Part shown: in pieces, positions 1 to 64,000 of the stretch
Position numbering within the stretch: position 1 is the stretch's first letter
Layout of the letters: each line of letters opens with the position of its first letter
Assembly: GCA_963746845.1 (NCBI GenBank)
Contig: CAVVCZ010000004.1
Coordinates: 992,001 to 1,056,000 of the forward strand
Length of the DNA: 64,000 nt
Source of the DNA: an uncultured Chloroflexia bacterium
GTDB taxonomy: Bacteria > Chloroflexota > Limnocylindria > Limnocylindrales > CSP1-4
Direction: 5' to 3'
The notes under the pieces: model-generated
Told to the model about the DNA's origin: nothing
The model's database searches: none
The model's input: the letters and a program-made list of their open reading frames with translations, nothing else
Position numbers and translations under genes: made by a program

Positions 1-759
1 ACGACCAAGTTCATCGGCATCGACAACTACGTCCGGATGACGAACGATCCGACGATCGGCCAGTCGCTGATCGCGACCCTCAAGTTCGCGTTGCTCGCCA
101 TCCCGATCACGATGGGTGCGAGCCTCGGTTTCGCCCTGCTGCTGAACCACCCCAGGATGCCGGCCAAGGGCGCGCTGCGCACGCTCGTCTACATGCCGAT
201 CATGATCCCGCTCGTCGCCTCGACGCTCGTGTGGATGGGGTTCCTCAACACCGAGACGGGATGGCTCAACGAGATCCTCGGCTTCTTCGGGCTGCCGCAG
301 CCCGACTGGATCAACAGCGAGACGTGGATCTACCCGGCGCTCTCGCTCATCGGGCTGTGGGCGATCGGCAACTTCATGATCATCAACATCGCCGGCCTCC
401 AGTCGGTGCCGACCGAGCTGTACGAGGCGGCGCGCATCGACGGCGCGGGGATCTGGCAGTCCTTCCGCCGGATCACGATCCCGCTGATGTCGCCGGTGCT
501 GTTCTACAACCTGGTGATCATCCTGATCGGCACGTTCCAGTACTTCACCCAGGCCTACGTGATGACCAACGGCCGGGGCGATCCGAACAACGCGACGCTG
601 TTCATCAACCTCGTGCTGTTCCGCGAAGGGTTCGTGTTCAACCACATGGGCTACGCGGCGGCCATCGCCTGGCTGCTGTTCGTCATCGTGCTCGTGCTGA
701 CCATCGCGCTGTTCGGCTTCGCCCGTCGACGCGTGTACTACGCCGGCAGCGAGCGATGA
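1..759 (+). CDS. Carbohydrate ABC transporter permease (MalF-type), 5' end outside the window
   Basis: The frame is open from base 1 (TTKFIGIDNY...). It has multiple TM segments and the EAA motif ELYEAARIDGA. Confidence 0.93.
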   Translation, partial: TTKFIGIDNYVRMTNDPTIGQSLIATLKFALLAIPITMGASLGFALLLNHPRMPAKGALRTLVYMPIMIPLVASTLVWMGFLNTETGWLNEILGFFGLPQPDWINSETWIYPALSLIGLWAIGNFMIINIAGLQSVPTELYEAARIDGAGIWQSFRRITIPLMSPVLFYNLVIILIGTFQYFTQAYVMTNGRGDPNNATLFINLVLFREGFVFNHMGYAAAIAWLLFVIVLVLTIALFGFARRRVYYAGSER

Positions 760-1877
760 TCGGTCGCAGCGATGACCACGGCGCGCAGACACACGAGACC
801 CGCGAGAAGACGCAGGGCCGGGCCTTCAGCGAACGCGGTCCCGTCGCCCGCTCGTATCGCCGGTTCCTCGGGCGATCGATGCTGTTCATGTTCGCGCTGG
901 TGATCATCAGCACCCTCCTGCTCCCGATGCTGTACATGGTGACCACGGCGTTCCAACAGCCCGGGCAGTCGACCACGCCCGGCGCACCGGTCTGGCCGGC
1001 CTCCCCGCAGACGGCCCAGTACCAGGGGCAGGACTACCCCGTGTACACCGTGCCGTTCCCGGACGGGACGACGCGCCGACTGATCCTGATCGAGCCCGGC
1101 CGTGAGTCGAGCGTGTTCATCGATCCGACCGACGCGACGCAGACGCCGATCGAGTGGCAGGGTCGCTGGCGGACACTGGAGCAGGCGTGGACCTTCGCGC
1201 CGCTCATCGACAACTTCACGACCGCCTGGAATCAGCTGAACTTCCCGCGGCTGCTGCGGAACACGGTCGGGATCGCGCTGCTGAGCACGATCGGCGCAGT
1301 CCTGTCGTCGATCCTCGTCGCCTACGGGTTCGCGCGCTTCCGCTTCCCCGGCAAGAACGCGCTGTTCGTCGTGCTGATCGCGACGATCATCCTGCCATTC
1401 CAGGTCACGCTCCTGCCGCAATACGTGCTGTTCACGTGGCTGGGCTGGAACGGGACGTGGCTGCCATTGATCATCCCCCATTGCTTCGCCAACGCCTACA
1501 ACGTGTTCCTGCTGCGCCAGTACTTCCTGTCGATCCCGCGCGAGCTCGACGAGGCCGCGATGATCGACGGCGCCGGCCCGTTCCGGATCCTGCGCTCGAT
1601 CATCATTCCGCAGTCGATCCCCGCGATCACCGCGGTCAGCCTGTTCCACTTCTTCTTCGCCTGGAACGACTTCTTCATGCCGCTGCTGTACCTCGGGAGC
1701 AAGCCCGAGCTCCAGCCCCTGTCGATCGCGATCCAGCAGTACAACGCGCTCTACGCGAGCCAGCCCACGCTCATCCAGGCGTCGGCGCTGCTGACGATGG
1801 CCGTCCCGATCGTCGTGTTCTTCCTCGCCCAGCGGGCGTTCATGCGGGGCGTGGTCGTGACCGGGGTCGACAAGTGA
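756..1877 (+). CDS. Carbohydrate ABC transporter permease (MalG-type) with an extended extracytoplasmic loop
   Basis: The ATG at 756 overlaps the upstream stop (ATGA). Motifs: AYGFARFRFPGK, SIPRELDEAAMIDGA, WNDF. Confidence 0.93.
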   Translation: MIGRSDDHGAQTHETREKTQGRAFSERGPVARSYRRFLGRSMLFMFALVIISTLLLPMLYMVTTAFQQPGQSTTPGAPVWPASPQTAQYQGQDYPVYTVPFPDGTTRRLILIEPGRESSVFIDPTDATQTPIEWQGRWRTLEQAWTFAPLIDNFTTAWNQLNFPRLLRNTVGIALLSTIGAVLSSILVAYGFARFRFPGKNALFVVLIATIILPFQVTLLPQYVLFTWLGWNGTWLPLIIPHCFANAYNVFLLRQYFLSIPRELDEAAMIDGAGPFRILRSIIIPQSIPAITAVSLFHFFFAWNDFFMPLLYLGSKPELQPLSIAIQQYNALYASQPTLIQASALLTMAVPIVVFFLAQRAFMRGVVVTGVDK

Positions 1878-4180
1878 CGGAGCCCTGGCCGACGATCCCT
1901 CGCGCCGCGTGGCAGCGCGGGATCGGGGTGCCGTGCGACGACGTCGGCCATCCGCGGGTCGACGGGCCGATCCTCGACGACGGCGAGTTCTCCGGCGTCC
2001 CGATCGGCGGGCTCGGCACGGGGAGCATCGGGCGAACCTACCGCGGCGACGTGGCCCGCTGGCACCTCGAAGTCGGCAAGCATCGCCACGAGCCGGTGGC
2101 CGCCGACGGCTTCTCGCTGTTCGTCGCAGGCCCCGACGGAGCCCGCGCAACCGTCCTCTCCGCGCTGCGCCCGGCCGAGCTGCCCGACTGGGGCTGGACG
2201 CTGCCGGTCGGCGGCGGGACCTACCACGCGCTCTTCCCGCGGGCGTGGCAGACGTTCGAGCCGGAGGCACTCGGCATCCGGGCGATCGGCGAGCAGCTGT
2301 CCCCCGTCATCGCCGGCGATCTCGAGCGGAGCGCGATGCCCGTCGGGGTGTTCGAGTGGTGGCTGGAGAACCCCGGGCCCGACCCACTGACGGTCGGGCT
2401 CCTCTTCACCTGGGCCGATCCGTTCGCGGCGGCCGGGCCCGCGGCCCCGCGGCCCCACACCGTGGTCCGCGAGGACGGCGTCGTCGCGGTCGCGTTCGGC
2501 GATGCGGCCGACGGCAGCCCGACGGCCCTCCGCGGCTCGCTCGCGATCGCGGCCCTCGGCGACGACGGCGTCGAGCTGTCGGCGCGGCCCTGGTTCGACC
2601 CGGTCGCGGACCGCGACCTGTGGGCCGACTTCGCCGCGGACGGCCGGCTCGACCCCGACGCGGCCGACGCGGCCGCCCCATCCGAACCCTCCATCGGCGG
2701 CGCGGCGCTCGCGGCCACGCTGGCCCTCGCCCCCGGCGAGCGCCGCTCCGTCCGGTTCGCGATCGCGTGGGACCTGCCGGTCGTCGAGTTCGGCGCCGGC
2801 CGGCGCTGGTGGAAGCGCTACACCCGGACCTGGGGACGGACCGGAACCCGCGCGCTCGACCTCGCCCGGCATGCGCTGACCGAGGCCCCGGCCTGGCGTC
2901 GCGCGATCGAGGCGTGGCAGGACCCGTATCTCGACGATCCTGGCCGCCCCGACTGGTACGTCATGGCCCTCTTCAACGAGCTCTACTTCCTCGTGGACGG
3001 CGGGTCGTTCTGGGAGCACGGCGAGGTCGGCGGCCCGGATCCGGGACCCGACGACGTCGGCCGGTTCGCGCTCCTCGAGTGCGTCGACTACCCGTTCTAC
3101 GACACGGTCGATGTCGACTTCTACGCATCGTTCGCCCTCCTCGACGTCTTCCCGGAGCTCGAGCAGCGTGGGATCCGCGACCTCCTCGACGCGATCCCGG
3201 TCGACGATCCGGAGATCGTCACGATCGAGGCGTCCGGGACGCGCGCGCCGCGGAAGATCGGCGGGACCGTCCCGCACGACGTCGGCGGCCCGGGGGACGA
3301 CCCGTTCCATCGCCCGAACTGGTACCGCTTCCAGGACGTGAACGACTGGAAGGACCTGGGCCCGAAGTTCGTCCTCCAGGCGTGGCGCGACGCGGTGGCC
3401 GCCGGCCCGGCCGGCGCTGCCCTGATCCGGGACGCCTGGCCGACCGTCGACGGCGTCCTGACCCGGCTGACGAGCTTCGACCGCGACGGCGACGGCCTCC
3501 TCGAGCACGACGCGCGACCCGACCAGACCTACGACACGTGGCCGATGCGCGGCCCATCGGCGTACGCGGGCTCGCTCTGGCTGGCGGCCGTGGCCGCGGC
3601 CGAGGCGATGGCCCGCCGGCAGGGGCTCGTCGAGGCGGCGGCCCGCTGGGAGGGCTGGTTCGAGCGCGGCCAGGTCGCCTTCGACCGGCGCCTGTGGCGC
3701 GGCGACCATTACGCCTACGACGGCGGCGACGGACCGAGCTCCGAGAGCATCATGGCCGACCAGCTCGCGGGCCAGTGGTACGCCGACGCGACCGGTCTCG
3801 GCGACATCGTGCCGCGCGAGCGGGTCGACGCGGCCCTCCGGACGATCCACCGGACGAACGTGTGCGGGTTCGCCGATGGGCGGATGGGCGCGGTCAACGG
3901 CACGCGCCCGGACGGCTCCGTCGACACCTCCAGCGAGCAGTCCGCGGAGGTGTGGGTCGGGACGACCTACGCCCTGGCCGCGTTCATGATCGGCCGCGGG
4001 CTGGCGAACGAGGGCTGGGAGACGGCCCGTGGCGTCGTCGCGACCACGTACGAGCGGGGCCTCTGGTTCCGGACCCCGGAGGCGTACGACCGGGACGGGA
4101 ACTTCCGGGCCTCGATCTACCTCCGGCCGCTCGCGATCTGGGCCATCGAGGAAGCCCTCCGGCGCAACGAAGGACGCTGA
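1874..4180 (+). CDS. GH116 family beta-glycosidase (GBA2-like beta-glucosidase/xylosidase)
   Basis: The GTG at 1874 overlaps the upstream stop (GTGA). Motifs: GVPIGGLGTGSIGR, YHALFPRAW, FALLECVDY (nucleophile region), PDQTYDTW (acid/base region), FRTPEA, YLRPLAIW. Confidence 0.92.
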   Translation: MTEPWPTIPRAAWQRGIGVPCDDVGHPRVDGPILDDGEFSGVPIGGLGTGSIGRTYRGDVARWHLEVGKHRHEPVAADGFSLFVAGPDGARATVLSALRPAELPDWGWTLPVGGGTYHALFPRAWQTFEPEALGIRAIGEQLSPVIAGDLERSAMPVGVFEWWLENPGPDPLTVGLLFTWADPFAAAGPAAPRPHTVVREDGVVAVAFGDAADGSPTALRGSLAIAALGDDGVELSARPWFDPVADRDLWADFAADGRLDPDAADAAAPSEPSIGGAALAATLALAPGERRSVRFAIAWDLPVVEFGAGRRWWKRYTRTWGRTGTRALDLARHALTEAPAWRRAIEAWQDPYLDDPGRPDWYVMALFNELYFLVDGGSFWEHGEVGGPDPGPDDVGRFALLECVDYPFYDTVDVDFYASFALLDVFPELEQRGIRDLLDAIPVDDPEIVTIEASGTRAPRKIGGTVPHDVGGPGDDPFHRPNWYRFQDVNDWKDLGPKFVLQAWRDAVAAGPAGAALIRDAWPTVDGVLTRLTSFDRDGDGLLEHDARPDQTYDTWPMRGPSAYAGSLWLAAVAAAEAMARRQGLVEAAARWEGWFERGQVAFDRRLWRGDHYAYDGGDGPSSESIMADQLAGQWYADATGLGDIVPRERVDAALRTIHRTNVCGFADGRMGAVNGTRPDGSVDTSSEQSAEVWVGTTYALAAFMIGRGLANEGWETARGVVATTYERGLWFRTPEAYDRDGNFRASIYLRPLAIWAIEEALRRNEGR

Positions 4181-4186
4181 GCCGCC

Positions 4187-7048
4187 TCAGGGGCTCCGGG
4201 CGAGAGCGACCGCCTCCGACATCGACATCGCCCGCCCGGCGCTCCACGCGGTCTCGACCGCGTCGGCCGCGAGCATCGTGCGCAGGCGCATGACGAACCG
4301 TTCCATCTCCGGCTCCTCGTCGAACGCCATCGGGGCCGCCGCGGCCTCGCGGATCGCCTCGGCCGCACCAAAGAGCCGGGCCGCCCGATCCGGCCGATCC
4401 TGGTCGATCGCGACGTACGCGACGTTCTCGAGCTGGTTTGCGACGGCGCCACGGTGGCCGAGGTGGACCCATCCGCCGATCGTGTCGCGGTAGACGGCCT
4501 CGGCCTCGTCGAGCCGGCCCCCACGCCGGAGGGCGTGGGCCAGATCGCTCTTCGCCGCGAGACCCAGCCGCACGTCGCCGAGCTCGGCGAACCGGGCGAT
4601 CGCGATCGCGAACCGGGCGGCCGCCCCGTCGGTCTGACCGGTCGCGCCGAGCATCCGGCCATGGGCGATCGACACGGCGCCGATGGCATACGGGCTGCCG
4701 GACCGTCGGGCCGCTTCGTCCGCCCGGAGCACGAGCGCCTCCGCGGTCGACGGATCGGCGGCGGCCAGGCCCGCGCCGGCGAACCCGGCGGCCATGCCCA
4801 GCATCCACCAGTTGCCGGCCCGTTCGGCGAGGGCCACGCTCTCCTCGAACAACGGCCGGACCGTCTCGCCGCCGCCGGTGAACACCATCGCCACGCCGAG
4901 GCCGCTCCGTGCGATGAGGCGGGCCTCGATGTCGCCACTCGCGTCGGCCAGCGGGAGCGCGTCGCGGCCCCACTCGAGCGCGGGCCGGGCCTGACCCCCC
5001 ATCGCCCAGATCCGGGCCGCCTCGCCGAGCAGCCGGGCGGCGAGCGCCTGATCGGCCGGATCCGCCGCCGGGTTCCCGACCGTCCGGGCACGGGCGATCT
5101 CGATCGCGGCGACGACGCGGGCCTCGTTGTCGGTCGACGCCACGCGGACCGCCCAGTACGCGAGCAGCGCGGTCGCCATCCGGACCGCGGCCCACGGCTG
5201 GGCCTCGAGTCCCCACTCGAGCGCCGCGCCGAAGTTCTCCGCGTCCGCGTCCATCCGATCGAGCCAGTCGACCATGGCGGGCCCGCGCAGCTCGGGCTCC
5301 GCCGCCACGGCCACCTCGGCGAACGTGGCGAAATGGCGATCCGCGAGCGCCTCGACCTCATCGGCCTCGATCAGCTTCTCGCGCGCGTACTGACGGATCG
5401 TCTCGAGCATCCGGAACCGGGTGCTCGGCCCGCGATCGACGATCACGAGGCTGCGGTCGACGAGACGGGTGAGCTCGTCCAGCAGCTCGACCTCGTCGGT
5501 GGCCCCCTCGCCGTCGCCCACGATCCGCGCGGCGGCCTCGACCGTCCAGCCACCGGCGAAGATCGACAGCCGCCGGAGCAGCCGGCGATCGGCATCGGTC
5601 AGGAGGTCCCAGCTCCAGTCGATGAGCGCATGGAGGGTCTGCTGGCGCGGCACCGCGGTCCGCCGACCGCCGGCGAGCAGCCGGAAGCGATCGCCGAGAC
5701 GGCGCGCGATGTCGTCGGGCGACATGACCGAGACCCGCGCCGCGGCGAGCTCGATCGCGAGCGGGATCCCGTCGAGACGCCGGCAGATCTCGGAGATCGA
5801 TGCGACGTTCGCCGCACCGAGCGTGAAGCCGGGGTCCACGGAGGTCGCACGGTCGAGGAAGAGACGGACCGCCTCGGTCCCGGCCGCCGCATCGATGTCG
5901 ATCGCCTCGTCCTCACCGCCCGGTGCACGCCGCGGGGTCGACACCGGGCACGACAGCGACTGGAGGTGGACCACGGCCTCGCCGGAGATCGCCAGGGCCT
6001 CCCGGCTCGTGGTCAGGATGCGGAGCCGGGGCGCCGTGGCGAGGAGCCGCTCGGCGATCCCGGCGACCGCATCGACGAGATGCTCCGCATTGTCGAGCAG
6101 GAGCAGGAGCTCCTTGTCGGCGAGGAACGCCCCGACCGTGGCGAGCGCCGGCTGACCGGGGATCTCCGGCGCCCCGAGCGCCCGGGCGATCTCCGATGCG
6201 ACCTGCGCCGGGTCGCCGAGCGGGGCCAGCTCGGCGAGCCACGTGCCGTCGGGGAACTCGTCCGCGAGCCGGCCCGCCGCCTCGAGCATCAGCCGCGTCT
6301 TGCCCGTGCCGCCGGTCCCGATGAGCGTCACGAGCCGGTGCCGGGCGACGAGGGCCTCGACGTCGGCGAGCTCCCGATCCCGCCCGACGAACGACGTCAG
6401 CTGGACCGGCAGGTTCGTCCGGCGGGTGCTCAGCGAGCGCAGGGCCGGAAAGTCCCGGGGCAGGTCCGCCGCGATCACCTGGAAGACCTGCTCGGGCCGG
6501 TCGAGGTCGCGCAGGCGGTGCGACCCGAGGTCGCGCAGCTCGGTGCCGTCCGGGAGGCGGTCTCCCGCGAGCACGACCGCCATCGCCGACACGAGGATCT
6601 GGCCGCCGTGGCCGATCGCGAGGATCCGGGCCGAGCGGTTCAGGGCAGGTCCGAAGTAGTCACCGTCGCGGACCTCGGCGGTTCCGGCGTGGATGGCCAT
6701 CCGGACCCGCAGCGCCCCGATCGCGCCCCAGTCGGCGTCGCGCAGCGCCCGCTGGCCGTCGAGGGCCGCCGAGAGCGCGGCGGGCGGATCGTCGAACACC
6801 GCCAGCAGGCCGTCGCCGGTCGTCTTGATGACGGACCCGCCGTTGCCCTCGACCGCCGCGCGGAGGATCGCGTCGTGGAGGGCCAGAGCGCCGGCCATCG
6901 CCGGGGCCTGCTCCTCCCAGAGCCGCGTGCTCCCCTCGATGTCGGTGATCAGGAAGGTGGAGAGGGCGCCCGACGACGCCGGCACCGACCCGGCACCCTG
7001 GCGAGCCGGCGACGGGGCCACGGACCGCGCGGCGGACGGCTCGATCAT
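4187..7048 (-). CDS. Class III adenylate/guanylate cyclase - STAND NTPase - TPR/helical-repeat protein
   Basis: Cyclase motifs TFLITDIEGST, IKTTGDG, RMAIHAG and DYFGPALNRSAR. Walker A GTGGTGKT, Walker B LLLLLDNAEH, LDGIPLAIELAA, then Ala-rich helical repeats. ATG at 7048 lies just after the aminotransferase stop. Confidence 0.9.
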   Translation of the reverse strand: MIEPSAARSVAPSPARQGAGSVPASSGALSTFLITDIEGSTRLWEEQAPAMAGALALHDAILRAAVEGNGGSVIKTTGDGLLAVFDDPPAALSAALDGQRALRDADWGAIGALRVRMAIHAGTAEVRDGDYFGPALNRSARILAIGHGGQILVSAMAVVLAGDRLPDGTELRDLGSHRLRDLDRPEQVFQVIAADLPRDFPALRSLSTRRTNLPVQLTSFVGRDRELADVEALVARHRLVTLIGTGGTGKTRLMLEAAGRLADEFPDGTWLAELAPLGDPAQVASEIARALGAPEIPGQPALATVGAFLADKELLLLLDNAEHLVDAVAGIAERLLATAPRLRILTTSREALAISGEAVVHLQSLSCPVSTPRRAPGGEDEAIDIDAAAGTEAVRLFLDRATSVDPGFTLGAANVASISEICRRLDGIPLAIELAAARVSVMSPDDIARRLGDRFRLLAGGRRTAVPRQQTLHALIDWSWDLLTDADRRLLRRLSIFAGGWTVEAAARIVGDGEGATDEVELLDELTRLVDRSLVIVDRGPSTRFRMLETIRQYAREKLIEADEVEALADRHFATFAEVAVAAEPELRGPAMVDWLDRMDADAENFGAALEWGLEAQPWAAVRMATALLAYWAVRVASTDNEARVVAAIEIARARTVGNPAADPADQALAARLLGEAARIWAMGGQARPALEWGRDALPLADASGDIEARLIARSGLGVAMVFTGGGETVRPLFEESVALAERAGNWWMLGMAAGFAGAGLAAADPSTAEALVLRADEAARRSGSPYAIGAVSIAHGRMLGATGQTDGAAARFAIAIARFAELGDVRLGLAAKSDLAHALRRGGRLDEAEAVYRDTIGGWVHLGHRGAVANQLENVAYVAIDQDRPDRAARLFGAAEAIREAAAAPMAFDEEPEMERFVMRLRTMLAADAVETAWSAGRAMSMSEAVALARSP

Positions 7049-7055
7049 CCGGCGA

Positions 7056-8276
7056 TCACGGTCCGCCGAGTCTGCGACGGTCGACGAACCGGCCGATCCG
7101 GCGGAGTGCCTCCTCGAGGCCCTCGTACGACGTCGCGTAGCAGGCCCGGACATGACCCTCACCCGACGGCCCGAACGCGGATCCCGGGACGACCGCGACG
7201 CGCTCCTCCTGGATGAGCTCCTGGGCGAACGCCTCCGACGAGAGGCCCGTCGCCGACGTCACCGCCGGGAAGGCGTAGAACGCGCCCCGTGGCTCGAACG
7301 TCCGGAGGCCCATCGCGTTGAATCCGTCGACCACCAGGCGGCGCCGGCGGTCGTACTCGGCGCGCATCCGCTCGACGTCCGCCTCGCCGCCGGTCAGTGC
7401 CTCGAGCGCCGCGTCCTGGGCCGTCGTCGGGGCGGACATGATCCCGTACTGGTGGATCTTCACGATCCCCTCGAGGATCGCGGCGGGCGCGGCGAGCCAG
7501 CCGACCCGCCAGCCGGTCATCGCATAGGCCTTGCTGAACCCGCCCATCAGGACGGTCCGCTCGCGCATCCCGGGTAGGGCGCTGAACGCCCGATGGCGGT
7601 GATCGCCGTAGACGAGCCGGTCGTAGATCTCGTCGCTGTAGACGAGCAGGTCGTGCCGGTCGGCGATCGCCGCCAGCTCGTCCTGGACCGCGTCCGGCAG
7701 GACCGCGCCCGTCGGGTTGCACGGGTAGCCGAGGAACAGGGCCTTCGTCCGGGGCGTGATCGCCGCCTCGACCGCCGCGGGATCCAGAGCGAATTCGCGA
7801 TCCATCGTGGTCGAGACGAGCCGGACGGTCCCGCCGGCGAACACGACCGCGGGCACATAGGCGACGTACGAGGGCTCGTGCAGGATCACCTCGTCGCCGG
7901 GGTCGATCGTGGCTCGCAGGGCGAGGTCGACCGCCTCGGACGCGCCGACCGTGATCAGGAGCTCGGTCGCCGGGTCGTACGTGACGCCGGAGCGCCTCTC
8001 GAGGTGGGCGGCGAGGGCCCGCCGGAGCTCGATCGTCCCGTAGTTGCTCGTGTAGTGGGTCCGGCCGTTGTGGAGCGACCGGACGCCGGCGGCGACGATC
8101 CGCTCCGGGGTGTCGAAGTCCGGCTCCCCCACCCCGAGGCTGATCACGTCGTCCATCGTCGCGGCGATGTCGAAGAACCGCCGGATCCCCGACGGCGGGA
8201 CGGCGCGGACGCGCTCGGCGAGAGCGCGCTCGGCGAGCGGCAGACGAGCGGCGACGGCGGGCTGCTCGATCGACAT
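7056..8276 (-). CDS. PLP-dependent aminotransferase class I/II (AspC-like)
   Basis: Motifs ISLGVGEPDF, PCNPTG, SDEIY and GFSKAYAMTGWRVG (PLP lysine). Confidence 0.93.
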   Translation of the reverse strand: MSIEQPAVAARLPLAERALAERVRAVPPSGIRRFFDIAATMDDVISLGVGEPDFDTPERIVAAGVRSLHNGRTHYTSNYGTIELRRALAAHLERRSGVTYDPATELLITVGASEAVDLALRATIDPGDEVILHEPSYVAYVPAVVFAGGTVRLVSTTMDREFALDPAAVEAAITPRTKALFLGYPCNPTGAVLPDAVQDELAAIADRHDLLVYSDEIYDRLVYGDHRHRAFSALPGMRERTVLMGGFSKAYAMTGWRVGWLAAPAAILEGIVKIHQYGIMSAPTTAQDAALEALTGGEADVERMRAEYDRRRRLVVDGFNAMGLRTFEPRGAFYAFPAVTSATGLSSEAFAQELIQEERVAVVPGSAFGPSGEGHVRACYATSYEGLEEALRRIGRFVDRRRLGGP

Positions 8277-8348
8277 GTCGAGGCGAAGACTACGCGATCG
8301 GGGGACCCTCGGCCGTTCGCGGGCTCGCGGTGAATCGCTCCCGCCGGG

Positions 8349-8552
8349 TCAGGCCGGACCGGACGCGATGACCGCCGAGGCGTCGGCCACGACCCGGGCA
8401 GCACCGACGACCGCCGCCGCGAGCAGCGCCACACGGGCGACGACGGCCAAATTGGTCGAGAACGCCACGAACACGAGGCCGCCGAGCGCCGCTCCGATCC
8501 CCGCGACGGCGACGAAGAAGTCGTGCCACGCGTCCGGTTCGAGGCCGTGCAT
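8349..8552 (-). CDS. Small hydrophobic membrane protein, probably a truncated remnant
   Basis: 67 aa (MHGLEPDAWHDFFVAVAGIGAALGGLVFVAFSTNL...). It resembles the N-terminus of a widespread uncharacterised membrane-protein family whose members are normally longer. Confidence 0.45.
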   Translation of the reverse strand: MHGLEPDAWHDFFVAVAGIGAALGGLVFVAFSTNLAVVARVALLAAAVVGAARVVADASAVIASGPA

Positions 8553-8569
8553 GGTCGGCGGCGTTGACG

Positions 8570-10150
8570 TCAGCGGCGGGCCAGAGCCGCGGCCCGCTCG
8601 GCCGGCGTCGGCTGGTCGGGGTCCGTCGTGAGCGCCAGCTGGGCGGGCTCCTGGTCGCGCCATGGGGCGGCCGACGTGAGTGCCTCGTAGCCGCGCGCGA
8701 GCGCGAACAGGCGCGCCTCGGACCACGCGGGGCCGATCAGCTGGAGCCCGACCGGCATCCCCTCCGACAGCCCGCACGGGATCGAGATCGCGGGTAGACC
8801 GGCCATGTTGACGGGCAGCGTGCAGGCGTCCGACAGGTACATCGCGACCGGGTCGGCCAGCTTCGCACCGAACCGGAACGCGACCGACGGCGAGGTCGGG
8901 GCGACGAGCGCGTCGAAGCCCTGCTCGAACAGCGTGTCGAAGTCCCGCTTGATCAGCGTCCGGACCTTCTGGGCCTTCACGTAGAACGCGTCGTAGTAGC
9001 CGGCGCTCAGGGCATAGGTCCCGAGCATGATCCGGCGCTTCACCTCCGGACCGAAGCCGCGACCGCGCGTCGCGAGATAGTTCGCGAGGACGTCGCGATC
9101 ACCGAGCCGCGGGCCGAACCGCACGCCGTCGTACCGGGCGAGGTTCGCCGACGCCTCCGCGGGAGCGACGATGTAGTAGGTCGCCAGCCCGTAGTCCGTG
9201 TGGGGCAGGCTGACCTCCTCGACGGTCGCGCCGGCGCCTTCCAGTGCGCTGACTGCCTCCTCGATCCGGCGTCGCGAATCGGGCTCCATGCCGTCGACGA
9301 AGTACTCCTTCGGCAGGCCGAGCCGCTTTCCCGCCAGCCCGGCGGCGGCTTCGTCGGCGCCGTCCGGGAGATGGAGGAGCTCGTCGGGGACCGGGACCGG
9401 CGCAGACGTGGAGTCGCGCTCGTCGCGGCCGGCGATCGCGTGGAGGAGCGCGGCCGCGTCGCGGACGTCGCGTGCGAACGGCCCGATCTGGTCGAGGCTG
9501 CTCGCGAACGCCACGATCCCGTAGCGCGACACGCGGCCGTAGGTCGGCTTGAGCCCGACGATCCCGGTCAGCGCAGCGGGCTGGCGGATCGAGCCGCCGG
9601 TGTCGGTCCCGATCGAGAGCGGCGCGTGGTACGCGGCGACCGCGACCGCGGACCCGCCGGACGAGCCCCCTGGCACGGTCTCGAGGTCCCACGGGTTCGC
9701 GACCGGTCCGTAGGCGCTGTGCTCGTTCGACGAGCCCATCGCGAACTCGTCCATGTTCGTCTTGCCGAGCATCACCGCCCCGACGGCCCGGAGCCGCTCG
9801 GTGATGTGGGCGTCGTACGGTGCGATGTAGCCCTCGAGGATCCGCGAGCCGGCCGTGCACTGCCCGCCGCGAACGGAGATCAGGTCCTTGAGCGCCACCG
9901 GGATGCCGAGCAGGGGGTGGGCGTCCGGCTCGACGGCCCGGAGACGCGCGTCGGCAGCGTCCGCCTGGCGGAGGGCGTCGTCGCGGTCGATCGTCAGCCA
10001 CGCGTTCAGCGCATGGTTCCCGGCTTCCGCCGCATCGAGGTGCGCGACGGTCAGCTCCCGGGACGTGACCTCGCCGGCGCGCAGGCGCTCGGCCATGGCG
10101 CGGGCCGTGAGCCGGGTCGGGTCGGCGCTCATGGTCGTGTCGGCGCTCAT
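8570..10150 (-). CDS. gatA: Asp-tRNA(Asn)/Glu-tRNA(Gln) amidotransferase subunit A
   Basis: Amidase signature VALKDL, GKTNMDEFAMGSS, PGGSSGGS and GTDTGGSIRQPA, plus EVKRRIMLGTY. Confidence 0.97.
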   Translation of the reverse strand: MSADTTMSADPTRLTARAMAERLRAGEVTSRELTVAHLDAAEAGNHALNAWLTIDRDDALRQADAADARLRAVEPDAHPLLGIPVALKDLISVRGGQCTAGSRILEGYIAPYDAHITERLRAVGAVMLGKTNMDEFAMGSSNEHSAYGPVANPWDLETVPGGSSGGSAVAVAAYHAPLSIGTDTGGSIRQPAALTGIVGLKPTYGRVSRYGIVAFASSLDQIGPFARDVRDAAALLHAIAGRDERDSTSAPVPVPDELLHLPDGADEAAAGLAGKRLGLPKEYFVDGMEPDSRRRIEEAVSALEGAGATVEEVSLPHTDYGLATYYIVAPAEASANLARYDGVRFGPRLGDRDVLANYLATRGRGFGPEVKRRIMLGTYALSAGYYDAFYVKAQKVRTLIKRDFDTLFEQGFDALVAPTSPSVAFRFGAKLADPVAMYLSDACTLPVNMAGLPAISIPCGLSEGMPVGLQLIGPAWSEARLFALARGYEALTSAAPWRDQEPAQLALTTDPDQPTPAERAAALARR

Positions 10151-10443
10151 TCGCCGGCGAGGATCGCGGGAACGACCACGTAGCCGCCGTCGGTCTCGGA
10201 GGCGTTCCGGAGGACCTCCTCGACCGGCAGCGACGGCGTCACCACGTCGTCGCGGAGGATGTTCTCGAGCTCGATCGTCTGTGCCGTCGGCGGGATGTCG
10301 TCGGTGTCGATCTCGGCGAGCTTCGCGTACTGGTCGAGGATGTGGTTGAGCTGGCCCTGGAGGCGTGCCAGCTCCTCGTCGGACAGCCCGAGGCGGGCGA
10401 GGTGGGCGACGTGCTCGACGTCGCTGCGGGACAGGCCGGACAT
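10147..10443 (-). CDS. gatC: Asp-tRNA(Asn)/Glu-tRNA(Gln) amidotransferase subunit C
   Basis: MSGLSRSDVEHVAHLARL...LRDD...VVPAIL. Its stop overlaps the gatA start. Confidence 0.95.
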   Translation of the reverse strand: MSGLSRSDVEHVAHLARLGLSDEELARLQGQLNHILDQYAKLAEIDTDDIPPTAQTIELENILRDDVVTPSLPVEEVLRNASETDGGYVVVPAILAGE

Positions 10444-10527
10444 GGGCCCGATGATCGCACGCGCGGCCGCGGTCGCGCGTGCTTGGTACTCTCGCGAGGC
10501 GTACGCAGCCCGATCCGGAGCCACCCG

Positions 10528-10899
10528 ATGTCCGATCCAGCCGACGTCATCCTCAAGCGGTTCGAGGAGCCCGACGAGGTCCGCGAGATGCCGTTCGGAC
10601 GGTTCGAGCTGATCACGGTCGGCGGGCAGACGATCGGCCGGGCGACATACCAGCCCGGCTGGCGCTGGTCGGAGCACGTCGGGCCCGGCCTCGGGCTCGA
10701 GCGCTGTCCGGTCGAGCACGTCGGGCTCGTTCTGTCGGGCACCGCGACGGCCGCGTTCGAGGACGGCCGGGTCGTCGAGCTCCGCGCCGGCGAGATGTTC
10801 CACATCCCGCCCGTTCCGCACGACAGCTGGGTGGTGGGCGACGAACCGTACGTGTCGCTCCACCTGGCCGGCGCCGAGCACTACGCCACCGACGAGTGA
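10528..10899 (+). CDS. Cupin domain protein
   Basis: QPGWRWSEHV, CPVEHVG, HIPPVPHDSWVVGDEP. GGAG SD precedes the ATG at 10528. Confidence 0.85.
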   Translation: MSDPADVILKRFEEPDEVREMPFGRFELITVGGQTIGRATYQPGWRWSEHVGPGLGLERCPVEHVGLVLSGTATAAFEDGRVVELRAGEMFHIPPVPHDSWVVGDEPYVSLHLAGAEHYATDE

Positions 10900-11113
10900 G
10901 CCTGCGTGTGTTCCGCGGGGCGGCACGCCGGAAACCGGACCGAGGTTTGCCCACGTTTCCCAGGCAGACCGGTCGGAGGCTGCTGCCCGACCGGTCCGTC
11001 CTGATGGCCACTCCCGAGTCCCACGACCTCATGCCGTCAGGTTCCGCCCTGACGGCGATCACATCGTCGACGGTCCGGCCGGATGTCGTCGTGGACCGCA
11101 CGACGAGGGGGCC

Positions 11114-11962
11114 ATGACGATCGCCAGCCAGCTGATCCGACCGATGACCGCAGCCGACCCCGAGCCCGCCGCCGACGTGCTCCGTCGCGGCGACTTCGGC
11201 GAGCGCCTCGGCTTCTTCCAGTGGGCGATCACCCAGCCCACGATCACGTCGTTCGTCGCCGAGGACGACGGCCGGATCATCGGGACCGGGGTCGCGTCGG
11301 TCCACGGGGGCGCCGGCTGGGTCGGGGTGATCTTCGTCGACGCGGCGTACCGCGGCAGCGGGCTTGGGCGCCGGATCACCCGGACGGTCGTCGATCACCT
11401 CGAGACGCACGGTGTCCGCTCGATGGTCCTGATCGCGTCGCCGATGGGCCGTCCGATCTACGAGCGCGAGGGGTTCCGGGCCTTCGAGCGCCAGGTCCGG
11501 TTCACGATCGACGGGCTGTCCCCCGCCGAGACGCCGCCGGACCCCCGGCTCCGCCCGTTCGCCCCGAGCGATCTCGACGCGCTGATCGCGCTGGACCGAA
11601 CGGTGACCGGCGAGGACCGCAGCACCGTCCTCCGGGCGCTCGTCGACACGACCACGACGACGGTCGCCCTCGGCTCGGATCGCCGGGTCCGCGGCTATGC
11701 GACCCGGTCCCCGTGGCGGGGCGGCGCGGTGATCGCGCCCGACCCGGACGACGCGCTCCGGCTGCTCGAGCGGCGGCGCCACACCACGGGTTTGAGCGGC
11801 AAGGCCGGCGCCGGCGTCCTGGAGAGCAACGCGGTCGGCCGCGCGCGGCTGCGCGAGGCGGGCTGGACGGAGGAGCTGGGCGGCGTCCGGATGATCCGCG
11901 GCGAGGCGCTCGACTGGACGCCGAACGGCATCTGGGGCCAGTTCAACGGGGCCCTGGGCTAG
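11114..11962 (+). CDS. GNAT family N-acetyltransferase (YitH/HolE-like tandem GNAT)
   Basis: Acetyl-CoA motif FVDAAYRGSGLGRRI, LIASPMGRPIYEREGF, and LDRTVTGEDR in the second domain. Confidence 0.88.
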   Translation: MTIASQLIRPMTAADPEPAADVLRRGDFGERLGFFQWAITQPTITSFVAEDDGRIIGTGVASVHGGAGWVGVIFVDAAYRGSGLGRRITRTVVDHLETHGVRSMVLIASPMGRPIYEREGFRAFERQVRFTIDGLSPAETPPDPRLRPFAPSDLDALIALDRTVTGEDRSTVLRALVDTTTTTVALGSDRRVRGYATRSPWRGGAVIAPDPDDALRLLERRRHTTGLSGKAGAGVLESNAVGRARLREAGWTEELGGVRMIRGEALDWTPNGIWGQFNGALG

Positions 11963-11990
11963 CTCGATGCGCCGCCGGCCACCCGCGCGT

Positions 11991-12017
11991 TTTCCGCGCG
12001 CGCCGTCCGCGCGGAAA
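11991..12017. terminator. Hairpin after the GNAT gene, possible terminator
   Basis: Inverted repeat TTTCCGCGCG-N7-CGCGCGGAAA. Confidence 0.5.
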
Positions 12018-12473
12018 GGCTCAAACGACAGCCACCTGCGCCTCAGCGACTCCGGTCGCTCCTCGAGCGCGGGTTCGTTAGCCGGCGGAGGCTGACCCCG
12101 GCCAGATTCCGGCCAGAGTCCGGCCGGACTCCTCCACCCGTGATGGATATGGTCGTGGTGGCTGTCGAATGCGTCACTCGTAGTCCGGGGCTCCGTTCAG
12201 ACCGGCCCGGAGGCCGGGCGCCGGGCTGTCCGGTCCCTGGTTCGTCTCCCACGTGGCCGTGACACACGCAACGACCCGGGCCGGCCACGGTTTCGAAGGC
12301 TGCGAGCGTGGCCCGGCCGTTCGAGGTTCTCGCACGTGGCGGAGGCACCCGAGACGAGACGCACGATCGTTCGTGCGTGGATCTGACACACGCACGACAA
12401 CACCAGCGGACCGAATTCGCCCGGATTCGGCCGCCCGGAGATGCATCCGGGCGTCCTGGCTGTCGATTGAGCC
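12018..12473. repeat. 456-bp non-coding element bounded by 17-bp inverted repeats (REPIN/MITE-like)
   Basis: GGCTCAAACGACAGCCA (12018-12034) versus TGGCTGTCGATTGAGCC (12457-12473), 16/17 complementary. An internal copy lies at 12157-12172. The element sits between convergent genes and has no credible ORF. Confidence 0.6.
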
Positions 12474-12485
12474 GTGTTCGGCCCG

Positions 12486-12878
12486 TCAGTCGCGGGTGAC
12501 GGCGGTCAGGTTGACCGTCAGGAGGATGCCCGGCTTCGGCAGCTCTGCGACGCCGATCACCGTCCGGGCCGGGCGGTGGCTGCCCATCCGCTCGGTGTAG
12601 GCCGCGTTCATTGCCTCGAAATCGGTCATGTGCAGCAGGAAGACCGTGACGTGGACGACGTGATCGAGATCCGATCCGACGGATTCCAGCATCACCCCGA
12701 CGTTGTCGATGATCTGGAGCGTCTGGCTCCCGACGTCCTCGCCGGCGAGCGCGCCGGTTGAGGGATCGACGCCGGCGCTGGCGCCGATCGTGATCGACGA
12801 CCCGACCTTCGCGATGTGGTGGTATGGCCCGATCGGGGTGGGCGTGTTCGGCGGGGTGCTGGTCTCGACTTTCGGCAT
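12486..12878 (-). CDS. RidA/YjgF/UK114 family protein
   Basis: PTPIGPY, DFEAMNAAY, PARTVIGVAELP (conserved Arg). Confidence 0.88.
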   Translation of the reverse strand: MPKVETSTPPNTPTPIGPYHHIAKVGSSITIGASAGVDPSTGALAGEDVGSQTLQIIDNVGVMLESVGSDLDHVVHVTVFLLHMTDFEAMNAAYTERMGSHRPARTVIGVAELPKPGILLTVNLTAVTRD

Positions 12879-12890
12879 CCGGGGCTCCCT

Positions 12891-18417
<5,527 letters not shown>

Positions 18418-18434
<17 letters not shown>

Positions 18435-18795
18435 ACCGACGGTCCGGCCAGTCGGCGATGTCGTCGGGCGGCATCGGGAGGACCTCGATGAACCCGTTGA
18501 CCGGACGCGGGTTGCCTCGCCCGCGACGCGGCGGTGGGTCCACCCGGTAGCGGTACCCCACCGGATGCCCATCGGGCGTCCGCATGTAGAACCCGTCGCC
18601 GTCGATGCGGAAGAACCACTGCTCGCCGTCGACCACGAGGCGGCGACCGTCCTTCCGGACCGCGAACGCGGCGCCGATGGACAGCGTCCAGGGATCGAGA
18701 CCGAGCGGGTTCGGGGCGAGCGTCAGGGCCGGAATCAATCTCCCCGAGAGATCGGCGGCAGCCGAAGCCGGGAGACGACGCGGCGCGAGTCGCAA
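18418..18795 (-). CDS. Hypothetical protein (start uncertain)
   Basis: Aromatic-rich, protein-like core (LVVDGEQWFFRIDGDGFYMRTPDGHPVGYRY). It overlaps the xylB 3' end convergently and contains no recognisable motif. Confidence 0.4.
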
Positions 18796-18891
18796 CTCGA
18801 CTCGGATCCGGTGGCGACACGCTTGGCAAGGTGCCGAATCGCAACCTGGATGAGCGTGCAGGAGGCCAGACTGAGTCGAGATGCGACTCAG
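18787..18891. repeat. Pair of self-palindromic 17-bp inverted repeats
   Basis: GAGTCGCAACTCGACTC (18787-18803) and GAGTCGAGATGCGACTC (18873-18889) are 16/17 reverse-complementary. Confidence 0.6.
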
Positions 18892-18910
18892 CCGGCCCGG
18901 ACGCGGCGCC

Positions 18911-19771
18911 TCAGCGGAGCTCCGCGAGCTCCTTCTCGGAGACCTCCTCGGGTCGTTTGCCCATGATGATCATCGCCAGGACCTCGTCCTTGGTCACCTT
19001 GTTCTTCTCGACCACGCCGACGAGGTGGCCGAGGTGCATGACCGCGATCCGGTCCGACAGGTCGAACACGTCGTGGATGTCGTGACTGATCAGGAAGATC
19101 GCGATCCCCTCGTTCTTCAGCTGCGCGACGAGGTCGCGGACCTGCGCAGTCTCCTGCGGGCCGAGGGCCGCGGTGGGCTCGTCCATGATCAGGATCCGGG
19201 CGTTGAACTCGATGGCCCGCCCGATCGCGATCGACTGGCGCTGGCCGCCGGACAGGGACTTCACAGGCACCTTGAAGTTCTTGAACCGGGGGTTCAGACG
19301 GCCGATCACCTTCCGGGTCGCGGACTCCATAGCCGCGTCATTGAGCGATCCGAAGCGAGTCCGCAGCTCCCGGCCGAGGAAGACATTGCCCGAGGCGTCG
19401 ATGTTGTCGGCCAGGGCCAGCGTCTGGTAGATCGTCTCGATCCCGTAGTTCTTGGCGTCGCGCGGGTTGGAGATCGAGACGGTCTTGCCGTCGATGAGGA
19501 TCTCGCCGGAGTCGGGCGGACGGGCGCCGGACAGGGCCCGCATGAGCGTCGACTTGCCGGCGCCGTTGCCGCCGACGAGGCCGACGACCTCGCCCGGGTG
19601 GAGGTCGATCGTGACGTCGTTCACCGCGTGGACGCCGCCGAAGGCGATCTTGATGTTGCGCATCTCGACGATCGGCGCCGACGCCGCCGCCGGCGCGGCC
19701 GGAGCGGGCGACGGAGCCGGATCCGCCGGCGCCTCGGACGGGACCTGGGGGGTGCCGTTGGTCTCGGTCAT
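18911..19771 (-). CDS. xylG: Sugar (xylose) ABC transporter ATP-binding protein, single ATPase domain
   Basis: [31 protein letters not shown]. The ATG overlaps the xylH stop. Confidence 0.9.
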
Positions 19772-21105
19772 CGTGCCGACCTCCGCCGCAGGTAGGAATC
19801 GAGGCCGACGACCGCGACGAGGACGATGCCCACGACGACGTCCTGTGTCGGCGAGTCGACGTTCAGCAGCAGCATCCCCGAGCGAAGCGACTGCATGACG
19901 ACCGCACCGAGGATCGCCCCGGCGATCGTCCCGATCCCACCGGCGAACGACGTGCCGCCGATGACCGCGGCTGCGATCACGTCCAGCTCGGCCTGGACGC
20001 CGAGGTTCGTCGTCGCGCCGTTCAGGCGCGCGGTCTGGATCGCCGCGCTGATCGCAACGAGGATCCCCATGAGCGCGAAGGTGAACATCACGGTCCGACG
20101 CGTGTTGATGCCGCCCAGCTCGGCGGCCTCCGGGTTCCCGCCGAGGGCGTAGACGTACCGGCCGAACCGCCGGCGGGTCGCGATGATCGTCATCACGAGA
20201 CCCACGCCGATCAGGATCAGGACCGGGTACGCCACGCCGACCGGCACGATCAGGCCGCCCGGCGGCTCGGTGATTCCGTGCTCCGCGGCGTACTGGGTCG
20301 CGACGAGCGGCGGCAGCGGGTAGCTGTTCAGGAACCAGACCGCCCCGAGGACCGCTCCGCAGCCGACGACCCCGACGAGCACCTCGGCCCACATCGGCCG
20401 GACCTGGAAGCCGTATTTCCGGCGCCGACGCCGGCCGCTCAACAGCGTGTAGATGATGCCCGCACAGATCACGATCCCGAGAACCCAGCTGGCGGTCGCG
20501 CCGAGGGCGCCGACGCGGACGCCTCCCGCCGTGACCGTCCCGGCGCCGAGCATCTGGAAGGTCTCGTCGAGCGGGGCGATGGTCTGGCCCTTCGCGTACT
20601 GGAAGATCAAACCGCGCCAGACCAGGAACCCGCCGAGCGTCACGATGAACGCGGGAACACCGCCGTACGAGACGATGAAGCCGGTGAAGCACCCGAGCAG
20701 CGCGCCGAGCGCGATCCCGATCGCCAGCGCCGCAACGAACATGAACGGCCAGTCGTAGCCGAGTCCAAGACCGTTCGGCAGCCAGTCGGACTGGGCCATC
20801 GCCATCGTGTAGCCGACGAACCCGAGCATCGAGCCGATCGACAGGTCGATGTTCCGGGACACGATGATCAGGACCATGCCCGTCGCCATGATCGCGGTCG
20901 AGGAGCTCTGGACCGAGAGGTTCCAGATGTTGCGGGGCGTGATGTACGTCCCGCCCGAGGCGAGGTTGAACCCGATCCAGATCGCGGCGAGCAGGGCGAG
21001 CAACCCGAACAGTCGGGTGTCGATCTCGGTCGCGGCCAGCAGTGTTCGGAACGACCGCGGCGCGGATTGCGCGGCGCTGGTCTGGGGGGCCGAAGCCTGA
21101 GTCAT
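19768..21105 (-). CDS. xylH: Sugar (xylose) ABC transporter permease
   Basis: [46 protein letters not shown]. Confidence 0.92.
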
Positions 21106-21150
21106 CGTGCAGCCTCGCCTGCTCGGTCCTGGACGAATCGCACTATACGG

Positions 21151-21187
21151 AAACGCCCTGCGCCCGGCGGAGCCGGAGCGCAGGGCG
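21151..21187 (-). terminator. Stem-loop between xylF and xylH (partial terminator or mRNA stabiliser)
   Basis: CGCCCTGCGC(T)CCGGC...CCGGGCGCAGGGCG hairpin followed by TTT on the minus strand. Confidence 0.55.
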
Positions 21188-21219
21188 AGAGCGGTCGGGG
21201 TTGAGCGTGGACGGGTCCG

Positions 21220-22341
21220 CTAGCAGCCCTTGACGGAGCCGGCGGTCACGTCCTTGCAGAGATCGGCCTTCGTGATCCACCCGGCGTCGAGAACGACGTT
21301 CAGGTTGTCCTTCGTGATCGGGGCCGGCGTGAGCAGGATCGAGTTGATGTCGTTCCCGCCCGGGGTGTGGAACTTGGCGGCGCCGGCGACGGCGTCGACC
21401 TTGGTCCCGTTGCACAGCTGCGCGGCGACCTGGGCGGCCGTCGTGCCGAGGATCCGGGCATCCTTCCAGACGTCGACCGTCTGGGTCCCGAGCGCGACCC
21501 GGTTCAGGGCCGGCTTGTCGCCGTCCTGGCCGGACACCGGCACCTTGCCCGCGAGACCCTGGGCCTGGAGGGCGGCGATCGCGCCACCGGCCATGCCGTC
21601 GTTCTCCACGAACGCGATGTCGATCTTGTTGCTGTTGGCCGTCAGGAACTGCTCCATCGACGTCTGGGCGTTCTTGGGATCCCAGTTGTCGGTGTAGCTC
21701 TCGCCGACGTTCTTCAACTTGTCGTTCGACTGACCCGCCTCCGGGAGGCCCGCCTGAACCATGCCCTGGCGCAGGAAGTCGGCGTTGGCGTCGGCCTTGT
21801 TGCCCTTGATGACGACGTAGTTGCCGGCGTCCTTGAGCTTCAAGAGCGCCTCGGCCTGCATCTTGCCGACGAGGACGTTGTCGAAGGTGATGTAGAACGC
21901 GGCCGGATCCTCGATCAGGCGGTCATACGCGATGACCGGGACCCCCGCCTGGAGCGCCTTCGCGACGGACGGCTTGATGGCCGTGCCGTCCTGGGCGAGG
22001 ATGATCAGGACCTTCGCGCCCTGCGAGATCAGGTTGTCCACGTTGGTCGCCTGGGTCTCGGCCGACGACTTGGCGTCGTTCGAGATGTACTTCGCCCCGG
22101 CGGCGGTCAGGACGTTCTTGATCGCGGGCTCATCCCACTTGGCCCAGCGCTCCTCCTGGTAGTTGTTCCACGAAACGCCGACGGTGCAGCCGTTGGCCGC
22201 GACGACGCTCGGGGCGGGCGACCCGCCACCGCTGCCTCCACCGCCGCTCGCGGCGGGGCTGGGCGTCGCGGAGCTGTTGCACGCGCTGACGATGAGGCCG
22301 GCGACGGCAACCGCCGACGCCAACTTCCGACTGAAGTTCAT
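21220..22341 (-). CDS. xylF: D-xylose ABC transporter substrate-binding lipoprotein
   Basis: Lipobox LIVSAC, then QEERWAKWD, VIAYDRLI, YITFDN, NDGMAGG, SGQDGD. GAGGAGG SD precedes the ATG at 22341. Confidence 0.9.
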   Translation of the reverse strand: MNFSRKLASAVAVAGLIVSACNSSATPSPAASGGGGSGGGSPAPSVVAANGCTVGVSWNNYQEERWAKWDEPAIKNVLTAAGAKYISNDAKSSAETQATNVDNLISQGAKVLIILAQDGTAIKPSVAKALQAGVPVIAYDRLIEDPAAFYITFDNVLVGKMQAEALLKLKDAGNYVVIKGNKADANADFLRQGMVQAGLPEAGQSNDKLKNVGESYTDNWDPKNAQTSMEQFLTANSNKIDIAFVENDGMAGGAIAALQAQGLAGKVPVSGQDGDKPALNRVALGTQTVDVWKDARILGTTAAQVAAQLCNGTKVDAVAGAAKFHTPGGNDINSILLTPAPITKDNLNVVLDAGWITKADLCKDVTAGSVKGC

Positions 22342-22450
22342 CCAATTCTTCCTCCTCAAGAGACCCGGTCCCGGCAAGAACGTCGAAGTCCCGCGCTAGG
22401 CTACTCTCCTCCTCAAGTCTCTTCACGACGCCTGTGCGTCGTGCCCGACG

Positions 22451-23686
22451 TCATGCGCTTGCGCGCTCCAACAGGCCGATCCGCGGCCGCAACCAGCGGG
22501 CCGGGTCGGACAGGAATGGTTCGAAGGCAATCTCGGCGGCGCCGAGGATCGGTGCGTCGTCGCCGAGCGCCGCGGGTGCGAGGGCGAGGACCTCGCGCGA
22601 CGCGCGGAGGGCGTGACGGCGGAGCTCCGCGGCGACTGCGTCCTCGATGAACGGATAGAGGCGCTCGAACAGGCCGCCGAACACGACGAGCCGCGGGTTC
22701 AGGACGTTCACGAGGCCCGCGAGCCCGCGGCCCGTCCAGCGCCCGACCTCGTCGAGCGCGGCGAGCGCGATCGGATCGCCCGCGGCCGCATCCCGGAGAA
22801 CGGCATCGACGCCCGCGGTCCCCTCGTCGGCCGGCCGGCCGGCCCGCCGCAGCAGGGCCGCGGCGCCGATCTCGGTCTCCCAGCAGCCCGTCGAGCCGCA
22901 GCCGCACGCCACGCCGTCCGGGTTCACCGGCATGTGCCCGAGCTCGCCGCCGTAGCCGGCAACACCGGTGAGCAGCTGGCCGTCGACGAGGATTCCGCCG
23001 CCGACGCCGACCTCACCCGTCAGGTACAGGACCTGGTCGGCGCCGCGCGCCGCACCGCGTCGGGCCTCGGCGAGTGCACCGAGATCGGCCTCGTTCGCCA
23101 CCCGGATCGGCACGTTCAGGTCGAGGGCCGCCCGCAGCCGGTCACCGAGCGCGACCTCCGTCCAGCCGAGGTTCGGGGCCATCCACACGAACCCGTCCGA
23201 TCGTCGGACGACTCCGGCGACGGCGACACCGACCCCGATCAGGGCATCGCGACCACCGGTCTCGTCCAGGACGCGGTCGGCGAGCTCGGCCAGGTCGGCG
23301 GAGATGTCCTCGACCGAGCGGTGATCGCGCGGACGCTCGATCCGGTGCTCGCGGAGGATGACGCCGCCGAGGCCGATCACGGCCGCCGCGAGCGTGTCGA
23401 CCGCGACCTCGAGGGCGAGGACGACGATCCGGCCCGCCTCGGGCCGGACGAGCGGCGACGGCCGGCCGGGCAGGCCGAGCGGCACCGCGCGCTCCTCCGT
23501 CACGAGGCCAGCAGTGGCGAACTCGCCGATCAGACCGCGGATCGCGCTGCGGGTCAGACCGGTCCGGGCGACGAGCTCCGAGCGCGACAGCGAGCCGCGC
23601 ACGTGCAACTCGCGGACGATGGCGCTCAGGTTGGCACGACGAACAGTCTCGCTGCGCTGGCCGACGGAGTCGGCGGGAACGGTCAC
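22451..23686 (-). CDS. ROK family transcriptional repressor (XylR-like)
   Basis: N-terminal HTH (SRSELVARTGLTRSAI, GRP), NEADLGALAE, GELGHM, CGCGSTGCWE. GTG at 23686 was chosen; TTG at 23710 is an alternative. Confidence 0.93.
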   Translation of the reverse strand: MTVPADSVGQRSETVRRANLSAIVRELHVRGSLSRSELVARTGLTRSAIRGLIGEFATAGLVTEERAVPLGLPGRPSPLVRPEAGRIVVLALEVAVDTLAAAVIGLGGVILREHRIERPRDHRSVEDISADLAELADRVLDETGGRDALIGVGVAVAGVVRRSDGFVWMAPNLGWTEVALGDRLRAALDLNVPIRVANEADLGALAEARRGAARGADQVLYLTGEVGVGGGILVDGQLLTGVAGYGGELGHMPVNPDGVACGCGSTGCWETEIGAAALLRRAGRPADEGTAGVDAVLRDAAAGDPIALAALDEVGRWTGRGLAGLVNVLNPRLVVFGGLFERLYPFIEDAVAAELRRHALRASREVLALAPAALGDDAPILGAAEIAFEPFLSDPARWLRPRIGLLERASA

Positions 23687-23690
23687 CGAG

Positions 23691-23750
23691 TTTGTCAACC
23701 TCTTGTCCAAATGGTTGTGCTAGCGTGTGGCATGACCGTTGCAGTGTCAA
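23691..23750 (-). promoter_or_regulatory. Promoter of the ROK-xylFHG operon with a downstream ROK operator
   Basis: TTGACA (23745-23750)-N17-CACGCT (23722-23727), followed by the TTTG-N13-CAAA operator at 23691-23711. Confidence 0.65.
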
Positions 23751-23808
23751 GGCGCCCACCGTTCAGGACGGTTGCGCTCGAGGTGGGCGGAGGAGGCGCA
23801 CGGCCCGG

Positions 23809-24792
23809 ATGAGGCGACTGCGCTGGGGCATCCTCGGACCGGGGCGGATCGCCCCGCGGATCGCCCGGGCACTGACCGACAACCCGCGCGGTGAGCTCCA
23901 TGCGATCGCGAGCCGCGACGCCGATCGCGCGCGTGCTTTCGCGGATCGCCACGGGGCCGCGCGGGTCCATGACGCGTACGACGCGCTGCTGGCCGACCCG
24001 GACATCGACGTCGTGTACGTGGCGCTGCCGAACCATCTCCACGCCCCGTGGACGGTCCGGGCCCTCGACGCCGGCAAGCACGTGCTGTGCGAGAAGCCGG
24101 TCGCCCTGACGATCGAGGAGGTCGACCGGATCATCGCCGCGTCCGAGCGCAACCGACGGATCGCCGTCGAGGCGTTCATGTTCCTCCACCACCCCCAGAC
24201 CCAGCAGGCACTCGAGATCGCCCGTTCGGGGACGCTCGGCCCGCTCCAGGTCGTCAGCGGCGCGTTCTCGTTCCTGATCGCCTACCCGAACGATCCCCGG
24301 CTCGAGCCGGACATGGGCGGCGGGTCGCTGTGGGACGTCGGCTGCTATCCCGTGAGCATGACGCGGCGGATCGCCGGCGAAGAGCCGGACGGGATCGCGG
24401 GGTTCGCCCGGTTCGACGAGCGTGGGGTGGATCGGTCGTTCGTCGGGGAGCTGCGCTTCCCGAGCGGGCTGCTGGCGCACTTCGAGAGCGGATTTGCCGC
24501 CGCCGACCGCGAGCGCCTGGAGATCGTCGGGAGCGATGCCGTGCTCGTCCTCGAGCACCCGTTCCTGCCGGAGCCCGACGGACCGCCGCCGCTCGTGACG
24601 ATCCGCCGCGATGGGGCGACCGAGGTGATCGACGTCCCATCCGTCGACCACTATCGCTGTGAGGTCGACGATCTCCAGGCGGCGATCCTCGACGGCACAT
24701 CGCCCCGCGTCGACCTCGCGTTCAGCCGCGGCACAATCGCGACCCTCGTCGCCCTGGATCGGGCCGCGAGGGCCCCGCTGGTCCCGGCTTGA
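23809..24792 (+). CDS. Gfo/Idh/MocA oxidoreductase (D-xylose dehydrogenase-like)
   Basis: LRWGILGPGRIA, VYVALPNHLH, GKHVLCEKP, GGGSLWDVGCY. GGAGGAGG SD. Confidence 0.9.
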   Translation: MRRLRWGILGPGRIAPRIARALTDNPRGELHAIASRDADRARAFADRHGAARVHDAYDALLADPDIDVVYVALPNHLHAPWTVRALDAGKHVLCEKPVALTIEEVDRIIAASERNRRIAVEAFMFLHHPQTQQALEIARSGTLGPLQVVSGAFSFLIAYPNDPRLEPDMGGGSLWDVGCYPVSMTRRIAGEEPDGIAGFARFDERGVDRSFVGELRFPSGLLAHFESGFAAADRERLEIVGSDAVLVLEHPFLPEPDGPPPLVTIRRDGATEVIDVPSVDHYRCEVDDLQAAILDGTSPRVDLAFSRGTIATLVALDRAARAPLVPA

Positions 24793-26471
24793 ACCGCCGG
24801 CGGCGCATGGTCGCCGCCACCGGCGTCGTCGCCGTCGTGGCCGTGGTCGCGGTGGCCCTCACCGTGATCGGGTTCGGGCTGGGTCGCGGGATGCCTGGTG
24901 GCGCGAGCGCCGTCCCCCACTTCGTCGACGAGAGCGGTTCGTCGGGCGTCGGGATGACCTACGACGGCGACGCCATCTACAGCACCGGCGGCGGCGTGGC
25001 GGTCCTCGACTGCAATGCCGACCGGCGCCCGGATCTGTACATCGCCGGCGGGAGCAACCCCGCGACCCTCTACCGGAACGAGGGCGCGACGGGCGGGAGC
25101 CTGCGGTTCACGGCCCTTTCGGACCCACTGACCGATCGGACCGGGGTGATCGGCGCCTATCCGCTCGACATCGACGGCGACGGGGTCCCCGATCTCGCGG
25201 TGCTTCGGGCCGACGGCGTGTCGCTCCTGCGGGGCATGGGCTCGTGCGCGTTCACCGACGCGACCGCCGCCCTCGGATTCGACGGCGGCGGGCGCTGGAC
25301 GACGGCGTTCAGCGCGACCTGGGAGGGCACGGCGACGCTGCCGACCCTCGCCCTCGGTCGGTATCTGCAGCTCGAGGCGAACGGCGCCGCGTCCCAGGAC
25401 TGCGACGAGAACGCGCTCGTCCGGCCCGCCGCCGCGACCGCCACGACCTACAGACCGGCCCTCGCGCTCGGTCCGGGATTCTGCAGCCTGTCGATCCTGT
25501 TCAGCGACTGGGATGGGTCCGGCCGGCGCGACCTCCGCGTGTCCAACGACCGCCAGTACTACATCGACGGCCAGGAGCAGCTGTGGCGGGTCGCCCCGGG
25601 TGAGACGCCGCGCCTCTACACCGCCGCGGACGGGTGGCAGACCGTGAAGATCTGGGGCATGGGCATCGCCAGCTACGACGTGACCGGCGACGGCCATCCT
25701 GACGTCTACCTGACGAGCCAGGGCGACAACAAGCTCCAGACGCTGACCGCGGGTCCGACCCAGCCGACCTACCACGACATCGCCCTGGCCAAGGGCGTGA
25801 CGGCCTCGCAGCCGTACACCGGCGGGGACACGCTGCCGTCGACCGCCTGGCACCCGGAGTTCCAGGATGTGAACAACGACGGCCGGATCGACCTGTTCGT
25901 CTCGAAGGGCAACGTCAACGTCATCCCGGACTATGCGGCGAAGGACCCGAGCAACCTCCTCCTGGGCCAGCCGGACGGCACGTTCGCCGAGGGAGCGGAC
26001 GCCGCGGGCATCGTGTCGTTCGACCGTGGACGCGGGGCGGCCCTCGTGGATCTCAACCTCGACGGCCTGCTCGACCTCGTCGAGGTCAACTACGGCCAGC
26101 CGGTCGAGCTGTGGCGGAACGTCGGCGCCGGGTCGGCGACGGCGCCCGCGCCGATGGGCTCGTGGCTCGCCGTCCGTCCGCACCAGACCGGGCCGAACCC
26201 GGACGCGATCGGCGCCCGGATCGAGGTCCGGGCCGGCGATCTCACCCTGACCCGTGAGCTGACGGTCGGCGGGGGCCACGCCGGCGGCCAGCTCGGCTGG
26301 ACCCACCTGGGCCTCGGCGGCGCGTCCGCGGCCGACGTCCGCGTCGTCTGGCCGGACGGGACCGAGGGACCGTGGCAGCACGTGACCGCGAACCAGTTCC
26401 TCGACCTCGAGCGCGGCGCGGCCGCCCCGGTGACGTGGACGCCACCCGCGGCGTCGGCGTCCGCGCCATGA
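24789..26471 (+). CDS. CRTAC1 family protein (FG-GAP repeats + ASPIC/UnbV), membrane-anchored or secreted
   Basis: Basic plus hydrophobic N-terminus. Six DxxxDGxxD-type loops (DCNADRRPD, DIDGDGVPD, DWDGSGRRD, DVTGDGHPD, DVNNDGRID, DLNLDGLLD). C-terminal DAIGARIEV...HLGLG...VWPDG. TTGA overlap with the upstream gene. Confidence 0.88.
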   Translation: MNRRRRMVAATGVVAVVAVVAVALTVIGFGLGRGMPGGASAVPHFVDESGSSGVGMTYDGDAIYSTGGGVAVLDCNADRRPDLYIAGGSNPATLYRNEGATGGSLRFTALSDPLTDRTGVIGAYPLDIDGDGVPDLAVLRADGVSLLRGMGSCAFTDATAALGFDGGGRWTTAFSATWEGTATLPTLALGRYLQLEANGAASQDCDENALVRPAAATATTYRPALALGPGFCSLSILFSDWDGSGRRDLRVSNDRQYYIDGQEQLWRVAPGETPRLYTAADGWQTVKIWGMGIASYDVTGDGHPDVYLTSQGDNKLQTLTAGPTQPTYHDIALAKGVTASQPYTGGDTLPSTAWHPEFQDVNNDGRIDLFVSKGNVNVIPDYAAKDPSNLLLGQPDGTFAEGADAAGIVSFDRGRGAALVDLNLDGLLDLVEVNYGQPVELWRNVGAGSATAPAPMGSWLAVRPHQTGPNPDAIGARIEVRAGDLTLTRELTVGGGHAGGQLGWTHLGLGGASAADVRVVWPDGTEGPWQHVTANQFLDLERGAAAPVTWTPPAASASAP

Positions 26472-26507
26472 TCTGAGCCCCAGCCCGATGCACGAGGTCC
26501 CATCGCG

Positions 26508-27890
26508 ATGACGGCCAGCCCGCCCAGACTCGCCGACATCGGCGTTCCCGCGTTCGACGAGCCGTCCGTCCGGCCGGAGCTGCCCGCGGGTCGCCACGCC
26601 CAGCGGATCGAGGCATTGCGGGCCCGGATGCACGCGCGTGGCTACGACCGCCTCGTCGTCTACGCGGACCGCGAGCACAGCGCCTCGATCTCGTTCCTCA
26701 CCGGGTTCGACCCGCGGTTCGAGGAGGCGATCCTCGTCGTGGGGCCCGACGGCGACCCGGCGATCCTCGTCGGCAACGAGTGCTGGGGCATGGCCGGCTC
26801 CGCGCCCCTCCTGATGCGCCGCCACCTCCTCCAGGACCTGAGCCTCCCGAGCCAGCCGCGCGATCGCTCCCGGCCGCTGGCGGAGATCCTCGGCGACGAG
26901 GGCATCACGCGCGGCCGCCGGGTCGGCGTCGTGGGCTGGAAGACGTTCGCGGACCGTTCCGTCATCGAGGTCCCGGCGTTCCTCGTCGACGTGCTGCGCG
27001 GCCGTGTCGGACCGGACGGCCTCGTCGACAACGCGAACGACCTGCTGATCGACCCGGCGGACGGGCTGCGGGTCGTCAACGACGTCGACCAGCTCGCGTT
27101 CTTCGAGTGGGCGGCCACCCAGACCTCCGGCGGCGTCCGGCGCCTGCTCCGCGGCCTGCGGCCCGGGCTGACCGAGCGTGAGGCGGTCCGGCTGCTCGAC
27201 TGGAACGGCACCCCGCTGTCCTGCCACCTGATGCTGACCGCCGGGCCGCGCGCGACGCTCGGCCTGCTGAGCCCGGGCGACCGACCGATCGAGCGCGGCG
27301 ACCGGTTCACGGTCGCCTTCGGCATCTGGGGCGCGCTCAACTGCCGGGCCGGGTTCGTCGTCGAGGACGCCGACGAGCTGCCGGCGGGGATCCGCGACTA
27401 CGTCGACCGGCTCGTCGGCCCGTACTTCGCGGCCGTCGTCGAGTGGTACGGCGCGCTCCGGATCGGGGTCACGGGCGGCGAGCTCCAGGCAGTCATCGAT
27501 CGGCGGCTCGGCGACCCGTTCTTCGGGATCTTCCTGAACCCGGGCCATCAGATCCACCTCGACGAATGGGTGAACTCCCCGATCTTCCGAGACTCGACGA
27601 TCCCTCTCCGATCCGGGATGGCGTTCCAGGTCGACATCATCCCGGCGACGGGCACCGACTACTTCACGACGAACATCGAGGATGGGATCGCGCTCGCGGA
27701 CGACGCGTTGCGCGAGGCGTTCGCGGCCCGCTACCCGGAGGCGTGGGCCCGGATCGTCGCGCGCCGCGCGTTCATGGCCGAGCACCTCGGGCTCGACCTG
27801 CACCCGGACGTGCTGCCGTTCTCGAACCTCCCGGCGTACCTGCCGCCGTTCCTGCTCGCCCCGGACCGCGCGATGACGGTGGCGGCATGA
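26508..27890 (+). CDS. M24/creatinase-fold (Xaa-Pro aminopeptidase-like) protein with an altered metal site
   Basis: Creatinase_N-like start (YADREH...FLTGFDPRFEEA) and C-terminal NPGHQIHLDEW, SGMAFQVD, NIEDG. Confidence 0.8.
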   Translation: MTASPPRLADIGVPAFDEPSVRPELPAGRHAQRIEALRARMHARGYDRLVVYADREHSASISFLTGFDPRFEEAILVVGPDGDPAILVGNECWGMAGSAPLLMRRHLLQDLSLPSQPRDRSRPLAEILGDEGITRGRRVGVVGWKTFADRSVIEVPAFLVDVLRGRVGPDGLVDNANDLLIDPADGLRVVNDVDQLAFFEWAATQTSGGVRRLLRGLRPGLTEREAVRLLDWNGTPLSCHLMLTAGPRATLGLLSPGDRPIERGDRFTVAFGIWGALNCRAGFVVEDADELPAGIRDYVDRLVGPYFAAVVEWYGALRIGVTGGELQAVIDRRLGDPFFGIFLNPGHQIHLDEWVNSPIFRDSTIPLRSGMAFQVDIIPATGTDYFTTNIEDGIALADDALREAFAARYPEAWARIVARRAFMAEHLGLDLHPDVLPFSNLPAYLPPFLLAPDRAMTVAA

Positions 27891-28777
27891 GCGCCGCGAG
27901 CGCCGTCGGGCCGATCGTCCGGCTCGGCACCGACCGGATCGCCCTGGAGGTCCTGCCCGAGGTGGGCGCGCGGATCCACCGGCTGACGGTCGACGGGCAC
28001 GACCTCATCCGCACGCCGGCCGACCCGACCCGCCACCTCGATGACCCGTGGTTCTGGGGTAGCTACCCGATGGCGCCCTGGTGCAACCGGATCGCCCCCG
28101 GCCGGACCCTCGTCGCGGGCCATGAGCTGGACCTCGCCCCGAACTTCCCCGACGGGACCGCGATCCACGGCCAGGTCGCACGCGCCGGGTGGCGCCGGGT
28201 GGACGACGGGGCCTTCCGGATCCGGGCGGGCGGCGACGGCTGGCCGTGGCCGTACGAGGTCGAGCAATCCTTCGTGATCGGCGACACGGGCCTGGATCTC
28301 GATCTGCGCCTGACCAACCTCGCCGATGACCCGATGCCCGCCGGGATCGGGTTCCACCCGTGGTTCGTGCGGCCGCTGTCCGTCGCGTTCGCCGCATCGT
28401 CCGTCCACGGCTCCAACCTCGCGACGAATCCGGAGCCCGTGCCGGTCGCCGGCCCGTTCGACCTCCGCCGCCTGCAACCGATGCCCGAGGATCTCGACGC
28501 GACGTGGGTCGACATCGGCGAGCCGCCGATCCGGCTGGCCTGGCCGGCCGTGGGACTGGGCGCGGTCGTCACCTTCGACGCGCCGACCCGCTTCGTGACC
28601 GCCGCGAGCCCGGCTGCCATCGACGCGGTCGCGGTCGAGCCGCAGACCCACGCCCCGGGCGGGATCCGCCGCCTCCTCGAGGGGGAGCCCGGAGGCCTGG
28701 CCCTCCTCGGCGCAGGTGACACGCTGGAGCTGAGCGTCCGGATCGCGTTCAGCGCAGACGCGTCCGCACAAACCTGA
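27887..28777 (+). CDS. Aldose 1-epimerase (mutarotase) family protein
   Basis: PWCNRI, TAIHG, GFHPWF, AVEPQT. ATGA overlap with the upstream gene. Confidence 0.88.
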   Translation: MSAASAVGPIVRLGTDRIALEVLPEVGARIHRLTVDGHDLIRTPADPTRHLDDPWFWGSYPMAPWCNRIAPGRTLVAGHELDLAPNFPDGTAIHGQVARAGWRRVDDGAFRIRAGGDGWPWPYEVEQSFVIGDTGLDLDLRLTNLADDPMPAGIGFHPWFVRPLSVAFAASSVHGSNLATNPEPVPVAGPFDLRRLQPMPEDLDATWVDIGEPPIRLAWPAVGLGAVVTFDAPTRFVTAASPAAIDAVAVEPQTHAPGGIRRLLEGEPGGLALLGAGDTLELSVRIAFSADASAQT

Positions 28778-28812
28778 CAGACCCTGTCCGGGACGGCCCC
28801 GATCATCCCGCC

Positions 28813-29271
28813 ATGGATCGACGGACCCTGCGCGCACAGATCGAGGCCGGCCGGGACCGCTTCGACGGGGCTCTTGCCGGCCTCGGCGACGACGCGATGC
28901 TCGAGCGGATCGACGAGGAGTGGACGCGCAAGGACGTCGTCGCCCACGTCGAGGCGTGGGAGCGTCGCGTCGTCCGACTCTTCGCGGGCCTCCGGACCGG
29001 TGCCCCGATCGACGGGGACGAGGAAACGGACAGCCTGAACGCGCGGCTGTACGTGCAGGACCGGGATCGGTCGCTGGCGGACGTCCGGTCCGGCGAGCGG
29101 GCGGCCTACGAGGCGATGCTCGCCGCGCTAGACGATGCGTCCGATGAGGAGCTGTTCGACCCGAAGCACTTCGTCTGGACCGACGGCGACCCGTTTGCCG
29201 AGTGGTTCCGGGCGAACGGCGACGAGCACTATGACGAGCATCTCGAGCAGCTGACCCGGCCCGCCAGGTAG
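28813..29271 (+). CDS. DinB/DUF1706 (ClbS/DfsB-like) four-helix bundle protein
   Basis: WTRKDVVAHVEAWE and a C-terminal EHYDEH. Confidence 0.8.
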   Translation: MDRRTLRAQIEAGRDRFDGALAGLGDDAMLERIDEEWTRKDVVAHVEAWERRVVRLFAGLRTGAPIDGDEETDSLNARLYVQDRDRSLADVRSGERAAYEAMLAALDDASDEELFDPKHFVWTDGDPFAEWFRANGDEHYDEHLEQLTRPAR

Positions 29272-29296
29272 GCCGTGGGGCGGGCGGCGACGGCAC

Positions 29297-30397
29297 TCAG
29301 CCCGCGACGTGCGCCCTCGTGATGTCGGCGACGGTCGGCGTCCCGAGCAGGGTCATCGCGAGCAGCGTCTCGGTCCGCAGGATGTCGAGCGCGCGAGCCA
29401 CGCCCGCTTCGCCGAAGGCCGCGAGCGCCCAAACGATCGGCCGCCCGACGAGCACCCCGCGCGCACCGAGGGCGAGCGCGGTCACGACATCCAGGCCGCG
29501 GCGGATGCCGCCGTCGACCCAGACCTCGAGCCGTCGGTCGACCGCGGCGACGACCTCCTCGAGGGCGCCGGCCGTCGTCACCGTCCGGTCCAGCTGGCGG
29601 GCCCCATGGTTCGACACCACGATCCCGTCGACCCCGTGCTCGACCGCGAGATGGGCGTCCTCGGCCGTCAGGATCCCCTTCAGGAACAGGGGCACACCCG
29701 TCCAGCCGCGGATCGTCGCAAGATCGGACCAGCGGAGACCCTGGTCGAAGGCGTCGACGATGATGTCGTAGCCGCCGTCGGCCGACCCGTCGTGGCTCGC
29801 ATGGTCCGGCCCGCCGTCGGGGAAGTTGCCGTGGCGGACCGACAGGTCGAACCCGCTCCGGAGGTCCCGCTCGCGGTAGCCGAGCACGGGCAGGTCGACG
29901 GTCACGAGGATCGCCCGGTAGCCCGCGGCCTCGGCCCGCTCGACGAGGCTCCGGGTCCGGCCCTGGTCGGCCTGGGTGTAGAGCTGGAACCAGCGCGGCC
30001 CGTCCGGCGCGGCGGCCGCGACCTCCTCGATCGACGCGGTCGACATCGTCGAGACCGTGAACGGCACACCAGTCGACGCGGCGGCCCGGGCGGTCGCGAG
30101 CTCACCCTCGGGATGGGCGAGCCCGTGCGCGGCCATCGGGGCGATCCCGATCGGGAGCGGGACGACGCTTCCGGCCATGGTCGTCGCCGGATCCACCCGG
30201 TTGACGTCGACGAGGACCCGTGGCCGGAGCCGGCGCCGGCGCCATGCCTCCTCGGCCTCGCCGAGCGACAGCTCGTCCCAGGCGCCGCCGGCGACGTAGT
30301 CGTAGGCACCGGGGTCCATGACCGCCCGCGCGAGCGGCTCGAAGTCGGCGAGCCGCACGATCGAGGCGAGGGCGGTCGGCGGGAGGACGGCGGTCAT
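29297..30397 (-). CDS. FMN-dependent alpha-hydroxy acid oxidase/dehydrogenase
   Basis: YDYVAGGA, WFQLY, LVTVDLP, LKGI, SNHGARQLD, DGGIRRG. Confidence 0.93.
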   Translation of the reverse strand: MTAVLPPTALASIVRLADFEPLARAVMDPGAYDYVAGGAWDELSLGEAEEAWRRRRLRPRVLVDVNRVDPATTMAGSVVPLPIGIAPMAAHGLAHPEGELATARAAASTGVPFTVSTMSTASIEEVAAAAPDGPRWFQLYTQADQGRTRSLVERAEAAGYRAILVTVDLPVLGYRERDLRSGFDLSVRHGNFPDGGPDHASHDGSADGGYDIIVDAFDQGLRWSDLATIRGWTGVPLFLKGILTAEDAHLAVEHGVDGIVVSNHGARQLDRTVTTAGALEEVVAAVDRRLEVWVDGGIRRGLDVVTALALGARGVLVGRPIVWALAAFGEAGVARALDILRTETLLAMTLLGTPTVADITRAHVAG

Positions 30398-30408
30398 CGG
30401 GCCCGAGC

Positions 30409-33084
30409 CTAGCCGACGAGGTCGAGGTTGGCGAGGCTCGCGAGCATCGTCTTGCGGCCGACCGCCGGATCCTTGAACGCGACCGTGATCTCCTCGTCGC
30501 TGCGGGTCAGCTTGCTCGTCACGACGATGCCGTCGCCCCATCGCGCATGCCGCACGCGATCGCCGTCGCGGTACTGGCGCTCGCCCGGGATGACCGGCCG
30601 CGGCGGCCGGCTGCCGGTGGGTGCGGGACCGGGCCGGCCGAGCGAACCAGACGGCGCGCCGGCCTCGAACGCCTCGCGCTTCGCGGCGAGGTCGCGGGAC
30701 GGACGGAACGTCTCGCCGGGCGCCGGCCCGCCCGGCCGCCCCACCGGCTCGCGATAGGCCGGCTGGGACGGCGGCCGTCCCGCGCCACCCAGCGGGCGTC
30801 CGAACCGCGTCGTGCCGCGCGCCCCGAACGCCAGGTCCAGGTCGACGTCCAGCCCGGCCGCGCCGGTCGTGAGATCCGGCCCGACCATCAGCTCGGCCGG
30901 GATCTCGAGCAGGAACCGGGACGGCATCGACGCCTGGCCCATCCCCCAGGTCGCGCGTCGCCAGGCGTGCGACAGATAGAGCCGGCGCATCGCCCGGGTC
31001 ATCCCGACGTAGGCGAGCCGGCGCTCCTCCTCGAGCTCCTTCTCGTCGTCGAGCGCCCGGCTGTGCGGGAAGACGCCCTCCTCCAGCCCGGCGATGAACA
31101 CAACCGGGAACTCCAGGCCCTTCGCGGCATGGAGGGTGATCAGCGTGACCGCGTCGGCGTCGCCCTCGTAGGTGTCCTGGTCGGCGACGAGGGCGGTCTC
31201 CTCGAGCAGCCGGTCGAGCGCGTCGATCGGCTCGAGATCGTCGTAGCGGGTCGTGACCGAGCGCAGCTCGAGGAGGTTCGCCCAGCGCTCCTCGCCGTCC
31301 TCCGAGCCGTCGGCCAGCATCGCCCGGTAGCCCGACGCCTCGAGGGTCTCGTCGAGGAGCTCGGGCAGGTTCAGGACGCCGACCCGCGACCGGAGCCGGC
31401 GGATCAAGGCGGCGAAGTCGGCGAGGTTCGTCCGGGCGCGGGGCTGGAGCCCCTCGACGTCGCCGCGACCGGCAGCCTCGATCGCCTCCCAGGTCGTGAT
31501 CCCGTCGCGCAGTGACGCGCCCCGGATCACCTCGATCGTCTTGTCCCCGATCGCCCGCGCCGGGACGTTGATGATCCGCTCGAAGCTGACGCTGTCCGTG
31601 TCACTCCGCAGGACCCGCAGGTAGGCGAGCGCGTCCTTGACCTCGCGCCGGCTGTAGAACCGCGTGCCGCCGACGAGCTGGTAGCGGATCCCGTAGCGAA
31701 GGAACAATTCCTCGATCGCGCGGGACTGGGCGTTCATCCGGTACATGACCGCGATGTCGCGGGCCCGGAGCGTGCCCGCGTCCTCGTCGTCCGCCCGGCG
31801 CGTCAGGACGGATCCGCGGCCGCCGACCAGGCCCTCGACCTGGCGGGCGATCCACTCGGCCTCCTCTTCCTCGTTGTACGCCTCGAACCGCTGGATCTGC
31901 GCCCCGCCCGTCCGGTCGGTCCAGAGCTTCTTGTCGGTCCGCTCCGTGTTGCGGGAGACCACGGCGTGGGCGGCGTCGAGGATCAGCTGGGTCGAGCGGT
32001 AGTTCCGCTCCAGCTTGACGACCGTCGCGTCCGGGTAGTCGCGCTCGAAGTCGAGGATGTTCCGGATGTCCGCGCCACGCCAGCGGTAGATCGACTGGTC
32101 GTCGTCACCGACGACCGCGAGGTTCCGGTGCTTCGCCGCCAGGGCGCGGATCCACAGGTACTGCGGGCGGTTCGTGTCCTGGTACTCGTCGACATGGAGG
32201 TAGCGCCAGCGATCCTGGTAGCGCTCGAGGACCGCGGGTGCGGCCGCGAACAGCTCGACCGCCTCGAGCAGGAGGTCGTCGAAGTCGAGCGCGCCGACCT
32301 TCCGGAGCCGCTCCTCGTAGCGGACCGCGAGGCGCGCGATCGTCCGCTCGCGATGGTTGACGGCGTTGTCCCGGAGGAACGCGGCATCGAGCATCTCGTT
32401 CTTCGCCCGGCTGATCGCACCGAGGACGGCGCTCGGCCGGAACTCGCCGGTCAGCGGCAGGTCCTCCTCCCGGAGGAGCTGCTTCATCAGGCTCCCCTGG
32501 TCCTCGGTGTCGTAGACCACGAACCGCCGGTCGATCCCGATCGCCTCGCCGTCGCGCCGGAGGACGCGCGCGCAGAGCGAGTGGAAGGTCCCCGCCTGGA
32601 CGTCGCGACCCGGCTCGCCGACGAGGCTGATGATCCGCTCCCGGAGCTCGCCGGCCGCCCGGTTCGTGAACGTCACCGCGAGGATCTGCCACGGCCGGAC
32701 GCCCTTCACGCCGACGAGGTAGGCGACACGGTGGGCGAGCACGCGCGTCTTGCCGGACCCCGCCCCCGCGAGGATCAGCAATGGCCCCTCGGTCGTGGTG
32801 ACGGCACGGGCCTGCTCCGGGTTCAGGGCGCGGACGATCTCCTCGATCCGGCGCTGGCGCGTGGCCGCGCTCGCCTGGGTCGCGGCGGCGTCACGGGCCG
32901 CGCGCTCCTCGGGCGTGAGACGGTCCCACGGCGCCTCGATCGGTCCGGGTGCATCGACGAGCCAGGCCGGCTCCGCGGGGGCGGTCGGGGGATCCGTGTC
33001 GGCCTCGCCGACGCTCGTCCCGACCGGTTCCGCGACCTCATCGGGCACGGGGCCATCGGGTGCGCGTCGGGTGGTGGGGCTCAC
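30409..33084 (-). CDS. pcrA: ATP-dependent DNA helicase PcrA/UvrD
   Basis: LNPEQ, AGAGSGKT, TFTNRAA, VDEYQD, VGDDDQSIY, NYRS, TLHAAKGLEF, EERRLAYVGMTRA, and a C-terminal Tudor-like GDRVRH..WGDG. Confidence 0.95.
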   Translation of the reverse strand: MSPTTRRAPDGPVPDEVAEPVGTSVGEADTDPPTAPAEPAWLVDAPGPIEAPWDRLTPEERAARDAAATQASAATRQRRIEEIVRALNPEQARAVTTTEGPLLILAGAGSGKTRVLAHRVAYLVGVKGVRPWQILAVTFTNRAAGELRERIISLVGEPGRDVQAGTFHSLCARVLRRDGEAIGIDRRFVVYDTEDQGSLMKQLLREEDLPLTGEFRPSAVLGAISRAKNEMLDAAFLRDNAVNHRERTIARLAVRYEERLRKVGALDFDDLLLEAVELFAAAPAVLERYQDRWRYLHVDEYQDTNRPQYLWIRALAAKHRNLAVVGDDDQSIYRWRGADIRNILDFERDYPDATVVKLERNYRSTQLILDAAHAVVSRNTERTDKKLWTDRTGGAQIQRFEAYNEEEEAEWIARQVEGLVGGRGSVLTRRADDEDAGTLRARDIAVMYRMNAQSRAIEELFLRYGIRYQLVGGTRFYSRREVKDALAYLRVLRSDTDSVSFERIINVPARAIGDKTIEVIRGASLRDGITTWEAIEAAGRGDVEGLQPRARTNLADFAALIRRLRSRVGVLNLPELLDETLEASGYRAMLADGSEDGEERWANLLELRSVTTRYDDLEPIDALDRLLEETALVADQDTYEGDADAVTLITLHAAKGLEFPVVFIAGLEEGVFPHSRALDDEKELEEERRLAYVGMTRAMRRLYLSHAWRRATWGMGQASMPSRFLLEIPAELMVGPDLTTGAAGLDVDLDLAFGARGTTRFGRPLGGAGRPPSQPAYREPVGRPGGPAPGETFRPSRDLAAKREAFEAGAPSGSLGRPGPAPTGSRPPRPVIPGERQYRDGDRVRHARWGDGIVVTSKLTRSDEEITVAFKDPAVGRKTMLASLANLDLVG

Positions 33085-33190
33085 CCGACCATTGTAGGTC
33101 GGGGCCCTTCGCCGGGGCCCATCGGCCGGCGGAATCGAGAGGCCCGGATCGTCGATCCGGGCCCCGCGGGTTCGATGGCGAGTCGCGGAG

Positions 33191-33970
33191 CTACTGGCTC
33201 ACGACCTGGTCGGCGGGTGGCGCCTCGACGGACACCGCCACGTCGTACTTGATGTCGATCGTGGCTCCGAACGTGCCCATGTCGACCGTCGCGACGCTCA
33301 GGGCGATCTTCGCCGGGCGATAGTCGCTCTTGCGGCTCCAGACGTCGAGCTTGATGTCGCCGTTGACCGAGCTCGTGGGATCGAGCGCCTTCATGTCCGC
33401 GGCGGTCACGGTGATCGTCACGTGGTAGCAGTCCTGGTCGCCGCACTTCTCGTCGGGCTGCTTGACCGGTGCCGAGGGCAGCTTGTCGAGCGCGTCCTGG
33501 ATCTGCTTGGCGGCCGCCTGCGGGTCCGTGACGTCTCCGGCCGGGCTGGTCGACGCGTCGGGCACCTCGACCTTGGTCCACTTGTCCGCGGACGCGTTCA
33601 GCGCCATGGCGAGCGGTCCCGCGATCTTGTAGTAGGCCGTCTGGTCGATGAGCAGGGCATCGATCTTCGTGCCCATCAGGCTCGGCGCGTCGAGGCTGAC
33701 CTTGGCCTTCTTGTTCGGGATGTCCATGGCGCCGTTGAGCGTCATCGTGGACAGGTCGATCGTGCCGAGCTGGTCGGCCTTGACGGAGCCCGTGAAGGAG
33801 CCGGTGAACTCGAACGTCTTGACGTCCTTGAGCGACGTCACGGACTTCGTGAGGATGTCCTTGGGATCGGTGAGGGCCGGGGCGGCGGGCGTGGAGGAGC
33901 ACGCGGCCATGACGACCGCGAGGGTCGCGATCAGCGCGAAGAGCGAGGCAAGAGCCGGACGACGGGACAC
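33191..33970 (-). CDS. LppX/LprAFG-like lipoprotein
   Basis: GTG at 33970 with an AGGAGG SD, lipobox VMAAC, a beta-rich body and a C-terminal VSVEAPPADQV typical of this fold. Confidence 0.75.
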   Translation of the reverse strand: MSRRPALASLFALIATLAVVMAACSSTPAAPALTDPKDILTKSVTSLKDVKTFEFTGSFTGSVKADQLGTIDLSTMTLNGAMDIPNKKAKVSLDAPSLMGTKIDALLIDQTAYYKIAGPLAMALNASADKWTKVEVPDASTSPAGDVTDPQAAAKQIQDALDKLPSAPVKQPDEKCGDQDCYHVTITVTAADMKALDPTSSVNGDIKLDVWSRKSDYRPAKIALSVATVDMGTFGATIDIKYDVAVSVEAPPADQVVSQ

Positions 33971-34227
33971 GAAGACCCTCCTGGGTGGGTTGACCGGGCA
34001 AGCGTCACCTCGGGCCCGCCACCCTGTCAAACGGCCGAATGTCCCATCCGGTCCTGCCACACAGCCCGTTTGCGAGCCGGCCGATCTGATTCGAATTCGC
34101 TCGGCCGGGATCCGCGTTGCGGATGGATCCCGCGCGACCCGCGAGTGATCGGCCGCGGTGATGCTTCCGATCGAGAGCGACGGAGGCGAGACACAGTCGA
34201 GGTGCGGATCGGGCCTGGGTCGGCGCC

Positions 34228-35037
34228 TCAGGCGCGGCGTCGCCCGCGCTGCGTCCGGGCCAGGGCCAGGACCGCGCCCGCCACGGCCGAGGCAATCAGG
34301 AACACCCCGCCGGCCAGTCCGTCGGACCCGCTTCCTCGATCCGGGACGACGTCGGCATCGGTCGGGGGGATCGTCACCGTGACCGTCGCGGCCGGGGCCT
34401 GCGTCGGGGTCGGCGTGGGCGCGGCCGGGATCGAGACCGTGAAGCCGACCTCATCGAGGAAGTTGCCGACCGAGTCGTCGCCGGATCCCGTGCTCACGGC
34501 GCGGAAGGCGAACCGGGTGCAGGTCTGTCCGGCCGGGACGACATAGTCCCCACCGTGGGAACCCCAGGCGGTCGTGTCGTCCGAGAGGTTCGGCGAGATG
34601 GAATCCCAGCCGGTCGCTCCGGTGACGTCCGCCGCGTTGGCGTCGCCGATCAACACCTGCATGACGTCGGTGCCCTGGCGAGCCCGGTGGAGGAGGGTCC
34701 AGCTCATCGTGGCTCCGGGCGTCGTGACGACATCCTGGTAGAGCGTGCCCGCGATGTTCGCGTTGATCTCGGCGAACGCGTTGCCCTGGCCCGCCGGGAC
34801 CCCGTTGAAGCCGGTTCCCCAGATCTCGATCGCCGTGTCGGTCGTCTGCCAGGGCGGCACCGAGGCGACGGGGAACAGCGTGAAGGTGTCCGCCGCGACG
34901 GGTGGCGACTCGAAGCCGCCGTTCCCGAGGGCCGTGGTCGAGCCGTCGCACACCGCCGCGAGTGCCGGGGCGGCGCCGCCGAGGCTCGCGAGCAGCATCG
35001 CCGACGTGGACACGATGAGCAGGATCACGCGTCGCAT
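34228..35037 (-). CDS. Secreted surface protein (NGGFE carbohydrate-binding-like domain, PT linker, xPPTD-TM-basic tail)
   Basis: Signal peptide ending ALA, LGNGGFESP, VGNFLDEV, and a C-terminal IPPTD followed by a hydrophobic helix and RGRRRA. Confidence 0.75.
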   Translation of the reverse strand: MRRVILLIVSTSAMLLASLGGAAPALAAVCDGSTTALGNGGFESPPVAADTFTLFPVASVPPWQTTDTAIEIWGTGFNGVPAGQGNAFAEINANIAGTLYQDVVTTPGATMSWTLLHRARQGTDVMQVLIGDANAADVTGATGWDSISPNLSDDTTAWGSHGGDYVVPAGQTCTRFAFRAVSTGSGDDSVGNFLDEVGFTVSIPAAPTPTPTQAPAATVTVTIPPTDADVVPDRGSGSDGLAGGVFLIASAVAGAVLALARTQRGRRRA

Positions 35038-35148
35038 GAAGATCATCCTCCCGACGGCTCCCGAGTTATGCCCGCGAGCCCGGACCATCCTGACACGGCG
35101 CGCCTGGGCCCGCGGCCGGAACCCGCAGACGGGAACGCGTCGGGCAGA

Positions 35149-35182
35149 CGAAGGCCCCTCCCGTCGCCGGGAGGGGCCTTCG
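35149..35182 (-). terminator. Intrinsic terminator of groESL
   Basis: Perfect 14-bp stem CGAAGGCCCCTCCC-N6-GGGAGGGGCCTTCG just after the groEL stop. Confidence 0.8.
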
Positions 35183-35205
35183 AGCGCTTGTGTGGATGAC
35201 CGGAC

Positions 35206-37201
<1,996 letters not shown>

Positions 37202-37408
37202 CGTGCATTCCTCCTGGGACGACGACACGACGCCGGCGTCGCTGCTCGAGTGGATGGGGCTTTGTCGGGCGTGCCGACCGTTCCCCGGACGTTCTGGTGA
37301 GTGCCGCGGAGGGCCAGGCACCGGGGCCGCGGGCGGGCCGTCTCGTGGGTCCCGGGGCCGCAGCCTCGGGTGGACGGGCGCCCCCTCCTTGGTCTCGGCG
37401 GGCCGCGC

Positions 37409-37435
37409 TTAGCACTCTCGATGTGAGAGTGCTAA
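37409..37435. promoter_or_regulatory. CIRCE element (HrcA operator)
   Basis: Perfect TTAGCACTC-N9-GAGTGCTAA. Confidence 0.97.
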
Positions 37436-37436
37436 C

Positions 37437-37466
37437 ACTGTAGCCGCGGGGAGACTCCCGTGTCAA
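37437..37466 (-). promoter_or_regulatory. Sigma70-type groESL promoter
   Basis: TTGACA (37461-37466)-N18-TACAGT (37437-37442), abutting the CIRCE. Confidence 0.8.
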
Positions 37467-37531
37467 CCCGGACGGCGCGTCTTCCGGCCGTTCCGTGCCC
37501 GTGGCCCGTGGCGCCGAGTCACCGGCTGGAC

Positions 37532-38332
37532 TCAGGAGCCGTCCGCCGGACGCGGGAACGTCCGGTCGTACGTCTCGACCAGCGTGTCGCCGAACGTGTC
37601 CGGGTCGTCGCCGCGGCGCTCCGCGACCCACGCTGCGGCCACGCGCACCCACTCCGGGGCATTCCGGCCGCGCGGGCCGCCCGGCGGCGAGAGGAACGGC
37701 GAGTCCGTCTCGACCAGGAGCCGACTGGCCGGCGCCATGCGCACGACGTCAGCGGTCGTCTCCTCACCGCGACGGAAGGCCAGGCCGGAGATCGAGATCA
37801 CTGCGCCGAGCTCGAGCATCGCCTCCGCGTAGTCGACCGGGCCGCTGAACGAGTGGACGACCGCGCGTGGCGGCGTCGCCCCGAACGCGCGCAGCTCGGC
37901 GAGCAGGGCGTCCTGTGCCTCCCGCTCCCCTGCCCTCGAGCGGCAGTGGAGGATCACGGGCTTGCCGGTCTCGCCCGCCAAGGCCAGGTTCCGCCGCAGG
38001 TTGGCGAGCTGGGCCAGGACCGGCGAGAACACGCGGTCGTAGTCGAGGCCGGTCTCGCCGATCGCGAGCACGCGCGGGTCGTGGGCTGACGCCGCGATCA
38101 CGCTCCATTCCTCGTCGGTGACCTTCGCCGCGTCGTGGGGATGGACGCCGACCGCCGCGTCGAGCCAAGGCACGCGGGCCGCGAGCCGAAGCGCGGCCTC
38201 GCACGACCAGGCGTTCCAGCCCGGGACGAGAATCCGCTCGACACCCGCCTCACGCGCCGAGGCGATCACCTCGTCGAGGTCGGCGTCGAAGCGGTCGGCC
38301 TGGAGATGGCAGTGGCTGTCGATCAGACGCAT
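37532..38332 (-). CDS. tatD: TatD family hydrolase
   Basis: LIDSHCHL, VGVHPH, AIGETGLDY, VILHCR, VVHSFSG, LVETDSPFL. Confidence 0.95.
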   Translation of the reverse strand: MRLIDSHCHLQADRFDADLDEVIASAREAGVERILVPGWNAWSCEAALRLAARVPWLDAAVGVHPHDAAKVTDEEWSVIAASAHDPRVLAIGETGLDYDRVFSPVLAQLANLRRNLALAGETGKPVILHCRSRAGEREAQDALLAELRAFGATPPRAVVHSFSGPVDYAEAMLELGAVISISGLAFRRGEETTADVVRMAPASRLLVETDSPFLSPPGGPRGRNAPEWVRVAAAWVAERRGDDPDTFGDTLVETYDRTFPRPADGS

Positions 38333-38405
38333 CGGCCGATTGTCGCCCCAGATCAGGCGATCGGACGGCGCGAACCGGCCGCTAGCGGAGACTGACGCGC
38401 CGGAT

Positions 38406-38521
38406 GCGTCAAACGACCGCTGAGCGCCCGGCGCGGACGCGGGAGCGCCCGTTCGGGCGCCGTTTCGTGCGTCCGACGTGTCGACCGTCGCCTGAGGGCT
38501 TCCCCGGCTGTCGGTTGACGC
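38406..38521. repeat. 116-bp inverted-repeat doublet, same family as 12018-12473
   Basis: GCGTCAAACGACCGC (38406-38420) versus GCTGTCGGTTGACGC (38507-38521), 13/15 complementary, with internal hairpins. Confidence 0.55.
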
Positions 38522-38582
38522 GCGTAGCGCATGGCGCGCGTGGCGCTGCGCGCGGCCGAGGCGCCGGCGCCGGGCGAGGCGT

Positions 38583-38942
38583 TCAGCCGGGGGCGCCCTG
38601 GTACAGCCCGACCTCGGAGCCTTCCGGATCGATCACGACGGCGAACCAGCCCATGCCGGGGATCTCCGACTTCGGCTCCTTGATCGTGCCGCCCGTCCGC
38701 TCGGCGGCGGCCAACGCATCCTCGATCGAGTCGACCGTGATGTAGTCACGGACGACCTGGCCCGTCGTCTCCCCGCGCTTGCCGATGCCGCCGCCGTAGC
38801 CCTCGCCGGTCCGGAAGACCCAGTAATCGGGCATGCCGTCCATCGCCGAGAACTCCCAGCCGGCGACGGCCGTGTAGAAGCGCATCGCCCGCCCAGGGTC
38901 GTCTGCGGGGAATTCGATGTGGTTGATCTCGCCGTGGGCCAT
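38583..38942 (-). CDS. VOC/glyoxalase family protein
   Basis: HIEF, RAMRFY, GW, YITVDSIE, IPGMGWFA, DPEGSEVGL. Confidence 0.92.
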   Translation of the reverse strand: MAHGEINHIEFPADDPGRAMRFYTAVAGWEFSAMDGMPDYWVFRTGEGYGGGIGKRGETTGQVVRDYITVDSIEDALAAAERTGGTIKEPKSEIPGMGWFAVVIDPEGSEVGLYQGAPG

Positions 38943-38978
38943 GGCTCGTTCCTCCAGAGCGTTCGCGGGTGGTTCCCG

Positions 38979-40619
38979 TCAGTCTGGCGCGACTTCCGTT
39001 TCGAGGCGCGGGAAGAGCGGTTCGGCCGCGCCGAGCCTTCCGGACTCCCCGGCATGGGCGCCCCAGTGCAGCTCTTCGAGGAGCGGCGGACCGCCGTTGC
39101 CGTCCGGCCCGTATGGCCAGGAATACCCGAGCTGGGCGAGCACGCGCGGGCTCGTCGTCGGCAGGAATGGGGCGACGACCAGACCGATGATCCGGCAGAT
39201 CTCGATCAGCTCACCGAGAACGACCTTCAACCTGTCCTCGGCCGACTGATCGCCGCCCGTTGCAGCCTTCGCGAGTTCCCACGGCTTCTCCAGGTCGACC
39301 ATCTGGTTGGCGGCGCTGACCATTCGCCAGACCGCGGCCAGCGCCTCATGCAGCAGGCACCCGTCGATCGCTTCGCGCACCGCCGGCACGTTGTGCGCCG
39401 TGCTGACCAGCAGGGAGCCACCCTGACCCGGTTCCGGCCGCTCGCCGTCCAGGTAGCGGTTCGCCATCGAGACCGTCCGGTTGACGAGGTTGCCGAAGTC
39501 GTTCGCGAGGTCGGCGTTGTAGCGGCGGACGAAGCCGTCCCATGACACCTCGGCGTCCTTGTCGAATGGAACCTCCCGGAGCGCGACGTAGCGCGCGCCA
39601 TCGGTGCCGAACGCGGCCACGAAGTCCCCGGGGTCGAGGAAGTTGCCGCGGCTCTTGCTCATCCGCTCGCCACCGGACGCGAGCAGCCAGCCATGGGCCC
39701 AGACCTTGCGCGGCGCCTCGAGCCCGGCGCTCCAGAGCATCGCCGGCCAGAAGATCGTGTGGAATCGGAGGATGTCCTTGCCGATCACGTGGAGATCCGC
39801 CGGCCAGTACCGGGCGAACGCCTCGGGATCCGCATCGAAGCCGGCGCCGGTCACGTAGTTGATCAGCGCATCGAACCAGACGTAGATCGTGCCTGCCTCA
39901 GGGTCCCACGACCCGTCCTCGCGCCGGGCGGTCTCGCCGTTCTCGGCGATCGGGAACGGGATCCCCCACCCCGCGCCGGCCCGGCTGATCGAGAAGTCCT
40001 CGAGGCCCTGCCGGATGAAGCCGAGCATCTCGTTCCGGCGGTAGTCCGGCTGGACGAACTCCGGGTGCTCGACGAAGTGCCGCTCGAGTCGCTCCTGGTA
40101 CGCGGACAGTCGGAAGAACCAGTTCTGCTCCTTCAGCCACTGGAGCGGAACGTCCGGGTGGTTCGGGCAGATCGTGCCGCGCGCGGTCTCCACGACGTCG
40201 GTCGCGTTCCGGAAGCCCTCGTTCGGGCAGTACCAGCCCTCGTACGTCCCGAGATAGATGTCACCGTTGGCGTATGCCCGCCGCACGAGCTCCTGGGCCG
40301 TCCGGACGTGGTCCGGGTCGGTCGTGCGGATGAACCGATCCGGGGCGATCCCGAGGAGGTCCTCGGCCGTCTTGAACAGGGCGACCTTGTCGTCGACGAA
40401 CGTCCGCGGGTCGATGCCTTCCTCCGCGGCGCGCATCGCGATGTTCACGGAGTGCTCGTCGGTCCCGGTCAGGAAGCGGGTGTCGTCGCCCAGCATCCGG
40501 TGCCAGCGGGCGATCGCGTCGGCACCGATGACCTCGTACAGGGTATGGACGCCCGGCTGACTGTTCGCGTAGGCGATCGCGGTCGTCAGGTAGAAGCGCG
40601 GGCGTGGGTCGTCGGCCAT
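38979..40619 (-). CDS. metG: Methionine--tRNA ligase (short form, no C-terminal tRNA-binding domain)
   Basis: FYLTTAIAY, FLTGTDEH, FIRTTD, YEGWYC, IYVWFDALINY, IGKDILRFH, RMSKS, LANDFGNLVNR. The HIGH position reads GVHT. Confidence 0.95.
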   Translation of the reverse strand: MADDPRPRFYLTTAIAYANSQPGVHTLYEVIGADAIARWHRMLGDDTRFLTGTDEHSVNIAMRAAEEGIDPRTFVDDKVALFKTAEDLLGIAPDRFIRTTDPDHVRTAQELVRRAYANGDIYLGTYEGWYCPNEGFRNATDVVETARGTICPNHPDVPLQWLKEQNWFFRLSAYQERLERHFVEHPEFVQPDYRRNEMLGFIRQGLEDFSISRAGAGWGIPFPIAENGETARREDGSWDPEAGTIYVWFDALINYVTGAGFDADPEAFARYWPADLHVIGKDILRFHTIFWPAMLWSAGLEAPRKVWAHGWLLASGGERMSKSRGNFLDPGDFVAAFGTDGARYVALREVPFDKDAEVSWDGFVRRYNADLANDFGNLVNRTVSMANRYLDGERPEPGQGGSLLVSTAHNVPAVREAIDGCLLHEALAAVWRMVSAANQMVDLEKPWELAKAATGGDQSAEDRLKVVLGELIEICRIIGLVVAPFLPTTSPRVLAQLGYSWPYGPDGNGGPPLLEELHWGAHAGESGRLGAAEPLFPRLETEVAPD

Positions 40620-40713
40620 GGGATTCCTCGGGAGCAGACAGTCTGTGGACGGTGGCGGCATGCAGGGCGCGCCACGAAGTTCGGCGGCCGACGCTCGGCC
40701 GACAGGCGCTGGG

Positions 40714-40752
40714 TCAGGCCTGTCGCGAGCGGGGCCGCCGGGGCATCGCCAT
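40714..40752 (-). CDS. Putative metG leader peptide (MAMPRRPRSRQA)
   Basis: 12-codon uORF with a GGGAG SD, located between a predicted promoter (TTGACC-N18-CATGAT, 40780-40809) and metG. Confidence 0.4.
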   Translation of the reverse strand: MAMPRRPRSRQA

Positions 40753-40818
40753 CAGGCTCCCGAGCCGGTCCACGGGCCGATCATGGCGGAGCCGTGGACG
40801 ATGGGTCAAGCGCTGTAC

Positions 40819-41295
40819 CTACTTCAGCGCGTCGCGAAGGCTCTGCTCCTCCTCCTCGTCGAGGGTCGTCTGGATGACCGTGCCCTGGTGCGGACGCATC
40901 GCGGCGATCAGGAGGCCGGGGCTGCCGCCCTTCGTCAGGAGGAAGATCGCCGAGCCACCCGGCGCGAGCCCTTCCTCGACCTGCTTCACGAACGAATTGT
41001 CGATGCCGGGCTTCGCGGCACGGCCGATCAGGCCCCCGATCACCGCCCCGCCGACGATCGCACCGACCGGGAACACGACGAAGAGGAGGCTGCCGATCAG
41101 GGCACCCGCCAGGGCACCCGTCTCCGTGCCGCTCGCCATCTCGTTCTTGACGTGGACCTTGCCGTCGGCGTCCTTGGTCACGACGGCCGTGTCCTCGAGG
41201 CCGATCTGGCCCTCCTTCTCGAGCGATCGGATCGATGCGAGGGCCGCGGTCGCCGCGTCCTCGGTGGTGAAGGTGATGGCGACGAAGTCCGACAC
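40819..41295 (-). CDS. DUF1269 family membrane protein
   Basis: LEDTAVV.KDADGKV, a Gly-zipper TM segment, GIDNSFVKQV, GGSAIF, VIQTTLDEEEE. GTG at 41295 with a GGAGG SD. Confidence 0.85.
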   Translation of the reverse strand: MSDFVAITFTTEDAATAALASIRSLEKEGQIGLEDTAVVTKDADGKVHVKNEMASGTETGALAGALIGSLLFVVFPVGAIVGGAVIGGLIGRAAKPGIDNSFVKQVEEGLAPGGSAIFLLTKGGSPGLLIAAMRPHQGTVIQTTLDEEEEQSLRDALK

Positions 41296-41438
41296 GAGGG
41301 TCCTCCACAACGGTGCTGTCGACGTCCGGAGCGAGGATGCGCCGACGATGGCGTGCCGACCACCGTGCGCGCCCCCGACGCGCCTGCGAGGAACCCGCTA
41401 CCGCGAGACGTTCATTGCCCGACCGGGTGGAAGAGCGA

Positions 41439-43685
41439 TCAGTGGCGGAAGTGGCGGACCCCGGTGACGAGCATCGTGGCACCGGCCGCATCCGCCGCCG
41501 CGATGACGTCCGCGTCGTTCTTCGAGCCGCCCGGCTGGACGAACGCGGTCACGCCCGCGGCGAGGCAGACCTCGACGGCGTCCGCGAACGGGTAGAAGGC
41601 GTCCGATGCACACGCAGCGCCCTGCAGCACGTCGGCGCCGGTGATCGCCACGGCCTTGTCGACCGCCTGGCGGGCGGCATCCACGCGCGACGTCTGGCCC
41701 GACCCGAAGCCGATCAGCCGCCCGTCCCGGACGAGGACGATCGCGTTCGACGTCACCCCGCGGACGAGCCGCCAGGCGAGGTCGAGATCGCGTCGCTCCG
41801 CGTCGGTCGGGGTCCGGCGGGTGACCGGCTGCCAATCCCCCGCCGGGTCGGGCGCGGTGTCCGGCGCCCCGACGAGGACCGCGCCGCCGGCCGTCCGGAT
41901 CGCACCGAGCGGGTTCGGGGTCGCGTGTGCCCCGTCCGGATCGTCGGCGAGCCGTGGGTCGACGATCAGCCGGAGGCTGGGCTTCGCGGCCAGCAGCTCG
42001 AGGGCGTCCGCGTCGTATGCCGGGGCCACCACCACCTCGAGGAACAGGCTCGTGAGCCCCTCCGCGGTGGACCGGTCCACCGGGCGGGTCAGCGCGACGA
42101 CACCGCCGAAGGCCGAGACCGGGTCGCCCGCGAGTGCCGCGTCCCAGGCCTCGCGCAGCGTCCCGCGCTCCGCGGCCCCACACGGGTTCGTGTGCTTGAC
42201 GATCACGCACCCCGGGCCGCGCAGCGACCGACCGATCGCCGCCGCCGCCGAGGCGTCGAGCACGTTGTTGAAGCTCAGCGCCTTGCCCTGGAGCGGTGCG
42301 TCGCCGGCCGCGAACGGCCCGTCGCCCGGGGCCGAGCCGGGGCGCCGGTAGCGCGCGGCCGCCTGATGGGGGTTCTCGCCGTAGCGCAGGGTCTCGACCT
42401 TCTCGAGGCCGATCGTCAGGGAATCCGGGAACGGATCGCTCGCGCGGGGCAGCCCGGGCTCGTCCGGCAGGTCGACGCCGGCCGCCGCCATCCGATCGGG
42501 CAGCTCCGCGGCGATCCGGGCGTCGTATGCGGCCGTGTGCCGGAAGGCCTCGACGGCGAGCGCGGCCCGGAGGCCGGCCGGCACCGTGCCGCCCTCGGCG
42601 ACCGCGTCGAGGATCGCCGGGTAGCGCGTCGGCGACGTCACGATCGCGACGCTCGCGTGGTTCTTTGCGGCGGCCCGGACCATCGACGGACCGCCGATGT
42701 CGATCTCCTCGACGAGGTCGTCGAACGTGATCCCGGGACGGTCCGCGGCAGCCGCGAACGGGTACAGGTTCACGACGACCAGCTCGAACGGGGCGATCGC
42801 GGCGGCGACGAGCTGGCGGCGATGATCGACGAGCCGGCGATCGGCGAGGATGCCGGCGTGGACCCGCGGGTGGAGCGTCTTGACCCGCCCGTCGAGCATC
42901 TCCGGCGCGCCCGTGACGGCGGCGACGTCCGTGACCGGCAGGCCGGCGTCGCGGAGCGTCCGGGCGGTGCCGCCGGTGGACACGAGCTCGAACCCGGCGG
43001 CGACCAGGCCCCGGCCCAGCTCGGCGAGCCCGGTCTTGTCCGACGCGGACAGAAGGGCCCGACGCGCGACCGGCAGGCCCGCCTCGGCAACCGAGACGTC
43101 CACGACGACCGACCGATCGCCCGCGCCCGGGGCGGTGAGGGCTCCCGCCAGCAGCAGCGCCACTGCGCGCGGGAGCAGCCGGTGCTCCACGGTCTTGATC
43201 CGCTCGTGGAGTGCCGCCTCGTCGTCGCCCGCGAGGATCGGGACGGCTTCCTGGGCGACGATCGGGCCGCCGTCGAGGGTGGCATCGACGAGATGGACGG
43301 TCGCGCCCGTCACCTTCACGCCGTGGGCGAGCGCGTCCCGCACCGCGTGCGCGCCGGGGAACGCCGGCAACAGGCTCGGATGCGTGTTGAGGATCCGGCC
43401 GTCGAACGCCGCCAGGACCGCGGGACCCACGATCCGCAGGTAGCCGGCCAGGACGACGGCGTCCGGGCTCGCCCCGATCAGGGCGTCGAGCAGGGCGTCG
43501 TCCGTGCCGCCCGGGACGAGTACGACGTCGATCCCCTGTTCCCCGGCCCACTCGAGGGCGGGGCACGCGCGGTCCGCGACGACGAGGACGACCGCGCCCC
43601 CGAGCTCGCCACGTCCCGCGGCGGCGTGCAGCGCCCGCAGGTTCGAGCCGGTGCCCGAGACCGCGACGGCGATCCGTCCGTTCAA
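41439..43685 (-). CDS. purH: Fused PurN-PurH (GAR transformylase + IMP cyclohydrolase/AICAR transformylase)
   Basis: One uninterrupted frame. PurN motifs (VSGTGSNL, LAGY, NTHPSLLPAFPG, TVHLVD..LDGGPI) are followed by PurH motifs (ALLSASDK, STGGTA, GRVKTLHP, IDIGGP, LRYGENPHQ, KHTNPCG, ASDAF, RHFRH). The TTG overlaps the purM stop. Confidence 0.93.
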   Translation of the reverse strand: MNGRIAVAVSGTGSNLRALHAAAGRGELGGAVVLVVADRACPALEWAGEQGIDVVLVPGGTDDALLDALIGASPDAVVLAGYLRIVGPAVLAAFDGRILNTHPSLLPAFPGAHAVRDALAHGVKVTGATVHLVDATLDGGPIVAQEAVPILAGDDEAALHERIKTVEHRLLPRAVALLLAGALTAPGAGDRSVVVDVSVAEAGLPVARRALLSASDKTGLAELGRGLVAAGFELVSTGGTARTLRDAGLPVTDVAAVTGAPEMLDGRVKTLHPRVHAGILADRRLVDHRRQLVAAAIAPFELVVVNLYPFAAAADRPGITFDDLVEEIDIGGPSMVRAAAKNHASVAIVTSPTRYPAILDAVAEGGTVPAGLRAALAVEAFRHTAAYDARIAAELPDRMAAAGVDLPDEPGLPRASDPFPDSLTIGLEKVETLRYGENPHQAAARYRRPGSAPGDGPFAAGDAPLQGKALSFNNVLDASAAAAIGRSLRGPGCVIVKHTNPCGAAERGTLREAWDAALAGDPVSAFGGVVALTRPVDRSTAEGLTSLFLEVVVAPAYDADALELLAAKPSLRLIVDPRLADDPDGAHATPNPLGAIRTAGGAVLVGAPDTAPDPAGDWQPVTRRTPTDAERRDLDLAWRLVRGVTSNAIVLVRDGRLIGFGSGQTSRVDAARQAVDKAVAITGADVLQGAACASDAFYPFADAVEVCLAAGVTAFVQPGGSKNDADVIAAADAAGATMLVTGVRHFRH

Positions 43686-44839
43686 GCCGCGGGCTCCCGC
43701 CCCTGCTCGAGGTAGCGCGGCCCGTCCTCGCCGTCGCGCGGGACCACGTCGCCGATGACGGCCGCCTCGAAGCCGCTCGCCCGGAGCGCCGCGACGGCCG
43801 ATTCGATGGCCTCCGGCCCGACGACGGCGATCATCCCGATCCCCGCGTTGAACGTCGCCCGCGCTTCGGCGTCGTCGAGTCCGCCGAGCGCCTCCATCAA
43901 CCGCACGATCGACGGGACGCGCCACGCCGACGGGTCCAGCCGCGCGGCGAGATCCGGCGCCAGGGCCCGCGGGACGTTGCCGGGCAGCCCGCCCCCCGTG
44001 ATGTGGGCAAGCCCGCGCAGGTCGTGGCCGGTGTCACGCAGCGCGCGGCGGGCCCGGACGAGGCCGCCGGCGTAGATCGTGGTCGGCGTCAGGAGGACCT
44101 CGCCGAGCGTGGCGAGCGCGTGCCCGGGCTCCGCGCCGAGGGCCGCCATCGCCGCCTCGGTGCCGAGGGTCCGCCTGAGCTGTTCCTGGTACGGCCGCGC
44201 GAGGTCGAGATCCCAGCTCGCGACGAGCGAGCGCACGAGCGAGAAGCCGTTGCTGTGGAGCCCGCTCGACGACAGCCCGAGGATCGCGTCGCCCGCCCGG
44301 ATCGCGGTGCCGTCGATCCGCTCGTCCGCCTCGACGACCCCGACGCAGAACCCGGCGAGATCGAACTCGCCCGGCCGCATCAGCCCCGGGTGCTCCGCCG
44401 TCTCGCCGCCGACGAGGGCGCAGCCGGCTTCGCGGCATCCGTCGGCGATCCCGCCGACGAGCTCCGCGACCTGCTCCGGGTCGAGCACGCCGACCGCGAC
44501 GTAGTCGAGGAAGAACAGCGGCTCCGCGCCGCTGCACGCGACGTCGTCGGCGCACATCGCGACGAGGTCCCGTCCGATCGTGTCGAACCGGCCGACGGCG
44601 CTCGCGATCGCGGTCTTCGTCCCGACCCCGTCCGTCGAGGAGATCAGGACCGGCGATCGATAGCCGGGCGGGATCGTCACCGCGGAGCCGAACCCGCCGA
44701 ACCCCCCGAGCACCTCCGGCCGGTGGGTCGCCTCGACCGCCGCCCGCATCAGGTCGACCGCCCGTTCGCCGGCCGCGACATCCACGCCGGCGGCTGCGTA
44801 GGCCCGGCGAACCGGCACCCGGGATGACTGATCGGTCAC
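43682..44839 (-). CDS. purM: AIR synthase
   Basis: YAAAGVD, STDGVGTK, GGETAEHPG, SSGLHSNGFS, AHITGGG. Confidence 0.95.
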   Translation of the reverse strand: MTDQSSRVPVRRAYAAAGVDVAAGERAVDLMRAAVEATHRPEVLGGFGGFGSAVTIPPGYRSPVLISSTDGVGTKTAIASAVGRFDTIGRDLVAMCADDVACSGAEPLFFLDYVAVGVLDPEQVAELVGGIADGCREAGCALVGGETAEHPGLMRPGEFDLAGFCVGVVEADERIDGTAIRAGDAILGLSSSGLHSNGFSLVRSLVASWDLDLARPYQEQLRRTLGTEAAMAALGAEPGHALATLGEVLLTPTTIYAGGLVRARRALRDTGHDLRGLAHITGGGLPGNVPRALAPDLAARLDPSAWRVPSIVRLMEALGGLDDAEARATFNAGIGMIAVVGPEAIESAVAALRASGFEAAVIGDVVPRDGEDGPRYLEQGREPAA

Positions 44840-46371
44840 CCGCTCACCGAGGCCGGAGGCTGAGCTCCGCGAAGCCATCCGCCCGAGGTTTCCGCCACGA
44901 GAGCCTCCTCCTCGAGGAGGAACTTCCGCGACGAGGTGTCGTACGGGACGGGCTCCGGATAGACCCCGTCGAAGCAGGCGAAGCAGAACCGGTCGTACGG
45001 CAGATCGAGCGCCGCGAGGACGCCGCGGATCGAGAGGTACCCGAGCGAGTCCGCGCCGATGAAGTCGCGGATCTCGTCGACGGTGTTCGTCGCGGCGATC
45101 AGCTCGGTCTCGACCTGCGTGTCGATGCCGTAGAAGCACGGGTGGTAGATCGGCGGTGCGCTGATCCGGACGTGGACCTCCTCGGCCCCGGCGCGACGCA
45201 GCAGGGAGACGATCTGCTTGGTCGTCGTCCCGCGGACGATCGAGTCGTCGACGACCGTCAGGCGCTTGCCCCGGACGACCTCCCGGAGCGGGTTCAGCTT
45301 CAGGGTGACGCCGCGGTGGCGCATCGTCTGGCTCGGCTGGATGAACGTCCGGCCCGTGTAGCGGTTGCGGATCAGCCCTTCGCGATACGGGATCCCCGAG
45401 ACCTCGGCGAACCCGGCGGCGGCGGGTGCGCCGGTATCCGGGACGGGCATCACGAGGTCCGTGTCGGCCGGCTGCTCACCGGCGAGCTCCTCGCCCATCC
45501 GGCGGCGGGCCTCGTACAGGTTCCGACCCTCCATGTAGGAGTCGGGGCGGGCGAAGTAGATCAGCTCGAACACGCACAGCGCATGCGGGCCGACCGGGGC
45601 GAATCGGACGGAGCGCGGGGCGCGTCCGGCCTCGAGCACGACGATCTCGCCCGGTTCGACGTCCCGGACGTAGTCGGCGCCGACGATGTCGAGGGCGGTC
45701 GTCTCGCTGGCGAGGACCCAGCCCGAGCGGCTGTCGTCGGCGGGATCGCTCCACAGCCCGGGGTGGCCGGTGTCATCGGGGCGCACGGCCCGGTCCGGCC
45801 CGGGCAGCCGGCCGAGGACGAGGGGACGGAACCCGAAGGCGTCGCGCACCCCGATGACCCGCCGCTCGTCGAGGATCACGAGGCTGAAGGCGCCGCGGAC
45901 GCGGGGCAGGACGCGGACGAGCGCATCCACGGTGTCGGCGGCGGGCTCGTCGGCGAGCAGGGCCGTGAGGAGCTCCGTGTCCGTCGACGCCGGGAGCCGG
46001 CCGCGTCCGCCGTGCAGCTGGCCGAGGAGCTCCCGCGTGTTGACGAGGTTGCCGTTGTGGCCGATCGCCAGCGCGCGGCGCGGCCCGAGGCGGAACGTCG
46101 GCTGGGCGTTCTCCCAGACCGTGGAGCCGGTGGTCGAGTACCGGCAGTGGGCGATGGCCAGCTCGCCCTTGAGCGACGGCAGCCGCCGCTCGTCCAGGAC
46201 CGAGGCGATCATCCCGAGGTCCTTGTAGAGCATCAGCTGCTCGCCGTCGCTGACCGCGACGCCGGCGGACTCCTGGCCCCGGTGCTGGAGCGCGAACAGG
46301 CCGAGCGACGCCATCGCCGCCGCGCCCGGGTCGCCGCCCGGCGGCATCACGACCCCGAAGACGCCGCACAT
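44836..46371 (-). CDS. purF: Amidophosphoribosyltransferase
   Basis: N-terminal MCGVFG, LQHRGQE, HNGNL, CVFELIYFARPDS, VDDSIVRGTT, CFYGID, CFACF. Confidence 0.96.
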   Translation of the reverse strand: MCGVFGVVMPPGGDPGAAAMASLGLFALQHRGQESAGVAVSDGEQLMLYKDLGMIASVLDERRLPSLKGELAIAHCRYSTTGSTVWENAQPTFRLGPRRALAIGHNGNLVNTRELLGQLHGGRGRLPASTDTELLTALLADEPAADTVDALVRVLPRVRGAFSLVILDERRVIGVRDAFGFRPLVLGRLPGPDRAVRPDDTGHPGLWSDPADDSRSGWVLASETTALDIVGADYVRDVEPGEIVVLEAGRAPRSVRFAPVGPHALCVFELIYFARPDSYMEGRNLYEARRRMGEELAGEQPADTDLVMPVPDTGAPAAAGFAEVSGIPYREGLIRNRYTGRTFIQPSQTMRHRGVTLKLNPLREVVRGKRLTVVDDSIVRGTTTKQIVSLLRRAGAEEVHVRISAPPIYHPCFYGIDTQVETELIAATNTVDEIRDFIGADSLGYLSIRGVLAALDLPYDRFCFACFDGVYPEPVPYDTSSRKFLLEEEALVAETSGGWLRGAQPPASVSG

Positions 46372-48734
46372 CAGCGCGTCTCCCAGCCGAGGGCGCGCGA
46401 CAGGCCGCCCTCCCACGCGTGGCGCAGCTCGTCGAGGCCGACGATCAGCGCGTCGGCCACCCGGCTCCCGCGATCCTCGGCGGCCCCGGTCGCGCCGGAA
46501 CCGTGAAGCTCGATCACGAGGCGGGCCGGCGCGGCGTCGGCCGCGTCGGCGGCGTCACTCGCGTCGCCGCCGACCTCGCCGATCTCGACGATCGGCAGAC
46601 CGTGCTGGCGGGCGAGGAGGACGAGCGCCGGCACATGGCGAAGCGCCGCGGACACGACGATCCGGGACGGGCTCTCGCCGAACAGGTCCACGGCCGGCGA
46701 GCTCGCCACGGGCAACCGGACCAACGCCCCGCGGCCACGGTCGCGGTCCGCCCACAGGCAGCACTCCGCCAGCGCCACCGCGAGACCGCCGCCGGAGACG
46801 TCCTGGGCCGAGGCAAGGAGCCCGCGACCGGCGGCGTCGCGGACGAACGCCTGGATGCGTCGTTCACGCTCCAGATCGAGGGTGGGCGGGCCGTCCTCCG
46901 CGGCGAGACCGGCCAGCTCGGCGTAGGCACTCCCCGCGAGACCCGGCGTCGCCTCGCCGACCAGGAGGATCCGATCGCCACTCGTGCGCCAGCCCGGACG
47001 GACGAGGGTCGACACGTCGTCGAGCAGGCCGACGACCCCGATCTCCGGGGTCGGCGCGATCGCGCCTGCCGGCGACTCGTTGTACAGCGAGACGTTGCCG
47101 CCCGTGACCGGCAGGCCGAGCGCCCGGCAGGCGTCGGCGAGGCCGCGGACACCCTCCGTCAGCTGCCAGAACGCCTCCGGCCGAAGTGGGTCGCCGTAGT
47201 TCAGGCAGTTCGTCACTCCGAGCGGGCGGGCGCCCGTGATCGAGACGTTCCGGGTGGCCTCGGCCACGCTCAGCGCGGCCCCGAGCCACGGGTCCAGCAC
47301 GCCGATCGCCTGATCCGCGTCGGTCGTCGCGACGAGCGCCTTCGTCGAGCCCTTGATCCGGATCACCGCCGCGCCATGGCCCGGCCCCTCGACCGTGTTC
47401 GCCTGGACCGTGGAGTCGTACTGCTCGAACACGGCCCGGCGGCTGGCGAGGTTGGCCGATCCGATGAGGGCGACGAGGACCGCACCCGGGTCCATCCCCC
47501 GCTCCGGGAGCTTGTCCGAGGCGACGGCCGGCACCCCGGGCGCCGGCGCGAGGCGGCGCCGAACAGGCGGCTCCGCGACGCGCTGATGGACGATCGCGTC
47601 GCTCGTCAGCGCCGACGCCGGGATCCGCGCCAGCTCGGCGCCGTCCTCGGCGACGATCACGATGTCGGCGTCGTCCGTGACGCGGCCGATGACCGCGACG
47701 GGCAGACCCCACCGCTCACAGACGGATCGCACGTCGTCCCAGCGCGCCGGTTCGACGATCGCGAGCATCCTCTCCTGTGACTCGCTGATCATCACCTCGA
47801 ACGGGTCCATCCCCGGCTCACGGCGCGGGATCGCCGCCAGGTCGATCCGCATGCCGGTGCCCGAGCGATCGGCGGTCTCGGACGTCGCGCACGTGACGCC
47901 GCCGGCGCCGAGGTCCTGGAGGCCGACCACGAGCCCGGCCCGGATCAGGTCGAGGGATGCCTCGATCAGGAGCTTCTCGGCAAATGGATCGCCGACCTGG
48001 ACCGACGGGCGCTTCGATGGGTCATCGTCCGCGAAGGTCGCGCTTGCCAGGACGCTGGCGCCGCCGATGCCGTCCCGGCCGGTCGTCGAGCCGAACAGGA
48101 CGACGAGGTTGCCGGGTCCCGGTGCGGCCGCCCGGGTCAGGTCGCGCTCATCGAGCAGGCCGATCGCCATGACGTTGACGAGGGGGTTGCCCCCGTACGA
48201 CGGATCGAAGACGAGCTCGCCGCCGACCGTCGGGACGCCGACGCAGTTGCCGTAGCCACCGACGCCCCTGACGACCCCGTCGACCAGGTGGCGGGTCCGT
48301 GCGTCCGCCGGATCGCCGAACCGGAGGGCGTCGAGCACCGCGATCGGCCGCGCGCCCATCGTGAAGATGTCGCGGAGGATGCCGCCGACGCCCGTCGCCG
48401 CGCCCTGGGTCGGCTCGACCGCGCTCGGGTGGTTGTGGGATTCGATCTTGAACGCGACGGCGAGCCCGTCGCCGATCGAGATGACCCCGGCATTCTCGCC
48501 CGGGCCCGCGACGACGCCGTCCTCGGTGGTCCCGGTGGGCAGCGTCCGCAGGAGGGGACGAGAGCTCTTGTACGAGCAGTGCTCGCTCCACATGACGCTG
48601 AACATCGCGAGCTCGAGGTCGTTCGGGTCCCGGCCGCTCAGCCGGTCGCGGATCGCCGCGAGCTCGTCGTCCGTCACGCCGAGCCGTCGATGGAGCGGCT
48701 GCCCGCCGGCCACGGGCGGCTCCGCGATGGTCAC
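46371..48734 (-). CDS. purL: FGAM synthase subunit PurL (small form)
   Basis: [49 protein letters not shown]. Confidence 0.96.
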
Positions 48735-49480
48735 CGGACCGCGCCCACGACCGCCGGTCCGCCGGCCCGCTCGCGCTCGGCCGCGGACGCCACGAACGAG
48801 GCGATGATCCCGAGCCCGTCGTCGCTGCCGAGGACCGCCTCGACCGCGGTCTCGGGATGGGGCATCAGCCCCGCGACGTTCCCGGCGGCATTCAGGACGC
48901 CGGCGATCGCCCGGACGGATCCGTTCGGGTTGGCCCGGTCGTCCTCGCCGCCCGCGACCGACCCGTCGGGGTGGACGTAGCGGAACAGGACCTGGCCGTT
49001 GGCCTCCAGCTCGTCGAGCGTCGCGTCGTCCGCGTAGAACGCCCCCTCGCCATGGGCGACGGGCATCCGGAGCGGCCGACGATCCGCGAGGGCGTGGGTG
49101 AACGGCGTGTCGAGCCGATCGGGCGCGATCGCGATCTCGCGCGAGACGAACCGGAGGCCCCGGTTGCGGAGCAGCGCGCCGGGCAGCAGGTGGGCCTCGG
49201 TCAGCACCTGGAAGCCGTTGCAGATCCCCAGGACAGGCCCGCCGTCGGCGGCGAACCCCGCGACCGCCCGCATGATCGGGCTGAACCGGGCGATCACCCC
49301 GGCCCGGAGGTAGTCGCCGTAGGCGAACCCGCCGGGGACGAGGATGCCGGCCACCCCGTCGAGGGCCACGTCCTCGTGCCACAGGACGACGGGCTCCGCG
49401 CCCGCCACCTGCAGGGCGTTGACCGCGTCGATGTCCCGGTTCGAGCCCGGGAAGAGGACGACGCCGATCCGGACCGTCAC
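48731..49480 (-). CDS. purQ: FGAM synthase glutaminase subunit PurQ
   Basis: [32 protein letters not shown]. Confidence 0.96.
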
Positions 49481-49782
49481 GCGTCGGCTCCGCGCGCGGT
49501 GCCGACGAGTGATGACGTGGCCTCGATGGCCTCGATGTCGTACGACTCGATCAGCGGGTTCGACAGCAGCTCCGAGGCCAGCCGATCGACGATCGCCCGG
49601 GCCTCCGTCTCGGAGCCGGCCGTGACGGTCAGCTCGACCCGCCGCCCGACGCGGACGGCGCTCACCCCGTCGATCCCGAGGTGGGCGAGGCTGCCCTCGA
49701 CCGCCCGGCCCTGTGGATCGAGGATCCCGGGCTTCGGCCGCACGTTCACCGCGTACCGGACGTCCATCGTCGCCACCGTCAC
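49477..49782 (-). CDS. purS: FGAM synthase subunit PurS
   Basis: [12 protein letters not shown] and [13 protein letters not shown] coupled to the purC stop (ATG at 49767 is an alternative). Confidence 0.93.
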
Positions 49783-50684
49783 CCGCCGACGACGTCGGCG
49801 TCGAGGTAGCGCGCGAAGCTCGCGCCGGTGATCCGCTCGAACGCCTCGACGTAGCGGGCGCGCGTCCCGGCCACGACCTCCGCCGGCAGCTCGGGGCCAG
49901 GCGGGGTCTTGTCCCAGTCCTGGGTCTCGAGCCAGTCGCGCACGTACTGCTTGTCGTAGCTCGCCTGGGCACGACCCGGCTCGTAGTCGGCGGCGTCCCA
50001 GAACCTCGACGAATCCGGCGTGAGCACCTCGTCGATGAGGATCAGCTCGCCGGTCGCCGGGTCCGTCCCGAACTCGAACTTCGTGTCTGCGAGGATGATC
50101 CCGGCCGGCTCCGCGATCTCGGCGCCGCGGCGATACAGCGCGATCGCGACCTCCGCGACCCGGTCCGCGACCTCGCGCCCGACGAGCTCCGCCGCCTGGT
50201 CGATCGAGATGTTCTCGTCGTGACCCTGCTCGGCCTTCGTCGACGGCGTGAAGAGCGGCTCCGGCAGCCGGTCGCTCTCCCGGAGCCCGGCCGGCAGCGG
50301 GATCCCGCACACGGCGCCCGTCCGGCCGTAGTCCTTCCAGCCGGAGCCGGCGAGATAGCCGCGGACGATCACCTCGATCGGCAGCGGCCGGACCAGGCGG
50401 CAGAGCATCATCCGGCCGCGCAGCTCGTCGGCGTCGCCGGGCGCTCCACCGGGGATCTCCTCGGGTGCGACCCCGACGAGGTGGTTCGGGACGAGATCGC
50501 CCGTCCGCGAGAACCAGAACCGGGACAGCCCGGTCAGGACGCGCCCCTTGTCGGGGATCGCGGTCGGCAGGACGACGTCGAACGCGCTCAGGCGATCGGA
50601 CGCGACGAGGAGCAGGCGGTCGTCCGCGACGGCGTACAGGTCGCGGACCTTGCCGGAACGCAGGAACGTATCAGCGAGCGGCAT
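49779..50684 (-). CDS. purC: SAICAR synthetase
   Basis: GKVRDLY, SDRLSAFD, RGYLAGS, TPSTKA, ADTKFEFG, DEVLTPDSSRFW, DKQYVR. Confidence 0.96.
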   Translation of the reverse strand: MPLADTFLRSGKVRDLYAVADDRLLLVASDRLSAFDVVLPTAIPDKGRVLTGLSRFWFSRTGDLVPNHLVGVAPEEIPGGAPGDADELRGRMMLCRLVRPLPIEVIVRGYLAGSGWKDYGRTGAVCGIPLPAGLRESDRLPEPLFTPSTKAEQGHDENISIDQAAELVGREVADRVAEVAIALYRRGAEIAEPAGIILADTKFEFGTDPATGELILIDEVLTPDSSRFWDAADYEPGRAQASYDKQYVRDWLETQDWDKTPPGPELPAEVVAGTRARYVEAFERITGASFARYLDADVVGG

Positions 50685-51993
50685 CGAGCTGGGCCTCCAG
50701 GGTGTCGAGACGGGCGATGACGGCGGGGACGTGGCCGAGGAACGCGGTGTCGTCGAAGCAGGCATCGAGCTGGGCGAGCGTGATCCGCCTGGCGACCTCC
50801 GGATCGACGGCGAGCAGGCCGCGGAGCGGCGCACGCTCATCGGCGGCGCGGAGCGCGGCGCGCTGCACGACGGCGTAGGCGGCCTCTCGGCTCATCCCGC
50901 CCCGCTCGACGAGGAGCCCGAGGACGCGGCTGCTCGCGTGGAGGCCGAGCCCGCGCTCGATGTTCTCGAGCATCCGCTCGCGCCGGACGACGAGCCCGTC
51001 GACCAGCCCGGCCATCCGGACGAGCATGTAGTCGAGCACGATCGTTGCGTCGGGCAGGATCACCCGCTCGGCGCTGCTGTGGCTGATGTCGCGCTCGTGC
51101 CACAGCGGCTGATCCTCGAGGGCGGTCCCGGCATAGCCGCGCAGCAGCCGGGCAAGGCCGGCGATCCGCTCCGACAGGATCGGGTTGCGCTTGTGGGGCA
51201 TCGCGCTTGAGCCTTTCTGGCCGGCCTTGAACGGCTCCATCAGCTCGCCGATCTCGGTGTGCTGGAGGTTCCGGATCTCGGTCGCGAAGCGCTCGAGCGA
51301 CCCACCGACGATCGCGATCGCCGTCAGGAGCGCCGCGTGGCGGTCGCGCTGCACGATCTGGGTGCTGACCGGGTCCGCGTGCAGGTCCAGCTCCGCCAGG
51401 ACCTCGGCCTCGACGTCCGGCCCGAGATGGCTGTACGACCCGACCGGCCCCGAGATCTTGCCGGTCGCGATCTCGTCCACCGCGTCGGCCAGCCGGCGCC
51501 GGCCGCGGTCGACCTCGAACGCCCAGCCCGCGAGCTTCAGCCCGAACGTGATCGGCTCGGCGTGGACGCTGTGGGTCCGGCCCATCATCAGCGTGTCCGC
51601 CTCGCTCCGGGCCCGGACGATGAGCGCAGTCAGGAGCCGGTCGCAGTCGCGCAGGAGGAGGTTTCCGGCGTCCCGGAGCTGCAACGCGAGCGCTGTGTCG
51701 ACGACGTCGCTGCTCGTCAGCCCGAGGTGGAGGTAGCGGCCCTCGGGACCGACGGTCTCGGCGACCTGGCTGACGAACGCGATCACGTCGTGATCGGTCG
51801 TCTTCTCGATCTCGGCGATCCGGTCCGGGTCCACGGCCGCACGCGCCTCGAGCGCCGCGAGGGCGTCGGCCGGGACGGCGCCGCGGGCCGCCTGGGCGCG
51901 GCTGACCGCCAGCTCGACCCGGAGCATCGCCTCGAACCGGGCGCGCTCGGTCCAGATCGCGCCCATCTCGGGGAGCGTGTAGCGCCGGATCAC
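50671..51993 (-). CDS. purB: Adenylosuccinate lyase
   Basis: [45 protein letters not shown]. Confidence 0.97.
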
Positions 51994-53297
51994 GACGTCG
52001 CCCCCGTCGCGAGGGCGGCACTCGTCCGGCCGATATCGTGGCGCCGCTGGAGGCCCGGCCAGCGAATCTCGTCCGCGGCCGCCTCGGCCGCGACGCGTGC
52101 GGCCTCGAGATCCGGCCCGCGGCCCACGACCGTCAGCACCCGCCCGCCGTTCGTCGCCCAGCCTGCGGCCGTTCGACTCGTGGCCGCGTGGAAGACCGTC
52201 GCACCGCGAGCCTCGGCCCGGTCGAGCCCGTCGATGACCTCGGGACCGGCCGGCATGCCAGGATAGCCGGCATTCGCGAGCACGATGCCGACGGCCGCGC
52301 CGGGAAGCGTCGGGAGCGGGCCTCTCGCGATGCCGCCGAGGCGGCCGTGCGCCGCCGCCGCGAGGATCGGACCCAGGGGCGCGGCGATCCGCGGCAGGAG
52401 CACCTGCGTCTCCGGGTCGCCGAAGCGGGCATTGAACTCCAGCAGGCGTGGACCGTCCTCGGTGAGCATCAGGCCGGCATACATCGCCCCGACGAATGGG
52501 GTTCCGCGTCGGGCCAGCTCGTCCAGCACCGGCCGATGGAATCGGTCCAGCAGGTCTTCGGCCAACTCGTCCGGCAGGTCCGGGAGCGGTGAATAGGCGC
52601 CCATGCCGCCGGTGTTCGGCCCCGTGTCGTCGTCGCCGAGCCGCTTGTGGTCCCGCGAGATCGGCAGGGCGACCGCGTCCCGCCCGTCACAGAGCGCGAT
52701 CACGCTCGCCTCGCGGCCCGTCAGTCGCTCTTCCACGACGATCGAGTCCGGCTGGGCCGAGATGGCCTCGGCCGTCTCGTCGAGCGACCCGCAGACGGTC
52801 ACGCCCTTGCCTGCCGCCAGCCCGTCGGCCTTGACGACGACCGCTCCGTCCGGGGCGAGCCCCATGGCGTAGGCCAGCGCGGCGGAGGGATCCGTCTGCG
52901 CAAACGTCCGCCCCCGCGCCATCGGCACGCCCGCGGCCTCCGCGATCTCCCGGCAGAACCCCTTCGAGGACTCGATCCGGGCCGCCGCGGCGCTCGGTCC
53001 GAAGACGGGGATGCCCACGGCGAGGAGCGCGTCCGCGACGCCGGCCGCCAGTGGGGCCTCCGGACCGACGACGACGAGCTCGACCGACCACGATCGTGCG
53101 ATCGCGACCACCGCGGCCGGGTCGAGCGGGTCCACGGAGATGCAGCGAACCCTCGGTTCGCGCCCGATCGCATCGGAGCCCGGGGCGACGATCACCTCGT
53201 TGACGCCCGGATCGGAGGCCAGCTTCCAGGCGAGCGCGTGCTCGCGCCCGCCGCCTCCGACGATGAGGATCCGGGTCGGCTGCGTGGCCCGGGTCAC
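51990..53297 (-). CDS. purD: Phosphoribosylamine--glycine ligase
   Basis: GGGGREHAL, VGPEAPL, KADGLAAGKGV, DHKR, GPNTGGMG, EFNARFGDPE. GTG at 53297 (ATG at 53312 is an alternative). Confidence 0.96.
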   Translation of the reverse strand: MTRATQPTRILIVGGGGREHALAWKLASDPGVNEVIVAPGSDAIGREPRVRCISVDPLDPAAVVAIARSWSVELVVVGPEAPLAAGVADALLAVGIPVFGPSAAAARIESSKGFCREIAEAAGVPMARGRTFAQTDPSAALAYAMGLAPDGAVVVKADGLAAGKGVTVCGSLDETAEAISAQPDSIVVEERLTGREASVIALCDGRDAVALPISRDHKRLGDDDTGPNTGGMGAYSPLPDLPDELAEDLLDRFHRPVLDELARRGTPFVGAMYAGLMLTEDGPRLLEFNARFGDPETQVLLPRIAAPLGPILAAAAHGRLGGIARGPLPTLPGAAVGIVLANAGYPGMPAGPEVIDGLDRAEARGATVFHAATSRTAAGWATNGGRVLTVVGRGPDLEAARVAAEAAADEIRWPGLQRRHDIGRTSAALATGATS

Positions 53298-53401
53298 TGC
53301 GCCGGCTGCCATTCAGGCGCTGGACGGGTCAAGTGAAGCCCGGCCGTCGTTTGACGCGCCCGGCGCATGAACCGCGGCGTTCGAGCGCCGATCAGGCTCA
53401 T
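53294..53401 (-). CDS. 35-aa sORF bridging purA and purD
   Basis: The ATG overlaps the purA stop (ATGA) and its TGA overlaps the purD GTG (GTGA). Sequence MSLIGARTPRFMRRARQTTAGLHLTRPAPEWQPAQ. Confidence 0.4.
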   Translation of the reverse strand: MSLIGARTPRFMRRARQTTAGLHLTRPAPEWQPAQ

Positions 53402-54711
53402 CCGGCCACCGCCGGCGTCCGGTGGCGGATCGGCCGCCAGGCCCGCTCGATCGTCTGCGTCCGCTCCGGGCCGACCGACACCAGCACGATCGGGGCCCCG
53501 GCGTGGTCCTCGAGCGCCGTCACGTAGCGCCGGGCGGCGTCCGGCAGTCCGGACAGCGAGCGGACGTCGTGGATCGGCTCGCTCCAGCCGGGGAACTCCT
53601 CGTAGATCGGCGTCGCGCGCGCGAGGAGGTCCGCCGACGACGGCCACGCCTCGACCCGCCGTCCGTCGAGCTCGTACGCGACGCACAGGCGGATCGGGTC
53701 GACGCCGGACAGGATGTCGAGCTTGTTCAGCATGATCGAGCTGACGCTGTTGATCGCGACGGCGAAACGGGCGGACACCGCGTCGAACCAGCCCACCCGG
53801 CGGGGCCGGCCGGTCGTCGTCCCGACCTCGTGACCGCGCTCGGCGATCCCCGCGCCCACCGTGTCCAGGAGCTCGGTCGGGAACGGGCCGGACCCGACCC
53901 GCGTCGCATAGGCCTTCATCACGCCGAAGACCTCGTCGACCTGGCGCGGCCCGATCCCGCCACCCGTGCACGCCCCGCCGGCGACCGGCGACGACGAGGT
54001 CACGTACGGATACGAGCCGTGGTCGAGGTCGAGGAGCGTGCCCTGGGCACCCTCGAGCAGCACGTGGTCCCCGCGCGCGAGGGCGTCCTGGACGAGCCAC
54101 GTGGCGTCGACGAGGTGCGGCTCGAGCCGGCGGCCCCAGCCCAGCGCCCCCTCGACCAGCGCGTCCACCTCGAACCGCGCCTCGGCGCCGAGCGCCGCGA
54201 GGAGCGCGTTCTTCTCGGGAACCGTCCGCTCGAGCTTCGTCCGGAGCGCCGCCTCGTCCAGCAGGTCCTCGAGCCGGACGCCGGCGCGCGACGCCCGGTC
54301 CTCGTACGCAGGCCCGATCCCGCGGCCCGTCGTCCCGACCTTCGCCCCCGCGAGCCGCGTCTCGCGGGCGACGTCGAGCGCCCGGTGGTACGGGAGGATC
54401 ACGTGTGCCGCGAAGCTCGCCCGGAGCCGCGAGACGTCGATCCCGCGCGAGGCCAGGGTGTCGAGCTCGTCGATCAGCGTGGCCGGGTTGACGACGACTC
54501 CGGGCCCGATGACCGGCACGATGTGCGGGTAGAGGATGCCCGACGGCACGAGGTGGAGCTTGAACACCTCGTCCCCGAGCATCAGCGTGTGGCCCGCGTT
54601 GTCGCCGCCCTGGTAGCGGACGACGAGCGCCGTCTGTTCGGCGAGGAAGTCGGTCGTCTTGCCCTTGCCCTCGTCGCCCCACTGGAGCCCGACGACCACG
54701 GTCGCCGGCAC
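53398..54711 (-). CDS. purA: Adenylosuccinate synthetase
   Basis: GLQWGDEGKGK, GGDNAGHT, GTTGRGIGP, EGAQG, TTTGRPRRVGW, NKLD. Confidence 0.97.
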   Translation of the reverse strand: MPATVVVGLQWGDEGKGKTTDFLAEQTALVVRYQGGDNAGHTLMLGDEVFKLHLVPSGILYPHIVPVIGPGVVVNPATLIDELDTLASRGIDVSRLRASFAAHVILPYHRALDVARETRLAGAKVGTTGRGIGPAYEDRASRAGVRLEDLLDEAALRTKLERTVPEKNALLAALGAEARFEVDALVEGALGWGRRLEPHLVDATWLVQDALARGDHVLLEGAQGTLLDLDHGSYPYVTSSSPVAGGACTGGGIGPRQVDEVFGVMKAYATRVGSGPFPTELLDTVGAGIAERGHEVGTTTGRPRRVGWFDAVSARFAVAINSVSSIMLNKLDILSGVDPIRLCVAYELDGRRVEAWPSSADLLARATPIYEEFPGWSEPIHDVRSLSGLPDAARRYVTALEDHAGAPIVLVSVGPERTQTIERAWRPIRHRTPAVAG

Positions 54712-54749
54712 TACCCGCCCACCCGATCGCGGACGGCGGGAACGCGGCC

Positions 54750-54783
54750 AACAAAAAGGCCCCGGGCCGTTGGGCCGGGGACC
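54750..54783 (-). terminator. Intrinsic terminator (attenuator) inside the pur leader
   Basis: GGUCCCCGG-CCCAACGGC-CCGGGGCC followed by UUUUUGUU, about 40 nt before the purA start. Confidence 0.8.
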
Positions 54784-54853
54784 GACTGGATAGACGTCTC
54801 CCGCAGCGCGTCGCCGATGCGACGCCGGAGCGGTTCGAAGACCCGTCGTCGCC

Positions 54854-54886
54854 TCACTGGACGAGCCACGCGCCTTCCTCGGGCAA
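54854..54886 (-). CDS. Putative pur leader peptide (MPEEGAWLVQ)
   Basis: GAAGGAG SD 8 nt before a TTG; 10 codons then TGA. Confidence 0.45.
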   Translation of the reverse strand: MPEEGAWLVQ

Positions 54887-55060
54887 CGGCCGTTCTCCTT
54901 CTGGCGGGCGAGGCCCGCGGGTCGTTCGAGGACGGGGCGAGTATAGCAGCGGGACCCGTTCGACCGGAGACCCCGCCGGGGCCGGGTGGGACGTTCGGTC
55001 GCGGATCGGGGTACCTCCGGCGGGGCCGTCCGGAAGGACCCGACCCTTAGCCTGTGGGGC

Positions 55061-56644
55061 GTGACGCGCCTGCTGGGGGCCCTGGCTCTCCTTGCCTTGT
55101 TCGGGCTGATCGCCGCCCTTGTCGCCGTGCCCACGGCGACCGACTCGTGGTTCGATGGCGGGATCCGATCGATCATGGCCGCGGTCATCGCGGGGCTGGT
55201 CGGCGTGATGATGACGGCCCTCCTCGTCTTCATCTACGCGCGCTTCCGTCTGCCCCGTCTCGTGAAGGCCGCCGAGCGGATGGCGGACGGTGAGCTCGGC
55301 GTCAGCGTGGGCTCGAAGCCGAGCGGCGGCGGGCTCGAGGGGCGGCTCGCGCGGGCCCTCGATCGTCTGTCGGTCGCGCTCGTCGAGACGACGGATGCCG
55401 CGACGATGGACCGGCTCACGGGCGTCAGCAACCGCGCCACGCTGCTCGCGGCGCTGTTCGCGGAGGTCGAGCGGTCGAACCGCTACGAGCGGCCGCTGTC
55501 GGTCGCGTTCGTCGACATCGACCACTTCAAGGCCGTGAACGACTCCTACGGGCACGCCGCGGGCGACGTCGTGCTGCGCGGCGTGGCCCAGGCGATCAAG
55601 ACGAACCTCCGGACCTCGGACTCGATCGGCCGGTACGGCGGCGAGGAGTTCATGCTTCTCCTGACCGAGACCGACATCGAGGAGGGGGCGGTCCTCACCG
55701 AGAAGCTCCGCAACCTCGTCGCCCGCCAGCGCTTCGCGATCGGCCCCGACCAGGAGATCAGCGTCACGATCTCCATCGGGATCGCCGGTGGCGGCGGCGG
55801 TCTCCTCCGGACGGACACGCTCGTGCGGGACGCGGACGCGGCGATGTACTCGGCGAAGTCGCTCGGGCGCAACCAGACGTACGTGTTCGCGGAGCCGGAC
55901 GAGGACGCCCGCGTCCCGCGGGCCCCGATCTCGCCGGCCGGCCGGGCGCTCGCGGTCGAGGTCGGCCGGGCCGCACGCGACGCCGCGACCGCGAGCCTGA
56001 CGTCGGTGATCGCCCCGCTCCCCCACTATCGCGGCCAGCCGTCTCCCCTGATCGCCTCGATCGTCACGATCATGGCCGGCAGCCTCGACCTGCCGGAGGG
56101 CGAGGTCGACCGGATCCGGGTGGCCGCGCTCCTGCACGACGTGGGCAAGGTCGCGGTGCCACAGGACATCCTCGACAAGCCGTCGGCGCTCACGAGCACC
56201 GAATGGCGGACGGTCGTCCAGCACCCCCGGATCGGCCAGGTGATCCTCGAGCAGGCGGCCGCCCTCAAGGAGGCCGTCCCGATCATCCTCCACCACCACG
56301 AGCGCTACTCCGGCCACGGCTATCCATTCGGGCTCCGTGGCAACGACATCCCGCTCGGCGCGCGGATCGTGGCCATCGCCGACGCCTACGACGCGATGAC
56401 CCACGACCGGCCGTACAAGCGGGCGATCGGCCACGACGACGCCGTCAAGGAGCTCCGCCGCCACGCCGGCACCCAGTTCGACCCGGAGCTCGTCACGCTG
56501 TTCTGCGACCTGTTCGCGAACCAGGCCCCGTCGCCCGACCCGACCGTCCTCGCGATCACCGAGGCGCCGGCCGCGTTCGAGGTCGCCCACCGCCGCCGCC
56601 GGCGTCGCCCGTCCGCGGGCGGAACCGGGTCCGCCGCCAGCTGA
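55061..56644 (+). CDS. Membrane HAMP - GGDEF - HD-GYP c-di-GMP turnover protein
   Basis: Two TM helices, a HAMP-like segment, DRLTG, DIDHFKAVND.YGH..GD, RTSD..GRYGGEEF, then LLHDVGK, HHHERY.G.GYP, IADAYDAMT. Confidence 0.92.
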   Translation: MTRLLGALALLALFGLIAALVAVPTATDSWFDGGIRSIMAAVIAGLVGVMMTALLVFIYARFRLPRLVKAAERMADGELGVSVGSKPSGGGLEGRLARALDRLSVALVETTDAATMDRLTGVSNRATLLAALFAEVERSNRYERPLSVAFVDIDHFKAVNDSYGHAAGDVVLRGVAQAIKTNLRTSDSIGRYGGEEFMLLLTETDIEEGAVLTEKLRNLVARQRFAIGPDQEISVTISIGIAGGGGGLLRTDTLVRDADAAMYSAKSLGRNQTYVFAEPDEDARVPRAPISPAGRALAVEVGRAARDAATASLTSVIAPLPHYRGQPSPLIASIVTIMAGSLDLPEGEVDRIRVAALLHDVGKVAVPQDILDKPSALTSTEWRTVVQHPRIGQVILEQAAALKEAVPIILHHHERYSGHGYPFGLRGNDIPLGARIVAIADAYDAMTHDRPYKRAIGHDDAVKELRRHAGTQFDPELVTLFCDLFANQAPSPDPTVLAITEAPAAFEVAHRRRRRRPSAGGTGSAAS

Positions 56645-56983
56645 CGGTCCCGCGGCGCCGTCTCACGGTCGGCGCCCGCGCGCGCGGGTGATCCGGAGGT
56701 GAGCGGGCCATAACCATGCGCAAAGGGTCCCCTGCTAGGGTCCACTTGCCCGCCAGGCATCAGCCGGCTCCGCCGAGCGAGTTCCGTCCACGGTCCGCCG
56801 ACCCCCGATGGTCCGAGGACTCGCCGGATGGCCCGACCGCCGGGGCCGGCGCCTTCCCTCCGCCGAGCCAGACCCGCCGATTGCCCGCCGTGTCGTGCCG
56901 CCGATCGGCCGCGGAAGCGGCCGAAGTTGAACGCAGGGTCGCCCGACCGATCGTCGGGCCGACCGAGAAGGAGTACGCGGACC

Positions 56984-57454
56984 GTGAACAAGGTCCTGTT
57001 GACCGGTCGCCTGACGCGCGACCCGGAGATGCGCAGCCTGTCGAGCGGCAAGGCCGTGACGCAGTTCAGCATCGCCACCAACGAGTACATCGGCCAGGGC
57101 AAGGAGAAGGCCGAGTACCACAACATCGTGACGTGGGACCGGCTGGCCCAGACGTGCGGCGAGTTCCTCGGCAAGGGCCAGCAGGTTGCCGTCGAGGGCC
57201 GGATCCAGACCCGCAGCTGGGACGACGATCGCGGCGTCCGGCACTGGAAGACGGAGATCGTCGCGAGCCACGTCGAGATGCTCTCGGGCCGCCGCAAGAA
57301 GGACTACGCGGCGGAGTCGGCGGCGAACGGGCTCGCGGCCCAGGCGGCCGCCTACGGCGACGCGGCCGAGGACGACGGCGAGGCGGCGGCGATCGAGGCC
57401 GCTGCGGAACCGATCCCCGAGGACGAGGAGGTCGAGGCCGTCGTCGCGGCCTGA
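56984..57454 (+). CDS. ssb: Single-stranded DNA-binding protein
   Basis: NKVLLTGRLTRDPE, KGQQVAVEGRIQTRSW, KTEIVA. GTG start with an AAGGAG SD. Confidence 0.93.
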   Translation: MNKVLLTGRLTRDPEMRSLSSGKAVTQFSIATNEYIGQGKEKAEYHNIVTWDRLAQTCGEFLGKGQQVAVEGRIQTRSWDDDRGVRHWKTEIVASHVEMLSGRRKKDYAAESAANGLAAQAAAYGDAAEDDGEAAAIEAAAEPIPEDEEVEAVVAA

Positions 57455-57477
57455 TCCCCGATCACGATCGTTCCCTC

Positions 57478-57511
57478 GGACCGGCGGCGGCCCCCCTCCC
57501 GCCGCCGGTCC
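57478..57511. terminator. Hairpin between convergent ssb and cax
   Basis: Perfect 13-bp stem GGACCGGCGGCGG-N8-CCGCCGCCGGTCC. Confidence 0.65.
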
Positions 57512-57564
57512 CTCCTCACGCCGGGCGTGCGGGGCGACCCGCGACCCCGCGAACCCCGTGGCCG

Positions 57565-58683
57565 TCAGGCGAGCTCGTAGAACGCGGCCGCGAGGATCAG
57601 GTAGACGATCACGAGCAGCGCGCCCTCGAGCCAGTTCGACTCGCCGTCGAGGGCGATCAGCGCGCTGATCCCGACGGCCGCCGCGATGGCGGCGACCTCG
57701 AGCGGCAGGAACACGAGGTTCATCTCGTGGCCGGTCAGCACGCCGATCAGCACGAGCACGGGCGCCACGAACAGGGCGACCTGGAGGCTCGCGCCGTACG
57801 ACACGGCCATCGAGAACTCCATCTTGTTCTTGAACGCGAGCTGGACGGCGACGAGCTGCTCGGCGAGGTTGCCGATCACGGGCAGGATCACCACACCGAC
57901 GAAGAACGTCGTGAGGCCGAGCGTGTTCACGACCGGCTCGATCGCCCCGACGAGGATCTCGGAGAGCACGGCCAGCAGGACGGCGGCGCCGACGAGCACG
58001 ACGGTAGCCTCCCGGCCGGTCCAGCCGCGGCGGGTGTCCGGCCCGCGCGCCTCGTGGCCGCCGAGCGTCGTCGCCGGGTTCGTGAACTGGTACACGAGCG
58101 ACAGTCCGTAGCCGACGATCAGGAAGATCGAGACGAGCACGGAGTCCTCGACGACGCTTCCCGAGCTCGTCGGCGTGCTGAACGCGAGCACGGCCGGGAT
58201 CAGCAGCCCGATCACGGCCAGGACGAGCAGCGCGGCGTTCGATCCGGCGACCTCGCGGCTGAACGTCTGGCGACCGTTCCTGATCCCGCCGACGAGCACG
58301 CTCAACCCGAGGACAAGCAGCAGGTTGCCGATGATCGAACCGGTCAGGCTCGCCTTCACGACGTCGATCAGGCCCTCCTGGAGCGCAAAGAAGGCGATGA
58401 TCAGCTCGGCGATGTTGCCGAACGTCGCGTTGAGGATCCCCCCGACCTGCGGGCCGGTGATCTCCCCGAGCCGCTCGGTCGCCTGGCCGATGAGCGAGGC
58501 CAGGCCGAGGATCGACAGGGCCGACAGCCCGAAGACCAGCGTCGGCTCGAGGTCCGGGTTCAGGGTGTGGCCGGCGATCGTCACGATCGCCAGGGCAAGG
58601 ACGAAGAGCATCGTGCCGCGCGCCAGCCGCGACATGGCCCCGATGATCGGGAGGCGACGCGGGGTCACGGTCGGCTCAGTCAT
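57565..58683 (-). CDS. cax: Ca2+/H+ antiporter (CAX/ChaA family)
   Basis: Alpha repeats NATFGNIAEL and IGNLAE, GSIIGNLLL, GASLQVALF, DGESNWLEG. Confidence 0.93.
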   Translation of the reverse strand: MTEPTVTPRRLPIIGAMSRLARGTMLFVLALAIVTIAGHTLNPDLEPTLVFGLSALSILGLASLIGQATERLGEITGPQVGGILNATFGNIAELIIAFFALQEGLIDVVKASLTGSIIGNLLLVLGLSVLVGGIRNGRQTFSREVAGSNAALLVLAVIGLLIPAVLAFSTPTSSGSVVEDSVLVSIFLIVGYGLSLVYQFTNPATTLGGHEARGPDTRRGWTGREATVVLVGAAVLLAVLSEILVGAIEPVVNTLGLTTFFVGVVILPVIGNLAEQLVAVQLAFKNKMEFSMAVSYGASLQVALFVAPVLVLIGVLTGHEMNLVFLPLEVAAIAAAVGISALIALDGESNWLEGALLVIVYLILAAAFYELA

Positions 58684-59578
58684 CGGCCGTCGCACCCCGA
58701 TCGGGCGGCCGGTACAGGCGGCGGCGCGACAGCCCGGTCTCGGCGGCGACCTGCCGGGCGGCCTCGCCGCGCGACGTCCCGGCCGCCGCCCGTCGGTCGA
58801 CCTCCGCGAGGGCGGCGACGAGCGGGTCCGTGGCCGCCATGCCGCCGGGAGCGGCGACGGGCAGGGCCGAATCGCGGATCGCCCCGACGACCAGGACGAA
58901 CTCTCCTCGGAGCGTCAGCTCGCCGCTCCGTGCCCGCTCGGCCAGCGTGCCGAGGGACGCGCGGACGATCTCCTCGTGGAGCTTCGTGAGCTCGCGACAG
59001 GCCGCGGCCGGCCGGTCTGCTCCGCACACTGCGGCCAGGTCGACCAGCGTGGCGGCGACCCGGTTCGGCGCCTCGAACAGCACCGAGCCCCGCGGGTCTG
59101 CGGCGATCCGGCCGAGCCGCTCCCGGCGCTCGCGCCCGGAGCGTGGCAGGAACCCCTCGAACGACCAGCGCGGACCGGCGATCCCGGAGCCGGCCACGGC
59201 CGCCAGCACCGCGGACGCCCCGGGGATCGGCACCACCGTCCCGCCCTCGCCGCTCCATGCGGCGACGAGGTCGTCGCCGGGATCGCTGACGCCGGGCGTC
59301 CCGGCGTCCGTCACGAGCGCGACGTCCTCGCCGCCCCGGAGGCGGCCCAGCAGCTCCACCGTCCGGCGCGGCCCGCTCCGGACGTGATAGCTGATCGTCC
59401 GCGTCGAGATCCCGTGGCGGTCGAGCAGGCGCCGCGTCAGCCGGGTGTCCTCGGCCGCGATCACGGACACCGCCCGCAGCACGTCCACGGCCCGGATGGT
59501 CATGTCGGCGAGGTTCCCGATCGGCGTCGCCACGACGAACAGCCGGCCCGGGGTGACGTCGCCGGGTGCGCGGGTCAC
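58676..59578 (-). CDS. rsmI: 16S rRNA C1402 2'-O-methyltransferase
   Basis: LFVVATPIGNL, AAEDTR, TDAGTPGVSDPG, PIPGASA, FEGFLPR, RELTKLHEE. Confidence 0.96.
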   Translation of the reverse strand: MTRAPGDVTPGRLFVVATPIGNLADMTIRAVDVLRAVSVIAAEDTRLTRRLLDRHGISTRTISYHVRSGPRRTVELLGRLRGGEDVALVTDAGTPGVSDPGDDLVAAWSGEGGTVVPIPGASAVLAAVAGSGIAGPRWSFEGFLPRSGRERRERLGRIAADPRGSVLFEAPNRVAATLVDLAAVCGADRPAAACRELTKLHEEIVRASLGTLAERARSGELTLRGEFVLVVGAIRDSALPVAAPGGMAATDPLVAALAEVDRRAAAGTSRGEAARQVAAETGLSRRRLYRPPDRGATADD

Positions 59579-60456
59579 TGCCGCGCGGAGCCGGGTCGCC
59601 GCCGCGGGTACAGGTAGTCGACACCGGCGGTCCGCGGACCGAGCTTTGCGATCGGCGGGACCTGGCGCTTGAACTCGGACGTCGCGATCATCCGGTCGAC
59701 CCGCGCGACGAGGTCGAGATCGAAGCCGAGCGCCGCCATCTCGTCGTCGGACCGGCGGTGGTCGACCCGCCAGTACAGCAGCCGGTCGAGGACCGGGTAC
59801 GAGAAGCCCGCCTCGGCCTCATCGGTCTGGCCCGGCCACAGGTCGGCGGACGGCGCCTTGCGGATGATCGCCTCCGGCACGCCGATCGCCGCCGACACCT
59901 GGCGGACCTGGCTCTTGTACAGGTCGCCGATCGGGTTGAAGGCGCATGCCGAGTCACCGAAGAGGGTCGTGTAGCCGATCAGGGACTCGGTTTTGTTGCC
60001 GGTCCCGACGACGAGCCCGCCCCACGTGACCGAGCGGTCGTACAGGACGATCATCCGCTGACGGGCCATGACGTTGCCGCGCCGGATCGGCGATGCGTCC
60101 GGCGTCGGGTCGAAGAACGCATCGACCATCGGGCTGATGTCGACCGTCTCGCTCGCGGTGCCGAGGCGCCGGACGACCTCTGCGGCGTCCTCGCGCGATG
60201 CGTCGGCAGAGCTCCGATACGGCATCAGGACGCACAGCAGCCGCTCCGGGCCGATCGCCTCCGCGACGAGGTACGCGACCAGGGCCGAGTCGATCCCGCC
60301 CGACAGCCCGAGCACCGCCCGCTCGAACCCCGCCTGACGAAGCTGCCCGCGGATGAACTCGCCGATGACCCGCCGGGCGATGTCCGTGTCGATCGCCAGT
60401 TCGTCGGGCAGCTCGAACAGCGGGTCCGGCGTCCGAGCGGCGGTCGCCTCGGTCAC
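59575..60456 (-). CDS. nadE: NAD+ synthetase (synthetase subunit only)
   Basis: LGLSGGIDS, GNVMARQRM, GTGNKTE, GDLYKSQV, KAPSADLW, SEFKR. Confidence 0.95.
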   Translation of the reverse strand: MTEATAARTPDPLFELPDELAIDTDIARRVIGEFIRGQLRQAGFERAVLGLSGGIDSALVAYLVAEAIGPERLLCVLMPYRSSADASREDAAEVVRRLGTASETVDISPMVDAFFDPTPDASPIRRGNVMARQRMIVLYDRSVTWGGLVVGTGNKTESLIGYTTLFGDSACAFNPIGDLYKSQVRQVSAAIGVPEAIIRKAPSADLWPGQTDEAEAGFSYPVLDRLLYWRVDHRRSDDEMAALGFDLDLVARVDRMIATSEFKRQVPPIAKLGPRTAGVDYLYPRRRPGSARQ

Positions 60457-61430
60457 GGGCGCACCTCCTCGGTCGCCTCACGGAACCCGATCGGCTCGTG
60501 GATCGGCTCGCCCGGCGCGACATCGAGACCAGCCTCCGCGAGATCGTCGGCGGTCGAATCCGAGGCGAGCCCGGCCCGCTCGGCGACGATCCGGGTCAGC
60601 TCGCGGACCTGGAGCTCCGGGCGCTCGTCGCGCAGGAGCGGCAGGGACAGCCGCTCACGACGGAGATCGGCGAGCGGGACATCGACGGTGAACAGCCCCT
60701 CCTCGAAGAACGGGGCGCTGAACAGCGCCTGGCCGTTCGGGGCGATCACCTCCGACCCACCCCAGAACGAGATCGATTCGTCGACCCCGACCCGGTTGCA
60801 GAAGATCACGACCGACGTCGTCAGCTGCGCGTAGGTCCGCATCAGCGTCCGCCACGAGGTCGCCGTCCCGAGCCCGACCTCGTTCGTCGCCGCGAGGTCG
60901 CGACCGGGCGAGGACGAGACGTTCACGAGGATCTGGGCGCCGTCGAGGGCGAGGAGCTGCGCGACGGTCAGATGCCAGAAGTCCTCGCAGACCGCCAGCC
61001 CGAGGCCGACCCCGATCCGCGACGGCGTTGCCCGCAGGAGATCACCCGCGGCGAAGAACCGCCGCTCGTCGAACAGCCCGTACGTGGGGAGGAAGAGCTT
61101 CCTGTGGACGTGCCGGATCCGGCCGTCCTCGAGGAGCGCCGCGGCGATGAACAGCCGGTGGTCCGCGGATTCCTCGACGAACGACACGATGACCGACAGG
61201 TCACGGGTCGCCGCCGCAAGCCCCGCCAGGCGTGGGTCGTCGAGCCGGATCGCGACCTCCGCGGCCAGGTCCTGGAGCTGGTACCCGGTCAGCCCGAGCT
61301 CCGGGAAGACGACGAGGCCGGCCCCGTGGCCCCGCGCCTCCTCGATGAGCGCGTGATGCCGTTCGAGGTTCGCGTCGAACAGCCCGAGCTGCGGCGCGAT
61401 CTGGGCCAGGGCGACAGTCAGCGTCTGCAC
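60453..61430 (-). CDS. Carbon-nitrogen hydrolase (glutaminase subunit of NAD synthetase)
   Basis: Catalytic triad E (VFPEL), K (HRKLFLPTYGLFDE.R.F) and C (VCEDFW). Coupled to nadE by a GTGA overlap; leaderless GTG at 61430. Confidence 0.9.
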   Translation of the reverse strand: MQTLTVALAQIAPQLGLFDANLERHHALIEEARGHGAGLVVFPELGLTGYQLQDLAAEVAIRLDDPRLAGLAAATRDLSVIVSFVEESADHRLFIAAALLEDGRIRHVHRKLFLPTYGLFDERRFFAAGDLLRATPSRIGVGLGLAVCEDFWHLTVAQLLALDGAQILVNVSSSPGRDLAATNEVGLGTATSWRTLMRTYAQLTTSVVIFCNRVGVDESISFWGGSEVIAPNGQALFSAPFFEEGLFTVDVPLADLRRERLSLPLLRDERPELQVRELTRIVAERAGLASDSTADDLAEAGLDVAPGEPIHEPIGFREATEEVRP

Positions 61431-61706
61431 GGCCCGAGCATAAACGCTGCGATCGGGGCCGCCCGGCGCGGGCGCCGGGCGGAGGGAGGGACCGCCGGCG
61501 ACAGGGACTCGAGATTCTTTGAACGATCGAGGCCTCTTTCGTGTACCTCCATCCGGGCGTCCCGACCATGGCGACGCTCCATACGCGCGTGCTATCGTGC
61601 GCGGCACCCGCGACCTGCGGCCTGTGGGCCGATCGCGCGCGGAACGGACGCTCCGAGGATCGAATGCGACGCATCCCACCGGAGCCGTTTGAGGAGGAGC
61701 CAGGGC

Positions 61707-63440
61707 ATGTCCCGATCCACGCGATGGTCGCGCCTCGCCCCGTTGGGCGTCGTTGCGATCCTCTTCGCCGCCTGTAGCGGCTCGGCGACCCCATCGCCGA
61801 GCGCTTCGACCGCGCCGGCCCCGTCAACGGCCGCGAGCCAGGCGGCCCCGTCGCCCAGCGAGGCGGCATACGCGGGCGTCAGCTACCCCGACACGGCGGT
61901 CGACTGCGCGAACCGGCCCGCCGGCTACAACGGCGAGTTCAGCCAGATCAAGGCGGTCGATCGGCTCACGGTCGAGTTCGACCTGTGCGCGCCGGACGTC
62001 TCGTTCCTGTCCAAGCTTGCCTTCGCGACGAACGGCATCCAGGACTCGGACTGGCTCGACAAGCACGCGCCGGACAAGTCGTACGTCAAGACGATGAATG
62101 GCACCGGCCCGTACAAGTTCAAGGAGTGGGTCCAGGGCGATCACATCACCCTCGAGGCCAATCCTGACTACTGGGGCACCAAGGCCATCGCCAACACCCT
62201 GATCTTCAAGTGGAGCGACACGGCGGCCCAGCGCCTCCAGGAGCTCCAGTCGGGTGCCGCAGACGGGATCGACAACGTCGGCACGGACGACTACGCCACG
62301 GTCCAGGGCGACTCGACCCTGGCGCTCGTCAACCGCGACGCGTTCAGCATCCTGTACCTCGGGTTCAACGTGGACGATCCGCCGTGGGACAACGAGAAGG
62401 TCCGCCAGGCGATCGCCATGGGCATCGACCGGAAGCGGATCAACGACACGTTCGACCCGCCCGGCTCGGAGGCTGCCGACTACTTCACGCCGTGCAGCGT
62501 CCCCGGCGGATGCGAAGGCGACAAGTGGTACGACACGAACGTCGAGACGGCCAAGCAGATGCTGAAGGACGCGAACTTCGACTTCAGCAAGACCTATGAC
62601 TTCTACTTCCGCCCGAAGGTCCGGCAATACGTGCCGAACCCGCCCGGCGTCGCCCAGGACATCCAGGCCCAGTTCAAGAACCTGGGGATCAACATCAAGC
62701 TCCACCAGGAGGACAACGCGGCCTACCTGCCGAACTCGAGCAAGGGCCAGTACTCGATGTTCCTGCTCGGCTGGGGCGGCGACTATCCGGACATGACCGA
62801 CTGGGTCGACTACCACTTCGGCAAGGGCGCCAACGGCGCCTTCGGCAAGAAGTTCGACGACATCACGTCCCTCCTCAGCAAGGCTGCGTCCGAGACGGAC
62901 GCGACCGCCCGCCTGGGTGAGTACAAGGACGCCAACAACCTGATCCGCCAGCACGTCCCGATGATCCCGCTCACGCACGCCGCTTCGGCGATGGCGTGGA
63001 AGGCGGACGTCACCGGCGTCAAGGCGTCACCGCTCGGCGTCGACATCTTCTCGGTGATGGATCCGGCCGGTCGCGGCCAGATCGTGTTCCAGCAGAACGC
63101 CGAGACGTCGGGGCTGTACTGCGGCGACGAGAGCGACGGCGACTCGCTTCGCAACTGCGAGCAGGTCTACGAGCCGCTCTACGCCTACGAGATCGGCGGA
63201 ACCGGCACCGTGCCGGCCCTCGCCACCAAGTGCGAGCCGAACAGCGACGGCACGAAGTGGACCTGCACGCTGCGCGACGGCGTGAAGTTCCAGGACGGCG
63301 CCGCCTTCGACGCGAACGACGTCATCGCGACCTTCGCGGCCCAGTGGGACACGAAGAACAAGAACCACGTCGGCAACGCCGGCACGTTCGACTACTTCCC
63401 GGCCCTCTGGGGCGGCTACCTCAACCCGCCGGCCTCCTGA
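61707..63440 (+). CDS. Peptide/nickel ABC transporter substrate-binding lipoprotein (family 5), circularly permuted
   Basis: Lipobox LFAAC, GTGPYKF.EW..GDHITL..NPDYWG, KVRQAIAMGIDR, and, at the C-terminus, PALA...SDGTKWT.TLRDGVKF.DG..FDANDV. GAGGAGG SD. Confidence 0.92.
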   Translation: MSRSTRWSRLAPLGVVAILFAACSGSATPSPSASTAPAPSTAASQAAPSPSEAAYAGVSYPDTAVDCANRPAGYNGEFSQIKAVDRLTVEFDLCAPDVSFLSKLAFATNGIQDSDWLDKHAPDKSYVKTMNGTGPYKFKEWVQGDHITLEANPDYWGTKAIANTLIFKWSDTAAQRLQELQSGAADGIDNVGTDDYATVQGDSTLALVNRDAFSILYLGFNVDDPPWDNEKVRQAIAMGIDRKRINDTFDPPGSEAADYFTPCSVPGGCEGDKWYDTNVETAKQMLKDANFDFSKTYDFYFRPKVRQYVPNPPGVAQDIQAQFKNLGINIKLHQEDNAAYLPNSSKGQYSMFLLGWGGDYPDMTDWVDYHFGKGANGAFGKKFDDITSLLSKAASETDATARLGEYKDANNLIRQHVPMIPLTHAASAMAWKADVTGVKASPLGVDIFSVMDPAGRGQIVFQQNAETSGLYCGDESDGDSLRNCEQVYEPLYAYEIGGTGTVPALATKCEPNSDGTKWTCTLRDGVKFQDGAAFDANDVIATFAAQWDTKNKNHVGNAGTFDYFPALWGGYLNPPAS

Positions 63441-63461
63441 TCCGGCGCAGCTGAACCGAAC

Positions 63462-63494
63462 CGAAGGGGCGTCGCAGACTGCGACGCCCCTTCG
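63462..63494 (+). terminator. Stem-loop after the SBP gene
   Basis: Perfect stem CGAAGGGGCGTCGCA-GAC-TGCGACGCCCCTTCG. Confidence 0.75.
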
Positions 63495-63555
63495 CCATCC
63501 TCCCTCGTCGGGACGGCCGATTGACCGTCCGCACCCACCTCTGCAGGCGGTGTGA

Positions 63556-64000
63556 GTGGCGACCTACATCCTGCGGCGCGTGATCCTGACGATCCCGGTC
63601 CTGTTCGGGATCCTCGTGCTCGTGTTCTTCCTGAACCGCGTGCTGCCCGGCAGCCAGTGCTACGCATTGCTCGGTGAGCGGGCGACACCCGCCCAGTGCG
63701 CCGCCTTCGACCACGCGCAGGGGTTCGACCGGCCGATCCCGGTGCAGTTCGCCGATTACATCGGCAAGATCGCCCAGGGCGACCTCGGCTCGTCGATCAA
63801 GAACTCGACACCGGTCACGACGCTCCTGATCCAGCGTCTCCCGCTGACGATCGAGCTGACGTTCTACGCGCTCTTCTTCGCGACGATCTTCGGCGTCATC
63901 CTCGGCATCATCTCCGCGTATCGGCGGAACTCGGCGGTGGACGTGGTCACCGTCGCGGGCGCCAACGTCGGGGTCTCGATCCCGATCTTCGTGCTGGGCC
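63556..64000 (+). CDS. Peptide ABC transporter permease (DppB/OppB-type), running off the window
   Basis: VATYILRRVILTIPVLFGI...LPG...GFDRPIPVQF..Y...IAQGDLGSS...RLPLTIEL. Confidence 0.9.
   Translation, partial: MATYILRRVILTIPVLFGILVLVFFLNRVLPGSQCYALLGERATPAQCAAFDHAQGFDRPIPVQFADYIGKIAQGDLGSSIKNSTPVTTLLIQRLPLTIELTFYALFFATIFGVILGIISAYRRNSAVDVVTVAGANVGVSIPIFVLG

What the first reader, a model, noticed from the sequence alone, without database searches (positions are those of the whole stretch)
54712..54948. Unclassified attenuator in front of the whole pur operon: leader peptide, PyrR-like loop and terminator
Seen in sequence (minus strand): an extended -10 (TGCTATACT, 54940-54948) and then a leader of about 220 nt. 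The leader holds (i) a strong SD (GAAGGAG) with a TTG uORF MPEEGAWLVQ* (54854-54886); (ii) at the uORF stop, a hairpin UCGUC-CAGUGA-GGCGA; (iii) mutually exclusive stems: CUCC...GGAG enclosing GCGUCGC/GCGACGC, versus GGGAGAC...GUC-gg-UCCC, which would hide the terminator 5' arm; (iv) a GC stem with UUUUUGUU, a rare U-run in this genome; (v) a further hairpin directly before the purA GTG. Established knowledge: PyrR binding loops have consensus ARUCCNGNGAGGYU, and this loop fits it with the closing A-U replaced by C-G. I could not match purine, ZTP/pfl or ykkC(PRPP) riboswitch cores by eye. Inference: a novel nucleotide-responsive attenuator, acting either through a PyrR-type protein on purine genes, through ribosome coupling as in pyrBI/pyrL, or as a new riboswitch.
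Basis: partly seen in the sequence, partly recalled or inferred. Interest (0 to 1): 0.78.

Follow-up and report, generated by a model that had tools for sequence, protein, structure and literature searches.

The report
Conserved attenuator RNA before purine operon
A roughly 185-base structured RNA leader ending in a terminator sits in front of the whole purine-synthesis operon in one family of uncultured soil bacteria, matches no catalogued RNA family, and carries a hairpin that looks like the binding site of the pyrimidine regulator PyrR.

Summary
The leader (window 54933..54750, minus strand) runs from a conserved TGnTATACT promoter to the only run of five or more A/T in the 64-kb window. 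It heads purA-purD-purB-purC-purS-purQ-purL-purF-purM.

A covariance model finds one strong copy per genome in 91 of 108 genomes of the family and in two genomes of a neighbouring family. It found none in the other genomes searched in that class. 87 of 88 copies lie directly before purA. Rfam 15 gives no credible match.

Three helices covary: the P2 tip, P3 and the terminator.

The uORF is not the conserved feature. It is present in 51 of 88 copies, and its start codon is lost in at least 24 that keep the structure.

The P2 tip fits the PyrR loop consensus (RUC-CNGNGA-GGY) in at least 76 of 88 copies. It resembles the hairpins before pyrR and carA in the same genomes. It evolves under different constraints, however, and eight leaders in five genera lack it.

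The G-box CGGGAGA is complementary to both the P2 tip and the terminator 5' arm, which suggests a three-way switch.

Best reading: a new attenuator, most likely PyrR-responsive (0.36). A new riboswitch is nearly as likely (0.32).

The parts
54940..54948 (-). Extended -10 promoter element TGCTATACT. The predicted transcription start is about 54934..54933.
   Evidence: Sequence. Within 30 nt upstream of the leader, TATACT occurs in 51 of 67 family leaders. TANNNT occurs within range in 59 of 67, and the TGn-extended form in 43 of 67. No TSS data.
54926..54933 (-). 5' box GUCCUCGA. Its CCUC can pair with the GAGG of the SD-like box (P0), or UCCUCGA can pair with UCGAGGA of box 2.
   Evidence: Nearly invariant in the genus. 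P0 is paired in 81.9% of cells on A3 with little covariation. The box1:box2 pairing is 97% paired on A1 but never shows a change on both sides.
54904..54918 (-). P1, a variable hairpin (GCGGGC-CUC-GCCCGC).
   Evidence: A hairpin of different sequence and length occurs at the same place in relatives. It was not counted formally because the alignment is poor there.
54895..54901 (-). SD-like purine box (GAAGGAG here, AGGAGG in most relatives).
   Evidence: It is kept even in leaders that have no start codon behind it, which suggests a structural role.
54854..54886 (-). uORF from TTG to TGA (MPEEGAWLVQ*). It contains box 2, CCCGAGGAAGG (54883..54873).
   Evidence: An SD plus start in frame with the loop UGA is found in 51 of 88 leaders and is absent in 24 of 88 that have a canonical loop.
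54847..54865 (-). P2 tip hairpin CUCGUC-CAGUGA-GGCGA(CG), the PyrR-binding-loop look-alike. Its 5' half (element A, UCCAGUG) is also complementary to the G-box.
   Evidence: Six of seven stem pairs show changes on both sides on A3. The hexaloop is CNGNGA in at least 76 of 88 leaders. The PyrR-site model R3 hits the tip in 29 of 67 leaders, but not in this window's own copy.
54835..54841 (-). Box 3, UCUUCGA. It pairs with the GAAGG of box 2 to form the lower stem of a long P2.
   Evidence: P2a is 86.3% paired, and three of five pairs show changes on both sides on A3.
54801..54833 (-). P3. The outer stem pairs a C-run with the G-box (CCGC/GCGG or CUCC/GGAG). The inner hairpin is GCGUCGC-AUCG-GCGACGC.
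   Evidence: Inner stem: two of five pairs show changes on both sides on A1. By my reading of the folds, the isolated segment closes by a C-run x G-run stem in most of the distinct sequences folded. P3 is missing in L045, L098 and L099.
54797..54804 (-). G-box B (GCGGGAGA), the pivot of the proposed switch.
   Evidence: Its best partner across the leader is the P2 tip (mean -10.3 kcal/mol). Next is the terminator 5' arm (-7.6). All other positions score -0.8 to -7.2.
54788..54795 (-). d box GUCUAUCC, highly conserved, role unknown.
   Evidence: Conserved across the family and in genus g57. No model so far explains it.
54750..54783 (-). Intrinsic terminator: GGUCCCCGGCC-CAAC-GGCCCGGGGCC followed by UUUUUGUU.
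   Evidence: Four of five pairs show changes on both sides and 92.8% of cells are paired on A3. It holds the only A/T run of five or more in the window. By my count of the distances listed, it ends 9 to 13 nt before the purA start in 24 of 87 relatives, so its G-rich 3' arm doubles as the likely purA SD. Metatranscriptome contigs end at 54755 and 54771.
54712..54749 (-). Spacer with a lineage-specific hairpin (CCCGCC...GGGCGGG) before purA.
   Evidence: fold. Not conserved; the spacer length varies from -17 to 347 nt.
53398..54711 (-). purA (adenylosuccinate synthetase, GTG start, 437 aa), the first gene of the operon.

Best explanation
The element is a cis-acting transcription attenuator. It is a structured 5' leader of about 185 nt, made from a conserved extended -10 promoter. 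It decides whether RNA polymerase reads through an intrinsic terminator into purA and the rest of the purine operon.

The G-box B (CGGGAGA) is proposed as the pivot. It can pair with the 5' half of the P2 tip (element A, UCCCGUG). That leaves the terminator free to form. Alternatively it can pair with the terminator's 5' arm (GUCCC), which blocks the terminator. The P2 tip hairpin competes with the A:B pairing.

I commit to PyrR as the effector in most of the family. PyrR would bind the P2 tip, which has its binding-loop consensus. Binding would lock the hairpin, free B to pair with the terminator arm, and so promote read-through. PyrR binds RNA when UMP/UTP is high and is released by guanine nucleotides. 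This would raise purine synthesis when pyrimidines exceed purines and shut it off when guanine nucleotides are plentiful.

Shown:
- The conserved element and its position.
- The covarying P2 tip, P3 and terminator.
- The complementarities of B.
- The similarity of the tip to the family's own PyrR sites.
- The presence of pyrR.

Inferred:
- That PyrR binds the tip.
- That A:B and B:terminator-arm pairings form.
- The direction of control.
For: Element and position:
- There is one strong copy per genome. In the own genome the leader scores 151 bits and the next hit 17 bits.
- It is found in 91 of 108 family genomes.
- 87 of 88 copies lie directly upstream of purA. By my count of the distances listed, 24 of 87 end 9 to 13 nt from the start codon. 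purA must therefore be transcribed through the terminator.

Structure:
- Changes on both sides are seen in six of seven P2-tip pairs, three of five lower-P2 pairs and four of five terminator pairs. 0 of 500 shuffles reach the covariation score.

Switch:
- The best upstream partner of the terminator 5' arm is B, at -14.3 kcal/mol against -6.0 to -11.0 elsewhere.
- The best partner of B is the P2 tip at -10.3, then the terminator arm at -7.6.
- A:B is 83.6% paired on A3. One pair shows UA 30 / CG 10 covariation.
- Three natural variants lack P3 but keep P2, B and the terminator.

PyrR:
- The published consensus is ARUCCAGAGAGGYU, and GMP binding is antagonistic to RNA binding (passages of PMC7430163).
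- The tip is RUC-CNGNGA-GGY in at least 76 of 88 leaders, and its variation falls at the two N positions.
- The same motif precedes pyrR (34 sites in 33 leaders) and carA.
- A model trained only on 27 pyrR-leader sites hits the purA tip in 29 of 67 leaders. These are 8 of its top 10 hits in 332 kb.
- pyrR is found in 95 of 111 family genomes.
- The near-fixation of the loop as CCGUGA (66 of 76) is what a double constraint would give: PyrR consensus plus pairing with B.
Against: - Leaders in eight genomes of five genera keep the core but have a different tip: G144, G127, G042, G052, G095, G051, G320 and G294. In the four of these where I read the pyrR leader (G052, G095, G144, G127), PyrR and canonical PyrR sites before pyrR are present. 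The core therefore works without a PyrR loop.
- The second pair of the tip is C.A in 18 of 76 leaders. It is never C.A in 34 pyrR-leader sites.
- The window's own tip is not among the 36 R3 hits in its genome, where the carA and pyrR sites rank 1, 2, 5 and 10.
- Only 5 of 67 tips reach 18.6 bits or more. The own genome's carA and pyrR sites score 20.5 to 28.8 bits.
- RF00515 gives no match on the leader. It also misses this genome's own pyrR leader.
- A purine-rich internal bulge at the PyrR-typical distance was not established.
- The strongly conserved d box GUCUAUCC and box 2 have no role in this model.
- B:terminator-arm pairing shows no covariation.
- Thermodynamic modelling predicts the terminator whether or not the tip is forced.
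- pyrR was not found in two genomes that hold the leader (G045 and G140, 93% and 91% complete).
Confidence: 0.36

Rival explanations
1. It is a new metabolite-binding riboswitch. The core (box 2, lower P2, P3, G-box and d box) forms an aptamer for a purine-pathway compound. The P2 apical CNGNGA loop is a GNRA-like loop that makes a pseudoknot or tertiary contact with the G-box. On this reading its likeness to PyrR sites is coincidental.
For: - Sequence conservation extends beyond what a protein hairpin site needs. GAGGAAGG, CGGGAGA and GUCUAUCC persist across the family and in genus g57.
- It has multi-helix architecture followed by a terminator, with one copy per genome before a biosynthetic operon.
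- Leaders without the PyrR-like loop keep the core.
- The loop nucleotides CCGUG are complementary to the CGCGG of the G-box.
- Exchange between U.G and C.A at the second pair (38 against 18 leaders) is the kind of isosteric change seen where geometry matters rather than base identity. That last point is my own knowledge.
Against: - No known class matches. Rfam 15 gives 0 matches at gathering thresholds on the window, and at E up to 10 only a chance RNaseP-T match of 10.7 bits against a cut-off of 60.
- No ligand can be named.
- No junction covariation was established beyond the hairpins.
- The loop-to-G-box pairing has only one covarying pair.
- The exact fit of the tip to the PyrR consensus, in a nucleotide operon of genomes that use that motif before pyrR and carA, would have to be coincidence. 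By my estimate (109 pattern hits on both strands of the 3.56-Mb genome), the chance of one falling in a given 185-nt stretch is about 0.003.
Confidence: 0.32
2. It is a leader-peptide (ribosome-coupled) attenuator. Translation of the 10-codon uORF, whose stop codon lies in the P2 loop, masks element A and so sets the choice between terminator and antiterminator.
For: - A strong SD, a TTG and a 10-codon ORF ending at the loop UGA occur in 51 of 88 leaders.
- The peptides follow the pattern M[LP]E[EG]GA..[VA]P.
- By geometry, a ribosome at that stop would cover element A (inference).
Against: - The start codon is TCG in at least 24 of 88 leaders that keep the SD-like box, the loop and the structure.
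- Most substitutions in the uORF within the genus are non-synonymous, and the stop is moved in L004 and L011 (read by eye).
- There is no run of regulatory codons.
- Conservation is at the nucleotide level and can be explained by pairing.
Confidence: 0.1
3. It is an independent small RNA gene (promoter, 185 nt, terminator) that merely lies upstream of purA, or a conserved but non-regulatory constitutive terminator.
For: Short metatranscriptome contigs cover 54755..54910 and 54771..54920 and do not run on into purA. This is a weak hint only. Contigs cannot show transcript ends, and DNA can be present in RNA libraries.
Against: - In many relatives the U-tract ends 9 to 13 nt before the purA start codon. 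That leaves no room for a separate purA promoter.
- The element is never found elsewhere. Secondary weak hits lie in coding sequence.
- 87 of 88 copies are tied to purA.
Confidence: 0.04

Closest known systems
PyrR-dependent attenuators of Bacillus pyr operons, and PyrR translational repression in mycobacteria (Rfam RF00515)
   Same: - A hairpin with the RUC-CNGNGA-GGY top.
- A nucleotide-biosynthesis operon.
- A leader with a terminator and mutually exclusive pairings.
- The genome encodes PyrR and carries the same motif before pyrR and carA.
   Different: - The target is the purine operon, not a pyrimidine operon.
- In Bacillus the binding hairpin is itself the anti-antiterminator, so binding causes termination. 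Here the hairpin competes with the putative anti-antiterminator A:B, so binding would favour read-through.
- The leader is not matched by RF00515.
- The loop is much less variable than in pyrR-leader sites, and the second pair is often C.A.
- Five genera lack the loop.
- The extra conserved boxes (box 2, G-box, d box) are not part of PyrR sites.
Terminator-type riboswitches that control purine synthesis (guanine/adenine RF00167, ZTP/pfl, PRPP and ppGpp ykkC subtypes)
   Same: A 5' leader of a pur operon, a structured domain followed by an intrinsic terminator, and one copy per regulated operon.
   Different: There is no sequence or structure match to any of them. The distribution is limited to one family plus one genus. 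The ligand is unknown.
trp-type 1:2 / 2:3 / 3:4 attenuators, and the pyrBI leader
   Same: The three-way competition A:B, B:terminator-arm and terminator has the same logic. A short uORF overlaps element A in 51 of 88 leaders.
   Different: The uORF start is lost in at least 24 of 88 leaders. There are no regulatory codons. An additional hairpin (A with its own 3' strand) competes for element A.

Membership tests
PyrR binding site / PyrR attenuator (RF00515) | Hairpin top with the consensus ARUCCAGAGAGGYU (terminal hexaloop plus the top of the upper stem) | tested here: met
   RUC-CNGNGA-GGY is present in at least 76 of 88 leaders, with the outer A-U replaced by C-G. The consensus is taken from passages of PMC7430163. 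Caveat: the 3' GG is GA in about a quarter of leaders, giving a C.A second pair in 18 of 76.
PyrR binding site / PyrR attenuator (RF00515) | Purine-rich internal bulge below the upper stem, required for binding (PMC7430163, citing Bonner 2001) | tested here: inconclusive
   The 5' strand of lower P2 is purine-rich (GAGGAAGG). It lies 13 nt from the loop, against about 7 nt in this family's pyrR leaders (read by eye). The Bonner 2001 paper is not held.
PyrR binding site / PyrR attenuator (RF00515) | Scores above the Rfam gathering cut-off (54 bits) | tested here: not met
   No RF00515 match at E up to 10 on 54600..55150. The model is weak in this lineage: its only match in the genome is the carA leader at 22.6 bits, and it misses the pyrR leader.
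PyrR binding site / PyrR attenuator (RF00515) | Matches a model built from the family's own PyrR sites | tested here: inconclusive
   R3, built from 27 pyrR-leader sites, hits the tip in 29 of 67 leaders, and these are 8 of the top 10 hits. The window's own tip is not among the 36 hits at E up to 10 in its genome.
PyrR binding site / PyrR attenuator (RF00515) | Lies before pyrimidine synthesis or transport genes | tested here: not met
   87 of 88 copies lie before purA. The operon is purA through purM.
PyrR binding site / PyrR attenuator (RF00515) | PyrR protein encoded in the genome | tested here: met
   The own genome has a single copy of 186 aa at C5:137059-137616. PyrR is found in 95 of 111 family genomes.
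PyrR binding site / PyrR attenuator (RF00515) | PyrR binds the RNA, and UMP/UTP and GTP modulate the binding | not testable with these tools
   Needs a binding assay.
Known purine-related riboswitch classes (purine, ZTP, PRPP, ppGpp, xanthine, 2'-dG and others in Rfam 15) | Match to the class covariance model | tested here: not met
   0 matches at gathering thresholds on the whole window. At E up to 10 on the leader the only match is a chance RNaseP-T hit.
Leader-peptide attenuator | A translated uORF conserved wherever the element occurs, with regulatory codons or an arrest sequence | tested here: not met
   The uORF is present in 51 of 88 leaders. The start is absent in 24 of 88 with a canonical loop. 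There are no repeated codons.
Intrinsic (Rho-independent) terminator | GC-rich stem-loop followed by a U-tract, with the stem kept by covariation | tested here: met
   Termination itself was not measured.

The most novel reading that the evidence does not exclude
PyrR, known only as a repressor of pyrimidine genes, acts here as an antiterminator of the whole purine operon. By locking the P2 tip it would prevent the A:B anti-antiterminator. A high pyrimidine-to-guanine nucleotide ratio would then switch purine synthesis on. One protein would balance the two nucleotide pools with opposite logic at pyr and pur leaders. The older core of the leader, kept in lineages without the loop, may in addition be a riboswitch, which would make this a two-input device.
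Probability: 0.25. Interest if true: 0.8.

Novelty: new variant of a known kind. Interest (0 to 1): 0.62.

Why it matters
How the purine operon is regulated in this family is unknown to me. The lineage is known here only from unnamed, mostly fragmented assemblies. This leader gives a concrete, testable control element for the entire de novo pathway plus the AMP branch.

If the PyrR reading holds, it would be, as far as my searches show, the first case of PyrR controlling purine genes. It would also be the first case with inverted logic, giving a simple mechanism for balancing purine and pyrimidine pools. I saw their listings, plus passages of PMC7430163, PMC1913097 and PMC3766115. None mentions PyrR acting on pur genes or a purA leader motif.

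If the riboswitch reading holds, it is a new class with an unknown ligand tied to purine synthesis.

Either way it is a clean new RNA family for Rfam-type catalogues, with natural deletion variants that help dissect it: copies without P3, without the terminator, and without the PyrR-like loop.

Tried and rejected
Uninformative or negative steps:
- Whole-leader folding energy against shuffles was uninformative in this 72% GC sequence.
- The promoter/terminator pattern scan found nothing.
- MFE folds of single sequences, full and truncated, were too heterogeneous to give a consensus.
- A strict column-wise helix finder on 72 sequences recovered only the terminator with real covariation. The other five helices it listed look like chance.
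- Partition-function modelling was run with the tip forced or masked. Mean terminator probability was 0.68 unconstrained, 0.74 forced and 0.75 masked, so no switch is predicted.
- Secondary weak R1/R2 hits were checked. The 9 weak secondary hits inspected lie in apparent coding sequence, and the tenth locus there was the true G320 leader. The 3 in family f2 lie in what looks like conserved coding sequence. The 10 weak hits in families f3, f4-g62 and f5 have no purA within 1 kb.
- I conclude that no second target gene was found.
- RF00515 is not sensitive in this lineage.
- The search for related loci on genome contigs returned only PurA relatives of 56% identity or less from other groups and did not help. 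I did not try to name the source.
- RNA runs: only contigs at small shares were available. Depth over purA comes from many organisms. The two leader contigs are a weak hint only, and parts without cover mean nothing.
- A box1:box2 alternative pairing is possible, but its pairs never show a change on both sides, so it is untestable here.
- CUCG x CGGG closing of a three-way junction, proposed by RNAalifold on 72 sequences, was considered but not supported by the g5-type leaders.
- A resemblance of ACACGG...GGGAGAG to ykkC-type RNAs comes from my recall only and is rejected.

Access limits:
- Supplements of papers were not consulted.
- The motif lists in the supplements of the large Breaker-lab and Weinberg screens could hold this motif and were not seen. 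These papers appeared in the listings.

Unpublished genomes:
- G010 supplied L007, one of the 21 rows of A1 and hence of model R1.
- G210 supplied L209, one of the 33 pyrR leaders tallied. It was left out of A4, A5 and R3.
- G310 appears only as a weak row.
Full report
**What is there**

On the minus strand, the window has purA (53398..54711, GTG start, 437 aa). It is followed by purD, purB, purC, purS, purQ, purL, purF and purM (Pfam). Upstream, a GGDEF/HD-GYP membrane protein is transcribed divergently from about 54986/55054.
- TGCTATACT at 54948..54940.
- GAAGGAG, then a TTG uORF at 54886..54854.
- The hairpin CUCGUC-CAGUGA-GGCGA, with the uORF stop in its loop.
- The GCGUCGC/GCGACGC hairpin.
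- GCGGGAGA.
- A GC-rich stem with UUUUUGUU at 54757..54750.
- A last hairpin before the GTG.

The U-run is the only run of five or more A/T in the 64-kb window, which is 71.9% GC.

**Is it more than chance?**

Single-sequence statistics say nothing here. The folding z-score is -0.19, and the pattern scan found no sites. Comparison settles the question.

All 21 same-genus purA loci carry the same leader. Model R1 was built from them. In the own genome it finds one strong copy at 151 bits, with the next hit at 17 bits. It finds a copy in 91 of 108 genomes of the family. The hits span 27 of the family's genera, and every genus sampled had at least one.

At class level the counts by family are:

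| Family | R1 | R2 |
|---|---|---|
| f1 | 41 of 44 | 42 of 44 |
| f2 | 0 of 6 | 0 of 6 |
| f3 | 0 of 49 | 7 of 49, weak |
| f4 | 1 of 50 | 5 of 50, 2 strong |
| f5 | 0 of 1 | 1 of 1, weak |

R2 is the broader model. It adds a second genome of genus g57 in family f4. The 10 weak hits fetched from f3, f4-g62 and f5 have no purA within 1 kb and are taken as false.

87 of 88 matches lie directly upstream of purA. The exception is the weakest hit, at 19.9 bits. By my count of the distances listed, in 24 of 87 the model ends 9 to 13 nt before the start codon. purA therefore has to be transcribed through the terminator. The G-rich 3' arm of the terminator is also the likely purA ribosome-binding site.

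The -10 TATACT stands at a fixed distance in 51 of 67 leaders.

Rfam 15 gives no match at gathering thresholds on the whole window. At E up to 10 on the leader it gives only a chance RNaseP-T hit of 10.7 bits against a cut-off of 60.

**Structure**

On the 67-sequence family alignment A3:

| Helix | Cells paired | Pairs with a change on both sides |
|---|---|---|
| P2 tip | 88.5% | 6 of 7 |
| Lower P2 (GAAGG x CCUUC) | 86.3% | 3 of 5 |
| Terminator | 92.8% | 4 of 5 |

0 of 500 shuffles reach the observed covariation score, and slid controls drop to 44-58% paired.

The P3 inner hairpin covaries within the genus. By my reading of the folds, in most sequences it is closed by an outer stem between a C-run and the G-box. 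P0 (CCUC with the GAGG of the SD-like box) is 82% paired with little covariation.

Natural variants help. P3 is missing in L045, L098 and L099, and the terminator is deleted in L009, while the rest is kept.

**The uORF**

An SD, a start codon and an ORF ending at the loop UGA exist in 51 of 88 leaders. The peptides follow the pattern M[LP]E[EG]GA..[VA]P.

In 24 of 88 leaders with a canonical loop, the codon at the TTG position is TCG and no other start is in frame. The SD-like AGGAGG, the loop and the structure stay.

Within the genus most uORF changes alter the amino acid, and the stop shifts in two loci. The uORF is therefore not the conserved functional unit. The AGGAGG box must have an RNA role.

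**The PyrR-like tip**

The published PyrR consensus is ARUCCAGAGAGGYU. [quoted passage not shown] GMP binding is antagonistic to RNA binding (passages of the review PMC7430163).

The P2 tip reads CGUC-CNGNGA-GGCG. In at least 76 of 88 leaders the hexaloop fits CNGNGA, with variation only at the two N positions.

The genome has one pyrR. Its leader has two such hairpins just before the SD, and carA has two more. The same motif precedes pyrR in the family, with 34 sites in 33 leaders.

Model R3 was trained on 27 pyrR-leader sites only. It finds the carA sites, which it never saw, at ranks 1 and 5 in the own genome. It hits the purA tip in 29 of 67 leaders, and these are 8 of its 10 best hits in 332 kb.

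Five points count against PyrR binding:
- The window's own tip is not among the 36 hits in its genome.
- Only five tips reach 18.6 bits or more, against 20.5 to 28.8 bits for the own genome's carA and pyrR sites.
- The purA loop is CCGUGA in 66 of 76 leaders, whereas the pyrR-leader sites use 12 different loops.
- The second pair is C.A in 18 of 76 tips and in 0 of 34 pyrR-leader sites.
- Eight leaders in five genera have an unrelated tip but keep the core: G144, G127, G042, G052, G095, G051, G320 and G294. G052, G095, G144 and G127 have PyrR and canonical sites before pyrR.

**The switch**

I scanned every leader for the best partner of the terminator 5' arm. The G-box window stands out, at a mean of -14.3 kcal/mol against -6.0 to -11.0 elsewhere.

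I then scanned for the best partner of the G-box. The P2 tip stands out at -10.3, then the terminator arm at -7.6. All other positions score -0.8 to -7.2.

RNAalifold on the genus alignment also chose UCCCGUG x CGCGGGA. On A3 this pairing is 83.6% paired, with one covarying pair (UA 30, CG 10; 1 of 500 shuffles reaches the count of doubly changed cells). That covariation may rest on only two clades. The G-box with the terminator arm is 83.8% paired, without covariation.

So the leader has the 1:2 / 2:3 / 3:4 logic of classical attenuators. There is one addition: element 1 can be taken out of play by its own hairpin, the P2 tip.

This also explains why the purA loop is more constrained than PyrR sites. 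Its N positions pair with the G-box.

**Reading**

The attenuator itself is well supported. I put about 0.85 on 'a cis-regulatory leader that controls read-through into the pur operon'.

For the sensor I commit, with modest confidence (0.36), to PyrR binding the tip in most of the family. PyrR would lock the hairpin and leave the G-box free to block the terminator. This gives sensible physiology: more purine synthesis when UMP/UTP is high, and shut-off by guanine nucleotides.

Its direction is inferred only from which pairings compete.

A new riboswitch is almost as likely (0.32). On that reading the core binds a purine-pathway metabolite and the loop contacts the G-box. It explains better the conserved boxes (GAGGAAGG, GUCUAUCC) and the lineages without the PyrR-like loop. 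The two readings are not exclusive.

uORF coupling (0.10) and an independent sRNA (0.04) are minor.

**Expression**

Two soil metatranscriptome runs from two studies hold short contigs about 97% identical to the leader. Each has 5 differences: over 156 nt at 54755..54910 and over 150 nt at 54771..54920. One ends in the U-tract and the other in the terminator loop. No contig at that identity bridges into purA. This is a weak hint only. Contigs cannot show transcript ends, and DNA may be present in such libraries.

**Literature**

Six full-text searches gave no paper describing a purA leader motif or PyrR acting on purine genes. I saw listings and abstracts, plus passages of PMC7430163, PMC1913097 and PMC3766115. 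Supplements were closed, and the original PyrR-RNA paper is not held. The claim 'not in print' is limited to these searches.

**Limits**

- All relatives are unnamed assemblies, many incomplete. Related genomes are not independent, so shuffle counts overstate support.
- E-values from my models are rough.
- One unpublished genome (G010) contributes 1 of the 21 rows of A1 and R1. Another (G210) contributes 1 of the 33 pyrR leaders in the tallies.

Noticed in passing
G000 contig C5:137616-137700 (outside the window); loci L189-L221: The pyrR leaders of this family share a conserved layout: a -10 box (GGTATCCT or GCTAGACT), then CCUUUAAGG, then a PyrR-type hairpin, then GGGAAGGAG. In many genomes the SD after the hairpin belongs to a short uORF whose stop overlaps the pyrR start (UGAUG or GUGA). 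This suggests PyrR represses translation of a coupled uORF.
   Followed up: partly
G000 contig C4:308783-308822 (outside the window; locus L031 1514-1553): Two tandem PyrR-type hairpins (GGUC-CUGUGA-GACC and GGUC-CCGUGA-GGCC) lie directly before the SD of carA. This is the only RF00515 match in the genome (22.6 bits, below the cut-off of 54).
   Followed up: partly
window 54986-56644 (+): The gene transcribed divergently from the pur leader promoter region encodes a membrane protein with GGDEF and HD-GYP-type HD domains, that is, a c-di-GMP turnover protein. Its start lies about 50 to 120 nt from the pur -10 box.
   Followed up: no
L009 (G021) and L045, L098, L099: There are natural deletion variants of the leader. 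L009 lacks the terminator hairpin but keeps the upstream domain. L045, L098 and L099 lack P3 but keep P2, the G-box and the terminator.
   Followed up: partly
G198, G053, G177: Three family genomes carry a second PyrR paralogue of about 65-66% identity to the query, besides the main copy. The own genome has only one.
   Followed up: no
L022-L030 (family f2, genomes of about 1.0-1.4 Mb): The sister family has very small genomes and lacks the leader. There purA follows a short leader behind a conserved GGGTACGATCC (-10-like) box.
   Followed up: no
window about 61854 (+), = G000 C4:1053854: A hairpin GUCGCC-CAGCGA-GGCGGC fits the loose PyrR-loop pattern. It probably lies inside coding sequence, but this was not checked.
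   Followed up: no
L223 (G320, genus g57): In this distant copy the TTG-initiated reading frame runs through the whole leader and stops at a UGA overlapping the purA AUG (UGAUG). The other g57 copy (G294) stops after 13 codons. The long frame is therefore probably accidental.
   Followed up: no
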